From Anaerolineales bacterium (GTDB taxonomy: Bacteria; Chloroflexota; Anaerolineae; Anaerolineales; Villigracilaceae), in contig DASWEH010000541.1 in assembly GCA_036394895.1 (NCBI GenBank), forward strand, positions 1 to 34,900: DNA of 34,900 nucleotides. Reading direction: 5' to 3'. Positions 1 through 34,900 of the stretch are shown here, in pieces; positions within the stretch are counted from its first letter, which is position 1, and the number at the start of each line of letters is the position of its first letter. Under the pieces are notes generated by a model. That model had not been told where the DNA came from, did not search any database, and saw only the letters and a program-made list of their open reading frames with translations. A program made the translations under genes and the position numbers.

Positions 1-1
1 G

Positions 2-469
2 CATTCCAAGGGCGGGCGGAAAGTGGGGATGGATCTGAGCAAGTCGAAGTTGCCCGCGGCGACAATGAATGCGATCGTGCAGATGATCGTCCCGCCTCCG
101 AAGTACATGGTCCATCGCCTGATCCCCAAGGCAACCTATGCTGACGAGGCGAAACTCGCTGGGGCTGTGATTATTGAACGTGGCCCTGAGTTCCAGGAAT
201 TTCTGGTTCATGAGCAAGCCGTCGACACGTTCGTGAAGAATGCTGAGGATGCGTATGGATTTCCTCCGTATCCCATCCTCGCAGATTCGTTGAGCAAATG
301 GGAAGGGCATGATCTTCATCCTGAGGAACAGGCAATTGTTGCCGAAGCTCTTAAAGGCATTCTTACTATTCGCTTGTGTGATCCCAAGTTCAACTGGTGG
401 CAGAAATTGCCGGTAATCGCTCAAGGTTCTTCTACAACCAACATGCAGTTCGTTGGAGCCGATGATTAG
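2..469 (+). CDS. Hypothetical protein, probably 5'-truncated by the window edge; first visible gene of the glycan operon
   Basis: Frame is open from base 2 (HSKGGRKVGMDLS...) to TAG at 467-469; the next gene starts 8 bp later; no family motif recognised. Confidence 0.6.
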   Translation, partial: HSKGGRKVGMDLSKSKLPAATMNAIVQMIVPPPKYMVHRLIPKATYADEAKLAGAVIIERGPEFQEFLVHEQAVDTFVKNAEDAYGFPPYPILADSLSKWEGHDLHPEEQAIVAEALKGILTIRLCDPKFNWWQKLPVIAQGSSTTNMQFVGADD

Positions 470-477
470 TTACTGAG

Positions 478-1554
478 ATGGTTTTTAGACGCCTACATTT
501 TGATCAAAAGCTGAAGATTAATAAAACAAGTATATTCGTTGATCGCTTATTGCAGACGTTGATGTTAGGGATAGGGTTTTCCCTTCTACTTATGCTTGTA
601 ACCTCGTGTACATCTAAGCCGTCTAGTCTTACAACGCTCTCCACTGATCCCCTTACACTATCTTCATCTCAGCCCATCACCGAAACACCGGACAACACCG
701 TTCCAGTGCTGGCTTATTACTATATCTGGTTCGATACAAAATCCTGGGATCGTGCCAAAGCAGATTATCCATTATTAGGCCGTTATAGCAGTGATGATGC
801 GGATGTCATGCGTCAGCATATCCAATGGGCGAAGGAGGCGGGAATCGACGGTTTCATTGTCAGTTGGAAGAGCACGGAAAAGCTCAACCATCGCCTGGAT
901 CAACTTGTAAAGATTGCGGAGCAAGAAAATTTCAAGCTGGCAATTAACTATGAAGGTCTGGATTTTGACCGGAGACCCCTTCCTCTAGAGCAAGTGGATG
1001 CTGATATGAACTATTTCGTCCAACACTATGCTGACCTTACTGTATTTTATCTTTTTGAGAAGCCGATGATGATTTGGTCAGGAACCTGGAAGTATTCTAT
1101 GGACGAAATAAAACATGTGACTCAGACAAAGAGAAATGACATTCTTATTCTTGCCTCTGAAAAGAACGTGGAAGGATATCAGCGATTGTCAGAATTTGTG
1201 GATGGTGATGCGTATTACTGGTCGTCAGTGAATCCGGATAGTCACTCTAATTACTTGGATAAATTGACCGCCATGGGAGAGACAATCCATAAGAATGGCG
1301 GGCTTTGGATTGCTCCTGCGGCACCAGGTTTCGATGCACGGCTTGTTGGAGGAACCTCTGTTGTCGAGAGAAAGAATGGTCAAACATTACGAAGGGAATT
1401 GAAAACAGCGCTTCAATCCTTGCCGGATGCAATTGGATTGATCAGCTGGAATGAGTTCAGCGAGAATTCACACGTTGAGCCCAGTCAAGACCATGGTAAT
1501 CTCTATCTGAAAGTGTTGTCCGAAACTCGTCTCGTGGCTCCGATCCCTAAATGA
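478..1554 (+). CDS. GH99/GH71-like glycoside hydrolase (endo-alpha-mannanase-like), probable lipoprotein
   Basis: Motifs AYYYIWF, YPLLGRYSSDD, QHIQWAKEAGIDGFIVSW, PGFD and ISWNEFSENSHVEP (cf. GH99 SFNEWHEGTQIEP with the catalytic ExxE); hydrophobic segment ending LVTSC then a Ser/Thr/Pro-rich linker. Confidence 0.8.
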   Translation: MVFRRLHFDQKLKINKTSIFVDRLLQTLMLGIGFSLLLMLVTSCTSKPSSLTTLSTDPLTLSSSQPITETPDNTVPVLAYYYIWFDTKSWDRAKADYPLLGRYSSDDADVMRQHIQWAKEAGIDGFIVSWKSTEKLNHRLDQLVKIAEQENFKLAINYEGLDFDRRPLPLEQVDADMNYFVQHYADLTVFYLFEKPMMIWSGTWKYSMDEIKHVTQTKRNDILILASEKNVEGYQRLSEFVDGDAYYWSSVNPDSHSNYLDKLTAMGETIHKNGGLWIAPAAPGFDARLVGGTSVVERKNGQTLRRELKTALQSLPDAIGLISWNEFSENSHVEPSQDHGNLYLKVLSETRLVAPIPK

Positions 1555-1580
1555 TCTTCTACAGTAGAAAGTAATATACT

Positions 1581-3179
1581 ATGAATCTTCGAAATCTATC
1601 CTTCCTTCGAGAACGACTTATGCAGCGCATTTTTCCAAAGAACCCGACCCTGGTCCGATGGTGGCCTCGGGATCGCGAATCCGTCGCCCGCATCGTAAGT
1701 GTGACGCTGGTCATGTGTTTGGCAGTTGGAATACGGATTTGGGGATTGAATCAAATTGGCTTTAATACCGATGAGGCTGTGTATTCCGGTCAGGCCGCCG
1801 CGATCGCTCAAGTTCCGGTGCTCAAGGAGATCTTCCCGGTCTTTCGCGCCCATCCGCTGTTGTTCCAGTTCTTATTGGCATTGCTCTTTGACTTTGGTGT
1901 GAGTGATCTGGCAGCACGCTTATTAGCGGTTGCAATCGGTGTTGCTACCGTTTTCATTGTTTATCGCTTGGGAAGTCTGCTTTACGGCGAATATACCGGT
2001 ATCTTAGCTGCTCTCATTTTGGCAGTGATGCCCTATCATGTGGTTGTCAGTCGCCAAGTGCTTTTGGATGGCCCAATGGTATTGTGTTCGACGCTAACCC
2101 TTTACTTGTTAGCGCGCTATGCTTTGACAGGAAACCCGATCTGGCTGCATGCTGCCGGTATTGGCATGGGATTAACATTCTTGGCAAAAGAGACCGGTCT
2201 TATTCTGATCGGTTCGGTTTATTCGTTCTTTGCCCTCTCTCGGGATATCTTTGTCCGTATTCAGGATTTGATCATCTCATTTATCTTGATGATCATTATG
2301 ATCCTGCCGTTTCCGATTTCGCTTTGGCTCGCAGGAGGCTCTGAGGTTGGTCAGCAATATTTGATCTGGCAGCTATTCCGCCGCCCTAACCATGCCTGGG
2401 ATTTTTATCTCACAACCGTACCTGGGCAAATCGGAATCCTGGTTCTCATCCTGGGAGTTGTAGGTCTCTTGTTGTTATGGAGGGAAAGAACCTGGCGCGA
2501 GAGACTTCTTCTTTGGTGGATCGTCGTTCCCGTGGTCTTCTTTCAAATATGGCCTACCAAAGGATATCAGTACCTGCTTGCCATTGCTCCTCCATTCGCG
2601 ATATTAGCCGGCCGGACCTTGATTGGATGGTTATGGATAGAAACTCCGGCTTTCGGAAATAGACGAATCAGTACCACCTGGATCAGAGCGTTGGTGGGTG
2701 GAGTTTTGATCGTCACATTACTAAGCTCAAGCTGGCAAACGATCCAGCCTGCGACGACAGGTGTTTTCATTGCGGGAACAGGTGGTGTTCCAGGCGGACG
2801 CGAAGCTGGAGAATGGATAAGGGAAAATCTCCCCTCGGATGCCACACTCCTAACGATTGGACCTTCCATGGCCAATATCCTGCAATTTTATGGACATCGC
2901 AAGGCCTTGGGTTTATCCGTCAGTCCAAACTCACTTCATCGTAATCCGGCATATGAGCCGATCAATAATCCTGACTTTGAGATTCGATCCAATAACATTC
3001 AATTTTTAGTCTGGGATTCGTATTCCGCTGGACGTTCTAGTTTCTTCTCAGAGCGGCTGCTGGAATTAACTGCCCGCTTTCATGGTAGGGTCATTCATAC
3101 CCAGACGGTGACTATGACTCTAGAAGACGGAAGTCAGGTAGAAAAACCGGTGATTATTGTTTACTTGGTGCACCCATGA
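1581..3179 (+). CDS. GT-C fold polyprenyl-phosphate-sugar glycosyltransferase (ArnT/PMT-like, GT39/GT83)
   Basis: About 11-12 hydrophobic segments, first-loop DE motif (NTDEAVY), HPLLF, SRQVLLDG, LAKETG, KGYQYLL and a C-terminal soluble domain. Confidence 0.85.
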   Translation: MNLRNLSFLRERLMQRIFPKNPTLVRWWPRDRESVARIVSVTLVMCLAVGIRIWGLNQIGFNTDEAVYSGQAAAIAQVPVLKEIFPVFRAHPLLFQFLLALLFDFGVSDLAARLLAVAIGVATVFIVYRLGSLLYGEYTGILAALILAVMPYHVVVSRQVLLDGPMVLCSTLTLYLLARYALTGNPIWLHAAGIGMGLTFLAKETGLILIGSVYSFFALSRDIFVRIQDLIISFILMIIMILPFPISLWLAGGSEVGQQYLIWQLFRRPNHAWDFYLTTVPGQIGILVLILGVVGLLLLWRERTWRERLLLWWIVVPVVFFQIWPTKGYQYLLAIAPPFAILAGRTLIGWLWIETPAFGNRRISTTWIRALVGGVLIVTLLSSSWQTIQPATTGVFIAGTGGVPGGREAGEWIRENLPSDATLLTIGPSMANILQFYGHRKALGLSVSPNSLHRNPAYEPINNPDFEIRSNNIQFLVWDSYSAGRSSFFSERLLELTARFHGRVIHTQTVTMTLEDGSQVEKPVIIVYLVHP

Positions 3180-4555
3180 AACTCGCTAAAAAATTTACTA
3201 CTCTATTTAGTTTTGCCATGCTGATGATCTCAATGTTTGGGATGACTGGAGTATCGGCAGCTCAATCTGAAAATGAGCCCAATACGCCCATTGAACATTT
3301 TATCGTGGTCATGCAGCAAAATCACACCTTTGATAATTATTTTGGGACGTATCCAGGAGCCAACGGGATTCCGGATAACGTTTGTATGCCGAATGCACTG
3401 TCTGATCAAAAAGACAGATTATGTGTGCCTCCCTTCGAAATAGGCGATCACCCCATCAGTAACTTAAGCCACTCTGATACGATTTTTCAAGGCCAATATC
3501 AAAATGGAAAAATGAATGGCTTTATCGATGCCTTGAAAAAGTTAAATGAGGATGGAACGTTAAGCATGGCGCATTATACTGACAAGGACATCCCGTTTTA
3601 TTGGAACCTGGCAGATCAATACGTTCTCTTTGATAATTACTTTAGCTCAGCTCACACAGGTAGTATTACCAATCGTATGTTTTGGGTCAGTGGCAAACCG
3701 GGTAGTGAGTTCAATCGTATCCCTGAAAATGGTTTTGGCGATATTCCTACGATCTTTGATCGTTTGCAGGAACGCGGCATTTCGTGGAAATTCTATATAA
3801 GGGATTACAACCCTAATCTTAATTATCGAACAGCCAAGGAACTTGATTTTCTGCCTCCTCAGGTGCAGTGGGTCCCATTGCTAAGCTTTGACCGTTTCTT
3901 GGACGATCCAGAGCTTTCCAGCCACATAGTAGATCTTGATGAATACTATATGGATCTTGAAAATGGCACCCTGCCAGCCGTTTCCTATGTTCTTCTGCTT
4001 GGCGGCACAGAGCACCCAATTTCAGATGTATCATTGGGCGAAACGGTAGCCAGAACCATGCTTAACACGCTGATGCAAAGCGATGTATGGGAAAGCTCGG
4101 CATTGATGATTACCTACGATGATTGGGGTGGCTGGTACGATCATGTTCCACCGCCGCAGGTTGATGATCGTGGCTATGGTTTTCGAGTTCCTACGCTCCT
4201 CGTCAGCCCTTATGCGCGAATGGGGCACATTGATCATACGCTGCTTGATCACACTTCCATTTTGAAATTCATTGAAGAGAATTGGGATATTGCGCCATTG
4301 GCCACACGGGATGCAAAGGCGAATAACATTACTTCAGCCTTTGACTTTTCAATGACTTCCCGTCCACCTATCTTGGTTCCAGCAACTCGTGAGGTACCAG
4401 AACCTCGTATCGAGCCTCGCAGGATCGTGATTTATGTTGCTTATGGAGCAGCGATGCTATTCGCTTTCTTAATCCTTGCTCGGGCCTTTACCGCGAGGCA
4501 CGATCATACCCGCCTTGCTTATACTCCTCAGCCTCCGGAGGAAATCAAGCCATGA
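3176..4555 (+). CDS. Secreted, C-terminally membrane-anchored phosphoesterase (phospholipase C/AcpA acid phosphatase family, alkaline phosphatase superfamily)
   Basis: Signal peptide; IEHFIVVMQQNHTFDNYFG, LADQYVLFDNYF, EHP, ITYDDWGGWYDHVPPP, GFRVP.LLVSPY, DHTSILKFIE; C-terminal TM helix; ATGA overlap with the upstream gene. Confidence 0.85.
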   Translation: MKLAKKFTTLFSFAMLMISMFGMTGVSAAQSENEPNTPIEHFIVVMQQNHTFDNYFGTYPGANGIPDNVCMPNALSDQKDRLCVPPFEIGDHPISNLSHSDTIFQGQYQNGKMNGFIDALKKLNEDGTLSMAHYTDKDIPFYWNLADQYVLFDNYFSSAHTGSITNRMFWVSGKPGSEFNRIPENGFGDIPTIFDRLQERGISWKFYIRDYNPNLNYRTAKELDFLPPQVQWVPLLSFDRFLDDPELSSHIVDLDEYYMDLENGTLPAVSYVLLLGGTEHPISDVSLGETVARTMLNTLMQSDVWESSALMITYDDWGGWYDHVPPPQVDDRGYGFRVPTLLVSPYARMGHIDHTLLDHTSILKFIEENWDIAPLATRDAKANNITSAFDFSMTSRPPILVPATREVPEPRIEPRRIVIYVAYGAAMLFAFLILARAFTARHDHTRLAYTPQPPEEIKP

Positions 4556-5907
4556 CAATTTCTTTTCCACGCCGATTGGTAATATTCATTGTAGTGTTGC
4601 TGAGTCTATTAACCCTCGCGACTCCTGCTTATGCCGGTGAGTTGTCGCAGAGACGGCCAGCAAATTTGACGATCGAGCCTCTCAAGCCATTTGTTATCGG
4701 TGATCATCCCACGATTATTACTCACCTCACCGCCGAATTTGGTCAACCGATCCGCAATCAGCCAATCATCATTTTGATAGATGGTGTCCAGAAAGGCGAA
4801 GCGCGAACGGATAGCAGAGGCATTGCCGCTATAACTTTGAAATACAAGTTTTCTGCTGGAACCTATCATGTGCAAGCTATTTATCCGGGGATCGTTTCCA
4901 TTGGCGTGAATCGCGCAGTGGCTGAAATTGACATGATCGTAGAACCTGCCAAAACTGCCATTTATACAGTCCCACCTTTACCCGGAGTCGTTTTCAATCT
5001 GAATGGTCAAACCTACATATCCGATGAAAATGGGGTTGCCAATATCGAGGTCAATTCGAGCGGCGTCTATTCCCTAGAAGTAATAGATATTGATACCACA
5101 AATCTGCCGTCAAATACGCGCATCGAGTTCGCGCGTTGGAACGATAATGTTTTTACTTTAAAACGTCACGTTTACTTTCCCAGAGCCCGGCGTCTTGAAG
5201 TGGGCTTCACCGTTAGTTATGAAGTGAATCAAGAATTCTACGATACAAAAGGTCAAGCTGTCGAGCCTGGGCGCGTTTCCTCCATGACTCTTCTCGGTGT
5301 TGGGAATACGTTTACCTTTGATGGGGCAGGACCTCTTTGGCTTCGAGCCAACCGCCTGACTCGTCGCATTGGTGAGCGTCTTGAAAGTGAGGAAATTCTC
5401 TATTACTTTAGAGATATAACGGTTGATGGGGCCAATGTGATCAACAAAAGTGAGCAACGTTTCCATATCCGTCCGGATGATGTCTGGCCGGTTCAATTGT
5501 TACTCTATTCGGCACATTTTTCTGCCCGGGATGCCATGTTCCACTTTCCGATTGGCAAGGGGATTGAGCTTACTTATCCCGATGGCCACATGGAAACTTT
5601 CATGTTTGACAATGATAGCGCGGAAATTGTCATTCCGTCCTTGGCACGCGGCTCCTATAGTGCAAAAATAATTGGAGCGGGCGGGTCGGCGCCTCCTACT
5701 CCGGTCCATCTATCGCGAGATCAGGACGTGGAATTGTTGATGCTGAGCTATTTGGATATTGCTCTGATTATTGGCATCCCGCTTGCAATTGCATTAGCGT
5801 TCTTCTTTATTGGGCGACCGTACTGGCTGCGCGTGGTGCGACATCCCTCAAAATACAAAGAATTGATCTATCAAAACACCTCACGAGATATTTCGCTCAA
5901 GCCCTAA
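4552..5907 (+). CDS. Secreted beta-rich (Ig-like) surface protein with C-terminal TM anchor
   Basis: Signal peptide (TPAYA/G), Big-like TDSRGIA and SDENGVA motifs, C-terminal hydrophobic helix followed by basic residues; ATGA overlap with the upstream gene. Confidence 0.7.
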   Translation: MTISFPRRLVIFIVVLLSLLTLATPAYAGELSQRRPANLTIEPLKPFVIGDHPTIITHLTAEFGQPIRNQPIIILIDGVQKGEARTDSRGIAAITLKYKFSAGTYHVQAIYPGIVSIGVNRAVAEIDMIVEPAKTAIYTVPPLPGVVFNLNGQTYISDENGVANIEVNSSGVYSLEVIDIDTTNLPSNTRIEFARWNDNVFTLKRHVYFPRARRLEVGFTVSYEVNQEFYDTKGQAVEPGRVSSMTLLGVGNTFTFDGAGPLWLRANRLTRRIGERLESEEILYYFRDITVDGANVINKSEQRFHIRPDDVWPVQLLLYSAHFSARDAMFHFPIGKGIELTYPDGHMETFMFDNDSAEIVIPSLARGSYSAKIIGAGGSAPPTPVHLSRDQDVELLMLSYLDIALIIGIPLAIALAFFFIGRPYWLRVVRHPSKYKELIYQNTSRDISLKP

Positions 5908-7671
5908 ATTTGCAGGCTGTTCTTGGATTTGGACTCTTTGCCACTGCCGGATTGAATTCACGCGGAATACTTTCGTACAGCTTTTTAGCTGATCAATCGT
6001 GATCGTTCTTTCCAAGAGCTGGCCTGTTTCTATTAAATAAGCGCGGAACGTCCCTGCCAGCACGCCACACGAGATGGGTGGCGTGAGCAATTGACCATTT
6101 AACTTAACGATGAGATTCCCAATCGTAAATTCCGTCAGTTCGCCCAGTTCGTTGTAAAGCAAAACATCATCGAATGTTTCCAAGCCTTTCCGCGCGGATT
6201 CATAGACCTCGCGCTGTGTCGTCTTATGGAAGAGAAACACATTGTTGCTATCAACAGGTTCTTTTGCAAGACAAACGTTCAAAGTTTGATGGCTTTCGGC
6301 AGTTTCCAAATGGCTCGATTGATGGGTTAATTTCCCCGACTGGTCAAGCATTAATCGAACGCGTTGAGGCTCAAAAATCTCGAAAGAAATTTGGTCAAGA
6401 TATTCTTCGAGTCTTTCTCTTGTGGCTGGAATATCAAAATACGCTGCCGAGTCAATCATGCGCACAATATGCTTCTCTTGCAGAAAAAAACCTTCTTCTG
6501 GAGTCCAAAGGATTGTTTCGAGCAGCGAAAAGGGCGGGTGTTGTTGAACGAGCACTTGTGCCTTAAGCAGTGCTTCAGCATACTCATCCGTGCTGGATGA
6601 ATCCCATACGACCCCACCCCCAATCCCATATTCGGCTTTGTAACTCTCCCGCTCGATTAACAGCGTGCGTATAGCCACGTTGAAGCTTGCTTGCCGCTGG
6701 GGTGATATATACCCAATGGTGCCTGTATAAATCTTACGTAGAGTGCTTTCCAACCCTGCAATAATTTTCATCGTACTCACTTTTGGTGCACCTGTGATGG
6801 AGCCGCTTGGAAAAAGTGCTTTAAGTATTTCTGTCAGCGATGCATTGGTTTTTGCCGTCACGGTAGATGTCATCTGCCAGAGCGTGGGATATCGTTCTGT
6901 TTCAAATAGGTGGGGGACATGCACACTGCCCACCTCCGCAATTTTTCCGAGATCGTTGCGGATCATATCCACGATCATTACGTTTTCCGCACGGTTTTTT
7001 TCTGAATGCTCCAACCAATTTGATTGTTCCTTGTCCTCAACCGTTGTTCGACCGCGTTTTGTTGTTCCTTTCATCGGGCGGCAGGTGATCATATTTCCAT
7101 CCAGTTGAAAGAACAATTCAGGCGAGGCTGAACAAATGACATATCGGTCTATGTCAATGTAAGCTGCATGATTATTCTGATTTTGTGCAAGATGAAGAAA
7201 GAAGTCCCATACATTGCCAGTAAAATCGGTCTGGAGACGCATGGTGTAATTGACTTGATACGTTTTACCGTCTGCGATGTAACGCTTGATTTTTCTAATT
7301 GCCGCATGATAAGATTCGCGATCAGTTGTTGGAAGCCAAGCCAAGCTTTGTTTTGGTGCTTCGGGTCTGGGTAACGTGATGATGCGTGGCTCTGAGTAGA
7401 GCCCAAACCAGAGGTAGGGGAATCCATCTCCCAGTCGAGTCTGAAGCGCCGAGTCGAACGCAGAGGCAGCTTCGTAGCTTAGAAATCCCGCTGCATACCA
7501 ATCGTTGACCGCGATCAGCCTTTCAATCTCTTGAAGGGCAGGCAAAATATCTTCCAGTTTTTGTACAGTAATGATTTGATGAGGCTTCGAAAAATATAGC
7601 CAGTTATTATTTTCTTTGATCAGAACTTCATTCTGCCTGACCAATCCACTTTGTGGTTTAATTTCGTTCAT
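5881..7671 (-). CDS. pabB: Aminodeoxychorismate synthase component I fused to 4-amino-4-deoxychorismate lyase (PabB-PabC fusion)
   Basis: GFLSYE, YQVNYT, SPELFF, PMKGT, KNRAENVMIVDMIRNDLG, SITGAPK and NVAIRT, then a class-IV aminotransferase domain (FLFHKTT.R, ELTEFTIGNL, GVLAGTFR). Confidence 0.92.
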   Translation of the reverse strand: MNEIKPQSGLVRQNEVLIKENNNWLYFSKPHQIITVQKLEDILPALQEIERLIAVNDWYAAGFLSYEAASAFDSALQTRLGDGFPYLWFGLYSEPRIITLPRPEAPKQSLAWLPTTDRESYHAAIRKIKRYIADGKTYQVNYTMRLQTDFTGNVWDFFLHLAQNQNNHAAYIDIDRYVICSASPELFFQLDGNMITCRPMKGTTKRGRTTVEDKEQSNWLEHSEKNRAENVMIVDMIRNDLGKIAEVGSVHVPHLFETERYPTLWQMTSTVTAKTNASLTEILKALFPSGSITGAPKVSTMKIIAGLESTLRKIYTGTIGYISPQRQASFNVAIRTLLIERESYKAEYGIGGGVVWDSSSTDEYAEALLKAQVLVQQHPPFSLLETILWTPEEGFFLQEKHIVRMIDSAAYFDIPATRERLEEYLDQISFEIFEPQRVRLMLDQSGKLTHQSSHLETAESHQTLNVCLAKEPVDSNNVFLFHKTTQREVYESARKGLETFDDVLLYNELGELTEFTIGNLIVKLNGQLLTPPISCGVLAGTFRAYLIETGQLLERTITIDQLKSCTKVFRVNSIRQWQRVQIQEQPANLGLERNIS

Positions 7672-8080
7672 GTCTAAAATGGTTCAAATTGTTCTTCGCT
7701 GGATACCTGCACTGTTCATGATGCTATTGATTTTTTTAGTATCGGCACAGCCTTCTTCTCATTTACCCAATTTCGATTGGGCAGATAAATTGGTCAAAAA
7801 AAGTGGACACATCGTTGGTTATGCAATCCTTGCTTTATTATATTGGCGAGCCTTTGATTTCAAAGATAGTAAACGTTGGGGTGCGTGGCTATTAGCATTC
7901 CTGTATGCGATCACCGATGAATTTCATCAATCCTTTGTGCCAGGACGTCATCCCGCGATCTGGGATGTCTTGATCTTTGATAACTTTGGCGCGTTGATTT
8001 CACTATGGCTTGTCACTCTATACAGAAAACAAAAACGACCAGATTCCTTTCATCCGATCGTCGAACAGACTGATCACTAG
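7670..8080 (+). CDS. VanZ-like membrane protein
   Basis: W..L.M.LIF..SAQP, K.GHIVGYAIL, YAITDEFHQSFVPGR...WDVL.D; ATG at 7670 or 7679 is more plausible than the 7616 ORF-track start. Confidence 0.85.
   Translation: MSKMVQIVLRWIPALFMMLLIFLVSAQPSSHLPNFDWADKLVKKSGHIVGYAILALLYWRAFDFKDSKRWGAWLLAFLYAITDEFHQSFVPGRHPAIWDVLIFDNFGALISLWLVTLYRKQKRPDSFHPIVEQTDH
8026..8061 (-). terminator. Probable intrinsic terminator of scpA, lying inside the 3' end of the convergent VanZ gene
   Basis: Minus strand ACGATCGGAT-gaaagga-ATCTGGTCGT (10 bp including 2 G-U pairs) followed by TTTTGTTTT. Confidence 0.6.
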
Positions 8081-8091
8081 AATTTGATCGC

Positions 8092-8862
8092 CTATTCAAA
8101 TTCAACCTCAATTTCCTCGTCATCTTTCCAATCTTCCATTCGATCGATCTCGATATCGCTAAACAAGTCTGGCTGATAGGCATGGATGTGATAACGCTTT
8201 ACCAATTCGAGCATGGCCAAAAATGTGACTACGATCTCCAATCGTGACGCGCCAGGTTCCAGCAGCGCTCGAAAAGTGGAATGCTCCGCTTCCTTCATCA
8301 CTTTGGCGATCAGGTCGATCTTCTCACGGATGGTCACACGCGGAGGAGCAATGATTACTCCCAGGGGTTGCTTGTTTCGGTCTTTTGCAAACGCTTCTTC
8401 TGCTGCTGCGACAAGTTTTTCGAGCGTGAGATTCGTCAGATCGAGTTTCGGTTCAACCTTCGGTGGTGGCGCCACACGTAAATACGTCCGTAAATTGGCT
8501 TGTTGCCGCTCGTTCATCCAAACACCAATTTCTTTATAGCGTTTGTACAGCTTTAATTGGTCAACCAAGGACCGCCCAATATCCTCTTCGCCGGCTGCTC
8601 GGGCAGGCGGTCTCGGGAGCAGTGCCTCAGACTTGATCTGTAACAGCTTCGCCGCGATCACAAGAAATGCGGAGATTTCATCCGCATTGAGTTTCTCAAG
8701 ATTTTTTATGGAGGCGAGATATTGGTCAGTTACGGTCGCCAGTGAAACGGACGTAATATCCAGCTCCGCACGCTCGATCAAATCTAGTAACAGGTCGAGC
8801 GGACCTTCGTAAACAGGTGTGTGGACCGTGTAATTGAGCTGGCGACCCAGTAGGTTTTCCAT
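8092..8862 (-). CDS. scpA: Segregation and condensation protein A (kleisin subunit of SMC condensin)
   Basis: YEGPLDLLLDLI...ELDI, FLVIAAKLLQIKS..LLP, IVVTFLAMLEL; ATG at 8862 preferred over GTG at 8880, which overlaps the -10 box. Confidence 0.93.
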   Translation of the reverse strand: MENLLGRQLNYTVHTPVYEGPLDLLLDLIERAELDITSVSLATVTDQYLASIKNLEKLNADEISAFLVIAAKLLQIKSEALLPRPPARAAGEEDIGRSLVDQLKLYKRYKEIGVWMNERQQANLRTYLRVAPPPKVEPKLDLTNLTLEKLVAAAEEAFAKDRNKQPLGVIIAPPRVTIREKIDLIAKVMKEAEHSTFRALLEPGASRLEIVVTFLAMLELVKRYHIHAYQPDLFSDIEIDRMEDWKDDEEIEVEFE

Positions 8863-8900
8863 AGGCAGGAAATTATACACTGTTACGATATAATTTCATT
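8863..8900. promoter_or_regulatory. Back-to-back -10 boxes for leaderless-type scpA (minus) and moaC (plus) transcripts
   Basis: Plus strand TATAAT-ttcatt-ATG(8901); minus strand TATAAT-ttcctgcct-ATG(8862); neither gene has a Shine-Dalgarno. Confidence 0.65.
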
Positions 8901-9380
8901 ATGACAGAGAAGCTGACTCATCTCGATGAACAGGGACGCGCCCGCATGGTGGATATAGGTCATAAGCCTGACACGGAGCGGATTGCGATCGCACGCGGCG
9001 AAATTCACATGAAAAAGGAGACACTGGATTTGATCCGCGCTGGACAGATCAAAAAAGGAGATGTTCTCACAGTTGCGCAGATCGCGGGCATTAGCGCTTC
9101 CAAACGGACCTCGGAATTGATTCCCTTATGCCATCCGCTAGCGCTCACCAAAGTGGACGTGGACCTAGCGCTCGATGATTCTTTGCCTGGTGTGGTCATC
9201 ACTGCCACAGCCAAAACAACTGGCAAAACAGGTGTTGAGATGGAAGCCTTGACCGCGGTCTCTGTTGCCGCGTTGACGGTTTACGATATGGCAAAAGCCG
9301 CTGAGAAAACCATGCGGATTCAGAATATAAGATTAATAGAAAAACATGGTGGTCAGAGTGGCGATGTAATTAATGAATGA
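8901..9380 (+). CDS. moaC: Cyclic pyranopterin monophosphate synthase MoaC
   Basis: [49 protein letters not shown]. Confidence 0.97.
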
Positions 9381-9458
9381 TTTGTGGAATCGACCAGATT
9401 GCCGGTTAGTATTTACAAGAGCAAGTTCCCTGACTCTATAGTGTATAAATGAGGAACC

Positions 9459-9824
9459 ATGAATTATCAGCCTATCAACTTCAGCGATAAATTTGCAAAA
9501 TTCTCTGAGCAGTGGTCTCCCAAGATCATTGCGCAGATGAACGATTATCATTTCAAGATTGCCAAGATCGAAGGAGAGTTCATCTGGCACGATCATCTTG
9601 AAACAGATGAGGTTTTTATCGTGTTGAAAGGTCAATTGGAGATTCAGTTACGCGATGGAAACGTTGTTCTGAATGAAGGGGAAATGTTCATTGTGCCGAA
9701 AGGCGTCGAGCACAAGCCTGTTGCAGAACAGGAATGTCACATTCTGTTAGTGGAACCTGCAGGTACGTTGAACACGGGTGAGGTTGTCAATGAAAGAACT
9801 GTCACAGATAGTGCCTGGATATAA
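9459..9824 (+). CDS. Cupin domain protein
   Basis: [34 protein letters not shown]; SD GAGGA upstream. Confidence 0.9.
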
Positions 9825-9830
9825 GAATTT

Positions 9831-10079
9831 ATGAACCATGTGAAACTGCTGTTTTTTGCCACATTGCGTGACCGTGCCGGGACGAAATCCATGGAGTTGG
9901 ATATTCCTACTGACCTGACTATTCAGGGATTGAAAGATAAAATCTCGGCTGAATATCCGAATCTAAAGGAGTCGATGTCGAGTGTGCTAATTACGATCAA
10001 TCGCGAGTACGCCTTCGATGAGGCGATCATTCCACCCAATGCGGAATTGGCAATGTTCCCGCCGGTGTCGGGAGGATGA
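9831..10079 (+). CDS. moaD: Molybdopterin synthase sulfur carrier subunit MoaD
   Basis: VKLLFFATLRD...; C-terminal ELAMFPPVSGG. Confidence 0.95.
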   Translation: MNHVKLLFFATLRDRAGTKSMELDIPTDLTIQGLKDKISAEYPNLKESMSSVLITINREYAFDEAIIPPNAELAMFPPVSGG

Positions 10080-10121
10080 TTACCTTCAGCGCCGGGGACG
10101 GCGGTTGAGCATTTAGGAATT

Positions 10122-10580
10122 ATGGAATTTCCAACCATCTTTTCCATTACCGAAGATGAGATTGATCTGAATGATCTGTTGGCGAAGATCACTTTGGCCA
10201 GCACGGGCGCGGCTGCAATTTTTACGGGCATGGTGCGCGGTGAAACCATGCGCGGCGCCACGCATGAAACTGAATATCTGGAATACGAAGCCTATATCCC
10301 CATGGCGGAAGCGAAGATGAAGCAGGTTGCGGATGAAATTCGGGAGAGATGGCCCATCGTCGAAGGGATCGCCATCGTTCAGCGGATTGGGAGGCTTTAC
10401 CCAAAGACGCCAACTGTGTTGATCGCGTGTACTGCTGCCCATCGCGACACAGGAGTCTTCGAAGCCGCGCGATACGGGATCGATCGCTTGAAAGAGATCG
10501 TGCCAATCTGGAAGAAGGAAGTCAGCCCAAATGGTGAGCATTGGGTGGAAGGGGACTATTTCCCAAAGGCGGGGGAGTAG
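10122..10580 (+). CDS. moaE: Molybdopterin synthase catalytic subunit MoaE
   Basis: GAAAIFTGMVR, LEYEAY..MA, R.G.L, AHR, IDRLKEIVPIWKKE. Confidence 0.95.
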   Translation: MEFPTIFSITEDEIDLNDLLAKITLASTGAAAIFTGMVRGETMRGATHETEYLEYEAYIPMAEAKMKQVADEIRERWPIVEGIAIVQRIGRLYPKTPTVLIACTAAHRDTGVFEAARYGIDRLKEIVPIWKKEVSPNGEHWVEGDYFPKAGE

Positions 10581-10702
10581 TCTTGTGGAAACGGAAGCAA
10601 TGACCGGCTAAGGAAGAACATATTCTTCATCTAGCGCGTGACTCGGAAGGGAAATCGGGGTTTATTCCTTCGAACGTCATATTTTCGAATTGTGAGGAGT
10701 AA

Positions 10703-11938
10703 ATGGAACGAGTTGTTATCACAGGTATGGGTACAGTGAATCCACTTGGCTTGACGGTTGAAGAAAGTTGGAAAAATGCGGTCAACGGTATTTCAGGCGT
10801 TGGCCCAATCACGTTGTTTGATCATTCACCATTGAATGTACACATCGCCGCGGAAGTAAAAGGCTTTGAACCCGAAAAATACATGGATCCCAAAGAAGTG
10901 CGGCGGCGTGACCGTGTTGAACAATTAGGCATCGTGGCAGCAAATGATGCCCTGAAAAATTCAGGTCTTAAGATTACGGAAGCGAATGCTGGCAGGATCG
11001 GCGTCCTGGTTTCATCAGCGATCGGTGGATTAAAATCGCTACAGGATGCTGTGATTACGAATTACACCGAGGGACCGCGCCGTGTCAGTCCATTCCTGAT
11101 CCCCATGTTGATGGCAAATGGCACCTCAGGGATGATTGCAATCGAGCATCAAATCAAGGGGCCCTGTTTCTCTGTCGCTTCGGCTTGTGCTTCCGGCGCA
11201 GATGGGATTGGGACTGCGATGTTGATGTTGAAGGCTGGGATGATCGATGCAGCGCTGGCAGGCGCCACCGAAATGACGGTTTGCTCAACAGGCGTTGCCG
11301 CGTTTGACCGTGTAGGAGCCATGTCCCGACGAGATGGTGATTATTCCATGACGCCTCAACCATTTGATAAGAATCGAGATGGTTTAGTCATGGGAGAAGG
11401 TGCAGCCGTGCTTGTATTGGAAACCGAATCCCATGCGAAAGCGCGCGGCGCGAATATTTTGGCAGAACTGGCGGGATACGGTGCGACTGCAGATGCGTTC
11501 CACGTCACTGCCCCGCATGAGAATGGCGAAGGTGGCTCGGCTGCCATGCACATGGCACTGAATTCTGCAAAAGCAAATGTAGATGACCTCGGTTATATCA
11601 ATGCTCACGGGACAGGAACCCAGTTAAATGATCAATCAGAGACACGCGCCATTAAAGCCGCGTTTGGCGAGAAAGCCTATGAAATTCCTATCTCTTCAAC
11701 CAAATCTATGACAGGGCATATGATGGGCGCAACAGGTGCCTTGGAGGCGATCTTCTGTGTGCAGGCGGTACGCGATGGGATCCTGCCTCCGACCATTCAT
11801 TATGAGACTCCTGACCCTGAATGTGACCTGGATTACATTCCGAATGAGGCGCGTGAGAAGAAGATCAATTTGGCGATCAGCAATGCGTTTGGGTTCGGCG
11901 GGCATAACGCGGTGCTGGCGATACGAAAATACAGTTAA
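10703..11938 (+). CDS. fabF: 3-oxoacyl-ACP synthase II
   Basis: RVVITGMG, SACASG (catalytic Cys), INAHGTGT, KSMTGHMMGA, NAFGFGGHN; SD GAGGAG. Confidence 0.96.
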   Translation: MERVVITGMGTVNPLGLTVEESWKNAVNGISGVGPITLFDHSPLNVHIAAEVKGFEPEKYMDPKEVRRRDRVEQLGIVAANDALKNSGLKITEANAGRIGVLVSSAIGGLKSLQDAVITNYTEGPRRVSPFLIPMLMANGTSGMIAIEHQIKGPCFSVASACASGADGIGTAMLMLKAGMIDAALAGATEMTVCSTGVAAFDRVGAMSRRDGDYSMTPQPFDKNRDGLVMGEGAAVLVLETESHAKARGANILAELAGYGATADAFHVTAPHENGEGGSAAMHMALNSAKANVDDLGYINAHGTGTQLNDQSETRAIKAAFGEKAYEIPISSTKSMTGHMMGATGALEAIFCVQAVRDGILPPTIHYETPDPECDLDYIPNEAREKKINLAISNAFGFGGHNAVLAIRKYS

Positions 11939-11997
11939 TTTAGCCACTGAGTCACGACTATGCAGAGAAAAAATAAACGCAGTGTCTCTGTGGCAAA
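11939..11997. repeat. Degenerate REP-like palindromic repeat (CACNGAGN subunits)
   Basis: tttaGCCACTGAGTCAC...GTGTCTCTGTGGCaaa; same architecture as 14116-14181. Confidence 0.55.
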
Positions 11998-12003
11998 TCG
12001 TGC

Positions 12004-12032
12004 TTGTGAATATGGAAAATGCGTGCTATAAT
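12004..12032 (+). promoter_or_regulatory. Sigma70-type promoter of rplS
   Basis: TTGTGA (12004-12009), 17-bp spacer, extended -10 TGcTATAAT (12024-12032). Confidence 0.75.
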
Positions 12033-12137
12033 CCGCCGTCGCTTAACATAGCACCGCATAGATATCCAAACTAAGAGTGTAGTAGTAATAGTAGTGGGTG
12101 GCGGTAAAAGAAATCATAAATGTAAGGAAGAAAGATA

Positions 12138-12485
12138 ATGGCAGATATCATCAAGGCTCTTGAAGCCAAACAGAACGAAAAAGTTCCCGCCGTGAAAGCT
12201 GGCGATAACGTCAGTGTGCACGTCAAGATCAAGGAAGGTGACCGCGAACGTATTCAGGAGTTCAAAGGCACCGTTATCCGCATGCGCAAAGGTGGCAATG
12301 ACCATTCCATTACCGTGCGCCGCATGGCTTCCAACGGCATCGGCGTCGAGCGCACCTTCCTGCTCCGCTCCCCACGTGTGGACAAAGTTGTGGTCGAGCG
12401 CCATAGTGTTGTTCGCCGTGCACAGCTTTATTTCATGCGTAGTCGCACCGGCAAATCTGCCCGTCTCAAACAGAAGTTTGACTAG
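12138..12485 (+). CDS. rplS: 50S ribosomal protein L19
   Basis: GDNVSVHVKIKEGDRERIQEFKG.VI, GIGVERTF, VRRAQLYFMR.RTGKSAR. Confidence 0.98.
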   Translation: MADIIKALEAKQNEKVPAVKAGDNVSVHVKIKEGDRERIQEFKGTVIRMRKGGNDHSITVRRMASNGIGVERTFLLRSPRVDKVVVERHSVVRRAQLYFMRSRTGKSARLKQKFD

Positions 12486-12498
12486 ATTTGTTTCATAG

Positions 12499-12540
12499 AA
12501 GACCCTAAGGTAAAGAAACCCTTAGGGTCTTTTTTGTTTT
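12499..12540 (+). terminator. Intrinsic terminator of rplS
   Basis: Perfect 12-bp stem AAGACCCTAAGG/CCTTAGGGTCTT with a 9-nt loop, then TTTTGTTTT. Confidence 0.9.
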
Positions 12541-12551
12541 ACAATTAAGCC

Positions 12552-13265
12552 ATGAAGCCACTGATTGGAATTACAACAAATCAATCCCAGAACGCATATG
12601 GTCAGCCGACCATCATGTTGATGCAATCCTATGTCAATGCGGTGGTACAGGCTGGAGGCGTGCCCATTCTCATTCCATCTCTTATAGAGGAAGATGGATG
12701 GGATGCGGTCTATTCCCGCCTGGATGGGATTCTCTTCTCTGGCGGGGGAGACATTTCCCTCGAATATTTTCCCGGTGAGCCCCACCCTCGAATCGATGAT
12801 GTAGACCTGGCGCGTGATTCTATTGAATTGAAGTTTGTCAACGCTGCCGCGACAGACGGCAAACCGTTTCTCGGCATCTGTCGTGGATGTCAGGTGGTGA
12901 ACGTTGCCTTAGGCGGGACTCTGTATACACACATTCCCGATCAGCTTCCCAACGCGCTTGATCATGATTATCCCGGCAACAAGCGAACGGTTCTTGTGCA
13001 TGAAGTGAAAATCGAGGAGGGGACGCGCATTGCGGAGATTTATGGCGAGCCAATCATCAAAGTCAACAGCCTCCATCACCAGGGACTCAAAGACATCGCA
13101 CCCTCACTCCGCGTCGCGGGTCACGCGCCGGATGGGTTGGTCGAAGCCATCGAATTGCCTGACCATCCCTTTGGTCTCGCTGTGCAGTGGCACCCCGAAT
13201 GGCTGACGGATCAAGAGTCTACACAGAATTTGTTTCGGAAGTTTGTCGAAGCGTCCGGGCAGTAA
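12552..13265 (+). CDS. Gamma-glutamyl-gamma-aminobutyrate hydrolase family protein (peptidase C26, class I glutamine amidotransferase)
   Basis: KPLIGIT, LDGILFSGGGD, LGICRGCQ (catalytic Cys), VNSLHHQ, VQWHPE; TACAAT 6 nt before the ATG. Confidence 0.92.
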   Translation: MKPLIGITTNQSQNAYGQPTIMLMQSYVNAVVQAGGVPILIPSLIEEDGWDAVYSRLDGILFSGGGDISLEYFPGEPHPRIDDVDLARDSIELKFVNAAATDGKPFLGICRGCQVVNVALGGTLYTHIPDQLPNALDHDYPGNKRTVLVHEVKIEEGTRIAEIYGEPIIKVNSLHHQGLKDIAPSLRVAGHAPDGLVEAIELPDHPFGLAVQWHPEWLTDQESTQNLFRKFVEASGQ

Positions 13266-13287
13266 GCAAATTAACGAACCTCTTTCA

Positions 13288-14112
13288 ATGACATTTCCAT
13301 CTAACTCTCCCATCGGTATCTTCGACTCTGGCGTTGGGGGGATTTCTGTCTTGCGCGCGATTCGTGAGCAAATGCCCGAGGAGTCAGTCATCTATTTTGG
13401 AGATCAGGGACATATCCCTTACGGTCCGCGCCCCATGGAGCAGATTCGAGCTTTCTCGGAAGCGATTACGAAATTCTTGCTTGAGCACGATGGGAAGATT
13501 ATCGTGGTGGCTTGTAATACTGCCTCTGCCGCGGCGTTGAGATATTTGCGCGAGAAATTCCCAGATGTGCAATTCGTCGGCATGGAGCCCGCGGTCAAGC
13601 CTGCGGCAGAGTATACGCAAACAGGCAACGTTGGTGTGTTGGCAACCCCTGCCACGTTTCAAGGAGCGCTCTATGCTTCGGTTGTCGAGCGATTTGCAAA
13701 TGGAGTCGAGTTGTTGCAGAATACCTGTCCCGGATTAGTGCAGCAGATCGAGCAAGGAAATTTAGATGGCAAAGAAACGCGCCAAATTTTGGAAGATGCG
13801 CTCCTGCCCATGCTTGAGAAAAATATCGATACAGTTGTGTTGGGATGTACCCATTATCCGTTTGTGATCCCGCTCATTCAGAAGATTGTAGGAGAGAAAG
13901 TCCGGGTGATCGATCCCGCCCCCGCCGTGGCGAAGCAGACCGGTCGTCTGTTGGAAGCGAGGGGGATGAGGAATGAATCTGAGTCCAAAAATGATGTCAA
14001 ATTTTATACGTCAGGCAATCCTGAAGAACTGAAATCCTTGTTGCCCAAATTGTTTGGGGAGTGGGGCGATGTGCTAAGGGTTGAGTGGCTTACTGATTCA
14101 AGTCTAAAGTAA
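13288..14112 (+). CDS. murI: Glutamate racemase
   Basis: PIGIFDSGVGGISVL, PYG, VACNTA and VLGCTHYP (both catalytic Cys); ATG at 13288 preferred. Confidence 0.96.
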   Translation: MTFPSNSPIGIFDSGVGGISVLRAIREQMPEESVIYFGDQGHIPYGPRPMEQIRAFSEAITKFLLEHDGKIIVVACNTASAAALRYLREKFPDVQFVGMEPAVKPAAEYTQTGNVGVLATPATFQGALYASVVERFANGVELLQNTCPGLVQQIEQGNLDGKETRQILEDALLPMLEKNIDTVVLGCTHYPFVIPLIQKIVGEKVRVIDPAPAVAKQTGRLLEARGMRNESESKNDVKFYTSGNPEELKSLLPKLFGEWGDVLRVEWLTDSSLK

Positions 14113-14115
14113 GAA

Positions 14116-14181
14116 TTAACCACGAAGACACCGAGTCACGGAGGTTTGTTTTTCTCAGTGTCTCCGTGACTCCGTGGTTAA
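14116..14181. repeat. REP-like palindromic repeat and probable bidirectional terminator between convergent genes
   Basis: TTAAC-(CACGAAGA CACCGAGT CACGGAG)-T-rich loop-(CTCAGTGT CTCCGTGA CTCCGTG)-GTTAA. Confidence 0.8.
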
Positions 14182-14183
14182 AT

Positions 14184-14393
14184 TTATAATGCCCAGGCGA
14201 GCATCATGCCGAAGATGGCGATAATCACTCCTAGATGCAAAAACAAATTGCTACCGGTAATCACATTGAGCCCGAAGATGAATGGCAAAATGAAATTGAT
14301 GATCACCAGCAGGATACCGAGCAACGGCAACAGACCTTTGCGACGCGCGAAATAGTTTGATGCGTTATCGACTAACCTCGAAAGCCATTTCAT
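14184..14393 (-). CDS. Small two-TM membrane protein coupled to hflX
   Basis: 69 aa with two hydrophobic helices (RKGLLPLLGILLVIINF; LFLHLGVIIAIFG); ATGA overlap with the hflX stop. Confidence 0.75.
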   Translation of the reverse strand: MKWLSRLVDNASNYFARRKGLLPLLGILLVIINFILPFIFGLNVITGSNLFLHLGVIIAIFGMMLAWAL

Positions 14394-15751
14394 AATTCTT
14401 CCTCTTCTTCTGCGGATTCGTGATGATTTGTCGAGGAGATCTGCCAGTCGCTGAATTGCGCGAGCAAGCGCCCTGGGATGCGTCCCTGCATGAGTACACC
14501 ACCGCGTCCATGTTCAATGCGCTCGACCTGCCCGGCTTCGTGGAACAACGAGATCAACGCACCTTGCTGATATGGAAGCCGCACAAGGATCGGCGTGTAC
14601 GTTTCATAAAGCTCTTGCTGGATAATTCCCAACAAGTCTTTGAGACCGGTTCCATCCAAAGCGGAAATGGTCATTGCCTTCGAAAAATGACTCACTACAT
14701 CTCTGGCGGACTCCGGGTCGCGCAGTTGATCCACCTTGTTCAGAGCGGTAACAATCGGAATATGTTGTGCGCCAAGTTCAACGAGAGTCTGCTGAACGGA
14801 TTCGAATTGGTTCAAGGCGTTAGGGTGTGAAATATCCACTACGTGCAAAAGCAGATCGGATTCGACGATCTCCTCCAGCGTGGCATGGAAAGCCTCAACG
14901 AGAGTTGTCGGCAATTTCTGAATAAATCCGACGGTATCGGTAAAAAGAGCTTGATAGCCGCCCGGAAGTTCCACGCGGCGGGTCGTAGGGTCGAGGGTGG
15001 CAAATAATTGATCAGCGACGAACACGTCTGATTTTGTGATTTTATTCAACAACGTAGATTTGCCCGCGTTGGTATAACCAACCAGAGCCACAGTAGGAAT
15101 GCGTGAGCGTTTGCGCTGGGCACGATATCTCATCCGATGCGCGCGCACTTTTTCCAGTTCTTTTTTGAGGTGCGAGATGCGTTTACGGATGGCACGCTTG
15201 TCTACTTCGAGCTGCGTTTCGCCTGGTCCGCGCAAACCTACGCCACCTGTGGAACCGGCGCGTCCGCCGCCGCCACCAGCCTGCCGCTCGAGGTGCGTCC
15301 ATTGACCGGTGAGGCGCGGCAGATAATATTCATATTGTGCGAGTTCCACTTGCAACATGCCTTCGCTCGTGTGCGCGTGTTGTGCGAAGATGTCCAGAAT
15401 GAGCGCAGTCCGATCTAGCACACGGACATTCCTGCCCATGATTTCCTGTAATTCGCGTTGGTGGCGCGGCGAAAGTTCATCGTCGAAAATAATCACTTGC
15501 GACAATGTTTCTTCCACGAGATGCTTTAATTCATCCACTTTGCCTGGGCCGATGTATGTCTTCACATGAGGCCGATCCAGCTTTTGAGTCAATTCGCCGA
15601 CGACTTCAAGCCCGGAGGTGGCTGATAGTAACGCCAGCTCGGTTAGCGAGTCGGCTAACGATAGGAATGATTTTTGTTGATAGAGATCCACGCCAATGAG
15701 GAACGCTCGTTCCCGTGGGCCATTCGTTGGTTGGGAGTTTTTTTTGGGCAT
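14390..15751 (-). CDS. hflX: Ribosome-splitting GTPase HflX
   Basis: LILDIFAQHA, GPGETQLEVD, GYTNAGKS, DQLFATLDPT, DTVGFI, NKVD. Confidence 0.97.
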   Translation of the reverse strand: MPKKNSQPTNGPRERAFLIGVDLYQQKSFLSLADSLTELALLSATSGLEVVGELTQKLDRPHVKTYIGPGKVDELKHLVEETLSQVIIFDDELSPRHQRELQEIMGRNVRVLDRTALILDIFAQHAHTSEGMLQVELAQYEYYLPRLTGQWTHLERQAGGGGGRAGSTGGVGLRGPGETQLEVDKRAIRKRISHLKKELEKVRAHRMRYRAQRKRSRIPTVALVGYTNAGKSTLLNKITKSDVFVADQLFATLDPTTRRVELPGGYQALFTDTVGFIQKLPTTLVEAFHATLEEIVESDLLLHVVDISHPNALNQFESVQQTLVELGAQHIPIVTALNKVDQLRDPESARDVVSHFSKAMTISALDGTGLKDLLGIIQQELYETYTPILVRLPYQQGALISLFHEAGQVERIEHGRGGVLMQGRIPGRLLAQFSDWQISSTNHHESAEEEEEL

Positions 15752-15791
15752 CTATTCTTTCGTTAGTACCTTTATTGGGTAGTAGATTCGT

Positions 15792-17051
15792 CTATTCGAC
15801 CATTTCTTCATTCTTGTTTTTCCCGAGTGTGTCAAATAACTTTGTCATTTTGGGGTCAGGTGATTCTGTGCGGGCAGGAATCAGAATATGGAAGGTCGAC
15901 CCTGGGTTTCTGATTTCATCATGACCCGGTGATTCGACCCAAATGGAGCCACCGTGTGCATCTAAAATCCCCCGCGCAATGGGAAGCCCCAAGCCCGGAC
16001 CTCCACCCTTGAACTTTGTCTTTCCGCTGGAATGTAGATCGACGCGTCCAAGTTGATCAAACTTTTCAAAGATCGCGGCTTGGTCCTCAGCAGAAATCCC
16101 GATACCAGTATCTGAAATCGTCACTTCGATAAAGCCTGCCAGCGTCCTTCCATCAATCGTAATCGTTCCACCGTCGGGTGTAAATTTTATCGCGTTGTTG
16201 ATTACGTTTCGCACAGCTTGCATAATACGCCCTGCATCAATGTAGATCCATTCTCTGTTCCCGTCAAACTCTTTTATATTCAGAGTAAGTTTTCTAACAC
16301 TCAGGATTGGTTCGACTTCCAGATAAAGCGCCTCTAACATCTGCGCGACCTGCATCGGCTGAAAGTTTAACTGAAGGAGATTATTATCGATCATCGAAAC
16401 ATCGATCATGTCTTCAACGATCCCGCGCAAACGGTCGATACCGGTGCTCATTCCAGCGAGCAGACTTTCCAGATTTGCGCCTTGGCCTTGTTGTAACAGA
16501 TCGACCATCATGGAGGCGTAGCCTTCGATCAGGGTGATCGGCGTTTTTAGTTCATGAGCCGCTACTGAAATAAAGGCAGATTTGCTCCGGTCAACGCGTG
16601 CCATTTGTTTTTGCACTTTTTCCATTTCACTGGAAATATGTGCCACACGCGTTTCCATCTCATACCGTGCAACAACTTCAAGACCATAGGTATAGATGGG
16701 AACGACTGCCGCCAAAAGATCAAGCGCCTGTTGTTTTGTTAGCGTTTCGCGCGCGATTTGGATGGTGAGCGCGATCAGACGGTTGATCAAAAACGAAACC
16801 TGATAGGGTTCATCCTCCAGTTCGGTTTCGGTGGACGATTTTGCCCAATCCAGCAGGATGGAATCCATCCAGGCGGGGTCTCCCGTCGTAATCGATTGGT
16901 CAAGCAAATCAAAGAAGCGCGCCAACTGCTCTTCAAATCCGGCGCGCACTTCCATGCCGCGCGCCAGTTCGTGACCTACGCGTGTGATCCAAACTGGCCG
17001 AATCTTTGCCAGAACTTTTTGAATGGGTGTTGATATCGTTTTCTTCGGCAT
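15792..17051 (-). CDS. Soluble sensor histidine kinase (helical N-terminal domain + HisKA + HATPase)
   Basis: AAHELKTP H-box, NVINNAIKFT, DTGIGI, GPGLGL; no TM; start ATG 17051 or GTG 17063. Confidence 0.92.
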   Translation of the reverse strand: MPKKTISTPIQKVLAKIRPVWITRVGHELARGMEVRAGFEEQLARFFDLLDQSITTGDPAWMDSILLDWAKSSTETELEDEPYQVSFLINRLIALTIQIARETLTKQQALDLLAAVVPIYTYGLEVVARYEMETRVAHISSEMEKVQKQMARVDRSKSAFISVAAHELKTPITLIEGYASMMVDLLQQGQGANLESLLAGMSTGIDRLRGIVEDMIDVSMIDNNLLQLNFQPMQVAQMLEALYLEVEPILSVRKLTLNIKEFDGNREWIYIDAGRIMQAVRNVINNAIKFTPDGGTITIDGRTLAGFIEVTISDTGIGISAEDQAAIFEKFDQLGRVDLHSSGKTKFKGGGPGLGLPIARGILDAHGGSIWVESPGHDEIRNPGSTFHILIPARTESPDPKMTKLFDTLGKNKNEEMVE

Positions 17052-17112
17052 ATTTCCAGTCACGCTGTTAAAATCCCTGGATGGGGAAAGCGTAACCTAC
17101 AGCATGATTTTA

Positions 17113-18021
17113 TCAGGGTTGCCCACTTTGTTGCATCACCCATACTCGCAATGTCTCACCCACCGCTTGTAAACTCTCTGCTGAAACTTTATCAGGCGTA
17201 TCCTGAATGGTGTGCCAATAAGGATAATCGAAATCAATAACATCAACCGCCGGAATACCTGCTTCTAAAAAAGGCGTATGATCGTCGAGCATGGAATGCT
17301 TATATTCAGGAATAAATTTGCTTTCATACCCCAGGCCTTTGGCAGCTGCCCAAATTTCATCGGTCAGATCTGGATTGGAGTTGCGTTCCTTGTAGATATT
17401 CAAGTCTGAGTCACCAATCATATCCACGATTATGGCGGCGCGCGGCTGAATTGGGTTATTCTTCACAAATTCACGTGAACCTAGAATCCAATCCCAGCCC
17501 GCGATATTGCCATTATCTTCTGTGTCGAAAAAAACCAGCCAAACAGGAACGGTATCTTCGGGCAAGGACCGTGCAAGCCCCAGCAAAACAGCGACACCTG
17601 AGGCACCATCATTTGCGCCGGGAACATAGTTCGTGTGTTGCGTAGGGTCGGGGTCTTGATCGGCAAACATCCGTGTATCGTAATGCGCGCCGATGATGAT
17701 TTGTGGCAGTTCAGCGCCTCTCTTCGCGACGATATTTTTAACAGGATGCCCTAGCGCCTTCGATTCTTGGACTTCCCCCTGCCAGCCTGCTGATTCCAAT
17801 TCCGTCCGTATCCATTCCAGGATTTTGGCATGGCCCTCCGTCCCGGGCACTCGAGACCCGAAAGCGACTTGCGTCTGCACGTCTGCATAGGCGCGTTGAC
17901 CATCAAATGAAGTGGGGGTCGTTGTCGGCTGCGAAAGAAACGAGTAAACGTACCAACCAATCGCGCTAAGGAGTAAAACTCCAATAATCGATAAGTAAAG
18001 GACGATGGATTTTTTTGTCAC
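17113..18021 (-). CDS. Membrane-anchored M28-family zinc enzyme, glutaminyl cyclase-like
   Basis: N-terminal TM; GAHYDTR, PGANDGASG, FFDTED, VDMIG, DDH.PF, YWHT..D. Confidence 0.85.
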   Translation of the reverse strand: MTKKSIVLYLSIIGVLLLSAIGWYVYSFLSQPTTTPTSFDGQRAYADVQTQVAFGSRVPGTEGHAKILEWIRTELESAGWQGEVQESKALGHPVKNIVAKRGAELPQIIIGAHYDTRMFADQDPDPTQHTNYVPGANDGASGVAVLLGLARSLPEDTVPVWLVFFDTEDNGNIAGWDWILGSREFVKNNPIQPRAAIIVDMIGDSDLNIYKERNSNPDLTDEIWAAAKGLGYESKFIPEYKHSMLDDHTPFLEAGIPAVDVIDFDYPYWHTIQDTPDKVSAESLQAVGETLRVWVMQQSGQP

Positions 18022-18032
18022 GTTAATAGGCT

Positions 18033-19403
18033 CTAACTGCTATGGACGGAAGCATGAGTAGTCAATTTTTCCCTGCTCAATGCAAGTTGTAAATCCGCTA
18101 GTGCACGTTCCGCATAGGCTTTCCCACGTTCACGCTTGCCCATTTTTGAGTCTATCTCAAGTGCTGGAAGGATGCCGAAGTTGGCTTTCATCGGCTGAAA
18201 ATCCTTGAGGTCAGCATGGGTAACGTAATGACACAACGCCCCGAGTATAGTTGTTGGAGGCAGTGTGATTAATTCCTCTTGCTGATGCAATCGTGCCGCG
18301 TTGATTCCTGCCAACAACCCTGTTGCTATATTCCCCATATAGCCTTCAACGCCTGTGATTTGGCCTGCAAAGAAAAGATCAGCCCGTTGGATGTGTTGTA
18401 ATGTCGGGCGTAAAAGTTTCGGCGAGGCAATAAACGTATTGCGATGCATTTGTCCATAGCGCATGAATTCAGCATTCTCCAAGCCCGGGATGAGCCGCAA
18501 GACGCGTCTTTGTTCTGGGTATTTGAGATTCGTTTGAAACCCAACAAGGTTATAAAGGCTTCCCGCAAGGTTGTCCTGGCGTAGCTGCACAACCGCATAG
18601 GGACGTTTGCCAGTGCGCGGGTCTCTCAGCCCAACTGGCCGCATAGGTCCAAAAGCGAGCGAGTCGATCCCACGTTCAGCGATGATCTCGACCGGTAGGC
18701 AGCCTTCAAAAAAGTGACCTGCCTTGACACCACCCTTGATCGCCTCTTCAAATGAGCGCAGTTCAATGCGTTCCGCCGTGAGAAGTGCATCAACAAACGT
18801 GTAATATTCTTCATAGGTAAGCGGACAATTAATGTAATCCCCTTCATCCTGATCACCTGTGCCATAGCGTGATGCACGGAACGCAATATCCATGTTGATC
18901 GAATCGGCGTGAATGACGGGTGCAATGGCATCGAAAAAGAAAAGGTGTTCTTCACTACTCAACGCGGCGATGGATTTTGAAAGTGCTGGAGAGGTAAGAG
19001 GTCCACTGGCAATGATCGTTGGCGTTTTCGGAATATCTATTACCTCTTCACGAAGGATTTGAATGTTTGGATGATTTTCAATCCGCTTCGTGACAAGCTG
19101 CGCGAAGAGTTCTCGGTCAACGGCAAGAGCACCACCTGCAGGCAGGCAGGCGGACTCCGCACATTCCAGTAACATGGAGCCTAAAAGACGCATTTCGTTT
19201 TTGAGCAAGCCGGAGGCACGGTCGGGCAGGTTCGAGCCGAGGGAATTCGAACAAACGAGTTCAGCCAGATCGTGTGTCTGATGCGCTCCTGTTTGCACGG
19301 AAGGACGCATTTCGTAGAGCCAAACCTTAAGTCCGCGCTGGGCAGCCTGGAAAGCTGCCTCGCTTCCCGCCAGACCACCCCCGATTACGATTAAATCAGT
19401 CAT
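18033..19403 (-). CDS. trmFO: Folate/FAD-dependent tRNA (uracil-54) methyltransferase TrmFO
   Basis: [33 protein letters not shown]...[30 protein letters not shown]. Confidence 0.97.
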
Positions 19404-19409
19404 AAATTG

Positions 19410-19418
19410 ATTTTACCA
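19410..19418 (-). promoter_or_regulatory. Extended -10 box for leaderless-type trmFO transcript
   Basis: Minus strand TGgTAAAAT-caattt-ATG; no SD. Confidence 0.6.
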
Positions 19419-19455
19419 TTGCGCTGATTAAGCTCAGGGTTGGGTGAAGGGCAGT

Positions 19456-19687
19456 AGGGCTTTCTCAAAGTAATGTCAGACAGGTGTTTTGAACCGCCAC
19501 ACCCCCTCGTACCGTCCGCCAGGACAGGTGTGCCCTGGCGGACGGTACGAGGGAGACCGCGAAGCACACGAAGAAAAACCTGTTAAGCCTTGGCGCTCTC
19601 ACCTGCACTTGCGTGCGGTGCAAGTGTTGCGTGCTTCGCGGTTTACTGTTCTTAAGTCCAGCCAAGTCTCGACTTTGAGAAAGCCCT
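19456..19687. mobile_element. MITE-like non-autonomous element with nested palindromic repeats
   Basis: Perfect 16-bp terminal inverted repeats AGGGCTTTCTCAAAGT (19456-19471) and ACTTTGAGAAAGCCCT (19672-19687); internal 20-bp, 12-bp and 7-bp stems; no credible coding capacity; no clear target-site duplication. Confidence 0.65.
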
Positions 19688-19728
19688 CGAAGGGCGGAAG
19701 CGTTCTCGCGTCTAAAGTATCTCTGCTG

Positions 19729-19734
19729 TATAAT
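19729..19734 (+). promoter_or_regulatory. -10 box for leaderless-type transcript of the HK-HK-RR operon
   Basis: TATAAT-taaaggg-ATG(19742). Confidence 0.55.
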
Positions 19735-19741
19735 TAAAGGG

Positions 19742-22366
19742 ATGCCAACTCTTCCGACAATCGAGAATCAGCTAAAAGAAGCTAGTCAACTGACGAATGC
19801 CGTTTGGGCGGCGCTGGTGGAGCGTGAGGCGGGCAAATGGCGCGTGCTTGCCAATTATCGTCTTGCCAAAAAGACTCATCCGGCGCTGGTAAAGTTTCTT
19901 AGCAAGACGGAGGTAGATTCATGGCTAAGCGGGGCGCTCAGTGGCGGCCAAAGCCGTTCAGCCTCCCTCCCTGAGTCCAGCAAGCTGGAGGCAGGCAGGT
20001 TGTTTGCATTTCCTCTTCTTGGAGGGTCGCGTGTGGTTCTAGTGGGGGCAAGTCAATTAACCAACGAATCACAACGCTTATGGCGCCTGGTCATTTCCGC
20101 AATGCAGATGGAAGTTCCCTCTGTTGATTTTTCTCCTTCCTCTTCCGTTGCGGCATCGTTACTGGTGCCCGACCTGGATTCCGAAAGTCCCTACGATATG
20201 CCGCGCGCATTGGGTCGCGCGCTTGCCTCTTTTGTGCGTCTTGTTTCTGTGCAAGGAGGCTGGTTGGCCGTACGTCGTGGTGACACGCTCGAGATCCATG
20301 CGCAATGGAATGCGCCTGCCTGTGAAAATCTCATCCTTTCTATGGATGGGAATACAATTTTGCGCCGCTTGAGTCGCAACCTTACGTCAATGGTTGTCCA
20401 CCGCGACAATCCACTGTGGGCCGAGATTCCACATAAAGGCTTGAAATCGAGTACGAAGTTATGGATCTGCGTACCGCTAATCATCGGGCAACGCCTGATT
20501 GGTGTACTGGCTTTATGGCGGACGGCTGCTTTTAAGAACGATGAGTGGAATCGCTTGATGGACATGACGACTCAAATCGCACCAGCCATTGAAACAATTA
20601 TTACGTTCGCAGAAATGGCAGGTCATTTGCGTCGTCTAGCCATATTGAATGATTTCGCTCTCACTGTTTCTTCGGGCCGCAATCTTGACCAAATTGCGCG
20701 CCACATGTTTGCATTGCTCTCGCGTGCGTTTGGCACTGAACTCATCATCCTTTATTTGCTTTCCTCCGATAATCGTCTGTTGAGTGAATATCGTACCAGT
20801 GAAGGCAATATGATTGCATCCGTACAGAATGCGCAGAAGCACAGAATTGCTGCCTTGCTTAACAGCAACCAATTAATGCGATTGGGCGAAATTGCGGCCG
20901 ATATTCAATTACCGTTGTATAACAAAGTCTTATCAGGCTTGTACGTCCCTTTGCGTTTCCGGGGGCAGACCATTGGGATACTCTGTGTCGAAAGTTTAAT
21001 AAGCGACGCATTTAATCTGTATGATGAAAATTTGATGGTTGTGATTGCCAGCCACCTTGCCAGTCTTGCCGATTACACACGTTTGCGTGAAGAAGCCGAA
21101 GGCCGCGCCCGTAACCTTGGGCTTATCCATGAAGTCGTTCAACAGGTCATTGGACTTACCAATCCTCATGAGGTAGCTGAGATCACCTCGGAACTGCTGG
21201 CCCGGTATTTTGCCTATGAACTTTGTTCGGTCTTCATCGCCGATGAACGGGGAGACTTAACGATTGGTGGCTTTGGCGGTACGAGTCAAAACGTTGTGAA
21301 ACGTGCCATAAAATCCTTTGAGTACCCGCTCAGCGGTGGGATCACAGGTTATGTTTTTGAGACTGGTGAGAGTATCGTGGTAAACGATGTATTGCAGGAT
21401 AGCCGTTATCGTTCCATCAAGGGCTGGCAGGCAGGTTCTGAGATGTGTGTGGCGATCCGCGAGGGAGAAAAAATTCTGGGAATCGTGGATGTGGAAAGTA
21501 GCTCACGCAATGCCTTCACCCACAACGATTTCATCGCTATGGAATCTCTTGCTGGGATTCTTGCCACTGTGATTACCAGTGCCGATCAATATCAGAGACT
21601 GCAGATCATGATCAGTCAATTAAGTTCCACACAGGTAGAGTTGCAGGCCCGTATGGAGGCGCAACGTTCTGCAGAGAATCGTCTTGTGCAGGCTGCAAAA
21701 CTTGCGGCGGTGGGCGAAATGGCCGCAGGCATTGCGCACGAGTTGAATAACCCGTTGACTTCCGTCACTGGCTTTGCAGAATTAGCTCTGGCTGACATTC
21801 CAAAAGATAGTGAAACCCGCAAAGATTTGGAGATCGTTATGCGTGAGGCGGTCCGGGCAAGAGATGTAGTGCGCCGTCTTCTCGATTTTGCGCGGCAAGG
21901 CGAAAGCGCCCGCGTGCGCGCCTCATTGAATGAAGTGGTCGAGGATGTCGTTGCGTTGAGTCGTCACCTTATTCGTACCAGTGGCGTGACATTAAAGCTT
22001 GAGCTTGAAAAAAATATTCCCTGGATTTTGGTGGACGTAAATCAGATGAAACAAGTATTGCTCAATCTGATTCATAATGCTTTGCAGTCCATGCCGTCTG
22101 GCGGTGAAATGAGCATTGCAACAGAGTCAGCCTCTCGCGATGGGCGAGATTGGATCATCGTTTCTGTTTGTGATACAGGTGTGGGAATCCCGAGATTGGA
22201 TCAGGCCCGTATCTTTGAACCGTTTTATACGACAAAAGGCAATCAAGGCGGAACGGGCTTAGGACTCTCTGTCACCTATGGAATTATCACAGATCATGGC
22301 GGGCAAATAGAGGTGGAAAGCCAGCCGGGTAGTGGATCAAAGTTCACAGTGTGGTTGCCTCAATAG
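19742..22366 (+). CDS. Soluble multi-GAF sensor histidine kinase (NtrB-type HisKA/HATPase)
   Basis: Three GAF repeats (VPLIIGQRLIGVL, VPLRFRGQTIGIL, SEMCVAI..GEKILGIVDVES) plus a degenerate N-terminal one; GEMAAGIAHELNNP, NLIHNA, DTGVGI, FYTTK, GTGLGL. Confidence 0.93.
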   Translation: MPTLPTIENQLKEASQLTNAVWAALVEREAGKWRVLANYRLAKKTHPALVKFLSKTEVDSWLSGALSGGQSRSASLPESSKLEAGRLFAFPLLGGSRVVLVGASQLTNESQRLWRLVISAMQMEVPSVDFSPSSSVAASLLVPDLDSESPYDMPRALGRALASFVRLVSVQGGWLAVRRGDTLEIHAQWNAPACENLILSMDGNTILRRLSRNLTSMVVHRDNPLWAEIPHKGLKSSTKLWICVPLIIGQRLIGVLALWRTAAFKNDEWNRLMDMTTQIAPAIETIITFAEMAGHLRRLAILNDFALTVSSGRNLDQIARHMFALLSRAFGTELIILYLLSSDNRLLSEYRTSEGNMIASVQNAQKHRIAALLNSNQLMRLGEIAADIQLPLYNKVLSGLYVPLRFRGQTIGILCVESLISDAFNLYDENLMVVIASHLASLADYTRLREEAEGRARNLGLIHEVVQQVIGLTNPHEVAEITSELLARYFAYELCSVFIADERGDLTIGGFGGTSQNVVKRAIKSFEYPLSGGITGYVFETGESIVVNDVLQDSRYRSIKGWQAGSEMCVAIREGEKILGIVDVESSSRNAFTHNDFIAMESLAGILATVITSADQYQRLQIMISQLSSTQVELQARMEAQRSAENRLVQAAKLAAVGEMAAGIAHELNNPLTSVTGFAELALADIPKDSETRKDLEIVMREAVRARDVVRRLLDFARQGESARVRASLNEVVEDVVALSRHLIRTSGVTLKLELEKNIPWILVDVNQMKQVLLNLIHNALQSMPSGGEMSIATESASRDGRDWIIVSVCDTGVGIPRLDQARIFEPFYTTKGNQGGTGLGLSVTYGIITDHGGQIEVESQPGSGSKFTVWLPQ

Positions 22367-22378
22367 CGGTCGGAAACT

Positions 22379-23971
22379 ATGGAATCAATTTCAGTCCTCG
22401 TTGTAGATGACGAACCTGGCATAGCGCTCCTATGCGACCGTATCTTGAGCCGTGCCGGCTATGATGTTATCTCTGAAACAAATCCGCGCACAGCCATAGA
22501 AGATCTCCAACAAAAGCATTTTGACCTGCTTTTGGTTGATATTCGAATGCCCGAAGTAGATGGCTTTGATGTAATCTCCCGAGCCCAAATGGTTCAGCCT
22601 GATATTGCTGTCCTGGTCATGACTGGTTTTGGCACAGTCGAAACGGCCATCCGCGCGTTGCGTCAGGGCGTGGACGGTTTGCTGTTGAAACCGTTCAAGC
22701 AAAGTGAAGAACTTCTCCAAGCGGTGCGACAGGCATTGATGGATAACCAGCGCAAGCGTGATACAGCGCGCGTTTCGGCGCTGCGTCCATTATTCAATGT
22801 CACCGAAACACTCTTTGCCGAAACAAACCGGGATCGCTTGCTGGATCTCATTGTCACAGCCATATGTGATCATTTGAGTTGTTCGAATGTTGCCTACTAT
22901 CACGTTGAGGACGGGAAGGTTACTGTCGTCGCGCAACGCGGGAAAGTCCTTCAGGTGGACGCATCCAATTTTGCCGCGCAGCTTGTGAGCCGCGTGGATG
23001 CAGATGGGGATCCAATTGTAGTCAATGCAACAGGACCTGGTGAGGAGGATGCGCAATCGCTTCTTTCGACACTTCGGCTTGGTACAGCAATTCTGATACC
23101 AGTTGCACGCTCCAACCTGCATAGCGTATTTTTTGCTGCGCGGGACGTTGGCGTCGCAGAACGTCCTTTCCGAGGTGCGGATCTGGAGATGTTTTTCGTT
23201 CTGGCCCGCCAAGCTGTGGTTGCGATGGAAAACGCAAGCTTATACGCGGATTTGCGTGCCTATGTTCGCCGTGTAGAAGATTCGCAGCAAGCTTTGCTTC
23301 GAGCAGAAAAAATGGCGGCGGCTGGACGCTTAACCGCATCTATTGCGCATGAAGTCAACAATCCATTGCAGTCGGTTCAAAATTGTTTGCATCTGGCGGG
23401 TCGTGAAGATTTGCCGCCTGAGAAGCGTCAAGAATATTTTGATCTTGCAAGGAATGAACTTGAGCGGTTAATGAAAACAACGCAACGCATGTTAGATTTT
23501 TATCGTCCCGGCTCAGCCAAAGTTGAGCAGGTGGATATTTTGGAACTACTGCAACATGTTCTCAGCTTAACGGCTCAGCAGCTGGGTCAGCGTCATATTG
23601 AAGTTCAGACGGACTTACCACAATCACTCCCCGAAATTTATGCAGTTAGCAGCCAAATCCAACAAATATTTTTCAATTTGATCTTGAATGCACTGGACGC
23701 GATGCCTGCTGGTGGTAAATTGGAAATTCGGGCCCGCGAACGCGACCGTGGTGTTGAAATGACTTTTCAAGATACGGGTCCTGGCATTCCTGAAAGCAAA
23801 CGTAACGATATCTTTGAGCCATTTTTTAGTACAAAAGAAGGCGGCACGGGGCTTGGCTTGACTGTGAGTTACAATATTGTTACCGCACACGGTGGTACTC
23901 TTGATCTTGTCAATGGAAACAAGCCTGGTGCCTGCTTTCGATTATTTTTGCCTATGGGAGATAAACAATGA
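22379..23971 (+). CDS. REC-GAF-histidine kinase (N-terminal receiver hybrid)
   Basis: VLVVDDE...VDIRMP...MTG...LLKP, GAF ending MENASLY, SIAHEVNNP, DTGPGI, GTGLGL. Confidence 0.93.
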   Translation: MESISVLVVDDEPGIALLCDRILSRAGYDVISETNPRTAIEDLQQKHFDLLLVDIRMPEVDGFDVISRAQMVQPDIAVLVMTGFGTVETAIRALRQGVDGLLLKPFKQSEELLQAVRQALMDNQRKRDTARVSALRPLFNVTETLFAETNRDRLLDLIVTAICDHLSCSNVAYYHVEDGKVTVVAQRGKVLQVDASNFAAQLVSRVDADGDPIVVNATGPGEEDAQSLLSTLRLGTAILIPVARSNLHSVFFAARDVGVAERPFRGADLEMFFVLARQAVVAMENASLYADLRAYVRRVEDSQQALLRAEKMAAAGRLTASIAHEVNNPLQSVQNCLHLAGREDLPPEKRQEYFDLARNELERLMKTTQRMLDFYRPGSAKVEQVDILELLQHVLSLTAQQLGQRHIEVQTDLPQSLPEIYAVSSQIQQIFFNLILNALDAMPAGGKLEIRARERDRGVEMTFQDTGPGIPESKRNDIFEPFFSTKEGGTGLGLTVSYNIVTAHGGTLDLVNGNKPGACFRLFLPMGDKQ

Positions 23972-24702
23972 AGTCGCATATTCTTGTTGTTGATGATGAG
24001 CCTGTTGCGCGCCAATCACTGACCGATATCCTTCGGCTAGAGGGTTACACAGTGAACTCCGTGCCAAATGGACAGGCTGCGGTAGAGTATGTTCGCACGC
24101 ATCCTGTCGAATTAATCATTGTTGACCTGCGCATGCCGGGTATGGATGGGCTGGAGGTTGTTCAGGTGGTTAACCAGATCTCGCCCGAAACGGAGGTCAT
24201 TCTGCTAACAGCATTTGGCTCAACCGAATCTGCCGTTCAGGCATTACGCTTACGCATTCATGACTATTTGCTTAAGCCAGCTCCGCCAACCCAGGTAATG
24301 AATAGCGTTAAGAAGGGATTAGCTCGGCGTGAAGCACGTTTGAAGATGCGAGGCGGCCCTTCGACTTCAGATATTGATGAGGGGATGGCAGAGTTCTCAT
24401 TAAAAGATGGCACACATATTGACCTTTCCCGTAGGCAAGTCCGCAAAAAGGAGCAAATCATCCATTTGACTCCTGCGGAGGGGCGTCTGTTGCGCGTGCT
24501 GATCGAAAATCCGGGACGTGTCTATTCACATCGTGAATTGGTTTTGCTTGTTCAGGGATACGATACGTCTCAACGAGAGGCCCCCGAAATTTTGCGTCCG
24601 CTGGTAAGCAGGTTACGACATAAGTTGGAATCGTTCCCCTCTCTTTCTGATCGGATTATCAGTGTACGTGGTACAGGATATTTATACGAGTCTGAAAAGT
24701 AG
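23968..24702 (+). CDS. DNA-binding response regulator, OmpR/PhoB-type winged helix
   Basis: ILVVDDE, VDLRMP, LTA, YLLKP; C-terminal LTPAE..LL..L, VSRLRHKL, SVRGTGY; ATGA overlap. Confidence 0.93.
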   Translation: MKSHILVVDDEPVARQSLTDILRLEGYTVNSVPNGQAAVEYVRTHPVELIIVDLRMPGMDGLEVVQVVNQISPETEVILLTAFGSTESAVQALRLRIHDYLLKPAPPTQVMNSVKKGLARREARLKMRGGPSTSDIDEGMAEFSLKDGTHIDLSRRQVRKKEQIIHLTPAEGRLLRVLIENPGRVYSHRELVLLVQGYDTSQREAPEILRPLVSRLRHKLESFPSLSDRIISVRGTGYLYESEK

Positions 24703-24737
24703 GGAAGGCTCAGCAACTTGGCTTTGATGGCTAAATG

Positions 24738-24770
24738 ATAAACCCACCGTGAAGAATTTGGTGGGTTTAT
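24738..24770. terminator. Probable bidirectional terminator between the response regulator and EamA genes
   Basis: 11-bp stem ATAAACCCACC/GGTGGGTTTAT between convergent stops. Confidence 0.7.
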
Positions 24771-25711
24771 TCATGTTTATAAAGGTCTGCTGGAAAATCA
24801 GGTGGCTGCAACCAGCTTAGTAATCCATGGGGATGTGCGGGCTTGGACGGCGGCCTTTCGAACCAGGCCAATAAAAGGCTGATCGCTAATCCAGCGGTGC
24901 CAAGCCATTGGAGCGAAGTCAAACTTTCGCCCAAAAGCAGGTGACTGAACGAAATTGCCACAAGTAATTCACCAAGTCCAAACAAGGCGGTCTGCATGCC
25001 TCCAATATGTTTTACACCTAGGAAGAGCAGTAATCTCGAAAAGAAAGTAACTGTAGTGAGCCCCAGCACGGGAAGCCAGGGCGCATTTCCTGTGGGAAGA
25101 CTTCGATCAAAAATCAGATAGGCTGGTACCACAACCAAACTCATGGCCAGCAAGGTATAGACTGTCACGGTGGGTGCAGGGATATCGTATAATACGCGCT
25201 GATTGATGGGGAGGTGGAGTGCATACAAAGCAGCCGCGATAAGCATAAAGATTACGCCCCATACGTCAAGCTTTCCTGTTTCTACTCTCGTGAGCAGAAA
25301 TGTAGATAGAATAGCAATGACAATTCGAAACCCCGTTAGTCTTGAATGAGATTGTTTATCAAGTTGAAGCCAGAGCGCGACAAAGAAGGGATAGAGTGCA
25401 TAAAGCATTTGCGCAATGCTGGCATTCAATTTACTTAAGCCAACATAGTAAAAGATCGAACCAATCCCGTTAACTGTACCTGCCATCAAACAACCTAGAA
25501 GACCCACAGGATAAATGTAAAGGCTTCGACGTCTAAACACTGCCATAATCAGCACGAGAAGAAGGGCAGCCATGCTTGTGCGCAATGCCACCACCGCCAG
25601 AGGTGAAAATTTGCCCACTCCCATAGCGGCCTTGCCAAAGACGGGGGCCAAGCCAAGAAAGAATGCAGAGATCACCGCGGCGTTGATCCCCGGGTTTCGG
25701 CCAATTCGCAT
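24767..25711 (-). CDS. EamA/DMT family transporter
   Basis: About 10 TM helices in two repeats; AVISAFFLGLAPVFGK, VVALR, YYVGL..LNASIA.ML..LYP, LLGE.LT.LQWLG. Confidence 0.88.
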   Translation of the reverse strand: MRIGRNPGINAAVISAFFLGLAPVFGKAAMGVGKFSPLAVVALRTSMAALLLVLIMAVFRRRSLYIYPVGLLGCLMAGTVNGIGSIFYYVGLSKLNASIAQMLYALYPFFVALWLQLDKQSHSRLTGFRIVIAILSTFLLTRVETGKLDVWGVIFMLIAAALYALHLPINQRVLYDIPAPTVTVYTLLAMSLVVVPAYLIFDRSLPTGNAPWLPVLGLTTVTFFSRLLLFLGVKHIGGMQTALFGLGELLVAISFSHLLLGESLTSLQWLGTAGLAISLLLAWFERPPSKPAHPHGLLSWLQPPDFPADLYKHE

Positions 25712-25734
25712 TTTAATGATTACCTACTTATTTC

Positions 25735-25772
25735 AAATATAACGACGGGTAAGAGCAAAACCCGTCGTTGTT
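25735..25772 (-). terminator. Hairpin downstream of the ThrC-REC gene, probable terminator
   Basis: 10-bp stem AACGACGGGT (25741-25750)/ACCCGTCGTT (25760-25769), followed on the minus strand by ATATTT. Confidence 0.6.
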
Positions 25773-25808
25773 AAAAAGATGCTTCATGGTTCTGGCTGGT
25801 AACCAATT

Positions 25809-27481
25809 TTATCGTATAAGGGACCGAACTTCTTCCAGAAACTCATCGTTCAAGAAATCACCTTTCAACATGAGGGATTGAATTTGCCCCTGCAATCGGC
25901 TTTTCTCATCCACGGTCAACTCTTTTGCAGTGGCAACAATGACGGGGATGTTGGCCGTTTCTGGTTGACTGCGTAAAGAATCCAGTACCGCAAAGCCGTC
26001 GACTTCAGGCATCATCAGATCAAGGATTACCAAATCAGGCCGTTCTCTTGTGACGAGCTCAATTGCCTCACGCCCATTGGCTGCTTCTGAGATTTCAAAA
26101 TCTCCCTGTGATTGGAGAATGCGGCGGATGAGGCGACGCGCCTCGGATGTATCATCAACCACCACCACGCGCGGGAAGCGGTTTGGTGTCACATTGTTGA
26201 GGGCGGAAAGCAGGCCTTCCTGGGGCGTTGGTGTAAGTTCTTGTCTTTGAAGATCCACATCCCGAGTCCAGCCCTCGCCAAAGAGGAATTGTTCGGCAGG
26301 CAACGTATGTCCTGTGCAATTGACGACAACTGTGTCGGTTGATTTGATGATCCCAGCCCGTACCAGCTTGAAAAGCCCAGCAAAGGCGACAGCCGCGGCC
26401 GGCTCTGCTGAAATACCCTCCATTTTAGCGAGAACATGCATGGCACGGAAAGCGTCTTCATCGCTGACGCTTTCGAATACGCCATGTGTTTCATTGACTT
26501 GCTTGCGCAGCATAGTATATGTCCTGCCCGGATCGCCTGTTGCAAGGGTTTCAATACGAGTTTGGGGCGAAAGAACAGGTTCAGCCTTTTCGAGTCCTTT
26601 TTTCCAGCTTTCAACCATTGGGGCACAGCCTTCGACTTGTATCGGCGCCATGGCAGGAATATGATCGATCAGTCCAAGCTGCTGTAGCTCCCGAAAACCT
26701 TTATATACCCCCAAGGGTCCCATACCGCCACTGATCGCCTGGACATACCAATCGGGTGTGCGCCATTTGGGGGCTTCATGGGTCGAACCCGGAGGTACAC
26801 CTTGTTGCATGGTTAATTGTTCCGCAATTTCAAAGGCAATCGTTTTCATGGCTTCAACGGCGGTGACAGTCCGCGCACCCATATCCTGGTAAAGCCCGCG
26901 TTGCCGCGCAAATTCGGCTGCCACCTGCTTGGCCTGATCATAAGAGCCTGTGATCTTTACCACCTGGCTGCCGTACAGAGCGATTTCACGCATCTTGACC
27001 CCGGGGACAAGACTGGTGACGAAAGCCCAGAGCTTGATCCCAGCCCGAGCCGCATACGCGGAAAGTGAAATGGCAACATTGCCTGTGGAAGCGGCAACCA
27101 TTTCAGTCACGCCGCCTTCCTTGAGTGCCGCGATCGTAACGGCGGCCTGCCTATCTTTGAACGAAGATGTTGGTCCCTGCCGTTCATCCTTAATGTAAAG
27201 ATTTGGCAGTCCAAGCATCATACCCAGATTCGCGGCTTGAATAAGTGGCGTACCCCTTCGCCCAGCCTCAATGTGGGGTTGGGATTATGAATGGGCAGCA
27301 GCTCTTGGTAACGCCATAAATCAAAAGGCCGATTTTTGATTTCTGAAGGGAACGTACTTGCGACCTCCGTCATGTCGTATTCTGCTGCTCGCCATTGACT
27401 GTTACATTGGGGACAATGCATGGAACTGGGCATGAATGGCGCGGCGTGGCCACAGTCCAAACACCTGATTACAAATGACAT
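25809..27481 (-). CDS. Threonine-synthase-like fold-type II PLP enzyme fused to a C-terminal receiver domain; 1-base frameshift at 27253-27256
   Basis: N-part (ORF 27218-27520; ATG 27481 with SD AGGA) has CxxC..CxxC, LWRY..LLP, LGEG; continues in the other frame as GTPLIQAANLG, LYIKDE..GPTSSFKDR (PLP Lys), ASTGN, KTIAFEIAEQL, EGISAEP, TGH; then VVVVDD..ILDLMMPEVDG..VATA..LKG. Confidence 0.85.
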
Positions 27482-27509
27482 AGAGTATCCTGTTAGAAGC
27501 AGACTGGCT

Positions 27510-30500
27510 TCATGCGCCAAGTCTCTTCAATGCACTTTCGATGTTTTTGATTAATTGATCTTCGTTGAGTGAACCTTTGGTGATCAGTCGCTGCCCAAAA
27601 TCGTTCAATTGTTGCTGCTGTTCGTTTGTCAAGCCACCACCACTGACGACCAGTACGGGAATATCGCGTAAAACGGAGTTTTCGCGAAGTTTCTCAAGTA
27701 TGGTGAAACCATCCATTTCCGGCATAAAAAGATCCAGGATGATGGCGTGCGGTGTTTTTTTGATGATCGTTTCCCATCCTTTACGGCCACCTTCCGCAAG
27801 GATTGGCTTATATTGGCCGTGCTGATTTAAAATCTTCTCAATCAAGCGCAGATCGTTGGGATCGTCATCAATCACTAATACTTCATGAATCGTACCATCC
27901 TTATTCAAACGATCAAGCGCACACACTAAATCCTCTTCGAGAATGGGTTTGACAAGATAATCAGCTGCACCGAGGCTGAACCCTTTATCCGCCTGTTCCA
28001 TGATGGAGCAAATGATAACAGGGTAATCTCGTGTCGCTGGGTCAGATTTAAGATCCGTGAGAACCGACCAACCATCCCTATTTGGCATCATGATATCGAG
28101 TGTGATGGCGTAGGGCTTAATCTTCAAGACCTGTTCTTTGGCTTTTGCAGGATCAGTTAGCGGTATAACGTAATACCCTTGTGGGTTGAGGTAGCGTTCA
28201 TATAACCCAATTACTTGAGGGTCATCATCAATTGCCAGGACTACTTTCTTACCTTCAGGGATCTCCTGTTCTGGCTGATAGTAGAGAGGTAGAGTAAACC
28301 AAAACGTTGAACCTGTGCCAGCCCCACTATGAATCCCAATGCGTCCACCGTGCAGCTGCACAAGATTTGCACAGATGGAAAGTCCAAGGCCCGAGCCACC
28401 GCTCTTGCGTGTTGCTGATCCATCCACTTGTGAAAAGGCCTGGAATAGCTTCTTCTGATCTTCAATGGAAATGCCAGGACCGGTGTCGATGACGTTGATC
28501 AGGGCTTCCATTTTCCCTGTCGGACTCCTTTGGACAATCGCCTCCACAGTAATGGAACCTTCGTCAGTGAACTTGGATGCATTCGAAATGAGATTAAGCA
28601 ATACTTGTCGAACGCGCATCATATCGCCGCGCACGGAAGGCATGTTTGCTGGAATGCGCTGAATCAGCTGGATCGGTTTTTCTTTTACCAGTCCTTTGGC
28701 AGTGGACATCACACTGGTTGCCATTTCAGAGAGATGGACTTCCTCAAAGTTAAGTTCCATCTTGCCTGCTTCAATACGCGCGAGATCAAGAATATCGTTG
28801 ATCAATCCCAACAGATGTTGACCCGAGTTATAAATGGCAGTCAGATCCTGCTGCTGCATATCGCTGACGGGACCATCAATGCCTTTCAGAATAACGCGTG
28901 AGAAACCAATGATGGAGTTCAACGGCGTTCGGAGTTCATGACTCATATTCGCCAGGAATTGACTCTTTAACTGATCTACTTCGCGGAGGTCTTTAATCAA
29001 TTGTTGAGAGAGTTCGTAGGAGCGGGCATTATCAATGGCAACTGCCACCTGATCTGCCAGTGACTGCAACACGGAAAGATCATCTTTGGTGAACGCGTAG
29101 GCTTGTGTGGACTGGATGTCAATCACACCGACGCTACGTGAGCCAATTCGAAGAGGAATGGCGACTTCAGCGCGGGTATCCAGCAGGAAGGGATTAGGAA
29201 CGTAGAGAGGCTCAATGTCCGTGTCATTGACCAGCCTTGGCTCAATGCTTTCGGCCACCTTGCCAATAATGGAATTGGAACCCACAACTACTGCATACCT
29301 TTGCGCTTTCATTTTCTCGCCCGCCTCGCCAATGGCTTCACGGAGAACCACGTTGAATCCTGTCTCTTCAATAATATAGATTGCAGCGTAGTAAAAGCCG
29401 AATCGTTCGCTGATCAGGTTGACGGTGCGGGTAAAGATTGTGTTGAGGTCGAGTGTTGAGGTAACCAGACGCCCAATTTCTGAGGAAGCAGCAAGATAAT
29501 CATTTCGCCGCTTCAAAATCTCCTCTGATAACTTTCGCTCGGTAATATCTTGATGGACAGCCAGAAAACCGATGGTTTTTCCACTTTCATCAAGAATAGG
29601 ACTATTCGTTCCTTCAATAGGAATTAGAGTGCCGTCCTTCGTTTTGTTTGTAATTTCCCCTGAAACCGTTCCGCCCGAAAGTAAAGTTTCCCAAAAATGC
29701 TTGTATTGTTCATCAGGTATAAGACCTGATTTGAAGATGCGCGGAGTCTTTCCGATTGCTTCTTCAGGCGAAAAACCATAGACCTTTTCAAAAGCAGGGT
29801 TGGCATACTGAATAACGCCTTCCAAGTCAGTAATAAAAACAGCGTTATCAGAACGGTCAATGCCAAGTTTGAATTTTTGGATCTCACGTTCCGCAAGGAA
29901 ACGTTCAATAGCAGATGAGACCTGCGTCGCGATGATGGAAAGAATCTCTTTATGTTGTTCCGTAATGCGGGTTCTAGGGTCATAAGACTGGATGGCGATA
30001 ACACCTGAAACAACTTGTTTTGATCGCAGCGGAACACCAAGCCAGTCTACGCTCCTGGCACCATCGCTTGCTACTTCACCAGCAGCTTCGAGATCAGCAA
30101 AAATTTCTGGAGTGGTACGTAACGGCTTGCCCGTGCGAATCACATAGCTTGTAAGCCCTCTACCAAGCTTTCGCGGGGACCAATCTTCATCAATTTCATC
30201 TAAATGATATGGGAAGGTGATCCAGTTGGTTTTCGGATCATGTTGTGCAATATAGAGATTGTTTACGGGTAGAAGTGGCTTAATAGCCTCATGAATGGAT
30301 TGAAATAATTCATCCATGGTTTTGGAGGAAAGCACGCTTTCAGAGATTTGCGTGATAGCAATTTGTGTAAGTTCATTAAATTTACGGTCCGTAATATCAC
30401 GCGCGACCCAGAACACCTGATCTTCATTTAATTTCGAGACATTTGCATCGAACCATAAGTTATTTCCGGCAATATTAAGCGGGTATTCAATTCTTATTGT

Positions 30501-32123
30501 CTCATTACTGCTCAACGCCTCATGAATTGTCTCCATGAATTGGCTGTGCAATTCTAGCGGTAAAATCTCTTTTATATACCTACCTATCATTTCATCGGGA
30601 GGCCGTATAAGTAAGGACGGATTGGTTGGAGCAATTCGAACGTAGCGACCCTCTTTGTCATACACGATAATCACATCATTCATAGATGCAAATAACGCGC
30701 GAAGTTCAGCCTCAGATTTTTGTGTCTCTTGGAAAAGGCTGGCATTTTGGACAGCAATCGCCGCCTGACGAGCCAGACTGGTCAAGAATTCCAACTCTGC
30801 CGTAGTAAATTCTTTGCCCTGACCTGCGCGCCAAACAGACATCAGCCCGGTTACCTTATCCGCAGATAAGATAGGAACTCCCATGATATGCTCAAAGGGT
30901 CTTTCAACTGTTCCCTGGATAGTAATTGCCTCGGGCTGATTGTTGGCATCATTTACTGTCTGACCCGCTTTTTGCAAAATGATTTTCCCAAGAATGCCCT
31001 GGCCGGTATGAATTGCATCGTTCTTGATCTCTTCTGCATCTGCACCAATGACCGAAATCGCGCGCCACTCATCCATGCCATCTGGGGCTTGCAAATATAC
31101 AGCACTGCTTTCTACCTGAAACAAGTCTCTTGCGTAGGTTGCGATTTTGGCAAGTACCGTTTCCAAATCCAATGTGACCGAGATCTCGCGCCCGACCTCT
31201 GCAAGGATAGTGGTCTCCTGAGCGCGGCGTTGGGCCTCTTGGAATAGGCGCGCATTTTCAATCGCGATGGCAGCTTGACTAGCAATGGTTGTTAAAATAT
31301 CGCGATTGTGCTCGTTATAAAGATTTGGTCTCTGAACGCTTTGTACCGAGATCAACCCGAGCACACGCTCCCCGATCATGAGTGGCACGCCCAACCAGGA
31401 TTGAGAAGGAGTCTCATCCTCATTCAACGCAATAAATTCAATGCCAAGTGACTCCATATGTTTTAGTACATCATTTGGAGCAAATACAGCTCTTTTGTTG
31501 CGAATGATGTAATCTGAAAAGCCGCGGTTTCCTAATTTGCTGGGTGACAGTTGAATCCGCTGGCCCTCTTCAAAGGCTAATGGATAACTTTTTTCTTCCT
31601 TTTTCTGATCGTAGAGGGCAACGAAAAAATTACTGGTGTCCATCAGGCGGCTGGTGTAACGATAAACAACCTCCGCGATTGCTAGCGTGTCCAACTTCGT
31701 CGACAATTCTCGACCCATTTCATTGAGCACACTCAATTCTTCTGCGCGAGTTTGGGTTTCCTGAAATAACCTTGCATTTTCCAGTGCCAATGAAAGCTGA
31801 TCTGCTACCTGTTTTACAAGTAGTTGTTCGTCCTGACTCCAGGTGCGCTGCTCTGACTCATCCAATACCTGTAAAGTTGCCCAGGTGTTTTGTCCCGCCT
31901 GGAATGCAAGTGACATCGCTGATTCCTGTTGTGAAACCTGACTTGCCATTTCAACAGGCTGTCTGACCCTCTTGATTGGATTTATCTCAGAATGTTGAAT
32001 GGACTTCTCTTCTGAGGCGGCGCGTTTAGGCGACACCGGCTTGAATTCCGCAGGCATCTGCTCAGGTTTTGCATCTTCAAATAAATGCTTAAGCCGCTTG
32101 TCGATTGGCTTCTTCTTTGGCAT
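27510..32123 (-). CDS. Soluble hybrid histidine kinase: half-GAF, GAF, GAF, PAS, GAF, PAS, GAF, HisKA, HATPase, REC, REC
   Basis: Repeated ...A(I/L/V)xNA.LFQE GAF ends; PAS ends RDITDRK and QDITERK; FLANMSHELRTPLN, NLISNASKFT, DTGPGI, GSGLGL; receivers LDIMMP and LDLFMP. Confidence 0.95.
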   Translation of the reverse strand: MPKKKPIDKRLKHLFEDAKPEQMPAEFKPVSPKRAASEEKSIQHSEINPIKRVRQPVEMASQVSQQESAMSLAFQAGQNTWATLQVLDESEQRTWSQDEQLLVKQVADQLSLALENARLFQETQTRAEELSVLNEMGRELSTKLDTLAIAEVVYRYTSRLMDTSNFFVALYDQKKEEKSYPLAFEEGQRIQLSPSKLGNRGFSDYIIRNKRAVFAPNDVLKHMESLGIEFIALNEDETPSQSWLGVPLMIGERVLGLISVQSVQRPNLYNEHNRDILTTIASQAAIAIENARLFQEAQRRAQETTILAEVGREISVTLDLETVLAKIATYARDLFQVESSAVYLQAPDGMDEWRAISVIGADAEEIKNDAIHTGQGILGKIILQKAGQTVNDANNQPEAITIQGTVERPFEHIMGVPILSADKVTGLMSVWRAGQGKEFTTAELEFLTSLARQAAIAVQNASLFQETQKSEAELRALFASMNDVIIVYDKEGRYVRIAPTNPSLLIRPPDEMIGRYIKEILPLELHSQFMETIHEALSSNETIRIEYPLNIAGNNLWFDANVSKLNEDQVFWVARDITDRKFNELTQIAITQISESVLSSKTMDELFQSIHEAIKPLLPVNNLYIAQHDPKTNWITFPYHLDEIDEDWSPRKLGRGLTSYVIRTGKPLRTTPEIFADLEAAGEVASDGARSVDWLGVPLRSKQVVSGVIAIQSYDPRTRITEQHKEILSIIATQVSSAIERFLAEREIQKFKLGIDRSDNAVFITDLEGVIQYANPAFEKVYGFSPEEAIGKTPRIFKSGLIPDEQYKHFWETLLSGGTVSGEITNKTKDGTLIPIEGTNSPILDESGKTIGFLAVHQDITERKLSEEILKRRNDYLAASSEIGRLVTSTLDLNTIFTRTVNLISERFGFYYAAIYIIEETGFNVVLREAIGEAGEKMKAQRYAVVVGSNSIIGKVAESIEPRLVNDTDIEPLYVPNPFLLDTRAEVAIPLRIGSRSVGVIDIQSTQAYAFTKDDLSVLQSLADQVAVAIDNARSYELSQQLIKDLREVDQLKSQFLANMSHELRTPLNSIIGFSRVILKGIDGPVSDMQQQDLTAIYNSGQHLLGLINDILDLARIEAGKMELNFEEVHLSEMATSVMSTAKGLVKEKPIQLIQRIPANMPSVRGDMMRVRQVLLNLISNASKFTDEGSITVEAIVQRSPTGKMEALINVIDTGPGISIEDQKKLFQAFSQVDGSATRKSGGSGLGLSICANLVQLHGGRIGIHSGAGTGSTFWFTLPLYYQPEQEIPEGKKVVLAIDDDPQVIGLYERYLNPQGYYVIPLTDPAKAKEQVLKIKPYAITLDIMMPNRDGWSVLTDLKSDPATRDYPVIICSIMEQADKGFSLGAADYLVKPILEEDLVCALDRLNKDGTIHEVLVIDDDPNDLRLIEKILNQHGQYKPILAEGGRKGWETIIKKTPHAIILDLFMPEMDGFTILEKLRENSVLRDIPVLVVSGGGLTNEQQQQLNDFGQRLITKGSLNEDQLIKNIESALKRLGA

Positions 32124-32874
32124 ATTCCATTAACTCCTGAGCAAGGACACGGTACTGTTGCGAGCCGCGGCTGGTAGGCTTGTATTGTGTAATCGGTACA
32201 CCTGCAATCGGGCTTTCTCGAAGTTTTGTATCAATCTCGATCACAGTTGTGAAGACACCCTGCCCAAATGTAGCCTGTAATTGTTCGAAAATATTGCGGT
32301 GCGTGCGGTTTCGTCGATCCAGTAAAGTGACAAGGATTCGGTATGCAAGATTCGGATTACTCTCCTGTCGAACACGGCGAATGATGCCCATCATGTTCCT
32401 AAGAGCATACGCAGAGAAATACTCAGCCTGAGTCGGGATAATGAGCAGATCTGCTGCAGAGAGAGCATTAAGTGTGATTGCGCCCAAAGCAGGAGGACAG
32501 TCAAGCAGGATATATTCATAGGGAAGAGGAGCCGCCTGCAGGGCGGTGCGGAGCGTCGCCATATAATGGCTTCGCATCGGCAGGAATTGTTCTGCGTTCT
32601 CGATCCGTGAATTGGAGGGGACAAGATCCAGATTTTTCACCTCGGTTCGGCGAATAGCGCTTTTGATAGCAACATTGTCAATCAACACGCTTGAAGAATT
32701 AAACTCTACCTCTGCCGCTTCAAGACCCAGGGCAAGGCTCAAGTTTGCCTGCGGATCAAGATCAACCAGTAAAACTCGATGATCCAACTCGGCCAGCGCG
32801 GCACCTAAAGATAAAGTAGAGGTTGTCTTTGCAACCCCACCCTTTTCATTTGACATTGCAATTGTAAATGCCAT
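32089..32874 (-). CDS. Orphan Soj/ParA-family ATPase
   Basis: NEKGGVAKTT (deviant Walker A), VDLDPQANL, LDCPP.LG, IPTQAEYF, L.ESP..G; ATG 32874 with SD AGAGGA; 3' end overlaps the kinase start by 35 bp. Confidence 0.92.
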   Translation of the reverse strand: MAFTIAMSNEKGGVAKTTSTLSLGAALAELDHRVLLVDLDPQANLSLALGLEAAEVEFNSSSVLIDNVAIKSAIRRTEVKNLDLVPSNSRIENAEQFLPMRSHYMATLRTALQAAPLPYEYILLDCPPALGAITLNALSAADLLIIPTQAEYFSAYALRNMMGIIRRVRQESNPNLAYRILVTLLDRRNRTHRNIFEQLQATFGQGVFTTVIEIDTKLRESPIAGVPITQYKPTSRGSQQYRVLAQELMEYAKEEANRQAA

Positions 32875-32901
32875 TTTTCCTCTTGTTTTATCCATTGAAA
32901 A

Positions 32902-34626
32902 TTACTCGGTGCCTTTTACTGACTGCGGAATGACTTCCACTTTGCTGGCACCCAGGGCTTTGCGCAATTCTTCCATTGCGGTTTGAATCATAGATTGTGG
33001 ATCGTTTACACTTCGGATCTTGCCGGTAATATCTGACACCAATCGTTCGCGTTCTGCGCGTCGGGTTGTTTCTTCGAAAAGACGCGCATTTTCCGCGGAA
33101 AGCGCCACCCGTTCGGCAACAGCTTTGATGAGATCGATCTGATCCTGGTTAAGCGCCGCTGTCGATGGGGATTGAACCACCAGTGAGCCAATTGTTTCAC
33201 CGCGTAACACGATTGGTACTACAACTTGGCTAGCTTCCCTTTGATTGGCTCTACTTTTACTTAGTTCTGTCAAATCAAGCCGCTCATGGAGAGGTGACGA
33301 ACCGGCGATGCCGTAGCGATAGCCAAGTAATTTGGTTTCCACAGGCATATGAAGCCAAGCCTCACGGGTCAATTGGCGGCTAATTGATTCTGCGTCTGAG
33401 AGTGCCCGGCGTGTTTCATCAAACAGACGAGCATTCTCAATGGCTAAACTCACTTGATCGGCAAGCAAGCTAAGCATTTGGATGTCTTCCTCGGTAAACG
33501 CTCCTTTTTCTGTGCTTTGCACATCTAAGGCACCAACAATAAGCTTTCCGCTCTTTAGCGGTAGAGCCATTTCAGAATGTGTATCTGGAAGCTCGGGATT
33601 GTCAAAAAACACTGCATCTTCGCCCACATCCATCGCAATACGTGGATTGCCGGTTAATGTTACGTTGCCTACAATGCCTTGCTCCCCCACGCGTAATCGG
33701 TGTCTGCGTTCCAGCATCTGCTTCCCACCCTCACTATTTGCAGCGCTTAATACAGCATATTCATTTGTGTCATCCAAAAGAAAGATACCAACATGGTAGA
33801 AACCAAACCTGCTGCTAATCACGATTGTGATGTGAGGCAATAATTCCTGAAGATCTCGAATGGAAGTAATGGCTTGTGTCACCTGAGTTAGAGCTTCAAA
33901 TTGCGCGGCCCGGCGGTGTATCTGTGAATTGGCTTGGTCCAATTCCTGATTTCGATTCGCAAGTTCATGAGTGCGATCTTCTACGCGTAGTTCCAGCTCG
34001 TCGCGTAGCTCGGTCAGTTGCTGATTGCTTACTCTCAATTCAGTTGCAGTTATATTCGATCTTTTCAGAGCGCCCTGCAGGCTGCTGATAATCAGATAAA
34101 GAAATATTGAGCCGAAAATAAATAATACTGTGCCTTCGATTGCCACTTCAACAGCGGGACCTGGCACATAATTAATGATTCCAATATTTTCTGCATATGC
34201 CAGTCCGAATCCGGAAGCTACGCTGAGGATAGTAAATCCGATAGCGGGTTTCCATCCTAGCAACAATCCAGCCATCAGTATGACTACAAAGTAACTGGTG
34301 AATGCTGTCCCTCTAACGCCACTTCCACTGAGTGCAATCATCGTGCTCGCTAGCCAGATGGTTGTGACATGCAGATACGCGGCAAACCGTACTTGGCCTG
34401 CCTTCATCAAAAACCAAACAACGGCAAGGATAGTGACGATCGCGGCTAGTATTAAGTTATCAATACCAAAAGGTTCGGCACCAGTTCCTGTGCGAACAAT
34501 AATAAAGAGCAACAGAATTGGAATATTACTCAAGACAATTATATTGAGGTATGACGCAGAACGCGTTTTTTCCTCGTCGTCAGTGAAGGTGGGAGCCGCA
34601 AAGTATTTCAAGAATGAATTTGACAT
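32902..34626 (-). CDS. Membrane GAF-domain receptor-like protein without an enzymatic output domain
   Basis: About 6 N-terminal TM helices, signalling-helix-like LELRVEDRTHEL, full GAF (FYHVGIFL...NPELPDTHSEMALPL...ENARLF), then a C-half plus N-half GAF module. Confidence 0.88.
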   Translation of the reverse strand: MSNSFLKYFAAPTFTDDEEKTRSASYLNIIVLSNIPILLLFIIVRTGTGAEPFGIDNLILAAIVTILAVVWFLMKAGQVRFAAYLHVTTIWLASTMIALSGSGVRGTAFTSYFVVILMAGLLLGWKPAIGFTILSVASGFGLAYAENIGIINYVPGPAVEVAIEGTVLFIFGSIFLYLIISSLQGALKRSNITATELRVSNQQLTELRDELELRVEDRTHELANRNQELDQANSQIHRRAAQFEALTQVTQAITSIRDLQELLPHITIVISSRFGFYHVGIFLLDDTNEYAVLSAANSEGGKQMLERRHRLRVGEQGIVGNVTLTGNPRIAMDVGEDAVFFDNPELPDTHSEMALPLKSGKLIVGALDVQSTEKGAFTEEDIQMLSLLADQVSLAIENARLFDETRRALSDAESISRQLTREAWLHMPVETKLLGYRYGIAGSSPLHERLDLTELSKSRANQREASQVVVPIVLRGETIGSLVVQSPSTAALNQDQIDLIKAVAERVALSAENARLFEETTRRAERERLVSDITGKIRSVNDPQSMIQTAMEELRKALGASKVEVIPQSVKGTE

Positions 34627-34641
34627 GGTCCTATACTCCGG

Positions 34642-34899
34642 CTACTTGGAACCGTTACCCTTCCCGCTTTGAAACTGGATCACAACTTCTGAACCTGGCA
34701 GGACTCGACCCAGTTCCTCAACCGCAGTCTGCAAGACGTTGCGCATATTGACGGATGCGCCGATCTTGCCAGAGATATCTGCTGTGAGGCGGTCAATCTC
34801 TGCGCGGCGTTGCGTCGTTCGCAAGAGCGTCGCTGACTCCAATGCGAGCGACAGGCGGTCAGCAACTGCCCTGGCGATATCCACTTCATCCGGATCCCA
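34642..34899 (-). CDS. C-terminus of another GAF-domain protein (5' part outside the window), paralogous tail to 32902-34626
   Basis: Frame open to the window edge: WDPDEVDIARAVADRLSLALESATLLRTTQRRAEIDRLTADISGKIGASVNMRNVLQTAVEELGRVLPGSEVVIQF. Confidence 0.85.
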   Translation of the reverse strand, partial: WDPDEVDIARAVADRLSLALESATLLRTTQRRAEIDRLTADISGKIGASVNMRNVLQTAVEELGRVLPGSEVVIQFQSGKGNGSK

Positions 34900-34900
34900 G

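Follow-up and report, generated by a model that had tools for sequence, protein, structure and literature searches.

At this locus we asked whether a gene that reads as a threonine synthase joined to a response-regulator receiver encodes the housekeeping enzyme or, as the first-pass annotation had proposed, a PLP enzyme of different substrate or product that would be controlled by phosphorylation. The window, which is the whole stretch of 34,900 nucleotides that was analysed, comes from a bacterium of the order Anaerolineales. CheB and PleD/WspR are response regulators with enzymatic output domains. Galperin's reviews of response regulators reportedly cover REC fusions to metabolic enzymes, perhaps including one to threonine synthase, and this domain arrangement may therefore have been published before. 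The literature that we searched, to which those reviews were external, contained no description of a PALP-receiver fusion. According to PMC5847659, a paper whose main text gives no hits for PALP or pyridoxal, both bacteria and archaea have receivers joined to standard metabolic enzymes.

As a class, the fusions of receivers to metabolic enzymes are thus known, though barely tested. The system described here has in common with the response regulators of enzymatic output (CheB, PleD/WspR and the REC-metabolic enzyme fusions) a receiver, an enzyme and an adjoining kinase. It departs from them in the kind of enzyme, a PLP amino-acid enzyme, in the C-terminal location of its one or two receivers, and in the co-occurrence of a dedicated transporter. 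With a kinase and a transporter of its own, such an enzyme would offer a direct way to test whether phosphorylation gates small-molecule chemistry.

The fusion gene and its reading frame

The gene lies on the minus strand at positions 25809-27481 and, with an assembly error ignored, encodes 557 amino acids arranged as a Zn ribbon, a PLP domain (PALP, Pfam E-value 4e-63), a linker and a C-terminal receiver (Response_reg, E-value 9e-21). All the motifs named in the first-pass annotation are present in the minus-strand frame 25809-27251: PTSSFKDR (with K109), ASTGN, DMGARTVTAVEAMKT, AISGGMG, EP and TGH, followed in the receiver by D443-D444, D488, T518 and K540. The 77 N-terminal codons, which hold the Zn ribbon, are in another frame of the same strand (27481-27251). 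The two frames part at 27253-27256, where a stretch of four C is one base short and the contigs of all four sequencing runs have a fifth C; these runs stand for at most four samples from three studies and two of them are possibly the window's own source. Because the contigs of all four runs and the intact 557-residue protein record P0001 carry the full frame, the frameshift is an assembly error, and P0001 was used as the reference for residue numbers. That the gene is a pseudogene in the source organism, which the frameshift in the window might have suggested, is almost certainly not the case given the base found in the four runs, the intact record and the relatives of the gene. Among the matches listed, at least 120 are 93-100% identical to the 480-residue query, which marks the family as large and strongly conserved.

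Along the protein, the zinc-ribbon-like CxxC...CxxC motif (C7, C10, C23 and C26; 27404-27463) is kept wherever the N-terminus is covered and would be expected to bind zinc. K109 (27156-27158), the PLP Schiff-base lysine, aligns with K61 of Thermus thermophilus ThrC. The ASTGN loop (27078-27092), by homology the site of the substrate carboxylate, is followed by V or A where ThrC has T88. Further on come the substrate loop D200-T214 (26841-26885), the PLP-phosphate loop Q248-G255 (26718-26741), the conserved PLP-site motif E360-P361 (26400-26405) and T390-G391-H392 (26307-26315), after which T-x-P stands where ThrC has G-L-K. The linker (26172-26306) has a conserved E-G-L-L-x-A-L helix at 422-428 and leads into the receiver (25812-26171), whose predicted phospho-acceptor D488 is encoded at 26019-26021 and is followed by T518 and by K540 with its adjacent Gly.

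Relation to the housekeeping threonine synthase

The closest characterised family by sequence, at about 30-33% identity, is ThrC (TIGR00260 and PRK08197; PDB 1UIM/1V7C, 2ZSJ, 2D1F and 6CGQ/6NMX). With it the fusion shares the fold-type II PLP domain, the Schiff-base lysine, the STGN loop, EP and TG. It differs from ThrC in the attached receiver, in the replacement of G-L-K after TG, in the positions of T88, N154, S155, R160 and N188, all of which are changed, and in its profile scores. P0001 falls below all ThrC cut-offs (255 against 303 for PRK08197 and 153 against 167 for TIGR00260), which are not sharp limits, as P0126, a likely receiver-less member of the family, passes both narrowly. A separate canonical thrC, for which the first-pass annotation suggested looking, sits beside thrB on contig C54 of the same genome and scores 301 bits with TIGR00260. 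Nine of the ten other fusion genomes checked also have a separate ThrC-type gene, at 43-86% identity to the thrC of the source genome. In the tenth and two of its congeners (G312, G435 and G467, 95-97% complete) searches detected no homoserine kinase from either family and no ThrC scoring above cut-off, and the fusion is retained in all three; these organisms are possibly threonine auxotrophs or use an unusual route. Judged by sequence, the fusion is not the housekeeping threonine synthase. Many of its members are named threonine synthase in their source records by automatic annotation, and that annotation is probably wrong.

Elsewhere in the source genome (L218, G000:C682:1-6449) there is a further ThrC-like gene without an equivalent of Arg160, close to a gene resembling a selenium-dependent xanthine dehydrogenase; it possibly has a role in purine breakdown.

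To see how far the changes extend, we aligned to P0001 a set of 427 different full-length fusions, which reduce to 131 representatives at 80% identity. Entry to the set required the FKDRQ motif and a length of 500-830 residues, so that K109 is necessarily invariant. Every one of the 427 keeps S132, G134, N135, K163, Y181, K213, E360, G391 and H392. In Thermus ThrC numbering, read from the alignment with P0001, we take T88, N154, S155, R160, N188 and K116 to be ligands of the substrate phosphate. K61 and K116 are kept, while T88 is replaced by V or A, N154 by G (in 426 of 427), S155 by A or I and N188 by G; at position 208, the R160 equivalent, none of the 427 has Arg. Most of the ThrC phosphate ligands thus appear to be lost family-wide. 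The remodelled substrate site of the first-pass annotation therefore stands as a property of the family; the DMGAR sequence in it, in turn, is a local form found in the clade of the window's protein. Basic residues are common elsewhere in the loop, with R/K at position 204 in 127 of the 131 representatives, R/K at 201 in 92 (M in 16) and K/R at 209 in 76. In the window's clade 204 alone remains basic, and 201 and 209 have lost their charge.

Likeness to cysteate synthase

According to PMC11211663, cysteate synthase catalyses the opening step in the conversion of L-phosphoserine to sulfonolipids. The Alistipes finegoldii enzyme CapA2 (PDB 9K3C/9K3O) is a member of known structure, and according to its title entry 9K3O holds a phosphoserine-PLP aldimine. 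When CapA2 is put in register with the fusion, it has an acidic residue at 200, G202, A203, K204, I206, R209 and M212, together with a Q-A-V-G-S-G-T-G loop. Two Streptomyces cysteate synthases that pass the TIGR03844 cut-off show the same pattern, but with Leu at 212. What these enzymes and the fusion have in common is the acidic 200, G202, a small or aliphatic 203, a basic 204, I or V at 206, Arg at 209 and the Q-A-V loop. The window's protein matches at 200, 202-204, 206 and 212, and its PLP-phosphate loop is of the Q-A-V/I-x-x-G-x-G type with Gly at the position of ThrC N188. The substrate loops of the fusion largely match the cysteate synthase form rather than that of threonine synthase.

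The likeness has limits. Of the RR pair of cysteate synthases, no fusion keeps the first Arg (208), which ThrC has as well, and the window's clade also lacks the second (209). The fusion has FKDRQ and STGN, as in ThrC, where cysteate synthase has FKELE and SAGN. It also has an attached receiver, and we saw no sulfonolipid or coenzyme M genes adjoining it. With TIGR03844 the 480-residue part of the fusion scores 97 bits against a cut-off of 324.9 and true members at 398-430. Because the score is this far below the cut-off and Arg 208 is lost, we do not regard the fusion as a cysteate synthase by membership. What remains shared is the fold-type II PLP domain with its N-terminal extension, the acidic-x-G-small-basic substrate loop, the Q-A-V-x-x-G-x-G loop and the same side of an unrooted tree. 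The change of specificity put forward in the first-pass annotation is consistent with these loops and with the scores below the ThrC cut-offs; the substrate itself is a prediction. The match does point to the first substrates for an assay.

Graham et al. in 2009 reportedly dealt with the origin of cysteate synthase. At the chosen thresholds there was no match to this enzyme in 151 genomes of the phylum, and the two annotated Streptomyces sequences used above come from plasmid records; L216 had no usable frame and was left out. In Streptomyces, the plasmid-borne cysteate synthases (L212:4872-6173 and L213:3842-5188) lie among genes of the dihydroxyphenylglycine type, with an adenylation-domain gene nearby in L212 and MbtH in L213.

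Structure models and phylogeny

An AlphaFold model built with 128 sequences reached a pLDDT of 88.5 and a pTM of 0.85 over the whole chain, compared to a pTM of 0.70 with 36 sequences. This rise would be compatible with a fixed placement of the receiver. Model confidence is lower over the last 40 residues of the receiver, where no clear beta-5 strand is formed. Compared to 48,161 representative chains, the model found CapA2 with phosphoserine-PLP first (Z 42.2, rmsd 3.0, 377 residues aligned) and ThrC at Z 40.0, a lead that owes part to the N-terminal extension common to CapA2 and the fusion; for an earlier model plant ThrC came first (Z 42.9 against 41.3). By sequence, a search of structures places ThrC (2zsj, E-value 2e-56) closer than CapA2 (9k3c, E-value 2e-21). 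A complex prediction of a PLP dimer with the receiver scored 0.00 in two runs whose controls came out unfolded, and was uninformative.

In a phylogeny with ThrC and cysteate synthase, the fusions, their stand-alone relatives and the cysteate synthases stand apart from all ThrC rows in quick trees. The split has SH-aLRT supports of 99 (75-row tree), 97 (with outgroups, loops in) and 96 (unrooted, two loops removed), which are quick values with the cysteate synthases on a long branch. A smaller tree of 37 rows was built without P0164 and without the majority of the 75 rows. When the tree is rooted and the loops are removed, the grouping of fusion with cysteate synthase drops below 80 and is no longer upheld, and an AU test does not reject a placement of the fusions with canonical ThrC (p 0.091). 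The loop match is shown, and a sister relation between the fusion and cysteate synthase is at most likely.

Distribution and types of the fusion

A profile of the PLP domain found the fusion in 56 of 201 genomes sampled from the class. The class is abundant in soils, sediments and sludge. A sample of 301 genomes from the phylum gave full-length matches in 34, of which eight belong to two families that lie outside the class. Fusion records that carry a title are mostly from Anaerolineales, Anaerolineae or Chloroflexota, and the PALP+REC clusters present in the ESM Atlas are mostly Chloroflexota. One record titled Lewinellaceae bacterium (L096) has a fusion at 75% identity, and its title or bin is possibly wrong; at the chosen thresholds no cysteate synthase was matched in 41 genomes sampled around its own (G338).

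A subfamily of stand-alone sisters (P0134, P0284-P0299, of which one is named from Candidatus Binatia, P0131, P0133, P0136, P0140, P0142 and P0153) has both loops the same as the fusions at 44-51% identity and is basal to them in the tree. These proteins are uncharacterised and, unlike the fusions, have no receiver and in most cases keep Arg at 208 and/or 209. Since receiver-less relatives with the same loops exist, the substrate site most likely changed before the fusion event, as far as can be read from these sequences. In a metagenome scan of 80 loci, 75 of the 77 scored were fusions and one was a stand-alone relative (L131), the sole such locus seen, whose gene sits after a group-1 glycosyltransferase gene.

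There is also a second type of fusion, 45-50% identical to the first, at L021-L028, L031, L032, L047, L048 and L050. It has a receiver-less kinase before it and a stand-alone receiver after it, and some genomes have both types. A threonine synthase of the PRK08197 type directly follows the type-2 cassette at L023, L025, L028, L038, L047 and L050. In two distant families the cassette adjoins a pair of a receiver and a GNAT acetyltransferase (L022:4597-5837, L031:2151-3446 and L032:2340-3592); the acetyltransferase could modify the product of the enzyme. Some members of the family have two receivers behind the PLP domain (L038:8675-10786, L136 and L196; P0123 and P0125).

The receiver, its kinase and the transporter

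The first-pass annotation had noted that the receiver has all canonical residues, and across the 427 fusions these are close to invariant (D444 in 425, D488 in 426, T/S518 in 426 and K540 in 425). The residue after the Lys is Gly in 425 of the 427, where Pro is usual. The likeness that had been noted to the last receiver of the neighbouring kinase is real but not unique. Among 102 receiver hits that the family profile found in the genome, and leaving aside the fusion's own, the neighbour's receiver ranks second at 110 bits, after that of a kinase on contig C97 (113 bits). In a FastTree phylogeny the fusion receiver falls among hybrid kinases' last receivers, with 25 further receivers of the genome standing outside that group (support 80), and it is not placed with that of its own neighbour. 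We considered a recent local copy of the neighbouring kinase's receiver and found no support for it, as the tree shows an old shared subfamily and the C97 kinase scores as high.

The neighbour is a hybrid histidine kinase (27510-32123, minus strand; four GAF, two PAS, HisKA, HATPase and two REC domains) that ends 28 nt before the fusion and is the likely phosphoryl donor. Among 171 loci with a gene directly upstream of the fusion, a set biased to close relatives in which some genomes count twice, 157 have a kinase core there. Seventeen of these kinases themselves lack a receiver (three confirmed with Pfam), so that the fusion would be the first receiver available. The same gene run continues upstream with a ParA/MinD-like ATPase (32089-32895, minus strand) and a membrane GAF protein without a kinase domain (32902-34626, minus strand). 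At L035:4688-5488 and L037:3558-5305, in two families, S-adenosylmethionine methyltransferase genes (Methyltransf_19) stand just before the kinase.

On the other side, 97 nt downstream of the fusion, is an EamA/DMT transporter (24767-25711, minus strand). Of the 80 closest genome loci, 77 have EamA immediately after the fusion. Among 34 selected genomes, EamA is present in 15 of the 18 that have the fusion, compared to none of the 16 that lack it. Over the 201 genomes of the class, 48 have both, eight the fusion alone, seven EamA alone and 138 neither, where 15 with both would be expected under independence; kin are not independent, and these counts overstate the significance. Of the seven with EamA alone, six are from one family and have the weakest matches. 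The pairing also holds where the two genes are unlinked, for example in G272 and G232. According to PMC11005379, those members of the EamA family that have been characterised are exporters, whose substrates are cysteine/O-acetylserine, aromatic amino acids or amino acids of the C3 kind.

A scan for promoters and terminators gave no more sites than shuffled sequences. The EamA gene is flanked by two short inverted repeats. Facing it on the plus strand (19742-24702) is a convergent trio of a GAF kinase, a REC-GAF-kinase and an OmpR-type regulator, whose position is kept in many relatives.

Proposed mechanism and alternatives

The reading that we prefer, and hold with evenly balanced confidence, is that the enzyme carries out a beta-elimination or beta-replacement on an amino acid of the serine type, that phosphorylation gates this reaction and that EamA moves the product. 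The adjacent kinase, whose linkage to the fusion is observed, would pass a phosphoryl group to D488, and the phosphorylated receiver would gate the PLP domain allosterically. The chemistry would be that of a C3 unit by way of an aminoacrylate, and the product would be exported by EamA. Our leading candidate for the substrate, put forward tentatively, is O-phospho-L-serine, for which R/K204 and K163 would make up what is left of the anion site. Since the window's clade has lost two more basic residues (201 and 209), a leaving group of lower charge is also possible there. One point that counts against an output role is the C-terminal position of the receiver, which is unusual for an output regulator.

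This same point can be turned into a different explanation, in which the PLP domain is a sensor. It would bind an amino acid, or turn it over slowly, and so alter how readily its receiver takes up phosphate from the kinase, making that receiver a regulated sink for phosphate; EamA would bring in the ligand or take it away. MocR/GabR regulators use a PLP domain in this way. In favour of this, the receiver shares a subfamily with the last receivers of hybrid kinases, some members have two of them, the stand-alone receiver after type-2 loci could be the real output, and the Arg that both characterised relatives retain is missing. Against it, the catalytic positions and the zinc ribbon are all conserved, which is not decisive given that MocR keeps the PLP lysine too, and receiver-less relatives with the same loops give the domain an enzymatic history. 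We regard the sensor as unlikely, though it is the main alternative. Less likely again is a second, regulated threonine synthase or an O-phosphohomoserine lyase, in which relocated basic residues at 201, 204 and 209 would hold the phosphate and EamA would export threonine or homoserine. Threonine synthases are indeed the best profile and sequence matches, their loops vary in other annotated subfamilies, the AU test allows the grouping, and the sources give many members this name, if automatically. However, the scores below every ThrC cut-off, the ThrC-type genes found separately in nine of ten fusion genomes, the change of five of the seven phosphate ligands of ThrC and the retention of the fusion in genomes where no homoserine kinase was detected all speak against it. 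The fusion could also be a weakly active regulatory subunit that controls a partner PLP enzyme as a heterodimer, for example the PRK08197-type threonine synthase, which has the Arg and follows the fusion and stand-alone receiver at the six loci named above. The window's type has no such neighbour, EamA being the usual next gene, and the strict conservation of the active site is unexpected for a passive subunit, which makes this a poor prospect.

If the fusion is a gated enzyme, as we prefer, then kinase, enzyme and exporter might together form a circuit that makes a signal without transcription. Phosphorylation would start the synthesis of a non-protein, beta-substituted alanine, EamA would secrete it as a signal from cell to cell or along a filament, and membrane GAF/Cache receptors of the same operon would read it. 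We offer this as a long shot. Were it true, it would amount to an autoinducer-like system in about a quarter of the Anaerolineae genomes sampled.

A separate observation concerns the GAF domains of the gene run. The kinase-less GAF proteins (32902-34899, minus strand) seem to end in the first half of a GAF domain, and the kinase seems to start with the second half of one (31750-31945, minus strand). Across loci L011-L210 the GAF tail is C-terminal in 82 hits to GAF proteins and the head is N-terminal in 87 hits to kinases. If this half-domain reading is right, accessory receptors could plug into the kinase through the split GAF domain.

Follow-up and report, generated by a model that had tools for sequence, protein, structure and literature searches.

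Sensors predicted to join through split GAF domains into a gene-ordered chain ending on a hybrid histidine kinase in Anaerolineae

The analyzed window, a stretch of 34,900 nucleotides from the genome of an Anaerolineales bacterium, covers the 3'-terminal part of an operon conserved in Anaerolineae. Anaerolineae are common in soils, sediments and wastewater sludge. We propose, with a probability of roughly 0.7, that the sensors encoded by this operon assemble by GAF complementation into a chain which follows the gene order, ends on the histidine kinase and passes signals to it. Each sensor ends with a GAF domain that lacks helix 2 and strand 1 (the acceptor), followed by a tail that carries these parts (the donor). 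Coupling between tails and acceptors was found only between a gene and the next one in the operon. A sequence-only reading of the window had suggested complementation of the fold in trans, with a head-to-tail chain capped by the kinase. This suggestion is borne out by the coevolution between genes, by the operon architecture and, weakly, by complex prediction. Going beyond that reading, the docking partner is likely set by the order of the genes.

Operon layout and split GAF modules

The operon starts with a donor-only first sensor, followed by 4-20 sensors, a ParA gene and the hybrid kinase. The sensors, up to about 20 per operon, are membrane-bound and lack an output domain; their inputs are varied and include dCache-like domains with HAMP as well as several membrane types. 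A single-domain receiver is also encoded in the operon. Seven more receptor genes are located upstream of those of the window on contig C498, and the features of the window itself are listed in Table 1. The ParA-like gene sits between the last receptor and the kinase, and its ORF and the start of the kinase share 35 bp. Neither this gene nor the seven additional receptor genes had been pointed out in the sequence-only reading. In this genome 10 ORFs end with the tail, and all of them fall into this single operon (contigs C541 and C498), so the tail/acceptor pattern is not due to chance. In the fetched loci, 854 ORFs with this terminal tail were counted, a number that includes overlapping genomes. 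No terminal tail was seen in the 11 short loci L021-L031. Phylum-level matches with E-values of 1e-10 to 1e-20 were rejected as members; in genomes G079 and G052 they correspond to normal GAF junctions inside kinases. The locus search with alignment A1 gave no usable conserved stretch, the NCBIfam profiles contain no specific family for the receptors, and no RNA holder is listed for the region.

Table 1. Features of the operon end in the analyzed window.
Feature	Position	Strand	Description
Second-to-last receptor, 3' end	34642..34899	-	End of acceptor helix and donor tail (~34645-34815)
Full-length variant of second-to-last receptor	L001:566-2272		568 aa
Last receptor, 574 aa	32902..34626	-	Membrane region, then coiled coil, an intact GAF and the acceptor GAF, with the donor tail at the end; output domain lacking
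GAF-A, intact family-specific GAF of last receptor	33430..33915	-	Pfam GAF_2, residues 257-397; alignment
Acceptor of last receptor	33082..33423	-	Trp-link helix, beta-hairpin, strands 4-5, helix 5; without helix 2 and strand 1; key residue R506
Donor tail of last receptor	32905..33069	-	GAF helices 1 and 2 and strand 1; R538 as key residue; kinase head as predicted partner
ParA/MinD-family ATPase	32089..32895	-	Pfam AAA_31, E 1e-48; deviant Walker A KGGVAKTT
Basic N-terminal kinase peptide, RL..LF motif	32073..32123	-	Candidate ParA-binding peptide
Kinase head, acceptor only	31767..31934	-	Short strand, strands 4-5, helix 5; key residue Q109
Hybrid histidine kinase, soluble, 1537 aa	27510..32123	-	Head, intact GAFs, two PAS, HisKA, HATPase, two receiver domains
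Threonine-synthase-like PLP enzyme fused to receiver domain	25809..27520	-	Candidate output
EamA/DMT-like transporter, operon end	24767..25711	-	TIGR00950, E 1e-14, below its cut-off; candidate exporter

The stretches quoted in the sequence-only reading were found on the minus strand at the places it had given. It had described the last receptor as ending with the C-terminal half of a GAF domain followed by an N-terminal half, the upstream gene as ending in the same way and the kinase as beginning with a C-terminal half only. The upstream gene indeed has the same tail. The receptor C-half is present as well (33082-33225), but it is more than a half, since a conserved helix with a Trp and a beta-hairpin (33289-33423) come before it. 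Its distance from the end of the previous GAF is 50-90 residues, compared with 110-130 for whole GAF domains. Measured against a whole GAF, the acceptor is about 45 residues short, and what is missing is about helix 2 and strand 1. In the AlphaFold2 model of receptor residues 396-569 the order is H-E-E-H-E-E-long H-H (pLDDT 90.8), and the tail strand is left unpaired in the monomer. The kinase starts with an acceptor only and has no donor tail; its residues 57-130 are modeled as three strands and one helix (pLDDT 85.5). Given the short acceptor, the unpaired tail strand and the partial kinase head, the split modules do not make up a complete GAF fold within one chain.

Acceptor and tail belong to the GAF superfamily by sequence and fold likeness, as seen with Pfam, with sequence matches in the PDB and in GAF clusters of the ESM Atlas (0.97-0.99). 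All tails are homologous. The fold search against known structures was middling (best Z 5.9) and says little on the Trp-link, because mainly model residues 70-166 were tested. Donor-only and acceptor-only proteins both occur, and in 13 of the 13 operons of the window's family the first gene is donor-only and donors equal acceptors in number. Kinases in genomes G202, G286, G015 and G228 carry 2-3 acceptors, and donor and acceptor counts are not exactly balanced there.

The kinase has no predicted membrane helix. It is a class I hybrid histidine kinase by its Pfam domains (HisKA, HATPase_c, Response_reg) and by their order HisKA-HATPase-REC-REC; the motifs SHELRTP, NLISNA, DTGPGI and GSGLGL and the Asp of both receivers can be read from the sequence. 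The PLP enzyme gene follows the kinase in 98 of 100 loci. In the window the ORF of this enzyme and its receiver is split by a frameshift near 27252, which is likely an assembly error. The transporter, found at the same position in genomes G042 and G019, is a candidate for export of the product of the PLP enzyme.

The ParA-family ATPase, with its deviant Walker A motif, is encoded beside cargo genes, as is the case for orphan ParA positioning systems. In 120 of 139 loci the gene that follows ParA, whichever it is, begins with a peptide of the motif RL..LF, compared with 9 of 703 receptors. The L..LF core is retained in several families in which the peptide is acidic instead of basic. Judged by this distribution, it is a candidate ParA-binding peptide.

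Coevolution of tails and acceptors

The sequence-only reading had proposed coevolution between proteins as a check, and coupling was seen, restricted to gene i with gene i+1 (550 pairs, Meff 327, top z 12.5). The strongest couplings are C39-T19 (z 12.5), C40-T31 (9.0) and W37-T36 (8.0), followed by C31-T7 (6.9), C17-T35 (5.4) and C18-T43 (5.1). They fall on contacts internal to the GAF fold, and C40-T31 is also the top coupling between N- and C-terminal parts in the intact GAF-A control. No coupling was detected for pairing within the same gene (maximum z 4.3, 730 pairs), with the previous gene (5.0, 505 pairs), two genes downstream (4.4, 377 pairs) or upstream (4.6, 334 pairs) or three genes downstream (4.6, 257 pairs); shuffled pairing reached 5.7. 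The previous-gene control shares the ancestry of the next-gene set, since both were built from the same gene pairs. Of the 550 training pairs, 467 come from the family group of the window and 83 from other families; the top couplings recur in each of these two parts of the data.

For a held-out test, 11 contacts were fixed beforehand and applied to 20 stretches from 18 new genomes. Next-gene pairs (n = 61) showed a mean z of 1.25, which was reached by a fraction of 0.00015 of random sets, with 3 of the 11 contacts at negative z; the controls gave -0.27, -0.34 and -0.10. The upstream tail was ranked first for 38 of 55 acceptors, where 8.9 are expected by chance and control tables gave 11 and 5. 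Same-gene pairs of this set (n = 83) showed no coupling. In a separate scoring, prediction of receptor partners across families was modest (15 of 69, chance 8.2). An automatic reference of 25 contacts from the intact GAF-A was dropped as too noisy, as it barely separated the pairings (mean z 0.44 for next gene, 0.21 in cis, 0.32 two genes upstream). The restriction to genes i and i+1, together with its replication in held-out genomes, points to a chain that is likely ordered by gene. Coevolution speaks for pairwise contact; the simultaneous occupancy of both ends of a sensor and the travel of a signal are beyond its reach.

The restriction also bears on self-complementation, in which a sensor completes itself in cis, forms a swapped homodimer or homopolymer, or uses the tail as a structural cap. 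The same protein carries both GAF pieces, homodimers are common among GAF tandems, and swapped dimers or self-chains had been suggested for these receptors. With coupling only between neighboring genes, however, self-swapped dimers are not supported, neither by the 730 same-gene pairs nor by the 83 held-out ones. Arg at C39 together with Arg, Trp or Lys at T19 occurs in 2 of 550 next-gene pairs (84 expected) but in 138 of 730 pairs in cis, including R506/R538 of the window; in the held-out next-gene pairs 2 Arg/Arg combinations were found where 6.8 are expected. Since, in addition, the monomer model leaves the tail strand unpaired and donor-only and acceptor-only proteins occur, we regard self-complementation as very improbable. 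Even harder to credit is a coupling that arises without contact, as a by-product of shared ancestry or of paralogue classes fixed at operon positions. The operons of the window's family do keep such classes, and this group dominates the training pairs. Yet the previous-gene pairing shows nothing, although the same gene pairs are used, and the couplings recur in other families as well as in held-out genomes whose sensor sets differ.

The kinase junction and the proposed chain

The last step, from the last receptor tail to the kinase, is less well shown than the steps between receptors. Kinase head and last tail carry Gln/Arg in 116 of 116 related pairs, which fits the pairing rule; these pairs are close orthologues and not independent events. 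In other families the state of the kinase follows the last tail in most cases, with Arg/Thr in G334 and G031, His/Ala in G345 and G382 and Gln/Arg in G207, G214, G218, G223 and G208; an exception is G298 with Arg/Arg. The last tail forms a distinct conserved class. With scoring trained on all next-gene pairs it was ranked first for the kinase in 87 of 87 cases, and in 0 of 87 when only the 83 pairs from other families were used for training. Complex prediction, also proposed in the sequence-only reading, lends weak support: kinase head and last tail scored 0.47, compared with 0.00 for the best of 3 controls. The runs agree in at least 94% of the contacts, with a partner pLDDT of at least 74. 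With solved pairs the mark was attained in 116 of 157 cases, with mismatched pairs in 2 of 215; among those at the mark, only 18 of the 157 solved pairs and both mismatches scored 0.60 or under. The pass may be due to likeness to solved intact GAF domains, and it is no proof of specificity, because close cousins of the true partner can pass as well. The idea that a receptor tail completes the half GAF of the kinase is supported in part, though not for any tail at will; the data point to the tail of the last receptor.

This tells against a star-like arrangement in which any sensor tail docks on the kinase head and sensors compete or alternate. The homology of all tails, the kinases with 2-3 acceptors and the passing of close cousins would fit such an arrangement. 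However, it leaves the next-gene-specific coupling and the donor-only first gene unexplained, the acceptor of each sensor would stay unfilled, and the last tail is the distinct class that scores best for the kinase. We therefore consider it improbable. Somewhat less remote, but still unlikely, is an ordered chain that serves as a scaffold only, clustering and positioning sensors and kinase while no signal, or only that of the nearest sensor, reaches the kinase through the spine. All evidence is structural or genomic, the intact GAF and PAS domains of the kinase could be its main inputs, and a relay of 10 steps over some 50 nm is long. On the other hand, the sensors have varied inputs but no output domain besides the split-GAF module, and the spine appears continuous with the helix leading into the GAF array of the kinase.

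In the proposed signaling chain, the spare GAF piece of each sensor would complete the incomplete GAF of the next gene's protein. Tail helix 1 would run parallel to acceptor helix 5, helix 2 would pack against both helix 5 and strand 5, and the gap in the sheet would be filled by strand 1. The rebuilt domains could form a continuous poly-GAF spine extending the GAF array of the kinase, because helix 5 runs straight into tail helix 1 of the same protein. Coevolution and architecture are in line with a fold-complementation polymer, in which a neighbor completes each fold and the ends are donor-only or acceptor-only. Each chain step advances by 32 residues (~48 Å), while the length from membrane to acceptor changes by a median of 4 residues per step (450 steps, sd 34; membrane helices taken from a crude hydropathy scan). 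The spine would thus run along the membrane with sensors as side branches; a staircase leading away from the membrane was rejected, as its stalks would have to change by 32 residues per step. A small residue code may set the order, perhaps with the aid of co-translational capture, and ParA may position the assembly via the RL..LF peptide. The tail of the last sensor would dock on the kinase head, signals would flow along the chain, and the kinase would phosphorylate its own receivers, the single-domain receiver of the operon and the receiver-fused PLP enzyme.

Only tentatively, with slightly less than even confidence, do we extend this to a new class of signal integrator: a linear sensor filament encoded by gene order, parallel to the membrane, branched at multi-acceptor proteins, positioned by ParA and assembled co-translationally. 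If true, operon order would set the distance of a sensor from the kinase, and perhaps its weight, because of this positioning and assembly, and new sensors could be added by gene insertion. A common signaling fold would then act as a connector that is split, orders itself and has a specificity code which can be read. Sharp predictions follow from this, among them a binding matrix of 10 x 10 for the present genome, and orthogonal plug-and-socket parts for building ordered protein chains could be derived from it.

Comparison with known systems

In our literature searches no description of a split-GAF sensor chain was found. Chemosensory arrays are the textbook way in which bacteria wire many sensors to one kinase, and the present system would be a second architecture for this, unrelated to them. 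In both, many output-less membrane sensors with varied inputs have one conserved signaling end in common, and their operon also encodes one histidine kinase, a ParA-like ATPase and a single-domain receiver, as in MCP-CheW-CheA systems with PpfA-TlpT of Rhodobacter or ParC-ParP of Vibrio. In contrast to these, the kinase is a HisKA hybrid and not CheA, and the lattice is replaced by split-GAF coupling in a linear order colinear with the genes. The MCP signaling domain (PF00015) was found in 0 of 5 genomes (control 8 of 14) and CheW (PF01584) in 0 of 5; the 574-aa receptor has no MCP match, and no flagellin was found in the genomes checked that carry the system. TlpT is described with a basic N-terminal extension (PMC7993993). 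The ParA/MinD activating peptides of PomX, Spo0J/ParB, SopB and MinE are described as short basic N-terminal peptides on unrelated proteins (PMC7993993). The RL..LF peptide resembles them in the Pro/Ala-rich low-complexity linker that follows and in the adjacent ParA-family gene; here, however, activation is only predicted and the peptide is acidic in several families. A chemoreceptor-like array seen by tomography in Chloroflexales was set aside as a physical correlate, as it belongs to another group, for which a predicted chemotaxis system is cited (PMC7332563).

Acceptor end and tail resemble an ordinary GAF-to-GAF junction in the tandem arrays of cyanobacteriochrome and phytochrome kinases and phosphodiesterases (8w26, 6oap, 2lb5, 2xss, 3mf0). 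Sequence matches in the PDB include 8w26 (E 4e-25) and 6oap (E 1e-21), and 2xss was matched by fold (Z 5.7, rmsd 1.5, 53 aligned). Those arrays consist of whole GAF domains in one chain, whereas here the polypeptide ends behind strand 1, with the remainder of the domain located on the protein of the next gene. In chaperone-usher pili each subunit is completed by its neighbor through donor-strand complementation, donor-acceptor specificity sets the order and the end subunits are donor-only or acceptor-only. The incomplete fold, the specific neighbor and the ends are shared features. Pili, however, use an Ig fold with a single donated strand in an extracellular fibre that needs chaperone and usher. 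The domains described here are GAF and not Ig-like pilin domains, two helices and a strand would be donated, and the proteins are cytoplasmic at this site and act in signaling. Docking domains of PKS and NRPS have paralogous interfaces with a small residue code and pair with the protein encoded by the next gene, in many cases colinearly with the gene order. They share with the split GAF a residue code that pairs each protein with the next gene's product. They are short terminal helices joining enzymes, whereas in the proposed chain a whole domain would be rebuilt across two sensors.

Split GAF modules of the receptor array

The sequence stretches on which the sequence-only reading had based its split GAF modules were found on the minus strand of the window, which is the entire contig C541 of the source genome G000. 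Contig C498 overlaps the window end by 824 bp with 92.7% identity and is therefore a strain variant of the window locus. The presence of both versions in one assembly indicates a strain mixture in G000. C498 carries 8 tandem genes of receptors (membrane proteins without output domain), the last of which is the full version of the gene truncated by the window end. Together with the 574-aa gene (last receptor), the array comprises at least 9 receptors; the genes of a ParA-family protein and of the kinase come after it. All tail-ending open reading frames of G000 (10/10) are located within this C541/C498 operon. Very long poly-GAF proteins are encoded outside the operon on contigs C5, C496, C661, C144 and C189.

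In each receptor, a variable membrane/sensor part precedes an intact GAF specific to the family. A Trp-bearing link helix and a beta-hairpin come next, then strands 4-5 and helix 5, and the C-terminal tail contributes helix 1, helix 2 and strand 1, with the elements numbered as in the general GAF fold. The incomplete GAF is termed acceptor and the tail with the missing parts donor. In tail-ending proteins the ends of the last and the previous GAF are 50-90 residues apart with the Trp-link and 110-130 with a whole GAF; thus the short form (acceptor) lacks about what the donor tail supplies. In a monomer model of the receptor, helix 5 extends without a break into the tail (H99-143), and the strand of the tail has no pairing partner. 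The kinase head was modelled with three strands and one helix. Mean column identity was 52% for the intact GAF vs 43% for the split module (9 paralogues with and without intact GAF). This higher conservation suggests a common ligand in the cytoplasm or an additional interface.

Gene order and occurrence

The split-GAF arrangement is a real, conserved feature. In all 13 operons of the window's family, a first sensor is followed by 4-11 sensors with acceptor and tail, ParA and the kinase, and a receiver gene precedes the first sensor wherever the fetched stretch extended that far. The first sensor has whole GAFs and a tail and no acceptor, the kinase has an acceptor and no tail (each 13/13). Donor and acceptor numbers are equal in 13/13 operons because of these two end genes, so that both findings represent one observation, not two. 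The same logic was found in other families (G207, G214, G218, G223, G334, G031), where ParA has another position and the kinase carries its acceptor internally. Some other-family kinases or soluble members have 2-3 acceptors, several donor-only genes occur and the counts are unbalanced (G202, G286, G015, G228); several chains may branch at the multi-acceptor proteins. A separate membrane GAF-kinase gene lies between receiver gene and first sensor in G207, G214, G223, G283, G286, G290, G295, G298, G324 and G202. Locus L285 is a possible minimal version, comprising a single donor-only protein of 1937 aa, the kinase and the PLP-receiver gene.

Most named relatives carry the label Anaerolineales, Anaerolineae or Chloroflexota, and 2 of 80 relative records are labelled as other phyla. 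Operon loci occur in records labelled Syntrophothermus and Bacteroidota (L095, L109), which may be mislabelled or mixed bins. The genome-level search, confined to the phylum of the source organism, matched 13/13 family genomes in the phylum sample (best E <=1e-35), 37/151 in the class sample at 1e-20 and 34/121 in the order sample at 1e-35. Full arrays are present in G002 and G015, both labelled only "same phylum".

Coordinates of the described features (window positions unless a contig or locus is named)
Feature	Position	Remark
Intact GAF (GAF-A), last receptor	33430-33915	compared with split module by column identity
Locus version in window	34077-34900	
Locus version on C498	L001:1-824	
Poly-GAF protein, G000	C5:1-5394	at least 8 GAF repeats
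Frameshift, PLP enzyme-receiver gene	27243-27281	
Convergent three-gene unit	19742-24702 (+)	GAF kinase, receiver-GAF kinase, OmpR-type regulator
Similar three-gene unit, G042	L032:7064-11977	same place
Possible minimal version, L285	G196:C1:219708-231121	
Tandem-acceptor kinases (2-3 acceptors) and soluble members combining two acceptors with one tail	G002:C330 (L044:12808-16794), G015:C528, G202:C1, G286:C5, G228:C7	

Coevolution of tails and downstream acceptors

Inter-protein coevolution, named by the sequence-only reading as a check on fold complementation in trans, is present and, among the pairings analysed, confined to the tail of gene i with the acceptor of gene i+1 (next pairs). Gaussian direct-coupling analysis was applied to a 93-column acceptor and a 48-column tail alignment from the first set of fetched loci in six pairings and shuffles; identical pairs were dropped and genes were paired only if less than 450 bp apart. 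Strong couplings were obtained solely in next pairs (top z 12.5, 9.0, 8.0 and 6.9; control maxima 4.3-5.7) and recur in both halves of the data. They appear to describe a GAF, in which helix 1 would lie parallel to helix 5 (C39-T19, C35-T11, C31-T7, C28-T7), and helix 2 against helix 5 and strand 5 (C40-T31, C17-T35). Strand 1 would run antiparallel to strand 5 (C18-T43, C19-T41, C16-T45), and the end of helix 2 would meet the acceptor hairpin (W37-T36); C and T denote acceptor and tail positions. In the intact GAF, too, C40-T31 is the strongest coupling across the two halves. A reference of 25 contacts, selected automatically from the intact GAF, hardly distinguished the pairings (0.44 vs 0.21 and 0.32).

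In a held-out test on 20 stretches from 18 new genomes, with 11 contacts fixed beforehand, mean z was 1.25 in 61 next pairs and lay near zero or below it in the three controls; three of the 11 contacts had negative z. Tables trained on earlier next pairs put the true upstream tail in first place for 38 of 55 acceptors, against 8.9 by chance and 11 and 5 with control tables. An earlier cross-family partner test was weaker (15/69; chance 8.2). Pairing of receptor halves among themselves had also been considered. In next pairs, an Arg at position 39 of the acceptor is rarely combined with Arg, Trp or Lys at position 19 of the tail (2/550, 84 expected), whereas this combination is common within one gene (138/730), which argues against self-pairing.

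The last tail likely docks on the kinase head, although this step is less firm than the receptor-receptor step. The code residues in the window are R538 (last tail), Q109 (kinase head) and R506 (last receptor's own acceptor), and Gln in the kinase head with Arg in the last tail was found in 116/116 ParA-flanked pairs, mostly close orthologues. The last tail ranked first as kinase partner in 87/87 cases with all next-pair tables and in 0/87 with a small other-family set. Kinases of other families mostly have the state that goes with their last tail; G298 is an exception. Complex prediction favours the proposed docking of a receptor tail on the kinase half-GAF for the last tail, weakly (0.47 vs 0.00; contacts agree to at least 94%; partner pLDDT at least 74): passing scores <=0.60 are weak by the calibration of the tool, comprising 18 of 157 solved pairs and the two mismatches, out of 215, that passed. 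Part of the score may stem from similarity to intact GAFs.

Proposed chain, output and related systems

Alongside the split anatomy, the end genes and the neighbour-specific coevolution, which were observed as such, ordered trans-complementation is well supported computationally: GAF halves of neighbouring proteins would complement each other physically, and the rebuilt GAFs would join into a continuous, membrane-parallel chain. In 666/669 cases a single helix holds both C39 and T19, with a spacing of 32 residues, and each link would shift the GAF spine by ~48 A. From neighbour to neighbour, the stretch between the last membrane helix and the end of the acceptor differs in length by a median of 4 residues (450 steps); therefore the spine cannot climb away from the membrane. 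It probably runs along it.

In 120/139 loci, the gene right after ParA encodes the motif [RK]L..[LIV]F among its first 70 residues, compared with 9/703 receptors overall. The identity of this post-ParA gene varies: some families have the kinase there, others the first sensor, and G202 and G286 a middle sensor. The peptide thus moves with ParA. In held-out loci a similar peptide was found in 6/6 printed cases. Such N-terminal peptides are described as ParA/MinD activators in PMC7993993. ParA may position the sensor assembly.

Candidate further steps are co-translational ordering of the chain, a relay of sensor signals along it to the kinase, and output via a receiver-fused PLP enzyme and an exporter. 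Of 100 loci showing a next gene, 98 have the gene of this enzyme after the kinase. In the window it is split by a frameshift, likely an assembly error, since homologues consist of one uninterrupted ORF of 557-559 aa and an extra base follows 27252 in contigs of run X5 and of run X1, a possible source. A convergent three-gene unit adjoins the operon end, and its role as downstream partner is possible. MCP, CheW and flagellin were not found in 5/5 genomes tested (G000 85% complete, others 99-100%), so that flagellar output is unlikely in these.

A full-text search, mainly of papers outside subscription journals, gave no description of the system. The proposed chain resembles pilus donor-strand complementation and PKS/NRPS docking. 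It would be similar to a chemosensory array in its working mode but differs from it in the features which define such arrays.
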